The translations under genes and the position numbers were made by a program. A stretch of 61,729 nucleotides of DNA, the filler included, from Dirinaria sp. TL-2023a (Eukaryota), in NCBI GenBank assembly GCA_051941275.1. It is 6 parts of 6 records of this genome, joined end to end, with 100 filler letters (N's around TTAATTAATTAA, not from the genome) between each part and the next. Parts side by side here need not be neighbours in the genome. Positions count along the whole stretch, not along the records: positions 51,542 to 61,729 come from JAVEBF010000969.1; 5 more parts are not named here. One strand, written 5' to 3'. Below, in pieces: positions 1-61,729 of this stretch (within the stretch, counting starts at the first letter, position 1; every line of letters begins with the position of its first letter). Below the pieces are notes generated by a model that had not been told where the DNA came from, made no database searches, and saw only the letters and a program-made list of their open reading frames with translations.

Positions 1-1568
1 CGACCTCATGCGCGAAAACATCACAATCGATGCAAAAAAACCGGTTGCAAGACTCGCACTCATAGCGCCCGGACTCACTAACGCCGGTCGCCTCATCGAC
101 CGTAACCCTCCTCTCTCTCTCGCGCCTCTGCAGGGAGGAGGAGGAGGAGGGTTGTTGTTGTAATTTCGTGGGGAGAGGAGGAAACGGGGTGAGGCAGCCG
201 AAACACGCGCTCTGCTCGTCGTCACCGGCGGCGGCGGCGGCGGCGGCGTGGAGCCATGGGACTTCGACCCAGTTGCGCAGCGGGAAGAGGTGGTGGTAAC
301 TGCGCGCGAGGTGGGTGGAGAGGATGAGCGTGAGGCCGCAAGCCGGGCAGGTGGTGGGCAAGGCGCACACTTTGCTGCTGCATCGACTGCAGAGGTAGCC
401 GCCGCGGGTGGGTTTCGAATGGCATGCGCAGAGCGTGGGAAGGGGGGAGGTGATGCGCGACGGGAAACCCATCATTAGGAGGGAGCTCTGGCTGCTGTCT
501 GCGTCTTCGGTGGTATTGTTGGTTGAGGGGTTAGGAGTCGCCGGGGGAGTGGTCATGTGCATCAACAGCTCGCGGAAGTGCTGTTCGTGGAGTGCGACGG
601 AGTAGGCAGACGAAGCGGGTGTGGAGGGGTTGGTGCGTGAGACGAGAGTGCGGCAGATGGCGACTTGCGCAGCGAGGCCGATGACGGTGCAGACGATGTG
701 CGAAGAGACGAGGGATGTGATGGTGCTGTGGATGTCGCCTGGGTCGGAGGAGAGGAGGGAGCCGAGAATGAGCAGGAGTTCGCGCGTGCCGTGGGAAGGA
801 GCGTGGCTGAATCGTCGATATCAGAGATGTATCAATGGAATAGAATTTCGGGAAAATAGGAACGGGATAGATATAGAAGGTAGAATAGACTAGGGTAATA
901 AGACTGGGCATACGCACAACAACGCCGCTCGGCCCATATCCAGCGCATTCTGCAGACTCGCATGCCCTTTTGGCTCTTGCTCCCTCAGCGTCTGCAACCT
1001 GGATATGTGATCCGCCGGATTCCCGCTCATCTCACTGACTCTGACCGCAAGGCCATCCCTCATACCTATGATCCCTAACTGGGATATAGGGTTCTGTTCG
1101 AAGAACTCGGTCACGAACTCCGACGCATAGCGAATCGTGAGCAAGTACCGCGTAGGGCGCAGATCCTTCTCGAGCATGGCAGACGAGAGATCCAGGATCA
1201 GGATCAAGTGCCGGATGATGCCTCTCTGGAGGGGGGTCGTGTCTTTCAAAGTCCTATAGATTCCAACCCGAGTCAGCCTTTTCTCTTTCCCGCTCGTCAC
1301 ATGCTCTGGTCGATGTGCAAAGATCTCACCATAGTTGCCTGAAGAGAAAGTCTCACCTCTTCCTCTTGTTGGCTTCGAGCGCCTCAACTCGAATCGTGCC
1401 GTCTGGGTTCGTGGGGAGGTCGTCCCATGTACGGGAGACTTCCCATGCTGCGGCGCGGTTGTTTTGGTTGGCTGAGCGAGCAGCGATATGTCCACCGCGT
1501 GGTCGTAGGTGCGAATCCCCTTCGTCGGAGGAAACGTCCTGGACGTATTCGTCGTCGGAGTAGGCCAT
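1..1568 (-). CDS. SSL1: TFIIH subunit Ssl1/p44 (vWA domain plus C-terminal Zn fingers); 3' end cut by contig start
   Basis: The spliced frame reads MAYSDDEY...KRKR|TLKDTTPLQRGIIRHLILILDLSSAMLEKDLRPTRY...FFEQNPISQLGIIGMRDG...|HAPSHGTRE...GYLCSRCSSKVCALPTTCPACGLTLILSTHLARSYHHLFPL...CESCNRFFCIDCDVFAHEV. GT-AG introns at 1254-1356 and 807-917. Confidence 0.95.
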
Positions 1569-2110
1569 CGCAGCACTGAGCTTTTGGACTCGAATAATTT
1601 CAGGGAGGGGCACGCCCGTTACCCGAATTTTGGGTTATGATCAAGCAGCAGTGACACACGAAGGGACCAATATTCTTGGGGAGACATTATTGACTTTGCA
1701 TGGCACGTTCTGGAGAATTCGGGTCACGAAAGAGATGTTCGGAAAATTGTTGAATAAAAAGATGTCGGAGTTCCTTAGTACTGAAAGTAGCCGCATCGCT
1801 AAAACTGAAGGGTCTGATCTATTGAATCTTAACCAGCACAACACGAGCCTCAGCCGAAGTACACTACGATCATTGCTCCCTTTTCATCCCATTTTCTTTG
1901 ATAAGTGTATCTAAAGTACTTATGTTACAGCCTCGGCCTGCCTTGCCATGCAACATCCCGCGCCAACGGATGCAATAGCCATCTTTTGTATTACTTCACC
2001 TCCATTGTACAATCAATAAGAAAATATTAAGTATACATGACACACTAACGCGCTAAACAGCATCAATTCATCAACAAAGATCGAAACTTATTTTCGCAGC
2101 CACCTTGTTG

Positions 2111-3364
2111 CTATGTACCATAATCTCCTTCTCCGGGGACGGGTATGGGCCAGTCGTCTTCCGTGATGCTTGACCAGAAGACCCAAATCATGACGACGGA
2201 CAGGAGCGTGAAGAGGGTTTCGAAAAGTGCACCGTCGATCCTCTGCTTGGTGCCACTGCAGATGTGGGTGCTGATTACGTACTGGAAGACCTGGCCGATG
2301 GCGAAGAGGAGAGCGGCTGCGGCGAGGTAGACTATAACAGTGTCAGCGCTACGTGGAAAGTGGTTCGAAAGGATGCGTACGCATAGGCTTCTTCTCTCCA
2401 AGCACTCGCAGCACGAGGACTGTTTCGAGACAGAAAAAGAGGAACATGAAGACCAAAGGCATGAGCTGATACAAGATGTAAAGGCCGTAGTTTTGGTTGG
2501 GCGCGGTGAGGCTGTCCTTAAAATGGCCGGACCAGCTGAAGGCGGTATCGAGCGCTATGTAACCAGTGGCAACGAAGATCATGATCGCAGAGATGAGGAT
2601 CAATCCTAGCGAGATCGGGGTGCCGTCATCGAGTAGTTGATAGCCCACCAGGCCATTGAGGAACAAAATCCATAACGTTGCGACGATAGCTCCGAGATGA
2701 ACAGCAGTAAAGCCCTAGACGCGTGTCAATTGGACTCGAGGAGGTCTGGCGGGGCAGATGCATACCAGTCTGACCTGCGGCGCAAGCGGGAACCCGCCGA
2801 CTGTAAAGATCTCACAGATTTCCACGATGATGTAGCCGACAAGGAACAATTGAAACTCTCTGCGGAGATCTTAGCAGCCCGTTCCCCACCGATCTTGATC
2901 TCCTACTAACCTTCGGCCCACGGCAGCCCTCTTCCTTTCCGATCTCCATAGCAAGCCCAATGTGACCAAAATCGCTATGCCGCACAGTAGAATTGAGCCT
3001 GGCATCATCAGTATCGCGTACTCGAAGCTCCTCCGGGGGGTTGTGGGGCGCGTACCGAGATTCTCAAGATGCCTCCCATTGCTTAACGGTATGCCGTTCA
3101 GCTGACATCTCCCGAAGCCGTTGCCTCCCCTTGTCCTCGAATCGAGAAAGAGCTGTAAATCATCAGCTTCGCGCTTGAGGATATGGTTGTGGGAGAAGAT
3201 ATGGAAAGCCAAGGTAATTTCTGGAGCTGAAGCTACGCACATTGCAGACCGGGAGAGTCGAGTCCCTGCAGAAGTTCTATGTGCACACATTGTTAGCACG
3301 ATTCTGCAAGCTGTAGAGCCAGAACTGCCGATGGACTCACATGGAATTTCCCGAACTGCGTCAT
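2111..3364 (-). CDS. CHS7-like chitin synthase export chaperone (multi-exon membrane protein)
   Basis: Exons give MTQFGKFH|..FCRDSTLPVCN|..|..RSERKRAAVGRR|EFQLFL..|..NGLVGYQLLDDGT..|..IDGALFETLFTLLSVVMIWVFWSSITEDDW. These are motifs of the Chs7 family and look like the CHS7-like paralogue. GT-AG junctions are present. Confidence 0.88.
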
Positions 3365-3751
3365 TGTAGCGAGTGATTCAGTGGTGCCGTGTTTCGCTGT
3401 CACCGGTGCCCCATCCACATGTAGCGCTTCGTATGTTGCGACAGATCAGCTGGGCGGGTGAGGAGAGAGAGAGGTGAAGGTGGCGAGTGGAGAGGGTCAC
3501 GGTCGGACCGTGAAGGTGGTAGGAGCGCCAATTGGCGGGAGGGTGGAAAAGAGGCGTGAATGGGGGATCAAGTACAGTGGTTGAAGGGTTGAGTACAGTA
3601 GCTCGAGTAGGTGTGAGGTGGCCGGTTTGCTTTGCTTCCTTCCCGCCGCAACGCGAAAAAAAGCGAGGATTGAATCCCAATGATCGGCAGGGCAACTTTT
3701 TACTTTTAAAAGTAAAGTACTTTTTGTCCCTCGGCACAGCCAAGAGGATTC

Positions 3752-3752
<1 letters not shown>

Positions 3753-3784
<32 letters not shown>

Positions 3785-3788
3785 TACA
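3753..3788. repeat. (GGCACA)5 + GGTACA microsatellite
   Basis: Read directly from the sequence. Confidence 0.95.
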
Positions 3789-4656
3789 ACAACCTTAACC
3801 TTCCCAAGTATTATTGTACAACAATGAATGATGAGCGACGACGAGACTCGAGGAGGATGACAAAGATGGAGAAGGGAGGGAAACTGCACGTAATAATCAA
3901 GATTATTGGGAACGAACGAGATGAAAGTGGCCGGGGGGTCGGCGGTACGATGGGAAATTGCAATTCGAGCCTCAACCAGCCACACCCCGCCACACCCACT
4001 CAACCAGCCAATTTCTCGTCCTCCAGTCCCCTCGAGCCCACACGATGCAAGTAGATGAGATCGGCATCAATAATGGCTCTTTATTTTTGGATCGCTATGA
4101 CGTTCATCAGATGTCGATCAATTCGTAGAGAACATTATCATACTCAATTTTGGAATTTCCAAAGTGCACAGCTGTGAAGAAGCAAAGTATCGACTGCCCT
4201 TTCGACTGGAGAGGACGCGCCATCACATTGGACATCTCGCTCAGTGCAAACCTATGCGTTCATGTCTCTTCATCATTGGCCCATCTGACGGAGGTTTCAC
4301 GCTCGAGGGTGTCAACTTCGCACCCATAGTAATGTACCCTCGCCTCATATCCGATTTAATGAAGAAGCGCCGATTCTTTCTTGTGCTTCGGTTATTGTAC
4401 AAGCAGCAACTAGAGCCGGTAACAGCGCCGACTGATCAACTCATCGAAAGCCACGCAATGACCAACGTACACGCAGGGAAAAGCTCACTTGATTGCTATT
4501 CTAGAAATAAATCATTCCGAGTCTCGCTGATTGTAGAGCTGCGACTTGCTGAAGATGAGACATGTGTCGCCGACGCGTACGCCAGTGGTGCACAACATGA
4601 GTGCAATTGCTGAGATGCCATAAAGTAACGATTCACTAAACCCTAAAGCGACTCCT

Positions 4657-7600
4657 TCATCCCGAAGTTTCCGTCTGCGCGCGAGCCAAGTCCACAACGA
4701 TAGATCCATCTATCTCGACTTTCGCACCGTCGACCAATTCCTTCATCTGCTTCCGAAGCTGATCTCTTCGCGGGTTCCGGATCTCCTTGACAACAAAGCG
4801 CCGATCAAAGTCTCTCAAGACCTTCTCGAACGTTGCTCGAGCACCTCGCAATACCCTAGCCTGAGCTCTGTCATATGCAAGGAGCATGTCTTTGCTGACC
4901 TCGACGCCAATTATACTAAAGGGACTGCCGGAGCTCATTGCGTTTCGCAGGATGGCGCACCGTCTCTGATGAGACTTCGGCCCTATCCATCTTTAATTAG
5001 CAGGCAAACTAGCTACACAATTTTATCACCTACCCTTCTCAGCCCTTGTTGCACCATACAAAGGAAGCATCACTCTCATGAAATAACCGTCGTTGTCCTC
5101 CGTTATGGTGTTGAGCCTCACTTTCCTGACAGCGGTTTTCAGCACCGTGTCTAGCTCTCATGAAGGGATTTAAGGCTTACCGACTATCTTCTAGTAACTG
5201 CGCCAAAGTCTTCTTCGTGAGGTTACGCAGCTCGTGCTTGGCAGGATCTAAACTCATCATGAAGGGCTCCATTGCCGTAATAGACAACCCTCGAACCACT
5301 GCGCTAAGTGTCAGCTTTGCTGAATCAGGGGAAGCTAGTACTTTGCTGAGCTACCTTTGATGTCGTTGCGAATCTTATTGACTAGCTCGCATAAGCCCGT
5401 AGAACATTGACCAACGAGCATGTCCATGGTCGCATCATGCCGAGCAAACTCTTTGGTCAGATCATCTACGACGGGTTTAAGGAATTGAGCGTTCCAGGAA
5501 GCGAACGGCTCGATCTTCGTCGCATGGGCTCCATCTTTCATGCACCATTCTTTGAAAGCCGAAGCCTTGTAAGTCTTCCATACATTAGATAGATTATCCG
5601 CAAAATAAATGCATGAATTCACTCAACTTACTTTGAGAATCATGTCCAATGTTTCCTTACCAGCCTTGACCCATTGGTCGTACCTTTCCGCTTGAGATGG
5701 TATCAGTGCGATTTCCTGTACCTTGCAAAGACAATTATCACTTACTGATCTGCTCCATGATACCACCTCTAAGCTTAATCCCTAGTTCAGCAACGAAAAG
5801 ACGAATCTCTGCCTCATATTCCTGTACTGTTGAGCGAGTATTCAAAAGCAAGAGCGTAGACAGACCTCCAATGGCTTTGCGACTATGCAGCGAATCTCCT
5901 CTCTACGCTTGATGGTAGACGCGTTGCTCCAGGAGTCCAAAGAGTTCAGCACCCCTGGTAGCTTGACATTGACATGGTGTGCCAAGATATTAAGTTTGCT
6001 GGCCGCTAGCAATGCTAAACATTCACGTCGCAAATTTGGGATGCCTGATGCTTCCACCGAGCATGGAATTTCTTCGTCGTCATAGCCTTGTTGATGGAGG
6101 CCGTACCACAGATTCGAAACGCAGATGACTGTCAACGGTGCTCGATCTGATGCAGCTTTGCTGTACCTGTCCCTCATACCACTTATGACTTTCTTGCTTC
6201 GCATACTTGCCACAGCCTCAGTCCGTCTATGAAGAAGCATCAAAATTCCCTTCTTTCAGCCCAATACCTAAACGAAGAAAGGACGGAGAATCTTACAAGG
6301 TGCCCAGCGCTTTCCTTCTAAGCCTAAATAGAAGTTAGCGGAACGAGCCGGAACGTTGGGTCAGCGTGAACACACCGAAGTGCGGTGATCAGGTCAGAGA
6401 CATATTTATGTCCTGTTGCCCCAAGCTTAGGGAGCTCTTTTTCGAGGGCTCTCATATCATTTCCCCACTTATTCCAGACTGAAGTCATACGGTTGTACTC
6501 TTGCGAAGCTTCCGCTTTGGGAGCGAATTGGTGGATATCGAACTTTTTGGTAAGGCTGATGTGCTGCGTACCTTAGCTCGCCCTTACTAAAGCTCGTGCC
6601 GGACTTACAAGGTCTGCGCCAGTGCACACCAGAGTCTTCTTACAACCAAGAGCGCCAATTTTACTCATGAGCCGCTTGTTGGTAGTCTCGTCCGTTTGTG
6701 CTCGTGCAATATTAGCCACTAGAATGATGAAAGAGCACTTCTTCATATAGCACTGGGTCGCGCCCTTTCTGACGTGGTTCACGTCGGACAGGCCTATGTG
6801 AAAGAAACAATTAGCAAATATTATTCATTTCAGAACATGTGTTTTCATTTACCAGGCAGATCAACAACAGTCAGACCGGACTTGAGTAGATTTGAAGACA
6901 TTCCGACCCTGGAAACCTCGAGTTAGGCGCACCATTACGGGCCGGCTGTGAAAGGGGTCGGACCTGATGACTTGGACAAGCGGCCATAAAGAAGGTTTAG
7001 TACTGCTCTCCCCGTCTCCGCCAACGGTTTTCAAAAATACCTCGAGCAAACCGCTGAGCTCTTCGGCTGTGTTTGCGGAACGCGATGCTATACATTCTTC
7101 AAAGCTATATTCTGCGAGTAGCTCGCGTGTCCACTGAAAAAATTTCTGTGTTACGGCTTGTTTATTAGGTGATTCGGCTGACTTAATATATTCCTGAACG
7201 GCTTCGTCGTCAAATGTGCCTTGCCGTTGAAATTCTGTACGGTTACAGAATAATGCTTGGAAGATCTCGGAAGCTGCGCTATACCGTGCTTCAAGGTCTT
7301 GGCTTGCTTCATCTTCTAGCTCACCTGACGAATGCACGTAGTTGTAATAATCATTAACATAGCTACGCAGCATCTTGTATCGAGCTGTTGGTTCATAGAA
7401 CTCCACCTCACCCTGGAAAGGTGTCGGTTGCCCGGGCCACGGCATACGGTACTCAGTGATTACTTGAGTGCAAGCGCTGCCAGAGGAGCCCTGAGGTAAA
7501 CTGTAACTATTTGTAACACTATTTTACCAAATGTTACGTACCTCGAGTGCAAGATTCTCACTGTGCAGTAACGAGTTGGCAAGAGAACTCTTGCCTAAAG

Positions 7601-7995
7601 ATCACAAGTAAGCATAAATATCCATGCCCAAGCCTGTGCAAGCGCTTACCAACTCCAGAGTCACCAATTAGTCCTACCCTGCTCAGAGCAGGATACGCGA
7701 CAGTTCCAGTCATCTTAACGTCAGCCAGAAGCTGCCGCGTCTCATCGTCCTCGTAGTCAGAGCCCTGGAACAAATCTGTAATGCGAGAGGAAATTTGGTG
7801 GCAAGCGTCCTCAGCACATCTGAACGACGGGTGATATGCTGCAAGCGAGGGTTCTTGTTCCGTGGCACAATCGTAGGCTTTTCCTAAGGTACCCAATATG
7901 TTGTCGATTCTAGCGTCAAATTCGCCCTCCACTCTGGTATTATCGTGCTCTGCCACGACGAGAACACCCCTGGTAACTTCTTGCTTGACGGGCAT
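4657..7995 (-). CDS. Intron-rich dynamin-superfamily / SLIP-GC-like P-loop GTPase; start approximate
   Basis: Splicing rebuilds G1 GDSGV|GKSSLANSLL, G2-region GSACTQVITEY, G3 VVDLP|GLSD and a G4-like LVCTGAD. A helical C-terminus ends ...RAQTETSG* at 4657. The junctions I traced keep frame. Confidence 0.8.
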
Positions 7996-9643
7996 GCTGG
8001 TTGGATTACCTCCTATGATCCTGACAACTTTTGCTTGAGGGTTAATGGAGTCAGTCTTTGTGCCCCGCCATGTATTTCATGGCGTATCGTCAGCGTGTAA
8101 TCTATGCTAGAAGGAGAGATGAATTTGATCGAGAGCTGAATGATATCTGTGTCTGTGCAAAGTCGTCGAGTTAGTGAGTGTACGACTTATCTGACTTATC
8201 TAAGGTTGAAGGATTTTTGGGACGAGAGCTACCCTCATGTGATGATCGTGTCCATAGAAGGAGTACCTCAGTTCGCTTTTTGGAGGAGTGATAGTGAGGT
8301 AATCGTCATTTAAAAATCAGTTTAAGGAGATAGTGGATTCCATAGCCACCCTTGATAAGGCAATGTCATTGAAGAGAGGAGATAAGGGAATTAGTAGAGT
8401 TCACGACGCACATGCGGCATTTGGGGATGAAATATGAAACTTTTTGAGCTTAACAGCGCAGTAAGTTTGCAATGTAAGTGGTGGCGCATGCTCAATTGGA
8501 CTCTTATCTGAGAAATGAAGCGTAGCGAAGAACGCTAAAAGGTGGTGATCGTAAGTAATAATCACTTTGAATTCACTTACTGAAGTCAAGGTGAAGTTCA
8601 ACCCCAGCTATCGTCTTTCTCACTAGCGGCTAATTGTAGGGGCCCTTCACACTTCACGCCAAATGCAGGTTTTCGGGAGTCCTACTCATAGATCGAGTTT
8701 GACGGAAGACTGAGCTGACTTGACCCCAATGACAGTTTTTCAATAGCTTCAAATGAGAGTAAAACGGCGGTCTGAGGAAAAAGAAGATTGCATAGAGCAA
8801 CTCATGGGATGATTCTCAATCGTATCCAGGTCAAGTTCCAGTTAGCTAGCTAGCAACCCGACAGCATGGCAACTGAGCTGCAAATACGAAACCATATGTT
8901 TCATGCTCTGGAAATTGAAGGAGACAAGATGTGTGGGGTAGAGGGTATAAGAACAGAGTGAAGAAGATAAGGTCAAGCATTACTGTTCCGCAATGCCAAA
9001 GATTACTCTGACCTACGGCTAGAAGTTCAGCACTGTAGGAAACGAAAATTCTACGCTCTGCTAACATAACGACCTGGTGGGGAGCAGCAGCCAACGTCCA
9101 ACGAATGGCTCTTCGTCGCTTTCATAGATAGAGAGTCTGAGAAGCCTTACAGCGATAACTCAAGATAGGAAAGCGAGATATGCTGAAACGGAGACATTGC
9201 TGTGCCGAAAGACTCCTCTTGTAGCGGCGCTGGATTGGAGCTGGGAAGGCATTGACGATGTCATAAGAAAGGGGAACCATGAGGTTTACAGGAGGTAGTC
9301 TAAAGTAAGCAAGGCAACTCTAACCGCCCGCTTAGACTACCGTACCCTGTACCTTATCTCCGTCAGCCCTAAAGTAACGTAAAGAACTGAATAATGCGCA
9401 GCCAACACCTCCCACTCGTCCTACTTACCCTCACCATCAACTCACGCCGACATCACATCCACGAGACCGCGCATACAATCCAACAGTCATTCTCCACCGC
9501 CACTCATTCTTACCAGCAGCCCAAATAATCCAAGGCATCATCCTCCCCACATCCGCATGAGAGTAACTATCAGCATAATACCGATCCAAAAATCTCAGGC
9601 ACATCTAAACCCACAACCCGCACCATCAACAAAGAAAAAAACC

Positions 9644-10210
9644 ATGTTCTGCCTGCGCAGCTGGCTCCCACTCCTCTTCATCCCGACGAATACCTCACCA
9701 CTGTATCCTCCCCCCCCTTTTTTCAAACCCCGAAATAACAACTAACCCCCAAATCCCAGATTCACGCTACAACTGCTAACGCTGCTCTACCTCCTACACC
9801 GACCATGCATCTACTGCTCACTCCTCCTGCTAATCCTGTTCCTCTCCTCATGTTCCTGGTCGCAATTCTGTCTCCCTTTATCCCCTTCCGTGCTCTTTTC
9901 TCCCACCAGCACCACACCATCAACAACATCATCAACAACATCACTCACCCCAGCCCAAGAGAACGCAGCCCCAACAACCCTCCTCTCCGACTCGACAATC
10001 GCCTTCCTCGCGAACGCGACGCAGGAAACCGCTCTCGCGCTGGCGGGCGCAGCGCTGCAGGAAGCGCGGCGACGGATACCGGTCTTGAGTAGCGCTGGCG
10101 GTGGCGAGAGCGGGAGAGAGTGGACGGGGTTGGGGCTGGAATGGCTCAGGAGCTGGCTTGGGGGCAGGGAGTGGCGCGTGCCGTGTTTGGATGTTAATGT
10201 CAGGCTTTGA
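9644..10210 (+). CDS. BC10/BLCAP-like small membrane protein
   Basis: Removing intron 9703-9759 (GTATCC..CTAAC..CAG) gives MFCLRSWLPLLFIPTNTSPLFTLQLLTLLYLLHRPCIYCSLLLLILFLSSCSW..., which matches the BLCAP/BC10 pattern (MxCLxxxLPxLxIP...PCxxC). Confidence 0.8.
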
Positions 10211-10228
10211 AGGATGTGGGGGGTTATC

Positions 10229-10328
10229 NNNNNNNNNNNNNNNNNNNNNNNNNNNNNNNNNNNNNNNNNNNNTTAATTAATTAANNNNNNNNNNNNNNNN
10301 NNNNNNNNNNNNNNNNNNNNNNNNNNNN
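10229..10328. other. Artificial contig-joining linker N44-TTAATTAATTAA-N44
   Basis: The same 100-bp spacer recurs five times. The palindrome gives stops in all six frames. Confidence 0.98.
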
Positions 10329-10519
10329 ATAAGAAGTGGGGAGGGGGGAGGGTGGTGTTTGTGGCGGTAGTGGTTGTCTACAGTACTTTACAGAAACACC
10401 CTCCTTGCCTCGCCTTGCCTTGCCTTGTCTAATCGAGATGGTTAAAAGCTGCTGCTGCATATCAGATCATGAAAATATATTTATTTTCGTAGAGAAAGGG
10501 TAAAATCCTCCTTTCTTCT

Positions 10520-10915
10520 CAAAAAAAGAGAAAAAAGAAAGAAAAAGAGAGAGAGAGAGAGAAAGAAATGAGGAAAAAAAAAAAAATCGCATATAGATAA
10601 GAAAGGTTTCAGTAACACCGATAGCTCATGATATCCTATGTACAGTAAGATACAATCCACGCCGTCTGGAGCCTTTGCTGGGAAGGGGGGTTTAGGGAGA
10701 GAAGAAGAAGAAGAAGAAGAAGGAGGGAAAAAAAAGGGGGCTAGGTAGGGACTACCTTATGGTGTATGTGACCTTTGTTTCGCTTATGTACATAGCAATA
10801 GCAATCATATCGCGTGTACATCGGAAACCCGTAAACCCACTTTAACCAAACCGCCCCGCCACCAACCCCCTTCTTTCCAAAAAAAAAAAAAAAAAAAAAA
10901 AAAAGCCCTCCAAGC
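10520..10915. repeat. Low-complexity tract: (GA)n, (GAA)n and poly-A runs near contig end
   Basis: Read directly from the sequence. Confidence 0.85.
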
Positions 10916-11021
10916 CCTCCAAACACCCTCCTAATCCAAATAGACACGAAAGAAGAAGCTCTTGATTCCGCAATCAGAAGAAATGACAAAGGGGCGATGG
11001 TCCATCGAGGACTCAGCTGAT

Positions 11022-11555
11022 CTACAGCGCCATGACGAATCCCACCGCCGCAGCGGCTCCACCGGCCAACGACCACCTTCCAAACCCTATGTGCGTGGCT
11101 GCGCCAGTGAAAGTAGCGATGGGCGGGCTGACCTTTGTCGGGACGATACCACCGCTGCCGATGCTACTCGATGGTGCCGTAGCGTTGTTCAGGGCGCTAC
11201 TGACTTGATATGGCGCTGCATTTCCACCCGTTCCGACTGCGGTTACGGTGGAGGAGAAGATGATGCTGGAGAGGGTCGTTACGGGCTGCACGGTGGGTGC
11301 TGGCCCAGGCGATGTTGGTGTAGACGAGGCGGGCGTTGTTGAGGGAGAGCTGGCTGGGGTGCTTGTCGTCGCGGTGGGCACTGGAAGCTGGGTGGAGGTA
11401 AGGGTTTCCGTGTGCCCGGCGCTGACCAAGGTGCGGGTCAACGTCATTGTCGAGGTGGAAAAGACGGTCGTGGTTTGCTGGGCGGAGGAGCCTGCTTGCA
11501 GCGCGGCGAGAGTGAGGGTGGGGAGGGTGAGGAGGGAGAGAGGGAGGAGGCGCAT
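11022..11555 (-). CDS. Secreted Ser/Thr/Pro-rich, probably GPI-anchored cell-wall protein
   Basis: Signal-peptide-like MRLLPLSLLTLPTLTLA, an S/T-rich body, and a C-terminal FTGAA motif followed by a hydrophobic tail (WSLAGGAAAAVGFVMAL). Confidence 0.8.
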   Translation of the reverse strand: MRLLPLSLLTLPTLTLAALQAGSSAQQTTTVFSTSTMTLTRTLVSAGHTETLTSTQLPVPTATTSTPASSPSTTPASSTPTSPGPAPTVQPVTTLSSIIFSSTVTAVGTGGNAAPYQVSSALNNATAPSSSIGSGGIVPTKVSPPIATFTGAATHIGFGRWSLAGGAAAAVGFVMAL

Positions 11556-13715
11556 CGTGAACAATTGAGTTTCAATAGAAGGAGTCTCACAGGGTTCGCG
11601 ATGCGTTCCCTTGCGCTATAAGTTTTCGAAGATCGTGAAGAATGGATGGAAGGAGTGCAGGGTTGGACGTCGCGTGAGGATTGAGGCTGACTGGAGCTGA
11701 TGCTGGTCGAATTGCTTGCAGCGTTCTTGCATTCAAGTACCACGAGCTTCGTGATCGCGAATGGCTATTTTTGTCAATTGCTATGCACGGAATAGCCCTG
11801 GTCGATAGTAGTAAAAGAGTGGGGAGGCTTTCTCGGGCAGAAAACGGAATGAATGTGTATAGTGAACGAACAATTGCGCAATGAGTGAATTGCGAGCCAG
11901 ACACCTTGAATGAGAGAGTAGTATTGCAAGGCTCGCAGAACCGCAGCGGAACTTAAGATGACCCAAAGCCTAAGAATCCTCCGCGCGAGAAAAGAGAATC
12001 ATTATTGCGAGGCGGCAGAGAGGGCCATTGTTCCCAAGATCTATTCCCAAAGCCGCCCCCATCTTGTCTACCCCAGAAACATGCCACCGTGCCGCCCACA
12101 CTCCATCACACAAGAGACGTTAGGCAATTGATGTCGTTACCCGTTACAAGCTGCCGTTGTTGAAGTTTCATGGTAGGTTGGACCAAGTTTGCTGCAACAC
12201 ATTGTGTCCTTCAATTGAAAATTTAATTTCGCGTGTGGGTGTGAAGGAGCGCAGAGTGGAAGTAGATGCCAGAGTCTGCGCGATGATTGGGTGGTGTGGC
12301 GAGGTGAAACCCTAGCGCGGAGACGGCGCTTGCTGCAAGCAATAATGAAAGAAGGCAAAGTACTCTACTTTCTTCACTTCAGACGTTGCCGTTCCATTAA
12401 TATTTCGTGCCGCTTAGCACTAAGACAAGTGGAAGCGAGACTTGTAAGCTGCTGCTCACGAGCAAGAAAATTTTACGCGATGCAAGTTAAGCTCCAGAAA
12501 CTAGCGTATAATGCGCATCAATGAGTAATTAAAGCGATAGGCAAATTATGTCAAATCTGGGCCCAATCGTCCACTTCAGAGCGTCAAGCGACAAAAAATA
12601 ACAAAACGAAATGTTAATGGATAACGAAAAGCTAAGGCGATCTCCTTAGTGAAAATCTGATTCCATTTGAGTAATAGAAGACCGAAGATCTTTGGAGAAC
12701 ACTGTTTGAGAGTTTTAGACTACACGTGGAGGAAGCTGGACGCTATTTGACTCGCTACCTGCCATATGAAAATCGGCATCGATGGAAGAGTAAATATCAT
12801 AAGAGCACTTGCGCACCAAAAGCTGCGATGTCGGGCCTTGAGTGTGGAGGGTCGAAATGCCAACTAAAGGCCGATAGTGACTGAAAGTTAAAGCTGGATG
12901 TGAAAAGAATTGGCGACCTGTAGATTGAAATTGATTATTGGCAACTCGAAAGTCTAGCATATATCCATATTTCAATGGTGCCTGGGGTATAAGACCCATT
13001 TGCAGGTCCATAACGTGGACGGGGCGACAGCGCACCACAGCACCGCAGGTTTGGCGAGTGACGTCTACAGGCCCAAAGGTGGATCAGAGTAGCAGTTGTC
13101 CTTGGTGGGTTGTTGTGCCCTTTGAGTTGATGCAGAACGATATATGCTGTTTGAATGCGACAGTGAGTATGTTCGCCCCGCTAAAGCACCTATAGAGTGA
13201 ATTGTTATGGACTGCGTGCTTTCAAGCATGTGATCCCTTGTAAGACAGCTTTGGCCGAGTATTATTGTCGAAGGTTTCTGGCGAGCTGCTACATACAGAT
13301 TGCGAAACCCCTCTGATAAGGCCGGAGGGCGTTGAAAGTCCAAATTGAGCCCAGAGATCGTCATCGGATCCTATTCAATTTTATTTCCATGATTGAGGCG
13401 GGTTGTGACCAAGAGTCTTCTCTGTATTTACCAGATTCATAAAGGACATCCACAGACTGATTCTCAGTCCAGTATGGAGGTATAGTCGAATGTCTGAAAG
13501 TCGACCCATGGAACATTCAGAAATTCGCCCCTCAATTCAGCAGCTCGACAAGCCATCGTAAAGCAAGCCGCGCGTCCATGACTGGTAATCCAGCCTCCTG
13601 TATGCGTGATGGAGCCTTGGATCTGAATTTCCTTAACCCGGTCCTTCTTTGATGCTTTCTTCCAATTGGAGGTTCCTAACCTGTCAATGTCCGATGACCA
13701 ATTGTTGATAGCTAG

Positions 13716-14294
13716 TTAGTACCCTTTGACCACATTGGCCGCCTCCTCGAAGTCAGGAATCCAGTCCGCACTAGGCGCTGTCTGTCCCCAACTCACAATA
13801 CCATCAGAATCAACACCGAAGCTACCACTCATTTGCCATCGACTCCCACTCTCGGTAGGCCGATTCCAAATCCCCTCATCTTTGCCGAGCTTATACACAT
13901 TCCACAGTCCGGCTGGATTAAGAACGTGCCACCATCCCGCTACACCCAGTCCCCATGCTGCATAAATCTTCCTCTCTTCGTCTACGAGCACATGTACAGG
14001 GCCAGCCCCACCCACTGCGCTCAGCCACTGGTCAGTAGACGCTCTGCTGGAATGTGAGACGGCGATGAACTGAGTAGAGGGGTGGGAGGTGGCGGCGGAG
14101 CGAAGGCGAAGGAATGTTTTCTCTGCGAAGGGACAGCCGCAGTGGCGCAGGAAGGTGAGTATGGTAGGTCTGCCGGATGGATGGGGGAACGTGAGAGATG
14201 TAATCGAGGGTGCAGGAGAGCCAATGGAAGGAGGAGAGGATGTGGGAACCTTGGCGGGACCAAGCCAAGAAGCAAATTCCTGTCGGAAGGTCAT
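13716..14294 (-). CDS. AhpC/TSA-like (peroxiredoxin-like 2) thioredoxin-fold protein
   Basis: FLRHCGCPFAEK motif, VDEERKIYAAWGLG, GSRWQMSGSFGVD. Single exon. Confidence 0.85.
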   Translation of the reverse strand: MTFRQEFASWLGPAKVPTSSPPSIGSPAPSITSLTFPHPSGRPTILTFLRHCGCPFAEKTFLRLRSAATSHPSTQFIAVSHSSRASTDQWLSAVGGAGPVHVLVDEERKIYAAWGLGVAGWWHVLNPAGLWNVYKLGKDEGIWNRPTESGSRWQMSGSFGVDSDGIVSWGQTAPSADWIPDFEEAANVVKGY

Positions 14295-15794
14295 GATGGG
14301 ATGATTCAGGGTGTAGTTGACATAAGGTAAGTCTTGCGATTAACTTGGAGGAATACGGTATCTTACTTACGCTATTCGATTTGCCGTATGCATATCTGTT
14401 GCAATTCTTGGCATATCGGGATTCTTTCCTCCTTTACATGCACAATCTTACTATCGTCTACCAATAATGTCTTCTTCCTCAACTCGATGCTTTAGAATTC
14501 AAATCGGAAAGTCATTTCCTTTTTCTAGCATTCTTTAACATTGAACGATCTATCGTTTTGACAGTGCCACTTTGATAATGAATCAGTTCATCGTCGCTTC
14601 ATGAAAAAGTTATTAGCTTGGATTTTGTCCTTTCGCTAGAGGGGAATGAATACAATTGATTTGAAGCAGCAAAAGATCGAACGATATTGATAATTGAAAC
14701 TGAAATGTTGGCACTTACCTGATATGCTTTGGTGACTGCCCATGTAGAGGAGGAAGAATTTTGAGATGCCAAGATTTCGCAATACACATGCACACGCCAA
14801 ATGACCGTTAGCGTCACCAGTGCGGCCCATCTGCTAAGGTAGTTGCGCCTCCACACACAAGTCCGAGCTATTTTCGGCAAGCGCGGTTCGTAGCGCGAGG
14901 CATTTTTAACGGTTCAAACGTACGTACCTTACCTACCCCGTTATCTAGGTAAGACTTGTAGGTTGAGTGAGGCCCCCAAATCTATGCAGCGGGATCTCTC
15001 GGAAAGCAGCGAACCACGTCGAGCTGTGCTCCACTTATGACCTGAACCAACACGCGTCTCCCAGCGCGATACATGGTTCAAGGGGGAACAATGGCACTCT
15101 CGCCAGCCCGTGGTGCAGGCCGGGAGGATCCATTCAAGCTGAGTCTTGCTAGTGTTGTAGGACGGAAAAGGAAGATTGCGCTGCTGCTACAGTACCTCAT
15201 GCAAGGTCGATCTTGGAGCTGGATTCAAGCGCCAATGCGATATGATATCGCCAACTCTGCCCACCGCAATAGCTTCCAGGTGTCGACACGAGCATGAGTC
15301 CATGGCCGAAAGCTGAGCATGATCTGAGGCCGGTAGAGTACTGATATTGGGTTCGGAATTCGGAGTGTCGAAAGTTCGTGCTCTATTCTGTAGCACTGGA
15401 GGCGTAGGGCATGCACTTTATCATACCTGAGCTGCAAGAATGTGCTGTCGTAGGGTCTGTACCGTAGGTAGGACCAATCAATCGGCTCTGTGCCTTGAGC
15501 GAGTAAGTTGTATCACAGGATGCGAGGCGCCAACTTCTGATCACTGATCAGAAATCTGAAATACCGAGTTACAGTAGGATTCAAAGGGATGAACGCTAAC
15601 ACTAGGTTACGACGCGATTACATCAGCTTATTCTCAGGAAGCGAATGCTGATCCGTAACCATGTGGGTGTCGGATGTTGTTCATTGAGGTATTTGTGCAT
15701 CTCTAGTCCTACAAGACCTGCTCTCTCTTCCACCCATTTCTCTTCCTCAATTTCGCCTACATCCTCCCACCTCAACATCGAGCAAGAAGTCGCA

Positions 15795-16802
15795 ATGGGA
15801 TTCGAATACAAAGAGGTTGCTGAGAAGGGCATGGCAGCTTACCGAGCTCCGTCCCTTCTTCAACCACACAAAGCCAGACAGGCGCTGCGAGATGCGTACG
15901 AGGGGAAAATCAAACCCCTCATCGGGTACTACCACGGCATCACCACTATCCCAACGGCCCGAGTCATGGCCCAGCTAGGTGCCGACATCATTTGGGTCGA
16001 TTGGGAGCACGCTTCATGTGGTGTAGAAACCATGACAACTGTGAGACCGCTCAGTCTTCGGGCTGACAGTACTTACAATTGGCTTAGATCGTCCACGAAA
16101 TACAATTCATGAGTGAGGGGAGATCTATACCATTCGTGCGGTAGGTTTTAAGTCGAGATAGTCGGTACTAGCATATGATATGCTAAAGCGTTCAACAGAG
16201 TTCCTGGCCATGACCACGCTGCTATTGGCTACGCTCTTGATGCTGGAGCTTCTATCATCATTCCTCAGGTTGAAACGGTTGAACAAGCTCAGCATGTAGT
16301 TTCGGCCGCAAAATTCGGAAAAGTTCGACAAGGGACCCGCTCAGCCCCACCCTGCCGTTGGTTACCAGGAGTTGGGGATATGCCCGTTGACCCTAACCGC
16401 TCTCTTTGGGAGAACCTCAACGATCAAGCCGCCATCATCATTCAAATTGAGTCGGAGCAAGGGGTTAAGAACTTAGACGCCATCTTGAGTGCAGTCGGCG
16501 ACCAGATTGACTGCGTTTGGATTGGCAGTTTGGACTTGAGAGTGAGCATGGGACTCGACGGAGTCTGGGGTGACGAACCAAGCTTCATGGACGTTGTAAA
16601 GCTGTACGAGGATACGTTGAAAAGACACAAGACACCGAACAGTGGCATGTGCATGTTCGGCCAGTGGGAGAAAGCGTCTAACAAGGCCTTCGTTGTGGTT
16701 GGCGGCGACGCTTTCGCTTTGCTAGGCGAGGCAGCTTTGGTCAATAACGCGCGAGCGAACCTTCCTTCTCTGGCCAACGAACCCCGGAACAATGTCCATT
16801 AG
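15795..16802 (+). CDS. HpcH/HpaI aldolase (pyruvate kinase-like TIM barrel)
   Basis: Motifs WVDWEH, R|VPGHD..IGYALDAGA, GTRSAPP, IIQIES and IGSLDLRVSMG, with two short introns. Confidence 0.9.
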
Positions 16803-17070
16803 CTATTGAAGCAGTCCACATATGGGGGGATGTCTTTGCAGGCCATATGACAATTACATAGATCTTCTCCCGTGGTAAAACATAGAATAGTTCTACACGC
16901 TGGGACAGCGTGCATCCGACTTCAAACTTGGTCGAAACCGTAACTGCGTGTGTACGTATCATTGGCCCGCATGCAAAATATGTATATGAAGTGATAGTTT
17001 GCTGCGTCGTGTCACAGGATTTCTCCAACCTTGAGTCTGGATAGCGCCACGTGCGGCACGGCCCTCAGTA

Positions 17071-17094
17071 AGGTACCTAGGTACCTAGGTACCT
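17071..17094. repeat. (AGGTACCT)3 tandem of a palindromic octamer
   Basis: Read directly from the sequence. Confidence 0.95.
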
Positions 17095-18892
17095 AATTCG
17101 CTTAGATTACATTATATAGTTAGTTTCGCGGCCTGTCACAGCACCTCGACTACCTCGACTACCAATAATAATGGGAGACTCTGACTTCGTATAAAGGTTC
17201 TTCCCACACCAAGACACTGTCTTCGACGGCATTTTTTTCTATCTCACCCTGTGATAGAACAAAGTCTTGCAGGCACACGTCAAAACCTATTCTTTGCCTG
17301 CAAGTTCCAACAGACAATACCAAGATTCGTCTGGTACGGAATCCAGCTTGCCGACGGGGGCTAAGAGAATCCCCGAGCCGGCCTACGATCTTAGAGACTT
17401 AGACGAGCCACAGCCGACAGGCCTTATGTGATCGGCTCGGACAATGATACCAAATGAACAATAGCTATTGCTAAGTGCAAGACTACTTTAGTCCGCAAAC
17501 CATATTGCCGTGGAGATTTCCTTGTAAGGCGTCCCAGAGTAAAGTACTCCGATTCTCATCTTCAGCTCCACTCCAGGATCTCGCATTGGGGCTGTGAGGC
17601 GTTCCGAAGCCAGATCGAAATCCGAAGAAGACGTTTCGCGTCCGGACACTGGACATGGAGTTGTACGATACCTCGACCTGCACAGGCACGATATTTCATT
17701 GATACAGTGTTTAGCGGTACAAGAAGTTCTCGAAGACGTCTCTCAATTGGAGTTCTGCCACGACGTCATTGCTCAGGCGAATGCAGAATTCGATTAGGTA
17801 ATCTGACAGTGGAATCGTGCCGAATGGCTGCTCAGCGAAGCTTGGTCTGGCTCGTGCATGAGATATTGGGCCGAAGTTTGGAAGGGCTAATCCTGACTCT
17901 CCACCTAAGACAGCAGCCACTGACGCCCATCGTCGATCAAGTTTTCAATCTAAGCGAATGTCCTTATCACATTTCGGTTAGCGCGCACAGTTCCTGGCCA
18001 CTCGGACGTTCTTCATAGAAGCGCTGACGACCCAAAGCATGTGTACCTTGCAAGTGCAAAGATCTTCGATCTCGAGTGGCAGCGAGGGGAGTTTCCCACC
18101 TTCGACCGTTCACGGCAAACACGGCTGCAATACCGGTATTGCATGACCTGCCAATCTAAGACCACGAGATCCAGGGAGTCGTATGGAGACTGGAGATCAT
18201 GGGTACCTATCTGCCGCGAAGTACGATGGCCACTTACCCCTTGAGAAGTGGCGGTTCGAAGTGTTGAAGTCGCATCATTTGGTTGTCTACAGATAGTGGC
18301 AACAGCTCCCTACTTCCATCTTCTCATTCCAGCCTATACACATGTAAAGCTTCGGCTCCATGTTCTTTTCGTTTTCCTCTTCTTTGTTCCTTGGTCTCTC
18401 TCCGGTAAAGCGAGTAGATCTGTAGGCGGAAAGATCGAGTGCATATTCCCCACGTGCTGTCGAAGGTCTCGCAGCCATTTTCGGCAGTGTTGAACATGGG
18501 TGTTCCTTCCTCTCCGTCACCGATCAAGTCCGCTTCCTGGTCATGAAGCGCATCATTACCTATTCATACCTTCTCCATTGGGATGCCCCGCGAACCAACT
18601 TCATGATGCTTGCGCTTCGTGCGAGAACGGCTCAAGCTGGCAACAGTGGCAAGCAGATCTATACCTTGCTATAGGTCAGGTAGAGCTACTTTATTTCGTC
18701 ATCCTCCCGCCGGCCCACTAAGCTCTTCACATCCCACAGCTGAAAAGATTAGGCCGGTCATTTGACCAATAGAACGTTTCCCAAGGGCAAGAGCTGCGTT
18801 AGGTTGTCTCTGCCGTTCACTACTGTACTTAAATACTGCTGTGAAACACTCCTTTCAATCTTCAGCGAGTACTTCGTGGCACCAACAACATC

Positions 18893-19994
18893 ATGTCTCC
18901 TCTGCTTCTCTGTCTCACGTTCCTTGGTAGTGCTTTCGCTGCCACCACACCGGCAAAACATTCGCATCCAGTCTCAGGCCTCGAGCAACGTGCTGCAGAT
19001 CATCGTCCCGTTAGCTTTCAGCAGCGCAACCTCAACACTATCACCAATATCTACAAGCGGAACCTCTACCCCACCAACTTGGAGTTCGTCACCAACGGCA
19101 CGGCATCGGTTCCTCCGGGGCTCTTCAACGAGAAAGCTACCGGACGCATCACGCCGCTGGGTAATTTCACCGGCTTCAATGACTCGACCGAGTACTTCTT
19201 CGCCCTGTCTCCCGTGCCTCAACCCCCAACATATGTGGGCTTCTCCAAGATCCAGATTGTCAGCTTTCAGTCCGAGTGCCCCAACGTTGCTTCATCCGTC
19301 GTGTATATTACGGGCTCGGTCTTCCACCCTGGATCGCCTGATGATGGGAAATTCGTCTCTACTTTGAAGCAAGTAAGTAGCCTTCAATCGACCATGCGGG
19401 TGTCTACCACTTTGAGCTGCGTCCATATGCATGGTATAAGAGGCTTATGTGTTCTTCTAGATCGCCTTCTGGGAATTCGACAACAAAGGTGCCGTTCTGA
19501 AATACGATGCGTGGATCCCCAACCTTGCGCTCTACAACGCGATAGGCAGAAACGATAACAGCGGCAACGTCACCGCTGCTCAGACCCAAGCCGCCACCAT
19601 CCAAACACTATGCGGTGAAGTCCAGAAGGAATGCACAGGCAGCAATACGCAGTACAGCAGTACGCAGAACTGCATCGAGACGCTTTCCGCGAAACCATTC
19701 GGAAACTGGGACGAGGTGTGGATGGATAGCGTAGTGTGCCGGGAGCTGCATATTTTGCTCGCAAGGGTCGACCCGTTGGTGAGTGCCTCTTTTTTCCGTG
19801 AAGAATTTTGCGAATGATAGTGAGAATTGGAGGAGCTGATGCGAGAGGCGTAGACTCATTGCCCACACGTAGGCCCGACAGGCGGCGACAAGTGCGTCAA
19901 CGAGCCCTACGAGGCGGGCTATTTCCTCAGCGACCAAGCGCTCTTCGGCAAGCCCGAGGGCCAGAATTTCGTCTGCCATCCTATTCCACAGTAA
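18893..19994 (+). CDS. Uncharacterised secreted fungal protein with Cys/His-rich C-terminus
   Basis: Signal peptide. Three exons join as ...LKQ|IAFWEFDNKGAVLKYDAWIPNL...C...C...C...VVCRELHILLARVDPL|THCPHVGPTGGDKC...HPIPQ* (TAA at 19992-19994). Confidence 0.8.
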
Positions 19995-20376
19995 TTGTCA
20001 TCGAAAATGCAGCTATTAGCGGGCCGAAAGGTGGGTTGATATGGAACCCAGTTCAGGCTCTGGCATGGAGTATTAAAGAAATAGAGTGGGCTGTGCCTGA
20101 CATCTTTTATCCCCGTGGATTTAACGAAATCATGTACAAGTTAGCTCGGTAGCAGATCGCTTGCATATTAAATATTGTATGTTCTGAGTATTAGATTACT
20201 CCTCATCTGCCCCAAAAAAAAAACAAACCAAAGAGAGCGTGCTTTGCCGCGTTTACACGTAGCGACCTATTTCCTGCTGTTTTCACTCCTACTACTTCTT
20301 CTCCCGTTTCTCAAGTTCTATGTCCCTTGATGAAATTATTCCGAAACTTTCTTATTCTTTTTCTCCCCTCACGAGT

Positions 20377-20500
20377 CTTTTTTTTTTTTTTTTTCAAAAA
20401 TGGAGGAGGAGAGAAAAACAGCTTAGATACCCCAAGAGAAGGAGAATGAAAAATCAAAGAGAGAGAGAGAGAGAGAGAGAGGGGGAGAGAGAGAGAATAA
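20377..20500. repeat. poly-T and (GA)n simple repeats at contig end
   Basis: Read directly from the sequence. Confidence 0.85.
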
Positions 20501-20552
20501 GACGCGTGTCGATTCGTTGATGACATTTGTAAGACTTTCTCTTTCTTCATTC

Positions 20553-20652
20553 NNNNNNNNNNNNNNNNNNNNNNNNNNNNNNNNNNNNNNNNNNNNTTAA
20601 TTAATTAANNNNNNNNNNNNNNNNNNNNNNNNNNNNNNNNNNNNNNNNNNNN
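20553..20652. other. Artificial contig-joining linker
   Basis: N44-TTAATTAATTAA-N44. Confidence 0.98.
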
Positions 20653-21685
20653 GTACCTCCGCATAAGTCTACGTCCAACCCCTACCTCGTTTACACCAAA
20701 ACTCACCTTCCGCAGTTACCAAAAACCAAAACCTCAACAGCTTCAGATATTTACTCTATCTAAAACTTGACTTACTCGGAATTTCCGAACAAAAAGAAAA
20801 AGAAAAAACACACCGTGTTTCGAACAGCATGCTCATGTAGATATGCGATCGTACCTAAGTAAAAATCACGATTTTCCCATCCAAATTCGAACATTTTTCA
20901 ACCATGCATTTCACTCTCGCGCACACTCCAAACATCAAAGAATAGCAATCCAAAATCTGAATCGATGGAATAGCGTGAATCTGCTAAGTTCTACAATTTC
21001 GTCTTCAGGGAAAAAATTTTTGTTCACTGTGAAATTGTTGGTGTCGCCTACGAAGTTGATGGGTTTTGGTGTAAAAAGGGGGTGAGACGTATCTTAGACT
21101 TTTGTGTAAGTACTGTACAGTCAGGGGACCTTACTCGTACATAAGGTACCTAATTAAGGTAGGTAAGGTAGTAGGGCCACTGACTCTAGCTCGCGAGTCG
21201 CGACTGTACAGTATAGTGTTGCGGGCGGGCTTTGCAGATCTGTAAGATCCTACTAGGATTTGAGAAGGTTTGAGGCTGATTTTTTTTTCCCCCTTCCTTT
21301 TTTGTCATACCGAACTTGGTTAAAGTAGGGTTTGAGAAGGTTTGAGAAGGTTTGAGGTTGTTTTTGTCCCCCAGGGGAACCCTGGGTTATCAATACTCAA
21401 AATCATTGGATGCGCTGGCGATCCTGTGTGGTAGAGAGGGGGAGGTTGCTTCATAATTATTACATGATGGGTGAACTCATAAGTACCTTACCCAAATCAG
21501 TACCTACCACATTGACAGGCTCGCTGCACGGTATCTTAAGGCGTTGGTTTCTTTCTTTTCCTCTTCCGATCAAATATAGACTCGGACTCTTGCATACCGT
21601 CGCTCTCTCGCTCTCTCGCTCTCTCTCTCCCTCTCCTACCTTTCCTTTTCAATCGACTCTTGTCCTCCATCTCTAGCAGCAGACT

Positions 21686-23446
21686 ATGGCACCGCAAGCC
21701 GATATTCGTGTCGAGAAGGAGCCCAGCACCGTCAACGACCTGGAGCATTCCGCGCACTCGGACCGCGACCGCGAGCCTGAGCCTGACCGCGATGGCGACG
21801 AGCCCATCATCGATGCCCATGCCCAATCCGGCGTCCAGGACATTGAGGCTGTGACGGTGGCATGGACGACGATGGCGTTGGTCTTCGCCTATGTCATGAT
21901 CTGGCTCACTTACTTCGTCGAGGGGATGCTGTCGGGAACCATGGCTGCCCTCAATCCCTATGTAACCTCTGCCTTCGCGCAGCACTCGCTCACGCCAACC
22001 GTCGGCGTGTTGAGCGCCGTGATCGGCGGCGTCACGAATCTCACCCTCGCCAAGATCCTGGATGTGTTCGGCCGGCCCCAGGGATATCTTCTCACGATTT
22101 GCCTCGCGATAGTCGGCCTAATCATGATGGCGGCGTGCAATAATGTCGAGGCTTACGCTGCCGCCCAAGTCTTCTACACGGTGGGGAACAACGGCCTCCA
22201 GTACAGTCTGAGCGTCTTCGTCGCCGACACAACCTCGCTACGCAACCGAGGTTTCATGCAGGCCTTTGCCAGTTCGCCGAATCTGATTACCTGCTGGTTG
22301 GCGGGCCCGATCTCCTCGGGCTATCTCAAGGGGCCTGGCTGGCGTTGGTGCTTTGGAACCTTTACAATACTCGTACCAGCAATAGCCCTTCCGCTCTTCG
22401 GCCTTTTGGTGCATAACTACTACAAAGCCAAGGAACAGGGTCTTGTCCCCAAGCGCGAGAGTCAACGCACAGCCTGGCAGTCCTTTCTTTACTACGGCCG
22501 CGAATTCGATGCCGTCGGTCTCATCCTGCTCTCTGCCGGCGTCGCTCTCTTTCTCCTGCCATTCAATCTTTACACCTTGCAATCGAAAGGATGGCGCTCT
22601 GCTCTTGTCATCTGCATGCTGGTCATTGGCATCGTGCTTATAATCATCTTCGCCATATGGGAGAGATTCTTTGCCCCGGTTACATTCATCCCCTATTCTC
22701 TCGGCCTCGATCGTACGGTCTTCGGTGCCTGTATCCTTTCTGCTACACTCTTCCTCAGTTATTACTGTTGGAATAGCTACTTCAGTTCTTTCTTGCAAGT
22801 AGTGAACGACCTGAGCGTTTCCGATGCCAGCTACGTCGTCCAGACGTACACCGTTGGCACCGTCTTGTGCTCTCTCGCTGTGGGCTGGCTGATCCACTAT
22901 ACTGGACGCTATAAGCCTGTCTGTCTCTACTTTGGTATCCCGCTGAGCATCCTTGGATTGGGCCTGATGATCAACTTCCGCCGACCCGACGGTTACATCG
23001 GCTATGTCGTGATGTGCCAGATCTTCATCTCTTTCGCCGCCGGTACTATCATCATCTGCGACGAGATCGCTATCATGGCCGCCGCTTCACATCAGCATAT
23101 TGCCGTTGTTCTGGCCGTGCTGGGAATGTTCGGTAATATTGGTGGTGCAATTGGCCTGACCGTTTCTGCCGCTATCTGGCAAGGTATCTTCCCGAATAGG
23201 CTCGCTGAGTACCTTCCTGCTTCAGAACTCCCTAACCTGCTCCTTATCTATGAGGACATCACCACGCAACTGTCGTACCCGGTGGGCTCGCCTGCTCGGA
23301 TCGCGATTCAGCATGCCTACGGGGACGCACAGAAGAGGCTATTGATTGCAGGCACTACTGTTTGGGCTGTTGGCGTTGTGGCGGTGATTATGTGGCGAGA
23401 TATCAGGGTTATTGGCATCAAACAGACCAAGGGTCATGTCTTCTAA
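21686..23446 (+). CDS. Siderophore-iron MFS transporter (ARN/SIT, MirB-like), intronless
   Basis: 586-aa multi-TM ORF with GVQDIEAVTVAW, YVTSAFAQHSL, AKILDVFGRPQG, VFVADTTSLRNRG, WRWCFG, EFDAVG and QLSYPVGSPARIAIQHAYG. Confidence 0.92.
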   Translation: MAPQADIRVEKEPSTVNDLEHSAHSDRDREPEPDRDGDEPIIDAHAQSGVQDIEAVTVAWTTMALVFAYVMIWLTYFVEGMLSGTMAALNPYVTSAFAQHSLTPTVGVLSAVIGGVTNLTLAKILDVFGRPQGYLLTICLAIVGLIMMAACNNVEAYAAAQVFYTVGNNGLQYSLSVFVADTTSLRNRGFMQAFASSPNLITCWLAGPISSGYLKGPGWRWCFGTFTILVPAIALPLFGLLVHNYYKAKEQGLVPKRESQRTAWQSFLYYGREFDAVGLILLSAGVALFLLPFNLYTLQSKGWRSALVICMLVIGIVLIIIFAIWERFFAPVTFIPYSLGLDRTVFGACILSATLFLSYYCWNSYFSSFLQVVNDLSVSDASYVVQTYTVGTVLCSLAVGWLIHYTGRYKPVCLYFGIPLSILGLGLMINFRRPDGYIGYVVMCQIFISFAAGTIIICDEIAIMAAASHQHIAVVLAVLGMFGNIGGAIGLTVSAAIWQGIFPNRLAEYLPASELPNLLLIYEDITTQLSYPVGSPARIAIQHAYGDAQKRLLIAGTTVWAVGVVAVIMWRDIRVIGIKQTKGHVF

Positions 23447-24534
23447 CAGCAGTCTCCAGTGCATAACCATCTAAAATCTAGTGCTATGTCAATTGTTAGC
23501 ACAGGAAGAACCTTGGCTGCATCAATGGCCGTGACTCGGAGCCACAGATGCGTCTCAATAGTGACTTTCTAAGCCGCCAGCCTTAGCTATAACCGAATCA
23601 AAGAGAGGTTATGCAAGCTCATCGGATATCTTGGATGGACAGAATATAGAGCATAAAGCGGCACTGAAGGTAAGTGTTAGTGGACGCTCTTTTAGATTTC
23701 ACCGCGGAAGAGACAATGACTTGATAGTATAGAGACATGTAGCGATCTATTCCCGGTCAATACCCAATATCAAATCCAGGCCCCTCTCAATTGATTTTCA
23801 ATAGCTGATACACAATGATCCGAAATGAAAGGCCCTTACAACTTACAATGCAAGCTTGAAGGAGAACAGCAGACCCTCTCCAAAGGCGAGGGCAAAGGAT
23901 GCAAAGCCAACTTATTACAAACTGCAGCACCAGGGTGTTTCGATTCACCTTATATCTCTTATAAGGAAGCGGGATACAGAAAAATCTCATCAAGTCATAT
24001 CTTAGCAGCGACAGGCGCTCAGGTCCACGCCTCAGAACCTGAGAACTGACGGCAAAATAATGCCTGCTTAAGTGACTGCGGCGCAAAAAGCCATGGGTAA
24101 GCAATGCTAACGCCTCTGCCAGCTCGACTGATCTAGCATGACAAGGACAAAGTCGGAAGAGGCGGTGGCTGAAGTGTTAGAGGCAGTGGGTGGAGAAGCC
24201 ATGGAGACTGAATGAAGACGACAGGCTCGTTCAGAGCAGAAGGCCAAGATTGCTGGCTGTAGAAGTAGTGTAGCATGGATTGATTTCATCTGCCGATGAT
24301 CGAGCTTGCGATTGGTCTGGTGTAGCTGTTCTTTGTGGTGGGGGTTCACTTTTGAGTGGGCACATAAACCATCGGAGAGCTCGACGTACATGTTTGAGAA
24401 AACCGGCCTTTTCCTCTCGATACATTACGGTCTCTCGAGTGTAAAGTAGACGAGGCGGTTGCGTGTGAAAGATCACGTGATCGCGCGATGAAAACTTGGC
24501 GTTGAGTGGCAAAATCACGTTGCATTTCCGAAGC

Positions 24535-24540
24535 ACGCGT
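24535..24540. promoter_or_regulatory. MCB-like element ACGCGT upstream of RAD54
   Basis: Exact MluI box 55 bp upstream of the predicted start. MBF control of DNA-repair genes is established in yeasts; function here is inferred. Confidence 0.45.
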
Positions 24541-24594
24541 CACAGTTAGAGTCCGTAATACTGACTAAGTCCTACATGTGAGCTGCACATCTCA

Positions 24595-27087
24595 ATGTGA
24601 GTTGAGATTTCCTTGTTGCTCTTTGATGTCCTCTAACAATCTCTTTACAGGCACAGATCAAAAGCATTGGCGCCGTCAGAGGATAAAGAGAATACATTGA
24701 CAGGCCCGAAGTTAAGTAGGCTATACGCTGGGGGCTCACAATCTGTTGACCGCCTCGTGCGGCCTTTCAAATGCCCTGGTAGCGCAAATCCGACGCGTGC
24801 CTCGGAGAAGCCTGCGAGGAAGAAGCGTAAGGTCAACTACGCTGGCCATGATGGAGACAATGACGACGGCGAGAAGCCATGGACGAATGAAGATCGGCTG
24901 GCTCTGTCAAATCGAGACGCAAACAAATTTCCTGTTTTCAAAGTCAAGGATAAGGAGACCGCTTTCCGGCAGCGGTTCGCTGTACCTCTGATCTCAAAAA
25001 ATGCTGCTGGCTACAATCCGACTCGGCCCGCGCCTACCTTGGGTATGAGGAGAGGCGCGGTCTTCGTTGCGAAGCCTCTACACGACCCTACCGGCCAATT
25101 TGCCATTGTACTCTATGATCCCACCATTGACGACAAACCAAAGACAGTCGAAGAGGCAAAGAAGCAAGAGGAAAAAGTGGATAAGCCAAAGCTGGATGTC
25201 CCCATCATGCACAAGAGCCTGGCAGATATACTCGGCCTGAAGAAGCAAGTCGATGAGCATCCCAAGATCCCAGTGGTAATCGATCCTCGGCTGGCAAAAG
25301 TCTTGAGGCCCCACCAGGTAGAAGGCGTGAAATTCTTGTATCAATGCACCACCGGTATGATCGATGAGAAGGCCAGTGGCTGCATCATGGCCGATGAAAT
25401 GGGTTTAGGGAAAACATTGCAATGTATAACGCTAATGTGGACGCTGCTCAAGCAATCTCCAGATGCTGGAAAGTCTACGATACAAAAATGCGTTATTGCA
25501 TGCCCTTCGAGCCTTGTTCGAAATTGGGCGAATGAGCTGGTCAAGTGGCTGGGCAAAGATGCTGTGACGCCTTTCGCAGTGGACGGCAAAGCAAGCAAAG
25601 AAGAGCTTGTCTCCCAGCTGCGGCAATGGTCCATCGCCAGTGGCCGCGCAGTTGTACGGCCTGTGTTGATTGTTTCTTACGAAACGCTTCGGCTCAATGT
25701 TGACGAGCTCAAGAACACCCCTATTGGCCTGCTTCTTTGCGATGAGGGTCATCGCCTGAAGAATGGCGAAAGCCAAACTTTCACTGCTCTGAACGGTCTC
25801 AACGTCGATCGGAGGGTCATCCTCTCAGGAACACCAATCCAGAACGATTTGTCAGAGTATTTCTCCTTACTCAACTTCGCCAATCCCAATCTCCTAGGAA
25901 CCCGCAATGAGTTCCGCAAGAAATACGAAATCCCGATCCTCCGCGGCCGTGATGCGGCAGGTACGGACGCCGACCGCAAAAGAGGCGATGAATGTCTCGC
26001 TGAGCTCCTGGCTCTCGTAAACAAATTCATCATCCGTCGTACCAACGACATCCTCTCCAAGTACCTCCCGGTGAAATACGAACATGTCGTCTTCTGCAAC
26101 CTCGCTCCCTTCCAAATGGATCTCTACAATTACTTCATCCAAAGCCCGGACATCAAGTCTCTCCTCCGCGGCAAAGGCAGCCAACCTCTCAAAGCGATCG
26201 GCATGCTGAAAAAACTCTGCAACCATCCCGACCTCCTAGATCTTTCAACAGACCTCCCAGGCAGCGAGCAATTCTTCCCAGACGACTATGTGCCCAAAGA
26301 AGCGCGCGGCAGAGACCGCGACATCAAGCCATGGTATTCGGGCAAGATGCAAGTGCTGGACCGGATGCTAGCCCGAATACGCCAGGACACAAACGACAAG
26401 ATCGTGCTCATCAGCAACTACACGCAGACGCTGGACATGTTCGACAAATTGTGCCGGTCGCGCGGGTACGGCAGCCTGCGGCTCGACGGCACGATGAACG
26501 TCAACAAGCGGCAAAAGCTGGTCGACAAATTCAACGACCCGGAGGGCGACGAGTTCATCTTCCTGCTCAGCTCCAAAGCCGGCGGGTGCGGCCTGAACCT
26601 CATCGGCGCGAACCGGCTCGTCCTCTTCGACCCGGACTGGAACCCGGCCGCCGACCAACAAGCGCTGGCCCGGGTCTGGCGCGACGGCCAGAAAAAGGAC
26701 TGTTTCGTGTACCGCTTCATCGCGACAGGGACGATCGAGGAGAAAGTCTTCCAGCGGCAGTCCCACAAACAGTCCCTCTCGTCCTGCGTCGTCGATTCCG
26801 CGGAAGATGTGGAGCGCCATTTCACGCTCGATTCGTTGAGGGAACTGTTCCAGTTCAAACCCGGCACGACGAGCGATACCCACGATACGTTTAAATGCAA
26901 GCGGTGCAAACCGGATGGGAAACAGTATCTCAAGGCTCCCGCGATGTTGTACGGTGACACGAGCAGTTGGAACCATTTCGTGAATGATGGGGAACACGGC
27001 GCGTTGGGCAAGATTGAGGATCTGTTGCTCAGGCAGGAAACGTTGGATCAGGCTGTTAGTGCTGTGTTTCAGTATATTAGCCATTGA
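24595..27087 (+). CDS. RAD54: DNA repair/recombination Snf2-family ATPase Rad54
   Basis: Rad54 N-domain (PLHDPTGQFAIVLYDP), LRPHQVEGV, MADEMGLGKT, CDEGH, LSGTPIQNDL and DPDWNPAADQQALARVWRDGQKK. The start codon is rebuilt by intron 24597-24650. Confidence 0.96.
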
Positions 27088-28851
27088 AAGCGTCCAGACA
27101 AGGTTTAAGGGCTTAGACGGTCTAGAATTCTTGCAGCAGGCGTTTACTTTTTGCTTGGTCCGGTTCTTCTTCAAATTTAGGCAATTGGGATGTTTTTGGG
27201 GGGTGGGTATAAAGAGGAGCTCACAGCCCTCTTTTCTCTGGAACGGCTTTTCTGCATCGTACGCATCGATAGAAACAACAAAAAAATTTATAAATGCATG
27301 TCAGTCTCGGTATGCTTTACCTGTTGAGGGCTTTCAACTTATTGAATGACAAATGATCCGCCAAAGGAACCGGACCACTAATATGAGAATCGAAAGGTGC
27401 TCAAGTACATTTTACCTTCCTTACCTCATGCAAAGCAAATTAGTGATGTATCCCCCTCTCTTCGCTAAGCTAGCAAATGGATTCAGATACTGCTCCAGAA
27501 TGAATAGGAAAGATAACCCCTTTCCATCTTCTCCATCGCTTCAGGGGAATTGGTTGATACTGACCTTCTGGAAGAAAGGAATTAATGGAACATAGGGAAA
27601 AGGGTATGGAGAGTTTGGTGTGGACCCAAGCGATGAGATGGAGCAGATTATAGTACATACGCTGGCGAGAACAGCTGCTCTACCCAGTTCCGAGGAGCGT
27701 GTAGCGGTTCTAGGAAGAATGTGGAGTTAATCAATGGGATGATGATGATGATCGTTCATCAGTGAATGAGAGAACCATTGTCGAGTCACTACAAGTAAGA
27801 AGAGGGTATGACGGACAAGTCTTAGACAAAATATTTCTATGAGTGGCGTACTGGGTCAAGGAATAGAGAGAGTACATTTTCCTGATTGGGGTATGGGATA
27901 TTGATCGAGATGTAAGGTAAGGCGGTATGCATATTGGAATAAGAGAGCAAAGGGAGGGGGTATGGCTGCGGCAATGCTTGCTGGGCTTCGTTCGTGCTCT
28001 GCAAGGATGGATGGGGAATTTAGTGATGCAGCGTACCGTATAAGGTTTGTGGATGGGTGGAGTTGGGTTTTTTAAACTGGGAGTTTATGTATTCGGGGAA
28101 AAAGAAAGGAGTATTGACTGGATTGGGTTGGGTTGATCAACAGATCTATTTTGTTCGACTCCAAAAAGAGGGGGAAGAAATCGAGATTCTGATGAAGTTA
28201 TTTCGTTGGTAAAAGTAGAGACTACGGGATCATGTTCTTGTGCTTTGAGATTCCGCGATCGTAAGGGAGGACCATAAAGGTAAAAAGTGTGTCATGGAGG
28301 AAAGTGGACGAGCTGAACTCTTAGGCTCAAAGTTCTTAGGTGCAAAAACGGCTGATGGCGAGGGTTTGGGAGGGAGGAGTCATTCAAGGTATGGAAATAG
28401 CCATTTATTCATTTCTCAAGAGAAGTGGGTCTCTCGATGGCTGATTGGAACTGCGATGGTATGTATATTTTGAATGTCGAGCTTTTTATTTCGTCTTTAC
28501 GAAGGCGCGTGGACTGGGACTGGGGAATGGAAGCTTGAACGTGAGGCTTGCAATGGTACAAGAGAGAGAGCATACTAACCACTTCCATCAGACTGCCCAC
28601 GACGGCTCGACTAGATGAATTGGAGGATCTTGGCGCCGGCTTCTCGCGATGTCCCACCTTTCTCCTGCATGTAAGCGTTCATCCATTGCTCTGACCTTCA
28701 ACAAGGATCTCGCCATCTCATTCCACAAAACCCTCAGAACGCCGAGGCAAGACTTCGGTCTGTGGAGTGATCTTATGGCGGTGATACATGTTGCAAGTCG
28801 AGAAGTGTAGGGCAATCCTCTGTTGGCTAAGGTATGAGGAGCACTTGAACC

Positions 28852-29663
28852 TCATATCCTCACGCCCTTGCTTCTTAGACCATTGACGACACCCATGGTT
28901 TGAACACCTAGCCAGGTTCCAGCACCGCTTAATAGTTGCCCGAGGCTACTCGACTCCTCGAGCCTTCTTGATAGGAAAGCCTCTGTCTCGATAAAGTCGG
29001 TAGACTTGTCTGTTGTCATGAAAAGCTCGCTGCTGGCGTAGACGGCACTCAAGGCGGCACGCTTGGTATACCAGGATGTATCAACGCTGGTATCACCGGC
29101 CTGAAAGAGTATTTCGTCCGACAAAAACGATAATTCTCTGAGCGAAGTAGGCAGATGAGATGGTGTAGCCATGAGAGCAAGCGCCTAGGAGCATATCAAC
29201 GCAAGCTATGCTATTGAAACAGAGTATCAATGACCTCTTGCCAACGATGAACTATTGGTTTGTTCCCGTGCAGCCTCCTTAGGACAAGCTCCTTGATATT
29301 CAGAGCAACGTCATTCTTATCCATATTCGGAAGTCCGCTGTCCGCAATGGCTAAACGTTGCGTTAGGAGGTGGTAATTTACCAGCGCGAACGCGCCAGCA
29401 GGAAATAGATTGACAGAGACATCCTGATAGCCGACATCGCGAGCACCGCAAGTCAGCGCGTCAACGTGAAAGCCTTTCGTAGGGACGTGAGCAATGCCGT
29501 GCGATAAGATGGCGCTCTCAGTAGGCGAGAAAGGTCGAACGTTATCGTGTTCGTAGGAGTGATATTGACGCCTCACACACTGATTGCGAGAGAACTGTCG
29601 CCAAGGAAGCCTCGCTGCACACAAGCTCTGTGGGAAGAATTGGCGGATTGGCCAATTCGCCAT
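28852..29663 (-). CDS. COQ9: Ubiquinone biosynthesis protein Coq9
   Basis: Mitochondrial-type leader, WQE|ALALMA, and LSDEILFQAGDTSVDTSWYTKRAALSAVYASSELFMTTDKS. One intron. Confidence 0.92.
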
Positions 29664-30857
29664 TAACGATCCGGGACTCGAGCAGTGGATGTTAAGTCGG
29701 CGCCCTCACACGCCCTCGACGCCTCCCCACCATCGGCACAACGATAAACTTTTTCTTGGCGCCAAGCCTGACGCATCAAAATAAGTACCGAGGTACCTCG
29801 CATGTACCCTGTATGTGCCTTGTATGAACCAGCCACGCCGGCCGAAAGGGTCTCTTAATCGTTACTTCACTTGTGTCATTATTGTAGCTCACAGCAGTAC
29901 GGTACGTGCATGCTTTGGCATAAAGGATGTTCACGTGGTGAAGCGGAGCCGAGAACTGTTGCCTCGGGCCTATCCGAATAATATTGCACTACGCGGCAAG
30001 AGACGGAGGCACACCCAACGCTCTCTCATCTTCTCCGGAGCAGCAGTCAAACGTGCGGTCTGCAGCAAGCATTGGGATTCGTGCTAGATGAAGCGGCTGA
30101 AACGCATGAGCGGAAGGAAGAGCACCTCATGCACGGTTCATTCAGCCCTACTGTCGAACGCAAAAGGGGCACCCGGAAACCAAAATCATTGGCCATCTCA
30201 AGCGGACTTCAATTACCACCAACGGCCAGCCAAACGGCAAGGTCAAGATTGCAGTGCAAATGACCTGCATTGGTATGTTCGTAACGTGACCGATGGCTTT
30301 CGCGCGGGCACTGCCTTCCCCGGTTCATCTGGCCCTAGCGATCCTTCGAAATAACAGTCTCGATCGATGAATGCAGGTATTGGTTGTGGTTGAACGCTGA
30401 CTCCGCGAACTCATTCACCCCTCGATGGCGGTCACCCGCGCAGGTTGTACAGCCGTACCATAAGTAGACAACGGTCAGCCCTGTGTGTGGGTGAATGCCA
30501 GCCCTTGATTGGTCGAGTGTTTAATTTCATGGCAGCCAAAGCGCGACTGTGGTTCGGCACATCTACAACAATCTCAAGGGTAATCTCGCGTTTTGGAGTG
30601 CTTGAAAGCGGCATCGCCGATGCTGGGTGGAGGAAGAGGAACCGCCATCGAGTGCTCAACGTTCAATAGGGTCTTCCTGACGAGGCCCCGCAACTTTGTG
30701 TCCGAACCGCAATGATGCGTAGCTGCAGAAAGTCAGCCCGCCATTGCAAGCCACGCGCACCGACTGGCTTGCAATTGCTGGCTAGACCAAGGAAAGGAAT
30801 GCAAGTGAACTGCATTATCACTGGCACACATGAAAGGCGGTGGACGATGATCAAGAT

Positions 30858-30957
30858 NNNNNNNNNNNNNNNNNNNNNNNNNNNNNNNNNNNNNNNNNNN
30901 NTTAATTAATTAANNNNNNNNNNNNNNNNNNNNNNNNNNNNNNNNNNNNNNNNNNNN
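30858..30957. other. Artificial contig-joining linker
   Basis: N44-TTAATTAATTAA-N44. Confidence 0.98.
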
Positions 30958-31753
30958 CCCCCCTCCCTACCCTTTACCACCCCAACCCCAACCTTTTTTT
31001 TTTTTTCATCAAATAAATCCCCAAAGCAAAAAAAAAAGGGATACAAAACTTGACAACAAAGAAAGATATACAGCACAAATACCTACCTACCTACCTAAGC
31101 CTACGGTATACCCCCGAAGTAACGATCTCGGGGTAATGGGATTGCTCATACACCGACCGCATGATCTTTGGGAGGATGGAAATTTTGGGCGCCGCGCCAA
31201 GTACTGTCGACTACTTCTCTTTAGATAAAGGGCAAGGAATGTAAGTAAGAATACAATCAAAACTAACACAATGTAGAAATAATACCTGCTGCTGGTCGGC
31301 ATTGAGTTTGCAGTGCAATAATCATATCGCCGTTTATGATGGATGAGAGAGCATGTCAAGTACGGGTCGGTGTGACAAGAGTCAGCGGATCAAAAAGGTA
31401 CTGGAGACATTGCATAAAAAAATCGTTTGCTGTTTCTGTTGCCTGCTACTACGAAGAAAAAAGTCACCGCTTTTAGGGACATATCGGCCATACAACGAGG
31501 ACACCTCGAAGAGACAACCGTCGATGACAAAGGACAGGAGGGGATATGAATAACTTCCGCTTGGCAAAACACGAAAATCATCTAACACGACAAAAGAAAG
31601 CTGCAGGGTCTCAATCCCTCCCCCCAACTGCCACCGTACCATTACTAGTCAACAATGCGTACCGTTCGCGACAGTGGTATCATGAAACAAAAGTTGCTAA
31701 AGGCGGTAGGCCAGGAGGTATCCGAGACTGAAATGAAGCGACAGCGCAAGAAC

Positions 31754-34700
31754 TTAACTCAGGCCACTGAGCACTGGGTTGTTGGCACCTAACGTCGTGT
31801 GCCCGGTGTCTGCTCCTCGGACGCCGCTCTCTGGAAGACCGCCGTTTACGCCACCCGTGTTGCTCTTCATGGACAAGTCGTTGTTACCGCTGAACGCTTG
31901 GTTGACTTGATCGGAAAAGCCAGCGGATCCACTCTGGCCGTATGCATCGGTTCTAGGCTCAGCCTGACCAATGGTAGATGGACCAGATTGAATGTTCTGG
32001 GGGCCTCGGACAGCGCCTTGGGTGGCGCTGTGGGGCTTTCGCGAGATGGGCGCAAGCGAAGGGAGGTTCGAGGTCTCAGGAGATGAGCCGATGCCAAAGA
32101 TTGGCGATTCCCACTTCTCGCCTTTCTCGGCCAGATTCTTGTAGTCCGTGGCCTTCGAAGAGATGCCGCCAGGCAGTTTGATCTGAGGGAATATGGAATC
32201 ATGCTGTGTCATGGCGACATTGGCCTTCTTGTCCGCCGCAGTCTCTTGGGCGGCCTGCTTCTTTTGTGTCATGGTCTTCTGCGCAGCCTGAACATAACGA
32301 TTGTAGATGTTTGGTGCATTCTCGGGATCGTTGCGGGCGGCCTTAGTGGCGCGTTCGGCTTCTTGGTGGATCTCATAGGCCTTGCCGTCAAGCAGGTGAA
32401 CTTGATCCTTGATCAACTTTTCCAAGACCTTGGCAATTGCCGGCTTGACAACGGAGAACAAAAGAGGCTTGAAGATATTGAAGAGCAACTTGTGTTTCGA
32501 CTGCTTCAATTTGATGTTCAGACTCTTCATGTCAACGTTAACGGTGTTGATCTTAAAGAAATGTTGGCGGTCGGATTTGTCGGCAGTTTCCATGGCGATC
32601 TTGAAAGAGAACCCAGTACCGCCCATGAAGATGTCCATCACACCAGTATCCTTAATTGATGGAAAGCCTTGCTTCTTGTTAATGTAGTAACTCACATCCC
32701 TGAGATCCATTTGCACCCCGGAGACAGAGACCATGACCTTGTTCTTGTTCTTGTTGGTAACGGTCTTGCGGCCCCAACGGAAGTAATTGTCACTTCCGAA
32801 CTCGAAGGAGTTGGGTGCCAGATTGTCGCTCTCGATGACAAGGTTCTCCACGATAGCATCAACCATCGGGTCGGTATACTCGATGCGGGGGACTGGGACG
32901 TAGCGAACGCTCTCAAAGATACCCGGAACAATGACGTTGCTAAGGTCCTTCACCAAGTGTGGTTTGAAAGTCGGCTTGCCATTCTCATCGTTACCTAGCT
33001 CCTGGAATAGTTTTTGCAAGGACTCGCCAAAGCGCTTGTTCAAGGGGTCTTGGTCAAATTGGTCACCCAAAAACTTGATCTCATCGACAATGCGGTTGGT
33101 ATGGTCGCGATAACGTTCTCGGAGAAGGAAATGGCCCTTGTCGTAAACTTGGTTCCATTCTTCGTTGGCGGAATCTTGCATGATGAATCCCTGCTCCTTG
33201 AGCGCTTTACGAACAAATCCGTCGATGTTACGGAACCAGGCCTTCAGCTCAGGGTCTTTGTCGGCGTCACGATAGACGGCATTAATGGAGTCGATCAAAT
33301 CGTCCGCGGAAGTGGAGTTCGCGAACCGCTCAAGAAGTGTCTTAATCTGAATTAGCATGGAGCGATTCTCAGCAACAAAACCTATCAAACCTTTAGATCA
33401 GCTTCCGCAGTCGTCAGGGCGTTATCACTGTGGGCACCTTTCACGGTTCCAGCACCTTGCTGGGTCACATTTTTACTATGTCCACCATATGTCTCGGCCA
33501 GGTTCAGAAGTGTTTCGATAGCTTGTTGGTCTGGAGATTACTTAGCAGAATTCATTGCGAATTCGGAGGGATAAGCCTACAGTCTGGGTGACCTTGGATC
33601 TCGACAATCATCTTCTTCAAGCGCCAAATGCTCTGGTCGCGACGCTCTTTAGGCAGCTTCTCGCGCACGTAATTCTTGCCACGGTCCCGGTATTCACGAG
33701 CCCGGTCCTGGGTCTCATCGGGAACATTCTCGTAAGCAGTGCCTTTAAGATTAGAAAGTCCTTGCCTCGCTCCTCCCTCTGCGTCAACACCCTGATCAGT
33801 ACCATATTGTTGCTCTTGCGCGGCCAGGTCAGCAGTTGCAACAGGGTCGCGTGCGCCGGAAGGATGAGCAGCTTGAGTTGCGTCGCCTGCGGCATTCTGG
33901 ACGTCACCTCGAGAGAACGGCTTTTGCTTGTTATACTGGGCCTTGGCCTGATTCCTCAGATTCTCACGTGACAGATCCGGCGCATCGTGCCATGTATTGT
34001 CCTCAGCGGCCTGGTCAATCTGGCCAAGCTGCTCTTGGGAAGGGTTAACCTTTGTGGCGGCTTTTTGGGCGGCATCACCCGCAATATCACGGAGCAGAAT
34101 AGTCGCGTCACTTACTGCACTCATTGTTAGCAAAGCTCTGGCGTAAGGAGAAATTGACTTACAGAGTTTACGGAATTGCCCATTCGTGATCAGCAACTGG
34201 CCCAAAGTCCGCAATCCGTCGAGAGCCTGATTACCATGTTGTTGTGCAGTTCCTTTATCCACGGGTGCACCAGGGAGCTTAGCACCGCCACCGCTCAGAT
34301 GCTCGGTTTGCCAGATGAAGTCCTGGAGCAGATTTCCTTCGTTTTTGACCAGAGCCAGGATCTTGGCCTGTTCGATCACATCGCGAAGATCACCGACCAG
34401 TTTCTGTCCTTCAGGCGAGAGTTTGGCAGAGGGCTTGGCAAGGGGCTTTGAAGCCAATGCCGAGCTCAGTGCAATATCAATTTGCTTATTCTGAACGAGA
34501 CGGGTTATCAAAGGAATGCCCGACACGGAGTGTTTGAAGACTTACTGATGGAACTTTTCCATTTGCAAAGGCTAGCGCGAGAGAGCAGCATCAGTATAAG
34601 CTCGTCCTTTGGCCGTGGAGGGATGGGATTCCAACAACTCCTGATCTGCCATGGCCAGGTTCACGACCATTGGACAGAGGATATGACGACTTACCAGAGT

Positions 34701-34776
34701 AGATGCCATACAGCTGCAGCTTCTGGTTCACATCCGCCTCCTTCTGCTTCACGTTGGTGGGCCGGTTGACGGACAT
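31754..34776 (-). CDS. Conserved fungal DUF4449/DUF5923-type protein
   Basis: MSVNRPTNVKQKEADVNQKLQLYGIYS|AFANGKVPS|NKQIDIAL...WRLKKMIVEIQGHPD...YVPVPRIEYTDPMVDAIVENL...DLRDVSYYINKKQGFPSIKDTG. Multi-exon. Confidence 0.8.
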
Positions 34777-36342
34777 TGTGGCGATTAAGGGGTTGCGACG
34801 TGGTTCGCCACGGGTATCAACTATCAAATGCAATTAAAAAGAATTACAAGATCGTAAGCTGTACCGAACTGAGCGGCCAAGAACAGAGGATGAAGGGTAA
34901 AGATGCAAGTGGAAGGGGTATCACAGGAGTTGGGTGGATGGATGCTGTAGTAGTTGGAAGGGGAAAATAAGAAAGGTTGGTGGTGGTTGTTGGGGGGAAG
35001 AAAGTTTGTTGATGAGGTAAGGGTAGTCAGGTAGTAGTGCAATAGTCAGTAGTGAGGTGGGTAGACGGGAAAGGTAAAGCAACAATTTGATTGCAGGAGT
35101 GAAAACAGGATCGCTCTTGCCAACCACTCTGAGACCCCTTCGGACATGATGGAACTTTGGGGCCAAGGAGGCACGAGTCTTCATTGGGCTTAGAAGCGAG
35201 CATCGACGTCATCATTCCAACCCTTCATTGGCCGGTTTTCCATCCTTCATTTCGTTTTTGCGGTATGACGCGCCACGCCGTGTTCGAGGGACCGTGGCAG
35301 CGTGGCTACTAAAAATGACTACCAGACTACCTTACCTTCACCATACTACTACCAGTCTACTCCGTACCACCTGCTGAGGTACTACTAATCGTACTACTCG
35401 ACTACTCAGAACTTGTACAGCTTATTATTATTGTGATTATTACGGCCCAGACTCGTCTACTTCAGATCGCCATTGGCTGCTTTGATGACGAAACCAAACT
35501 GCGTTGGGCTGTCTCGATGGCATTATTCACATGTTTTCATTCATCATGTTTCCATTTCTGGCAAGTATCATCCCCCGTGCCGGCCCATCTTGCCCGGCTC
35601 AATAGCAATCATAAGCATCAGAAGGCGCGTCTATCACGTTCGGCCGGGTGCTGTTGATCCTGCCTCAGGTTTTTCCCCATCCAGTAGAGTAGGTCAAGCC
35701 AGTGTCGTCATTGCAGCTTCCGAGATTTCATTTACCCCAGAAGACTCTAAATCTAATATTACATCTTCATCCTTAGCCTCCTGAAGGAATCCCGATGGAG
35801 TAGCAGCAACCTAGGCGTACTACAGCCAATGATGCTCCTTGATTCCATTATTGCAATGTAAGGTATCTTACAATGTTCGGGCACTGAGGTGACTTTGTAT
35901 TTTAGGGTCTAGATATTAACCCTAGAAAGTGAGAAATGCTTGGTAGAGAGACAGACTTAGGTAAGGCAGGAATGACAACAAATTGTTGCTGCCTCAGCTA
36001 CGGTTTGTGTAATTGTCTCCAATAATTCGTCTCGTCTTAGTGGCCCTGCAAGATCAAGAATTCCTGCCTCAATTAGCTTACACAATTTTATAGTGTGAGG
36101 CTCTTAGAGTGAATGTTAATCAGGGCCTTAGGATGACCGCTATCAACTCGGATAGCTTTTTTATCTTAGTTTTCGGACTCATCTCAATTGATAATCGATC
36201 TTTCAATGTTCAAAAGTTAAATCCTTCCAAGAGCTGTCTTTGAACATAACCTGTTATGGTTACCGATAATACGGCTGAGGTAGAAGTACCGAATTTTCAT
36301 GCATCGTCCCACAACTCTTGTCGAACAGTGCTGAACTGAGCC

Positions 36343-37665
36343 ATGTGCCGATTCCTGGTAATTGACCAGCGGTGAAGTAGTCGCTCTCCATAACTAATAT
36401 TTCCAGGTTTACAAAGGCAAGGATGAGATTCTCCTCTCGAAACTCATACTTGAGCCTCAACATTCGATCTTGACACAGTCTTATGATTCACGTCTACGTC
36501 TGGATACTCGACGACCGCACAATGGCGACGGCTTTGGTGTGGGCTACTACACTCCTCCCTCTCTTGGACCAACACCATGTCTCTTCACATCGACCATTCC
36601 CGCGTGGAACTGCATCAACCTCGAGCGTCTTGCCAGCAAGACCACTTCATCTCTCATATTCGCCCATGTGCGTGCCACCACGGAGGGTTCACTGTCAGAT
36701 AGCAACTGCCATCCATTCAGTCATGGCCGACTAATGTGGATGCACAATGGCAATATTGGATGCTGGCGCCACGTCAAGCGTTCTCTCGCTTTAGGTATTG
36801 AACCAAAGTGGTTCAATAGTGTACAGGGAAGTACGGATAGCGAATGGGCTTTTGCTTTGTTCTTGGATAGTCTACACAAAGCAGGATGTGATCCGGACGA
36901 TCTTGACGGTGACGAGCGCGGCTTTGGGCATAGAGTCCTTCGGGAAGCGGTACTCACAACTATCAAGAGGATCAACAGGCTAATTGCTGAGATTCCAACC
37001 AATCAGAGAAATGACGAGGACGCAAGAAGTCTGCTCAATTTTGCGGTTACGGATGGGCAGAGCGTTGTGTGCACGAGATACGTGAGTAGTGCTAAGGACG
37101 AAGCAGCCAGCTTGTACTTCTCCAGTGGGACCAGCTGGAAGGAAGAAGGAAAGGGTAATTACAAGATGGAAAGAAGAGACAAGGGTGCCGACATCGTTTT
37201 AGTAGCCAGCGAGCCGCTGACATTTGAAAGAGGTAAGTCAGCATCATATAAAGTAGTGTTCATCGCTCTCCTACACATTTGCTGTGCTTGCACACGATCT
37301 CGAGAAGCGGCTCCGGTTAATCTGTTCTCGCAGACAATTGGGTAACAGTGCCCACGAATTCCGTACTCACGGTGCACAAGCAGACCGTTATGATCCATCC
37401 GATTATGGACGAGTACTACAACCAGAGTCCTTCCTACGTACGCTCATCTGGCTTTGCTGTTTCCAAGGGACTCGTAAGTAGTGCACCAGGGGCGACAGCG
37501 GCGCCTGCCACTGCTGCAGCGCGAGGCCAAAGCCCAGCTAACGGAGGCTTGACGCCGGCCATGGCTGGAGATGGCAGTATCATGCCTACTGCTGATGGGC
37601 AAACGAGAGAGTTGAAAGAACGACTGAAAGCCGTTCAGCAGAGGGTTGCTGACGTTGAAGCCTAA
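36343..37665 (+). CDS. DUG3: Class II glutamine amidotransferase Dug3 (glutathione degradation)
   Basis: N-terminal MCRFL (catalytic Cys2)|VYKG, NGDGFGVGYY, FAHVRA, NCHPF, MHNG, GSTDSE and VASEPLTFE. Two introns. Confidence 0.92.
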
Positions 37666-38609
37666 GCTTTTGACACTGCATCCGTATCTAGAGTCTTCAG
37701 AGCCTTGTTGTGTGAAGCAATATGCCAGGGATAATTCATACTTTTCAAGTTAACAGAGATTCAAAAAGAAAAAAGAAAAGCATAGGTTCAAGACTCGATG
37801 CTTGAAGCAGAGAATCGTGTTGCGTACCAAAACTACTACATTGGAGGTTGTGGTGGTAAGCGCTTTGAAGTATCACCCTTCCGCATACAGTACCTAGTGG
37901 GACTGGGCAGAATATGCCTCTATCTCACGCCTTAACAATAAATTGGAGAATGGCAATAGAGTAAGGGTCCCCACTGCCTGCATACTACATGTACCCTGCA
38001 CCCAAGAACTATCTAGGCAGGATCTATCACTACCTTACAGTAGGTAAGGAAAGTAATTGTGCGATACTTCTCATATATACTCCGCGATATCAGAGGAGTA
38101 AGACGAAAAGATCCTCATCTTTTCGCCAGAAAATTTTAATTCGAAAGAGACATCTACAGAAAGCTTCAAATGTGCTCACGGACGAACAGAAGATGAAGTG
38201 TAGAGATAGAGAGTAGCAAATCAAGAGTACTCGTCCCATATATACAACGCTTAAAATAGCGCTGAACCATCACCACTCCTGATGAATCTAATGACTCTTC
38301 TTGTCTCGAGACTCTCTTTCCTTTTCAAAAGAAAAAACAAGGGTTGGAGGTCAAAGATTTGTCTATTTGACAGTGGTCGCTTTCCATGATGACTCAACTA
38401 TCCCAGAGCCATGGGCAATGGATGAATCTGAATGCTGAGGCATCAAGAGATCGGCCCACATTGATAAGGCGAGAAGGGGGAAAAAATACAAAATGAGGAT
38501 GGTGGTATGGCGCTCGTATTTCCTTAGGAGGTCGAATTCAGAGTCACCCATGCTCTTTTCCTCAGCTGAAATCGCCGATGCAGACCTATCGACTTCCTAT
38601 ACCGCTTAC

Positions 38610-39576
38610 CTAGTCATACGTCGCTCGCGCAACCTCGGTTCCCAAATCACTGATATGCGCCTTGATGATAGCGTCCAAGCTCCTCTTCTCGACAATCAGC
38701 CTCCCCATCCCTAACAAATCCTTGACATCTACCTCTCCCTCCTGAAACACCGCGCCATACTCCGCTCTTTCATCCATCGCTCCTTTCCACCTCCTCAACG
38801 GATCCCTCGAAATGATCAAACTCCTCCCATTCTCTCTGGCCCACCCGTTCCTCTTGAAAATCAACGGCACCCACCTCTCATCCACATCCTCCTCTAGATC
38901 TATTATCTTATCCACAATCACCAACTCGCCTCTGCGATAGCGATAACTCAATGCCGTCCGCCAGGCGAGGTCATATATTTTCCTCGGGAGCTTGGAACTG
39001 AGATCTCGGGCATGCTTGCCGAACGCGTGACCGCCGCCTCGAAGCATAGGACTTTTTTTGTCACCGAGCCGAGCCATGCCGGTTCCCTTTTGGGGGCGGA
39101 TCTTGCGATTCGAACCGCGGACCTCCGCACGGTACTTGGCGTGCGCGGTACCCTGCCGTGCGGCATCGCCTTCGAAGACCACGGCGCGGTGCAGGATGTC
39201 TCGCCGGAGAGGGAGATGCAGGTGGGTTGCTGGGTAATTGGCGAAACGGAGGGGCTCCATGAAGGGAAAGGAGTAGACCGTTGTAAGTACTTCGGCGGCT
39301 GGGGGAGGGGGGCGGCGCACGGGGATCGAGGATGTCAGGGCAGGGTGTAGTTGCGATAGATCCGTGATGATCGACGAAGATGAGGGCAAAGGGGCTTCGG
39401 TGGCCATTGAGCGGGTGAGACGCGGTGCGAGACATTGCTGGCGCAGCTTTAGCACTGGACCATCTGAACGGTGAGTCTGTAGATGTGCATACCATCAAAG
39501 GATCCCTTGTGAGGAAGGTACTACCAATGGTCCTGCGAAGGCTCTGAGCGGAGCTCCGAAGCGTTGAGCCCGCCAT
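38610..39576 (-). CDS. YML6: Mitochondrial ribosomal protein uL4m (Yml6-like); first exon and intron approximate
   Basis: RRDILHRAVVFEGDAARQGTAHAKYRAEVRGSNRKIRPQKGTGMARLGDKKSPMLRGGG is the L4 signature. The ATG at 39576 gives a presequence-like MAGSTLRSSAQSLRR. Confidence 0.9.
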
Positions 39577-39839
39577 TCTGGGGCGCAATCAAAACACCCA
39601 GAGAATGAGTGGTTTTGCGGAGACTGGAAGTTGCCTACATATATTATGTACAAATACTGCACGAGAAAGGCTTGCGGCCGCCCAAGTCGCCTAAAGGGGA
39701 GCGCTACGCCGCCGAGACCGCGCTCGCTAAAAGCGGCAGTTTCGGGGCGAGCACCCGTTGGATACAATAATGAGAATACTGGTAAACTCTCCTCGGAGGT
39801 TTGCTGAACCAAGCTCTACACGAAGTGAGCTCAATCGTG

Positions 39840-41153
39840 ATGGCCTTTCCAGTCTACATGATACGCCCAGCAGCAAGATGTCTGAGACGTCCTAGAGCAC
39901 CTGATACCTGTATACTTTTCAATCGCACTCTCTCCTATACCTATCCTCGCCATGAAGAAGTCTCTATCGAACCCACAACCCCTGCTACTTCACCAGAGCC
40001 TCCTCCCACGCTCGACCCGAACACCATCCATACCCGCAGAGAAGAACGCCTGCTCGCCGCCGAGGGCCGCATGCCCATTGGTTCTCGTCGTCGCCGCGCG
40101 GCCGTCGCTACTACCAGCCAAATCCCCTTCGAGCAACTGCCCTACCAATGTTTCCAAGAAGCGCGCAAGATCCTCGCTGCAGACCGTGAGATCAAGCTGG
40201 AGCAGATCGCAGAACAGAGGAAACGGATCGCCAAGGTCGAAGCTACCGATGTGTCGAAATTGGGCGGGGAGGTTGCGAAGAAGGGCAGGCTGGTTGCGAT
40301 GCGCAAGTATTTGGAGGAGCTGAAGATCTTGGCGGATATCAATGATCCGCTGATCAAGAAGCGGTTCGAGGATGGGATGGGTATGCTCCTCATCTATCAT
40401 AAAAAAAAATTCGTAGCTGCAATGGTATGACCAAAGAGGATGTTCTGATGCAAACGGACAGGTGACATGAACCGCCCTATATACCGCCACCTCGCAGACA
40501 AGCAATGGCGAGCCTACAGACGCAAAGTGCAGCTGCAACGCATCACGCAAATGAACATCGTCCCGGACATCCTGCCGCACCTCGACATGACGGCCGAAGT
40601 CACCGTCGCATTCGAGCGACGCGAGATCGCGCCCGGCGCCATCGTCGACTCCCGACTCAGCCGAAAGCCCGCCGAGCTGCGCGTGCAAGTCTTCGACAAG
40701 GGCACCAGGCTGGTGAGCATCGCGGTCGTGGACCCGGACGTCCCCAACACCGCCACCGACGGCTTCGACTACTGCTGCCATTTCCTCGCGGTCAACATCC
40801 CCCTCTCCCCCGCCCATCCTTCCCTGCCCCTCAAAAAACTCACCAGGAACCAATCCTCCCGCCTCGTGCTCCCCTGGCTCCCACCCTTTGCGCAAAAAGG
40901 TTCGCCCTACCATCGCCTCGCGGTATTCGTCCTGCAACAGCAGCAGCACCACCACCATCAAGAAGAGCAGGAACTGGACGCGGAAGCGATCAGGAACAAA
41001 GTGCCGAGGGACGGCTTCAAACTCCGGAGTTTCATGGACCAGTTCCAGGTTTCGCCCATCGGGGCCGCCTTGTTCAGGACGGTGTGGGATGAAAACACGT
41101 CCGGGGTGATGACGCGCGCGGGGATCGAGGGCGCGAATGTGGAGTTGAGGAGG
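39840..41153 (+). CDS. MRPL35: Mitochondrial ribosomal protein mL38 (PEBP domain); 3' end cut by contig end
   Basis: [61 protein letters not shown] and FRTVWDE. Confidence 0.92.
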
Positions 41154-41253
41154 NNNNNNNNNNNNNNNNNNNNNNNNNNNNNNNNNNNNNNNNNNNNTTA
41201 ATTAATTAANNNNNNNNNNNNNNNNNNNNNNNNNNNNNNNNNNNNNNNNNNNN
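41154..41253. other. Artificial contig-joining linker
   Basis: N44-TTAATTAATTAA-N44. Confidence 0.98.
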
Positions 41254-41541
41254 GAGTGGAATGGGGAATTAAGCAAAGGGAAAAAGGGGAGGGGAAAAAA
41301 AAGAGAAGTTAAGAATAGTCTTGATAGATCACTGCCCCAAACGAACAGTGTTGATGTGAGCGGCACCGAGCGGGGTTTTAGCATGAAAAGAAACAAAGGG
41401 TGTTGAATACCTATTATTGAAAGGCGGGGAGGGGGATCTGGGCAATTGTAAGCAAGGGGCCGCGGGTTTCGGAAAGCGGTGTCCTAAGGTACTGGGCTGT
41501 GCGTGTGTTTGGTAATGATTCCATCAGCAATCGGAAATCCA

Positions 41542-41571
41542 CAGCAAGTCAGCAAGTCAGCAAGTCAGCAA
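41542..41571. repeat. (CAGCAAGT) about 3.7 copies, short tandem repeat
   Basis: Read directly from the sequence. Confidence 0.9.
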
Positions 41572-42079
41572 CCCCCCCAACCTGCAGATTCGGCAATTTA
41601 GTGTGCACATGCCGCAATACTAAGGTACTTGTACCTTACTGTAAGATAGGTGAAGGTACCTAAGGTAAGGTAGCTGGCGAGGCTGAGTACGGAGAGACCG
41701 CCATAACACACCCACTCTCGTGTGAATGATGACAAACCTCACAGTAGTTACCTCGTACTTGAAAATTCATCCTACCGCGTGAATCGCTAATCAAACTTTA
41801 CACGAGGGAACGTACCTTACCTATGCTTAAGGCAACTAAAGCCCATGATCCAAAATTCTAACGCTTTCAGGCCATCCCAGACGCTTTCTCATTGGTTACT
41901 TGGGACTTGTGCGCCTGAATGGATTCGCACATCCGAGGGTTGGTGGTGGTGGTGGTGGTGGTGGCCCATCCGGTATAGCGTTTGCTTGCTCGGATAAGGG
42001 ACGCTACGATGTCATTTGTGAGTACTGTAGAGTAATGTAGGTAGCCAAGGTAAGGTAGTCAAGCGCCAGTCGAACGGCG

Positions 42080-45000
42080 TCACAAGTCAGCCTCAATCTC
42101 GACCTGCTGCTGGAGACCTGTAGGGAGATTAGCGCCATCTGTGCCTTCGCTTTGACTTCACCAATCGTCTGGGCTTTCCCAAGTCATCACCTACCCCACA
42201 AGCGACTGGCTGCTCCAACGATGATCTCGGCTTTGAGCATCACCTTTTGGCGGAATTCGGCCTCGTCGTCTCCATAGATGCGACTTTTGCGAGGCTGAGC
42301 CTGTCAGATGGTCAATGGCAAGCTATGCCTTCGCGCCCGGATTCACGTACCAAGAGCAGCACGGGGACGAGGTCCTTTGGGTCTGACTCGGCTACAGCCA
42401 TGAGACTCTTGAAGCCATTCTCCCACAGGAGTCGTGCCGTCAGGCTTTTTACAAACGGTATCTTGGCAAGGTCTAGCAAGTCCGCTCTTGCGCCAGCCTT
42501 AAGACGGTCACTCATATGTTCAAAGACGCTCTTGAGCATCCCCCAGCCCATTCGGTCGCAAAATTGGATGGTGCCGGCAGCGAAACCTTCACACGTTTGC
42601 GCCAAATTCTGGACGAATCCCCGTGTAGTGTCATATTTGCTTGCCACCTTGTGGACCGGTATCTCGTTGCATAGATCACGCAAGTGAAACGCAGCATAGC
42701 AGCGACGATAGATTCTGGCGATCCTTGTCTCCTCCGGAGTATTCTCGGGGAGCGAGCGTCCACTATTTGCCCTAATGCTTTGTTAGCTTCAGTAAAAATG
42801 TCGGAGTGTCGTTTCTACAATCGATGAACCAGAGCTGGGTTGACGCCAATGAATCCCAGCACCCGCAGGCCGCTTTCATCAAGGCATTCCATTTCATCAC
42901 GAAATTTTTGCCAATCGAGATCTGCCAGCCCCTGCAACTGCACTGGCGTGAACAGGTAGAAAATATGCATCTCTCCGTCCATGACAAAGGCACGCAAGGC
43001 CTGTTGCAGCTCGTTGTGTACTATTACTCCATCTTCTGGGGTCAGAAAAGCCCCGACGGTGGCCTGGCTAAGCCGAGTCGCAGCGTAAGAACCAAACCTG
43101 TCAATTGACAGAAAGTCTTCAGAGACAAGCTCCTGAGTGCATCTTTTCACCATCTCGTCCAATTCAGTCGGGTCCATGGTGTGGGACAGCAACGTCCGCT
43201 GAACGTACTCCCGGACAGCATCCTCGTGGTTGGCTAGTCGAATGGTGATCACTTCTACTAACGCCCTTTTCAGAATCAGCGGAAGCCGACACGTAACAGC
43301 GCAGGATCACCTTTTGATCCCTCTTTTCTCGGGCGTCAAGCTACTCTCGACCTTTGGTAGAGCTGTCTCAAGTAGTTCTGCTACTTTCTCGGCGTCTTTC
43401 TCGTTGCAGCAAAGATAAGTTTCGCCAACCTCGTCTTTGCCCTTACGTCCAGCTCGACCTCGCATTTGTCGCCTATGCTTCCGTCAGTCCGTGAAATTAT
43501 TGATGAGCAAGGACTTTAGCGCACAGCATTGCTGGACCGATAGGATCTTTGCCCATGTAGGCCTCTTGGACTATGACACGCCTCGCGGGAAGGTTGATGC
43601 CTGCTGCAAGGCTGCAGGTCGCAACGATGACCTTCAGAATGCCTTTGTCATAAGCTTCAGCTACAATACAACGTTCCTCCACGGTCATGCCCGCGTCTGG
43701 AGGAGTTTTAGTGAGCGTATGAATCTTTACTAGGTTGACTCACGATGGAACGCCACGCCCTTCATTACGGTCTTTGCTAGAATGTCATCGACGCCAACGG
43801 CTAAATTCCGAAGTTCACTTATTATCTCCTTCCTTCTTTCCATCAATTCACCTGACACAAGCTTTTCACCTGGCATTGCCCTGCTTACCAAGAGCGCAGT
43901 CATTTGAGAACGTTGACGACTTCGGCAGAAGACAAGTGCACCGTAGCCAGGGCCAGCAGTCTCGACAGCCAAGGCAACAACGGCGTTAACGACATCGTCT
44001 GCTAGTTCCTTGAATTTCGACTTGTTGACTGTCCTGAGAGGTGGCATCGATGATGCGTCAATCGACTTTCGTTCATCCGCTAAGTCCAGAAATTTACTTG
44101 AGGTTGACGCGAGATAGACCCGACTACCGACTACCAGATATTCATCGATGGGCACTGGCTTGTACTTGGAGATATAATGTTTTGCATTAAGCCATTTGCT
44201 TATCAAATCAGTGTTCTTGGTTAGTCGGTTAGCGTCCATGCTGCAGGAGCTCTCAAACGTACCGATAATGTCGCGCTCATGCCGATTATCTGTACTTTGC
44301 TTTGCAGGCTTAGCAGCTTTGTTGCTAGAAGCTCCATCAGATACCCGCGATGACTATCGTCAATCATATGCAGCTCGTCCAGGACAACGACTGCAAGGTC
44401 ATCTATAACACACTGCTCAATAGCTTGATTGACTAGATTGTTCGCCTGTGAAGCCGTTAGTGTTTAGAAACTTGGTGGCCGATGCTTTGAATTGGACCTT
44501 CTCAAAAGTACAGACAGCGACGTCAAAATCGTTCCAGCTTGCGCGACGGAAAGCTTTGCTGCCACCGAAAAAACCCACAAGACGTACAGAGTCCACATGC
44601 TCTGACTTGCGCCGTCTGCCCTCTCCGGTGTCGGCTGAGCTCAAAGCTTCAACGCCTGCTGTCTTGGATATGCCTTCGACAGCCCTACGGAGCCATTTTA
44701 ACTTTTCTTGCACTAGAGCAACGTATGGAAGGACCAAGAGTGCCTTCTTTGTGGGCTTCTCAAGTATTTGTTTCAGCATGAGCACATCCGCAACCAGCGA
44801 CTTACCACCTCCCGTCGGTGCGCTATATACAAGGTTTTGCTCACCGGTAAGAAGGCCTCGACCAAGCAAACATGAGGACTGCCAAGGGTAGATGCTGTTG
44901 ATACCCATCGAAGCCAAATTCTTCACCAGGGGCTCCGGCAGGCCATACCGGGGGTGAGAAAGAGACAGCAAAGGATTCAGGGAAGGGCTTGAAGTTGATG

Positions 45001-45271
45001 CCGCAGCTCGACGTTGGGAGTACTCCGAGATCAGGGGGGTTTGTGTGCCTGTAGTTGCCGTACTATAGATTGCGCTTGCTTCAATATGGTCATCTTCATC
45101 CAGTCCGAGGCGTGGACGCTTGGTTTCTGGTGGCACTGATAGTTTAATAGCGGATTCTGTCGGCACAACGCCTCGGATACGAGGCACGAGGGTGACTGCG
45201 GCTTGTGGGATCCCTGACTTTACCAGGTCAATGGATGTGGGAGCGCCATAGTCAGTATAGTGTTGAGACAT
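42080..45271 (-). CDS. HELQ/Hel308/Pol-theta-helicase-like Ski2-family DNA helicase (no polymerase domain)
   Basis: Motifs YPWQSSCL, YSAPTGGGKS, VLDELHMI, GMSATL, GVAFH, VATCSLAAGINLPARRV, QMRGRAGRKG, RGFVQNLAQTC and RLKAGARADLLDL. Multi-exon; stop at 42080-42082. Confidence 0.9.
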
Positions 45272-46534
45272 GATTATTAAGCAAGCTACAGCAACAGGAA
45301 TTGATGAACGAGTTCACAAAGTCTGAAAGCATGAGTTAGAGAGGGGAAGTCATGGTTGAGAGAAGCAAAGGAAACGATGAATGATGATCTCTCGTAATAT
45401 GGAGAAGTAATGTTCAGCAACACGTTATGGTTATGGGGCGGCGTCAACACAACATATCCGAGGCTAATACCTCTTTGGGACTAGTGGATGTTCGAACGAC
45501 AAGCGTCTCCTAGAGTACAGTAATAATAATGAGATGGCTCCTGGACAAGAAAATCGTGCCGGCGGGCTTCAATTACAGATCCGGTCATTCATTCAAGTCG
45601 CTCTGCGATCGAGACCCACCAAGTCGCCATCTTCCAACGGAGTTCGCCCCAGAAAGTCAGGGATCACTGCATTGCGGTCCATGCTGAGATTGTCGAGGTT
45701 GCCGGTGAAGTGCCCATCGAGATAAGGCGAATCTTGCGGCAGTACGAACGCATCAAGTGGCTTTTCCTGACCAATTTGATTCCCTCTGAAAGATGTCTGC
45801 AGTGCTCTAATTGTATAAGGCGTAAAGTGGAACATGTGGTCAGAATATAAGTATGTACGGGGTGTGATTGGCGTGGAATGAAGTGCAAATATAGTAGATG
45901 ATTTTATTAGTGAGGGACGTTTTGCCCGCAGCGCCGCAGATCGATATCGAGCACTTGGCGGGTGTGCCTTAGCGGATAGTCCGCTGATGGTGATACTTAC
46001 CTAGATACCTTACCTTACCTTACTTCCCATGGATCCCCATCCACCCATTCCTCTCCAACGCATAACCTCCTTCGCCTGCCCAATTCTTCTTTGTGCTTCT
46101 TCCTGCCTGACACCTCCCCCCGCCGTGAATTCTCACCCTATCATTTCGTACCCCGTCTTCCATCGCTCGTCACACCGATCTCCCTTATGAGATTTCATCG
46201 AGTACCCATATGCAATTCTTGAACTTGTTCGGCAACTGGACCCGATCCTTTCGCATTCTTTGGTGACACCGCGAACACAGCTGTCCTCTTGCGGTCATTG
46301 CACCGCCTAGCCGTTACGGCCAGGTTATTTTGGCCTTGTGTCTCAGAAGCGCTGCCTTAGGTGTGGTGTTGGGATTTGCAGGCTTCGGGATAGCCGCTAG
46401 CTTCAGTCGCCTCGTCCTTACATTCCTTGGGTCGGCTTCAATGAGGCACCCAGGCGCTGGAATACCACAATTGCTTTCCGCAAACCGTTATACTGGATGA
46501 GGCGACCAATCTTGCCAGTAAGGCAGTAGGTAAG

Positions 46535-49500
46535 ATGGCGGATGAAACAGAGAGTGGCCCACCTGCAAGTTCCCAGTCCATAGCGCAGGGTACAGGTCAC
46601 TCCGCAGCTCCATCACCTACCCGGGGTCACAATGAAAATAATGTATCAGTCGTCCCACCCAACGCGCTCCCCCCACAGCCTCAGCCCGATCCAACGTCAT
46701 CTACCCAACCTACCCTTCAAGCCACACACCCAGAGTCGCGACTTGTGAACAACTCCTCGTCCGCTCCCTCCGTCGCCGCAGGACAAGCTGCAAATGCCAT
46801 GGATTCAAGCGGTCCGTCTCCCTACGGCACCAGGTCAAGACATCGGACTGGGAACTCAAGGCCGAATTACGCAGAGGATCGCGACATAGATGGAGAGTAC
46901 GAATGGCCTACCACAAAGAAATCTCAAGCTCCTCCAGCGTCCACGCCTTCGAGCCAGTCCCAAACGGTCGATAGCGACAAATCGTCAGGCATCAACACCC
47001 GCCGTTCGTCCACAACGGCTTCGGCAGCGCCAGGAAGCAAGCAAGTGACATCGACCTCGAAAGATCAGATACCGGGAATGTCGAGCTTCTCGCTTGGTGG
47101 GGAGAACCCGACCTCGGCTCCACCACCGACAAGGAAGCGCAAGGCTCCTGGCAGCAACGCCGCTCCCAACACCTCAGCAGGCACCGAGTATATACCTGCG
47201 CATGGCAATACTCGAAAGCTGGTTGTTGCCTCAGCGAGCCATTCTCGAGAAACAAACATGATGAGTTTTGAAGGCTCAGGAGCGTATCTCAGAGATGGCA
47301 AACTTGAAGCGGACGATGGAACCATACTGGCAGTCGATGGTATATACTCTCGCTACCACAAATTTCGTTCTATTTGGCTATTCATTTCATCGTACACTGC
47401 CGCTAACTCGTGTATAGATAATGTCTACCTGGTATGCGAGCCTCCTGGTGATCCCTACTACCTTGCTCGTATAATGGAGTTTGTTCACACGAAGAACGAT
47501 CCAAACCTACCCATAGACTCCCTCAAAGTCAACTGGTACTATCGACCAAGGGACTGCAACCGGAAGGTCAACGACACTCGGCAGGTCTTCGCAACCATGC
47601 ATTCCGATGTCTGCCCCCTCACATCTGTTCGAGGAACGTGCCAGATATCTCACCGCGATAGTATAACGGACCTCGATGAGTATAGAAAGACAAGAGATAA
47701 CTTCTGGTACGAGAAGATGTTTGATCGATACATTCATCGATATTACGAAATCATACCTACCGACCAGGTAATCAACGTGCCGGCGCGTGTCAAAAAAGTC
47801 CTTGACGAGCGGTGGAAATTTGTAGTCGTCGAACTTGGACGGGGTAAGGAATTGACGAGTGCTATCAAAACATGCAAACGGTGTAGCGGATATTGTGCCA
47901 GGTAGGACATAATTCCACGCGTGCACACATTGTGACTTACAATTCGATACAGCAATGATTCCGTCGACTGCGCGATGTGCAAGAACACTTACCATATGAG
48001 TTGTGTGCAGCCCCCCCTTCAAAAGAAGCCATCCCGAGGTTTCGGCTGGTCTTGTGGTCCGTGTAGTCGGAAGCAGGAGCGAAAACTCGAGGCTCGAAAC
48101 ACTCCACTCGTAGGAGACAGAGCTCGTGAAGCCGAAGAAGAAGAATTGCTTGAAGAAGAGGAAGAAGAGCCCAACACGTCCGCAGACCTAGGTAACGGAA
48201 GCACACAGAAAGATAAGGACCCACAGAGCGCAGGCCCCAAACCAGCCACAGCAGATCAGATCGCTCAGGCTAAGATGTGGCCCTACAGATATTTTGGGAT
48301 CCATTGTCGCGTAGAAGATGCTCTTGATTTTGATGATCGAATATATCCACGCGCAAGTTCTCGTTTAGGGCCAAAGCATCAAGCGAACGTGCATGTCTGG
48401 CATGGCCAACCTGTCAAACTTGTTAAACCAGCTGAAAGCAGGCGAAAAAACCTCAAAGGCGGTAATCACAAGAAAGATTCAAAATTTACGAAGGAAGCTG
48501 TTGCAGAAGTTGAAATCAACAAAACAACCAAAGAAAAGCGGGCAAAATGGGTTATGGAAGAGCCGGCCGGCTATGTTGCAAGAGGCGAAGATCATTCAAA
48601 CAATGATCCTGCTAATACTGCGAAACTCATGTTTAGGATGCCGCAAGTGGGTGAATCTTCTTCAAGAGGGCTTGACGATCATCCAGGTGCAGACCTTGAT
48701 CTGGAACACCGCCAAAAGATCATCGAAGATTACATGGAAAACGCTAAAGAGAATGTGGCAGCAATCATAGGAGTCTCAAAATTTTCCGCGAATTTTCTTG
48801 ACAAAGCCTTGGAACTGCTTGTTGCAAATAATTATGCTGCAGAGCCGGCACTGGAGCAACTGAAGACGATGAATCGAAGAAGGGATATCAAAGATCCTGA
48901 ATTCAGCCCTGAGGAGATTAAGAAATTTGGAGAAGGTGTCAAGAAATACGGGTCGGAACATCGCTTCATATTCAAACACGTCGGTAAATCGCACAAACTT
49001 GGTGAGATAATCAGATTCTATTACATGTGGAAAAAATCACCTGCCGGACAAGCGATTTGGAACAATCTCGAGTCAAGAAAAAGCAAGAAATCAGCAAAAC
49101 AAGTCGATGCCAAGCTTGTCGACGATGTTGCGGATGATGTTGATGATTCAGCTTTCGACAATGCCAAAGCGTCGGCCCGCAAGAGAGGCTTCCAATGCAA
49201 ATTTTGCGATACAAGACAATCCCCGCAGTGGAGACGAGCGCCAAATACTGCTCCGGGGACCACTGTGCCCATCGACCTGGCTAGCAAGAACAGTAAGGAC
49301 AAGAGTGCACATCTCATGGTCGCACTCTGCCAACGTTGTGCTGGCCTTTGGCGAAGGTATGGAATCGAATGGGAGAACGTCGATGAGGTGGCCAAAAAAT
49401 TGGCAAGCGGAGGAGGGCGCTCATGGAAGCGTAAGATCGACGAAGAACTTCTCGGAGAATTTTTGAAGGCGAATGAAGTCAGCTCGATCGGGATAAGTAG

Positions 49501-51441
49501 TCAAACTGCGGCTACTGCTTCTTCCGTGGGGGTTGAAGTGCCTTCTGGACTGACCATTCAACCGGCTCAGGACGGACCTAGGAAAAAGCAGAAGACCGTA
49601 CCCGAGACTCAAAATGTTCAGAATGCCGTTTACACAGAACCTCCTAAGAAGAAAGTGGTCGAGAAGCCCCCAGAACCACCATTGGTTCCGGAAGCGCCGA
49701 GAATCCGGGTCTTGCCATGCGCAGTCTGCGACGAGATGGAACCGCTGGGCAATCAACATCTTTGCTGCCGACATTGCAGACTTACTGTGCACAGGAACTG
49801 TTACGGTGTTCCCGAAGGACGCTCGGAGAACAAGTGGACTTGCGATATGTGCGCCAATGATTCCTCAAGTCAGATATCCACCTCCTATGAATGCATATTG
49901 TGTCCGATCAGACCTATAGAGCAGGAGCTGATGGAACCTCCAAGAGTCTCGCACAAGAAAAAGGGTGACCGAGAACGAGAAAAGGAAAAATTGGAACGTG
50001 AGTTGGTCCTCGAGAAGACCAACTTATACTATCGCGAACAGGAAGCCAAAGGTCGACCTCTGCACCCAAGAGAGCCCCTAAAAAGGACCTCGGGCAACAA
50101 CTGGGTCCACGTGATCTGCTCCATGTGGGTACCGGAATTGCGATATGGGGACGCAAAGCTTTTAGAGCCGGTGGAAGGAGTCAGCGCAATCCCGCAATCA
50201 AGATACTTACAGACTTGCAAGATATGTAAGCGAAACGATGGAGTCTGTGTTGCTTGCAAGCAGTGCTCCATCACCTACCATGTTTCTTGCGCACAGCGAC
50301 ATGGCCACGTCCTGGGCTTTGACGTGACTCCTGTCAAAGGCTCGAGGAGGGATGCTGTCAGCGTGCTTACTCTGGGGACTGAGACCGGTAATGCGACGCC
50401 GGTCGTATATTGCAAGGAGCATACTATCAAAACAACAGTACATCTTTTGAACGAAGCCATTGAAGGGAGCCCGCTCAACGCCCTGCAGCTATTTGCGCAG
50501 ATGATAAAGCAAGCCGATACTTCGCTGACTGGTACAGTACGCAAAGCCGCCAATATCGTATCATCGTCGAGGGCCATCAATCAAATGGTCAATCCTATTC
50601 CTGGCCATAGGAATTCAAACGCTTCTGCTGCCGCCGCTACCACTAAAGCTGCTCGGGTATCACCGGCGACCATGACAGTCAAATCCGAGGAGGTTGACGA
50701 GGAGGGCGATCGAGTGGTGTATCTAAACGAAGCCCCCCCTCCGGAGCAGCACTCTAAAAGGTGCGCCTCGTGCAACAGTGCTTCTAGCCCGTTGTGGCAC
50801 AAGATCCCGATAAAGGCTTTGAATATGTCTGCTCGACCCCTAGCGCCTTCAGATGATTCTGCACTGTCTCAAGCGCAATCATTTGAACATCCGCCGTTGA
50901 CCAATGGCCATGTTGGGGGCAGACCCAGTGCTGACTCGCCAGATCATTCTCAACCCGATGTACCGAGCCAAGTGACCGACAGAAATTCTCAAGCACCTCA
51001 AGGCATTGACGGAATTGCCGAGACAAATGGCAATGGACATCGGGATAGTCCTGCTGAACTTCCCAGTCATCAGAATCACAGCAGAGAGGGCAGGCGAGCG
51101 TCGAGCCTGGGAATAGAGAGGACTACAGGATTCCATTGTCACAAGTGTCATATCAAGAAACTTCGAAATCCTACACCACCCCCGGCGCCCTTGCCTCAGC
51201 CAGATGACGTCGTATTCGACGCTCGCACTGTTCACGAGAGAGAAGCGGCGTCTTCGCCAAGAAGGCCAGTATGGAACGTTCCTGCGGTCCCTCCTATGCC
51301 ACCTCAAGAGCCATTCAGCTATCCACCTCCATCGGGGCCACAGTCATCATTTCAATCCCGTCTACCGAACGGCGTCCCACATTCGCCCCCTGTAGCGGGT
51401 CCGGCGGTGTTCGAGGCGAGTCGTAGTTGCCACGAGGGCTG
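46535..51441 (+). CDS. SNT2: Snt2 chromatin E3 ligase (BAH, PHD, ELM2, SANT, GATA-like Zn fingers); 3' end cut by contig end
   Basis: BAH (CEPPGDPYYLARIMEF..VNWYYRPRD), PHD (YHMSCVQPPLQKKPSRGFGWSC), ELM2 (RIYPRASSRLGPKHQA), SANT (IIRFYYMWKK), and further PHD/ePHD motifs (VHRNCYG, NWVHVIC). Confidence 0.93.
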
Positions 51442-51541
51442 NNNNNNNNNNNNNNNNNNNNNNNNNNNNNNNNNNNNNNNNNNNNTTAATTAATTAANNN
51501 NNNNNNNNNNNNNNNNNNNNNNNNNNNNNNNNNNNNNNNNN
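51442..51541. other. Artificial contig-joining linker
   Basis: N44-TTAATTAATTAA-N44. Confidence 0.98.
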
Positions 51542-52248
51542 GACGCAGAGTGATCGTTTTGAACACATTTTTGACTCAATGATCGCTCGATTTCAGCGTT
51601 TTTCTAACACTCTTCGAGTCGACGCGAAAAACTATCATGTTTTTGAATTTTCGAATTCTCAGTATATTTTTGCGCGTCGACAGCGTGTTGACGCTGTTGA
51701 GTTTTTGTGTTAATACGATCATTTTTGCCGCAATCATTTTTTATTTTTTTTTTCGTTTTCGCGTTTTTTTTGATTCAGATCACAATTTTCAGTTCTTTGC
51801 TCAGCTGACGTTTCGACGATGTAACAATAACGTTGACGCGTGTTGTTCTCTGTGCGCTCGCGATGCTCATGATCGTTATTTTCGCTCAATTGCTTTTTTT
51901 CTGCACGTGTTTCTTCTTTTGTACAGCTTTTTTAAGTCTGCTGATCATTTTCTCAAGTCGCGTAATCATCGCGTCGCTATCATTTTGTGTGATCGAGATA
52001 ATTGCGATTTCGCTCTGAAACGTTTTTGCGCGAATCATGTCGAACAGATTGTGCAGTTCAGTCATCGACATCATTTCGCTGACATTGATTTTTTTAAACT
52101 CATAGAGTCTCACAATCTTATTTATCTCATTCAATATTTCGTTCGATTTTGATATTTTTTTTTGCGAAGACGTCTCGATGATGTCTCGTTCATTTGTCGA
52201 CGTCGCGTCGATCGCGTTCATCTCATCGCGACGATCAGAGTGAATCGC
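51542..52248 (-). mobile_element. Hypermutated transposon relic, probably the 5' part of a non-LTR (LINE/Tad-like) ORF1/gag
   Basis: AT-rich, with a single CC/GG dinucleotide in about 700 bp. The minus frame gives a coiled-coil stretch, then KSN*AKI (compare SWAxVA of fungal LINE ORF1), ELKIVI*I and KTLKSSDH*VKNVF, with TGA at Trp-like positions. Confidence 0.6.
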
Positions 52249-52443
52249 GGGCCCCATCGTCAGTGGTAACCCTCAGTAGCTCTTCGAATTCAAAGGTAGT
52301 TTTAATTGATAATATGATCGAGTTCCTCAATCGATTTATAATGTTTCCCCAAAATATGTGTTTTTCTATGTAGATATTTGATCTAAAAGAATATAGACAA
52401 ATCGACACATCGTTATCGATTTACTGACAAAAAAATTATCAAT

Positions 52444-52577
52444 GAGAGAATAGTCATCGAGAGAACTGTCATCGAAAAAACTGTCATCGAGAGAACTGCT
52501 AACGAGAGAACTGCGAAGAGGGGACTGCGATCGAGAGAACTGCGAATGAGAGAACTGCGAACGAAAGAACTGTCATC
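52444..52577. repeat. Nine-copy ~15-bp tandem array, consensus GAGAGAACTG(T/C)(C/G)A(T/A)C
   Basis: Units: gagagaatagtcatc, gagagaactgtcatc, gaaaaaactgtcatc, gagagaactgctaac, gagagaactgcgaa, gaggggactgcgatc, gagagaactgcgaat, gagagaactgcgaac, gaaagaactgtcatc. Confidence 0.92.
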
Positions 52578-52858
52578 GTACAGAGCTCCTGAAACATTTG
52601 AAAATCTTTCCCTTTTCGTCCTGTGTGACTCCGAAATGAGCTATCAGATGAGACTTGTTGTTCAGAATTCTAAAGATCCTTATTTCATTTCTTGCTCGCT
52701 TGATCGAATTATTTACAAATATCACAGGATATTATCATGCAGAAGTGAAACGACTGAATATCTCAAGAGCATCTTCCTAGATCGGCGGCGATAAACCTAA
52801 GAGCTCATCAAGTGAAGTATCATGACATTTCTGATCGTACCTAAATGGGTTTTCTATC

Positions 52859-54971
52859 TTATGCCGGGTGAACTCTCTGAACGTCCGACTCATCCACCTC
52901 GATGATCGGCCCCGCGTACTCCTTGCGTCCTTTAACGCCGTAATAGAAAAGACTAAGAACGACCACCGATCCCCAAACCAGGCAGTTGTAATTCATGGTT
53001 GCGGCAGTAACCGCCGAGTCGGCGGGCCAAAAACTAAAGAACCAAGCTGTGGCTAGGAAGGCACAGACGACACCATTTAGTATGATTCCCGCAATCCCGG
53101 GAATATGCCATGGACCCCACGTCAGTGCAGCTCCAATCGTGTTTGTCAGGGTTTTGTCGGAGTCATCGTACAGTTGGATGCCACCGGTGCAACGGCGATA
53201 GAGCAGGAGGGACGTGGCCACCAAATAAGAAGAGTAGAGCCCCGCAATGGCGAGAGCTACTAGGTCTTCAAAAACAGTAGAGGAGCCGAAGTTGATCAAG
53301 GAAAGAAGGACGGATACGAGGGCTGTGAGGCCTACGGCATATATTGGAACCGAGGTACGTTGCTCTACCTGTTGCGACCGGAGTGCGTCAGCTTCAACCT
53401 AGTCATTGCTCGAGGTTTGGGTACAAGGGGAACTGATACGTCGCAGGAAGTGGAATGGAGCGGTTCACCTGCGAGAAGAACTTCCACCCAGGCACCCCGT
53501 GATCTCGTGAGAATGACCAAAACTGCCTGGAAGCCGCAGCAAGACTAGATGTTGTTGCGCAGATTTCCATGACCGCAATGATGGCCGTCATAGTAATCGC
53601 CCCTCCAGCAGAATTAGTCGCTGTGAACAATATCTGCATGAACGGATAGTCCGTGGGAGAGGCTAAAGCGGCATCGACATCTCCAATGCTATACAGGACG
53701 GCGATCAGCATAGCAAATCCTAAGATGCCGTTAAGGACATAAGTAGTCAATATGGATCTCGGTACGACAAGCGGTGCGTTCTCGATTTCCTCGGACATCT
53801 TCCATAGGGTTAGCATGGCGCAACAACGCGCAGGGGCGAGAAACGTAAACATACATGTATAGCGCTGTCTGCCCCTGCAGAATGGTATCAGCACATGCAT
53901 TACATAAGCTGTATCTAAAGCTACCTGAAAATGTCCACAACATTCCCAGGATGCCGATCATGAACGACAGACCCTGCGTCTGCCATTCGCCGCCGTTCGA
54001 AAATGTTGCAAAGACCTCGGCCGTACTTTGGTGCGGCGCAAGTGTCACAAGTGGGATCACCACTGCAAAGAATCCAAATATATGTAAAAGAAGCATCGTG
54101 GCTTCGAATCGTGGAAGCAATAGGCCTCCTCTCGTATTGATCAATACAGCGAAAGCTACCACAGCCCAACTCATCAAAACTAGATGGTATGGCTTGGGGG
54201 CGTAGTTCGGGTTGCCGAGGATCACCATGCCTTGGATAAGCGACGCGGAGAGGTAGGCACCTGAAGCAGTATTTGCTTGCCAGCCGCATACGGTGAGCCA
54301 GCCTGTGACCTATGAGATGCTCGTCTGGGAAGGTTTACCACTTTGGAAGATTTAAATACCCGTGATGTAGCTCAGTAAATTATGCATCGAAGGAGGAGCA
54401 AGCATTGAGACCCAGTGATACTGTCCTCCAGATGTAGGTGCCCTGCATTCCTAGTCATTACAAGCAGGTTTGAGATGGAGAAAGACAATACATGGATGCC
54501 AGCTCACTAATAACGGTGAATGAAAGCATGACTCCGATCCAGACGAAGAGGAATTCGTAGACCAGACCACCAGGGCCGCCACTAACGTATTCAGTGAGGG
54601 TAGCTTCCTTCGATGCAATTCATCCGCTTACTTGCTGAGTCCAAAAGTAAGTGTGCTTTCTTTCGTCAGTGACTTGTATTCGCCAGCATTAAGCCGTTAT
54701 ACTCACGTCAGCACAGTCTCCCATGCTATCAAAACCGTACAAGTGAAGCCTAGAATTGAGAGGAAGCCAAAGTTTCTCTAGGGCAAAGTAAGCTCCAACG
54801 ACTGGGGAAAAGAAAAGTCCTGTCGGGCCACACTTTCAAAACAGGCTTCTTTCCTAGGCGAAGGAGAGCAGCACGATCTCTCTCTGGGAACGGATTCGGT
54901 TGAAACCAGTTACTTGTCGGTTTGGTCCCGTGACGATTGCGCGGAGCCTTTGGCAGGAAGCCCTGTGCCAT
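52859..54971 (-). CDS. APC-family amino acid/GABA/choline permease; start approximate
   Basis: RLGKKPVLK|RNFGFLSILGF, GGPGGLVY, APTSGGQYHWVS, GADSAIH|MSEEI, SRQFWSFSRDHG and MNYNCLVWG. Many short introns. Confidence 0.9.
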
Positions 54972-56520
54972 ATTGGTATGTAGGGGAATAGATGTTGATG
55001 GTCACGAGTAGCGCATTCATGTAGACATCGTGGTGGAACGCGGCTTTCAGAAACACCTGTGGACAAGATCCAGTCCAAGCGCAAAGCATGAAGGGAAAGA
55101 GATCGTGAACACAGCGGAGATAATGTGAGCTGCTGTTACAATGCTGCATAGAAGCGGAAGAGAGACCGGTCGGGAGATGTGTGACATTAGCCAATGGATT
55201 GCTCAGGTTACGCGAACAAATCATCATCATTCGGAAAGTCTTCGAGCAGGAGTCGCACTGCATTTGGACCCCTCAAGTCAGCATCTGATCAAGTTGCCTC
55301 GTTGCCTTGCCGCATGGGGGTTGCATGACAGAAGAGCTGGAGTAAACTCTTATAATTTTACCGTGCATGAAAGGCCGATCATTTCCCGGTTCTATCTGCG
55401 CATTGTGACTGTCTCTCCTCCGGAAATTACGTAGATACATCCACCCACTCCAGTGGCTCAGCCGCATAGATAAGGGACACGGTCGGCATCAGGGGTTGTT
55501 CTGATGGGCGCCTTCCACACTCATTAGGATCCTTGGATGGCGTCGATGACACCGTGGGCGTTGACAGAGCATTGGCTGTTTTCTTGGGTGGGAGAGCCAA
55601 GAAGAATATATGTCATGTCCTGAGTGCAAGAGGCTCTTTGAATGTCGCGCTGGATGAGCGACCACGGGCCTGATAGAGATGCAGTCATACGGATGCCGCG
55701 TATGAGTGCACCCTTGCGTCTTTCACCCACCTCTTCGTTGAATGTGGTGGTAGATGCAGATCACTCCACAAATTCAGCACATTGGTAAGATACAAGTAAG
55801 CTGGCTTGCTGCATGAGCGACCACGTACTGGTTAGCGTGTTCACCCGCGCTTCCAATCACGGCTATTCTTTCCCCTTTTCGGTTTCGCGGCCGTCCAATC
55901 TAGGCTAGAGCTCTGCTGGAAGAGCAAAATCGAAACTGACAATGCGACGTATTTCACTTCGTCCTATTTTGCGATCGTTGCCCACCCCTCTCCGATTGAG
56001 CCACTGTGCCACATCAATGGACCTGGCTCGGTCGCCCGAGTGGTAGGAGCTTTGTTCCAGACGCTGAGGAACATGAGATTGTCCTATAGACGACCTTATG
56101 CTAATCCATTCTCCACTTCAGGATCCAGGGAGTCGTATCTCGAAAATTTGTTCTGCTTGCATCGACGCCTTATACTCTGCCTCTCGGAATTTATAACCAA
56201 TGATCTCTTTTCCAGTTGGACCATTGTCTTCGGACAATATGGTCATCCTGCATGTGCGTACGGAAAGCCTCATGCAGCAATACCTGGGCGGGGGCTGAGT
56301 TCTTGTATGGACATAGAGGAATGGCGGATCTAAGCAATTGCTGACCACCATCCCTTACGACCTCTTATGCCATAGACATGAGGGAAATCGCTTCTGAATC
56401 TTTATCCATTCCCCATCTGTGGCTTTTCTGAGCTAATTCACCTTCCCTACTCGACGGCACGGCTCGTCCCCTTTCGACGTGGGAGCTTTTTTCCTCGAAA
56501 CCTTCTTCTGTGCAACTCAT

Positions 56521-57818
56521 ATGTCTCAAACGGCGTTCATCACAGATCGGAACAAAACGTCCTTAATCCAGGTTATTACATGGTTCTTGCTCGCGACCAC
56601 CATTCTAAGCGTAATCGCTCGAGCCTTCACAAAAGCCGCTGTGATTCGTTTTGTTGGGCCCGATGATTATCTAGTCCCTATAGCATTGGTAGGTGCTCCC
56701 CCATAAACGCTATATTTGTGACGAAGTAGCTCACGGCACACGGGATATTAGATCTTTGCCATTGGACAGGCGATCGCGGTGACTATTCAAACCACAAATG
56801 GAGTGGGGAAGCCAACGTCCGAATTAAGCGCAGATCAAATAGATGCTATCTTGAAGGTTTCCAATGTGTTGTGCATCGCATAGATGCTAGCTCTAATCTT
56901 GCGGACAGGCGGGATACGCTGCTTCGCTCCTATATATAATGAGCCTACTATTCTCCAAGCTACCAGTCTTGGTCCTCCTCGGACTGATATCGCCTTCTCT
57001 TCGATACAAGCGCTTGCTCGTTTTCTCAGCTGCATTTATTGTCCTCTGGGCCTTGACTGCTGAGTTTGTCTCAGCATTTCAGTGTCGCTCTCCAGCGGTA
57101 TGGGATTACTTGGCCCAACAGTGTTTAGATCTCGTAGGTCTACCCGTTATCTTCGTCGTTTTCGGCAAGTTAATATGACCGCTAAAATTTTCCTTAGGCC
57201 ACTTGGTGGACGTATTTCGAAATCACGAACGGTGTAATTGATCTATGGTTGATCTTGTTGGGGTTTAGTCTCTTGTGGGGTGTGCAAACTTCTTTGAAGA
57301 GAAAAGTCTCCGTGCTACTCGTTTTCGGAGGGCGCTTACCGTAAGTGTACCGACACTATGTGTTCTTTTCCTAATTGATATCCAGGGCCGTTGCTGCCAC
57401 GATTTGCAAATTGGTGTTCTGGCGCAAGACCTGGGGAGGTTCCGACCCCGTCTTTGACACCTGGTCTGTTATCATTTGTACCCAGATTATCCAGTGCCTT
57501 AGCATCACATCGGCTTGCATCCTCTACCTAAAACCTTTTCTCGAAGCTCTCACTTCAGGATTCATCCATGGCGACGATCTACGTCGACGAGGTGTGATTA
57601 GTCCGTACACTCTCGCATCGAGTAATGTCGCATCGGCCTTCGCGTTGAAAAATCGGGAAGAAAGCAGTGATGTGGATGGAGTCTCATCATCGCAAAACCA
57701 ATCCGTGGAAACTGAACCGGTTAGCGAGAGGGCACAGGATCTTCTACCTGAGATCTCACCTGTGTCATCAATGCTGGATATAGCAAGGATGAATTTTGTG
57801 ATAGAGAGACGGATCTAG
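56521..57818 (+). CDS. PTH11-like (fungal rhodopsin-domain, non-CFEM) integral membrane protein
   Basis: Spliced TM segments with GPDDYL, NGVGK, FSKLPVL, AFQCRSPAVWDY and TSACILYLKPFLEALTSG. Confidence 0.82.
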
Positions 57819-58463
57819 TTACATCACACACTACTTCCAACATTTTTCTCTAATAAGTGTATATTACACTTTCCAAAAGACCGGTGCCAGCATCAGAAAA
57901 CTCAGCTGAGGAACATCTGCATGCGTCGGGTAGGCATAATCAGCGCACCGTCGTGTTTAAATTATGAATCAGCCGACTAGATTTGATATTGCGAACGAGA
58001 AGAGAAAGTTCTCACAGTCAAGCACAGGGGCCCGTGATCTTGTGACCACTCGTACGCATGTCCTAGAGGTAAACAGACGGGCCTGAATAGACCCTCGCCC
58101 TGGTACTCTAGTGTCAGTATTGCGAGTAGCTTAAGATTCGACACCTTGGATCCGTCATCATTCATGATGCAAGCCTACATATTTCATCTCTTCAGGTAGA
58201 TACATGTACCTTATGCAGGTACCTATCATTAGGTAATAGCACGATTGTGATCTTTTAAAAACCCCAAATGTAGGGTTGTAAGTGATGTTACAACCCACAC
58301 CTTCATTACATTCGGAAATCGCACCAAACATCAAGTCACGTACTTTGTCGGCGCTGACTCTCTGCTACTCATCAATCAAATTAAAGCCTGCGACTTAACT
58401 AAGAGCCATTCAAGATCAAACCTGTCATCAATTTTCGATATAGGTTGCGCAAAACACTACCTC

Positions 58464-59311
58464 ATGGCTCAGACCGATCGCTCGAGCTCTCTCACAACTA
58501 TCCTTCTCTTCACTCACGAAGATCAATACTCATCTGCTACGGAACATGCATTTCTCGCTAAGGCAGGCGACGGCACTCTGCCGGATCCGGCGGTCTGTAA
58601 GTGGCTCGTTCAAGACAAGTATTATCAGCTGGCATACGTGAACTTCATCGGTGCTCTGCTCGCGAAACTCGATCTCTTGCCGAGCGTATTTCCCTCTCAT
58701 TCAGCCGAGCGTCAGGTCGGAGGAGAGAACTTGTCACGAACAACATTCGATCTTCTTGTCGACTCTTTAACGGCCATCCGGCAAGAGATCGACTTCTACG
58801 ACAAGACGGCCGACAAATACAAGCTTGAGCTACAATATGCACCACCGAGTAAGACAACAGAAGAGTACATGAATCTATTTGCGGACGCAAGCGTCAAGGA
58901 AGTTCCACTTCTGCATGGGCTCGTAGTGTTGTGGGCCACCGAGCACGTATGTCATAGATTTTCCTTTCTGCGGTGTCGAGTACACCACTCCACCCTATTA
59001 AACAGGATTGGCCAGCGTCTAATCAAAACTCACAGTGCTATCACCGTGCGTGGACGTATGCATCACGTCAAACTGAAAGCGCTGCACAGTCACCTTTCGG
59101 CGGCGGCGGTAGTGATACCGGTGCAGTGGCAGCTCTCCACAAGGAATTCATCCCCAACTGGACGTCGGAACAGTTTGGCGGATTCGTCGAGAAATTGGCT
59201 TCAGTCACGGATGCTTGGGCGGCGCAGGCCGGCGACAGGGAGCACGACACATGCCAGCGTCTTTGGGCGCGTGTTCTGCAGCTGGAAACCGAATTCTGGC
59301 CGGAGGTCTAA
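58464..59311 (+). CDS. TenA/THI-4/PQQC family (heme-oxygenase-like fold) protein
   Basis: ATEHAFLAKAGDG, WLVQDKYY, VVLWATEH|CYHRAW, FIPNWTSEQF and LETEFWP. One intron. Confidence 0.85.
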
Positions 59312-59589
59312 ATAAGCTCAGGGGATGCTCCTGTTATTCGGTCACTGTAACAGACGCGCATGTGTCATTTCGCTCAAGAGCATGTTAGGTTCTTATCCAG
59401 AATAGAATGACCTGCTCTTAAATACTAACAGTGTGCTCTTTCCACGGCTTGCCATACCGATGAGCACTTCAACTAGTACAGTAGTTCAGTCGAGAATTTC
59501 AAACATAGAATGACACGCTTATCACGATCCCATTCAAGACCACTAAAGGACGTCCATAAATGCAATAGACTGAGGAGTACTCACGGCCT

Positions 59590-59960
59590 AAAGAACAGTC
59601 ATTCATTACACAGTCTCATCGCTCAAATACTTTTTTTCGTTATTGCAACTCAGAATCTCGATGAAAAAGAGTTCGTAACTTCATCAACGAGCGCATATGT
59701 GAATATTTCACAAGTATTATTTTCTCTTGGCAATCTGATTTGAGAATTGACGAAGACAATTATCTCAGAGTATAGTTCGTCCACTGATTCTGCAGGGATA
59801 ACTAAGTTTATATCAGAAAACAGTGCTTTATAGATAGATATGATATTGACGAGAGTATTAATCATGTGGAACTAAATCCATGAGAGCGAGATTTGAGTAG
59901 AAACCTCGCTCGCTAGCGTTCTTAAGATTTCTTCGCGAAAGCTCTGATACTATCACTCTG
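59590..59960. repeat. AT-rich, CC/GG-poor patch, probable degraded repeat remnant
   Basis: No CC/GG over about 59590-59728 and few afterwards. Same compositional signature as 51542-52248, but weaker. Confidence 0.4.
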
Positions 59961-60184
59961 AACCCGTGACAACTCAGCACCAATCGAGGACATTATAGAT
60001 TGTCCACTCAATGCCGGGTCTTTTCCTATCATAGATCCATCGTACTTTCATTGTGAAAGGCAATAGGCTCAGTAATTGAGATACTTGAGATATAATTCGA
60101 TCTCGCGGAGTCTATTCGGATGGAAGTACATCGTACACCTACGTCGATAAGTGGAGCTATTTCCACTGATCGAGACCCCTGAGT

Positions 60185-61168
60185 TTACATCCACTGCCTA
60201 TTTCCAAACTGCGAGACGAATGCACCGGCATACCCAGTCTCGATGCTGGCCCTCTCCCAAAGCGACCTGATATCTTGGACGGCTGCTTCTACGGTGACTG
60301 GACCTTTGAAGTGAGGCGCATAGGCTTGAATCTTGCCCATGAATTTCATCAACCCCTCGGTTTGTTTTGGGTTCACTGTGGGTGTACACATTAGTAAAAT
60401 GCCCAGAGATTTCAATCTCGAGGACGCAGGTGTGTACCGTCGCTAGTGTGGCCCACTTCCACCACTCCCGGGCTCATGCTGAAGACGAGCACACCGTCTT
60501 TCTTGTATTGTGCGCTGAACTTGGCCACAATGATGTTCAAAGCCGCCTTGGAGGCAGAGTATAAGGCAGAGTTCTCAATGTCGAAGTTGTTGATCCAGTC
60601 AAGATCGGCATGACCACTGCTGATGGCGATGACCTTCTTGGTCTTGCCCTTCAAGACAAGAGGCATGAAAAGGTTGAAGAAGTGGATGTTACCGGTGACA
60701 TTGGTCTTGAATAATTTGTCTGCAACGTCGTCAAGCTCCTCAGGCTCTTCACCCCTATTGGAAAAACTTCGTTAATCTCAGATACTAACCAGAGGGAAGT
60801 AGACCTACAATTCACCAATAGGTGAATAAGCGTCGAAGTGGGTAAGGAAACCTCCGTTGCCGACAAGATAGTCAATGCCACGCTCACCAACAATCTTGGC
60901 AGTGTCGGCAGCGGCTTGCTTCAGGCTGGCATAGTTGGTGAGGTCTCCACGAACGATGTGGACGTTAGAACGCTTGCCCAACTCTGTTGCCACTTTCTGT
61001 TCAACGGCAGCCTTGTTGCGGACCACACCGACGACCAGATTCTGCGGGTCTTCGGAGATGCTCTTAAGGAGCCCAAACTAGGCCAGATTAGACAAAGGCT
61101 ATGCGCGATAGGGCAAGCAGACTTACACCGATTCCGCTGGACACCCCGGTAATTGCGTACACAGACAT
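60185..61168 (-). CDS. Short-chain dehydrogenase/reductase (CsgA-like classical SDR)
   Basis: MSVYAITGVSSGIG (TGxxxGIG), IDYLVGNGG, KTNVTG, KVIAISS, catalytic YSASK and SMSPGVV. Multi-exon. Confidence 0.9.
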
Positions 61169-61729
61169 GTTGAGTGATTCGAACTTGAATGGGTGCGAGC
61201 TGATGCAAATAAGATAGAGTAGACTGCGATGTGTTGAGCGATTCCACATTGCCAAGTTCAACTAGCTCCTGATATATGGCAAAAAGCATGCAAGAGGTGC
61301 TTAATAATGAGATAGCTTGATTACGATAGCCAATATTCTTGATTTATAATTCGAATATTTGCCTTGCTTCGCATGACATCTGCATCTCCATTGTGCATGG
61401 ATCATGCACAGTGATAGCTATCTCAAGGGATTTTGAGCTTCTTCTCGATCGTGTCCTGTCACACGCTATGCAATGGTCATGCAATGAGAATCCTACTCTG
61501 CTTTGGTGATGGTTTCTCTGAGTACTTATGCCATCTGCCCTTGGCGTAATGGAATATTTGGAGGCAACGGCGCTAAGAGGTTCTCATACTACTAGGTACC
61601 CAGGCAAACTAAACAATTATGTGCACATCTTGTTGGAACTTGTGACCTACGACGTGCATGAATTGCTTCATTCAGTGGATTCTACGCTACCTTACCTCTA
61701 GGCCGCCGCTAAGCACACACCCCCCCTTC

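Follow-up and report, generated by a model that had tools for sequence, protein, structure and literature searches.

A probable LINE relic stripped of CC and GG in Dirinaria sp. TL-2023a points to a RIP-like mutator preferring CpC

A tract of 707 bp at one contig end of Dirinaria sp. TL-2023a has lost nearly all of its CC and GG dinucleotides. Judged by its homology, it belongs to the 5′ end of ORF1 of a non-LTR (LINE) retrotransposon, and it was probably inactivated by a RIP-like, repeat-limited mutator that changes C to T on both strands and prefers CpC; we give this reading a probability of roughly three in four. The window, that is, the whole stretch of DNA analysed (61,729 nucleotides), consists of six pieces in descending order of size (10,228 to 10,188 bp), read as whole contigs and joined by non-biological N44-TTAATTAATTAA-N44 linkers; any feature crossing one of these (10229-10328, 20553-20652, 30858-30957, 41154-41253, and 51442-51541) is artificial. 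The last linker joins the fifth contig to the sixth (51542-61729), and since the hypermutated tract (51542-52248) begins at the first base of the latter, it is truncated on its left side.

Regarding its composition, the tract (A143, C143, G134, T287; GC 0.39) has one CC against the 28.9 expected from base composition, and no GG against 25.4, hence one against about 54, so that the near-total loss reported from a hand count is borne out. The sole CC left, within a GCCG, is at 51728-51729 of the plus strand, and on the opposite, minus strand it encodes a single Gly (GGC). When the tract was shuffled 20,000 times with its composition preserved, CC+GG had a mean of 53.9 (SD 6.1) and a minimum of 30, while the lowest value among 1,116 other segments of 707 bp was 32, with a mean of 82.3; the longest CC/GG-free gap of the whole window, 521 bp, is located in the tract. 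Restoring the ~81 C/G implied by the mean CC+GG density brings the GC from 0.39 to 0.51, which is the level of the window.

As for the other dinucleotides, CpG, CpA and TpG are still abundant, as had been stated, with 63, 43 and 48 occurrences (27.1, 28.9 and 54.4 expected), and TpA is scarce (21, with 58.0 expected). TC (77, with 58.0 expected) and GA (49, with 27.1) are enriched and CT (35, with 58.0) and AG (22, with 27.1) are depleted, giving TC:CT and GA:AG of 77:35 and 49:22, compared with 1.08 and 1.06 elsewhere in the window. The two standard RIP indices, for which canonical RIP is called at TpA/ApT > 0.89 and (CpA+TpG)/(ApC+GpT) < 1.03, are both negative in the tract, 0.33 and 1.20, respectively, so they overlook it, as anticipated: they are built on CpA>TpA, and a process that erases CC and GG while leaving CpA and TpA untouched is invisible to them. 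The RIPCAL-style ratio (CpC+GpG)/(TpC+GpA) is instead 0.008 in the tract versus 0.84 in the rest of the window. These values bear on whether the tract derives from old canonical RIP (CpA>TpA), from the decay of methylated CpG, or from sunlight damage at dipyrimidines, all of which appear very improbable. TA, CA and CG stand at 0.36, 1.49 and 2.3 of expectation, against the first two; the sunlight signature mutates TC, and here TC accumulates to 1.33 of expectation. What recommends canonical RIP is that RIP has been reported, by the standard indices, in other lichen fungi (PMC3897900, PMC12542154, bioRxiv 10.1101/2025.11.25.690456, in the parts of these sources available).

The tract contains a remnant ORF of 123 codons on the minus strand (51886-52257), starting at the conserved ATG of its family and ending at the TGA at 51886-51888. 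The minus strand is favoured as the coding one because the first codon positions are purine-rich (71% A+G); the antisense frame with the same codon boundaries has 2 stops only and is also nearly open. Searched with HMMER against 1.84 billion representatives, the ORF has 11 protein relatives at E ≤ 0.001, six of which possess neither Pro nor Gly. The closest ones, known as proteins only, from ENA assemblies, are P0023 (84% identity to the ORF), P0001 (77%), P0022 (67%) and P0024 (59%). Another relative, P0006, represents 11 near-identical proteins from several contigs, and a scan of metagenome contigs with it returned 11 loci, among which the 100% match, L001, is close to intact.

About 2.9 kb of L001 (1130-4013) is collinear and nearly gap-free in the other ten loci. 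Its ORF1 begins with MPAIHP, where the window has MGPAIH, it includes a Cys/His-rich stretch, and ~1.9 kb downstream it is followed by an Exo_endo_phos_2 domain (PF14529, E 6.9e-7, 29.6 bits with a cut-off of 27.4); the endonuclease domain downstream of ORF1, together with the ~2.9 kb of collinearity, indicates that the element is a non-LTR (LINE) retrotransposon. The window aligns with L001 1206-1917 from 52275 down to 51548, on the minus strand, with 55% identity and 16% transversions, which supports the earlier proposal of a transposon relic; on this alignment, the tract appears as the initial portion of ORF1, cut off by the contig end, and the window holds only the start of this ORF. Beyond about 52275, there was no homology to the upstream regions of the relatives. 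No Pfam family matches ORF1, and Pfam searches with the ORF and its pieces gave nothing above noise; a word-based search limited to longer proteins had no match to the ORF, and no second copy turned up elsewhere in the window by blastn or tblastx with the tract as query. A pattern scan with the three closest sequences gave 589 matches, with none confirmed as a related locus, and a BLAST with purine/pyrimidine recoding, to be taken as a guide only, gave one clear match, L009 (77.6% over 714 columns), along with many spurious others.

With respect to fungal APE-type LINEs, the likeness is given by the Cys/His-rich ORF1 followed by the PF14529 endonuclease domain in L001; it differs in having an ORF1 with no Pfam family and no in-frame reverse transcriptase downstream within L001. 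The collinear part of L001 yielded no reverse transcriptase, and an RVT_1 match in L001 is on the opposite strand. Tad1-like elements are reported as common in Xanthoria (bioRxiv 10.1101/2025.11.25.690456, in the part of the preprint available). Two minor points concern L001. Its otherwise "intact" ORF1 ends at a stop (1886-1888) where P0010 has Trp, and the frame stays open behind it; active-looking copies may already bear one Trp-to-stop change or use read-through. In addition, the adjoining DNA (L001 1-1000) has a GC of 0.19-0.29, CC+GG counts of 0 and 3 (9.1 and 21.0 expected), and TpA/ApT of 1.21 and 1.09, a composition indicating that the young LINE copy lies beside an old, more completely degraded block.

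Past its initial MGP, the minus-strand ORF lacks Pro, Gly and Trp, in agreement with the sequence-only reading, which had also placed three TGA stops at Trp-like positions. The latter statement stands for the first stop alone: the TGA at 51886-51888 aligns in phase with a TGG (Trp) of L001 and with W in P0004, P0005, P0006, and P0010. The second in-frame TGA (51775-51777, minus strand) is opposite Tyr or Phe, being TAC (Tyr) in L001, and the third stop (51604-51606, minus strand) is a TAG, out of phase with respect to L001 and at no Trp position.

The direction of the changes was established by comparison with P0024, the closest relative that still has Pro and Gly, and with L001. Over 80 residues aligned to P0024, 47 are identical and 33 different; C>T or G>A on the window side is the sole way to account for 22 of the differences, and the same transitions on the P0024 side for 7, whereas the remaining 4 agree with neither. 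Because P0024 is available as a protein only, third codon positions and part of the neighbouring bases had to be deduced when assigning the context of the 22 window-side changes, which is CpC/GpG in 17 cases, CpT/ApG in 5, and CpA or CpG in none; finding 17 or more CpC/GpG out of 22 has a binomial probability of 2.6e-8, assuming that 21% of C sites are CpC. This supports the 5′ C of CpC as the target, as proposed from the sequence, and the lack of any change at CpA or CpG is a further argument against canonical RIP and CpG decay. Both strands are involved (9 C>T and 13 G>A), and the consequences for the protein are regular: in the window copy, TCN (Ser) stands for all five Pro of P0024, GAN (Asp or Glu) for all four Gly, and ATC (Ile) for three Thr, from ACC>ATC. 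Among the seven differences assigned to P0024 are His>Tyr, Ala>Val, and Met>Ile, changes of the CpA/TpG type, and this protein retains its Pro and Gly; the P0024 copy may have been exposed to a different mutation spectrum.

When L001 is the reference, C>T in the window copy, sorted by the 3′ neighbour, amounts to 28/50 at CpC, 49/103 at CpT, 20/67 at CpA, and 31/126 at CpG. Compared with the reverse change, T>C (71/349), CpA and CpG are at background and CpC and CpT are raised (Fisher, p = 1.5e-4 for CpC and p = 3e-4 for CpT, each against CpA+CpG). Taken alone, this reference does not separate CpC (0.56) from CpT (0.48; p = 0.39), and again the two strands contribute, with 10/20 for sense C(pC)>T and 18/30 for (Gp)G>A. 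CpT is a weaker second target in the window copy, which corrects the sequence-only reading.

The same comparisons leave native CC/GG poverty, whether by compositional or by selective avoidance, or an artefact of sequencing or assembly, hardly tenable as explanations. It is true that the element part of L001 is somewhat low in CC+GG (0.56-0.77 of expectation over segments of 500 bp); nevertheless, both L001 and P0024 keep CC and GG, and hence Pro, Gly and Trp, and the codons for these residues in the relatives are opposite TCN, GAN, and TGA in the window copy. Overall, CC and GG in L001 reach 0.88 and 0.75 of expectation, so the near-intact relative is not natively CC/GG-free. As for an artefact, the same scar occurs in independent assemblies.

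In all ten diverged metagenome loci, CC+GG is 0 in the part matching P0006, where 35-44 are expected, and over the whole loci (4-17 kb) CC and GG are at 0.00-0.05 of expectation, TC and GA at 1.3-1.6, CA and TG at about 1.5, TA at about 0.55, and GC at 0.29-0.32. The canonical RIP indices are negative here too, namely 0.54-0.62 for TpA/ApT and 1.58-1.78 for (CpA+TpG)/(ApC+GpT). The pairs L003/L004, L005/L006, and L010/L011 resemble one locus in two assemblies, and one member per pair entered the pooled counts. Over eight copies, the Trp codons of L001 are replaced by TGA in 31 of 32 cases, by TAA in one, and never by TAG; the 79 Gly codons begin with GA in 56 cases, AA in 19, and AG in 4, and the 184 Pro codons with TC in 65, TT in 59, CT in 16, and other combinations in 44. 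In the metagenome copies, about 50% of isolated CC became TC, 18-35% TT, and 6-13% CT, and none was kept; per long copy, TC was found 60-73 times versus 13-17 times for CT.

The mutated fractions were tabulated over six copies (L002, L003, L005, L008, L009b, and L010) with L001 as the outgroup, excluding the duplicates and the divergent L007 and L009a: they are 0.77 for CpC, 0.48 for CpG, 0.36 for CpT, and 0.19 for CpA, with no effect of the 5′ neighbour (range 0.41-0.50). Therefore, CpG is a strong second target in the metagenome loci (0.43-0.81 of expectation), whereas it is spared in the window copy. Considering that many CpG were lost in L002-L011 and that their source organisms differ from that of the window, a second process, or a different order of preference, may operate in those organisms.

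These data also touch on an APOBEC-like editing of the cDNA or RNA during retrotransposition, according to which the copies would have been mutated before insertion. APOBEC3G acts in a CC context, deaminating the 3′ C on one strand; the resemblance lies in the CC dinucleotide and in the substrate, a retroelement. Here, however, it is the 5′ C that is changed, isolated CC turning into TC about five times as often as into CT, and the two strands are about equally affected, both in the window copy, as counted above against L001, and in L002 (73/108 and 80/109). Both strands being changed, with the 5′ C as the target, makes cDNA editing unlikely; moreover, sequence outside the LINE and a tandem array are affected, and on the whole we regard this explanation as quite improbable.

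Turning to the edges, the tract ends on the right at 52248, ~27 bp before transposon homology ceases to be detectable (about 52275), and the edge is sharp: the next 100 bp (52249-52348), an unmutated island directly upstream of the ATG, hold 11 CC/GG with 8.0 expected. RIP behaves likewise at the border of a repeat. Neither the first 9 bases at the 5′ end of the ORF nor the presumed 5′ UTR is mutated, and the mutator reading must further assume that this portion did not belong to the repeated sequence. A second CC/GG-poor stretch follows at 52349-52520 (172 bp; 1 versus 9.9 expected) and extends into a tandem array of ~9 units of 15 bp (52444-52578, plus strand), placed between the relic and the permease gene. 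The array has the consensus GAGAGAACTGTCATC, and its units vary mainly by G/A in the first seven bases, with the heads GAGAGAA (6 units), GAAAAAA, GAAAGAA, and GAGGGGA. Among these, GAGAGAA, GAAAAAA, and GAGGGGA match what a GG>GA rule would leave; as internal evidence for such a rule, the array is suggestive only, because plain parsimony makes GAGAGA the ancestral form and not GGGG. Then, the exons of the amino-acid permease (PF13520, PF00324; 52859-54228, minus strand), which are the unique DNA neighbouring the relic, have an ordinary composition.

This arrangement is relevant to the main alternative, a chromatin-wide decay independent of repeats, in which silenced or methylated DNA would deaminate with a CpC (CpY) bias and the transposon would merely be located there. 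In its favour, the relatives are devoid of CC/GG over entire blocks of 4-17 kb, irrespective of what these contain, the 172-bp stretch outside the transposon homology is also poor in CC/GG, and the dependence on repeats in this genome is a deduction, as no second copy occurs in the window. On the other hand, the tract stops within about 27 bp of the end of homology with ordinary sequence in the following 100 bp, the extra 172-bp stretch is itself a tandem repeat, and L002, L003, L005, and L010 differ pairwise by 10-12% transitions and only 0.2-0.4% transversions, which fits a burst on near-identical copies. Regional decay is thus unlikely, albeit the strongest of the competing explanations. 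For the repeat-limited mutator, the contig-end position, the multiplicity of the family elsewhere, and the coincidence of the edges suggest that repetition would be the trigger in this genome, and by analogy with RIP the mutator may recognise its targets through it.

The mutator envisaged would read the base 3′ of the cytosine on both strands, with CpC attacked to saturation, then CpT in part, and CpA and CpG spared in this genome. Repeated rounds would exhaust both dinucleotides, CC being converted to TC and GG to GA, so that runs of C would finish as T...TC and runs of G as GA...A. In the coding sequence, Ser or Phe would take the place of Pro, Asp or Glu that of Gly, and TGA that of Trp, and the GC would drop from about 0.50 to 0.39. 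A cytosine methyltransferase homologue of the RID or DIM-2 type, or a deaminase, with an altered context preference is the candidate for the chemistry.

Among the known systems, the closest is RIP of Neurospora crassa and other Pezizomycotina, with its RID-dependent and DIM-2-dependent pathways. The likeness comprises C:G to T:A changes only, on both strands; transposon-derived DNA with a sharp edge against the neighbouring gene; and saturation, with stops and missense changes created and copies that differ almost only by transitions. The difference is the context, which is reversed here (CpC first, CpA and CpG spared), with no enrichment of TpA and both standard indices negative. The CpG-biased hypermutation of MATE in Aspergillus nidulans and the TCG>TTG hypermutation in Microbotryum resemble this case inasmuch as the preferred context varies between fungal lineages; they differ because CpG is fully spared in the tract, in which 31 TCG are found alongside the excess of CpG in 707 bp.

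As for the literature, the biases listed in the available part of the RIPCAL paper are CpA, CpG plus CpA, TCG, and CpT accompanying CpA; a CpC index is defined there, with no case of CpC dominance (PMC2621366). According to the accessible text of a 2025 survey covering 1,239 fungi, the CpA preference is common to RIP-like defences (PMC12543289), and the papers on Endocarpon, Cladonia, and Xanthoria, in the portions at hand, assess RIP from GC content or with the standard indices and give no table of contexts (PMC3897900, PMC12542154, bioRxiv 10.1101/2025.11.25.690456). Full-text searches of openly accessible papers found no report of a CpC-dominant hypermutation of repeats.

We lean, with some reserve, towards a broader statement: that a fungal lineage, including this fungus and the sources of the metagenome contigs, has a RIP-like mutator with an order of preference inverse to that of Neurospora, CpC first and CpA last. 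If so, it would imply an enzyme of the RID/DIM-2 type with a re-tuned target pocket, or a different deaminase, and genome defence would be systematically under-called in such fungi by surveys based on indices. For fungi using a process that erases CC and GG, estimates of repeat content, of GC compartments, and of whether a genome defence exists at all may be wrong; furthermore, the reversed preference would be a natural variant with which to ask which protein sets the target of RIP.

Finally, the remainder of the window is ordinary in content. The other genes of the sixth contig are typical intron-bearing fungal genes, for the amino-acid permease, a TENA/THI-4 protein, and a short-chain dehydrogenase, and the remaining contigs carry RAD54, HAM1-like, MFS, and BAH/PHD genes; no DNA methyltransferase was seen among the large ORFs of the window. 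A stretch of 142 bp (59587-59729; GC about 0.34) in intergenic DNA is CC/GG-free; it was discarded as a further CC-hypermutated tract since it resembles ordinary AT-rich intergenic DNA, and it may be due to chance or be a small relic. At the end of the fifth contig, two adjoining ORFs on the plus strand (46535-51439), one with a BAH domain and the other with PHD fingers, are probably one chromatin-reader gene that reaches the contig end.
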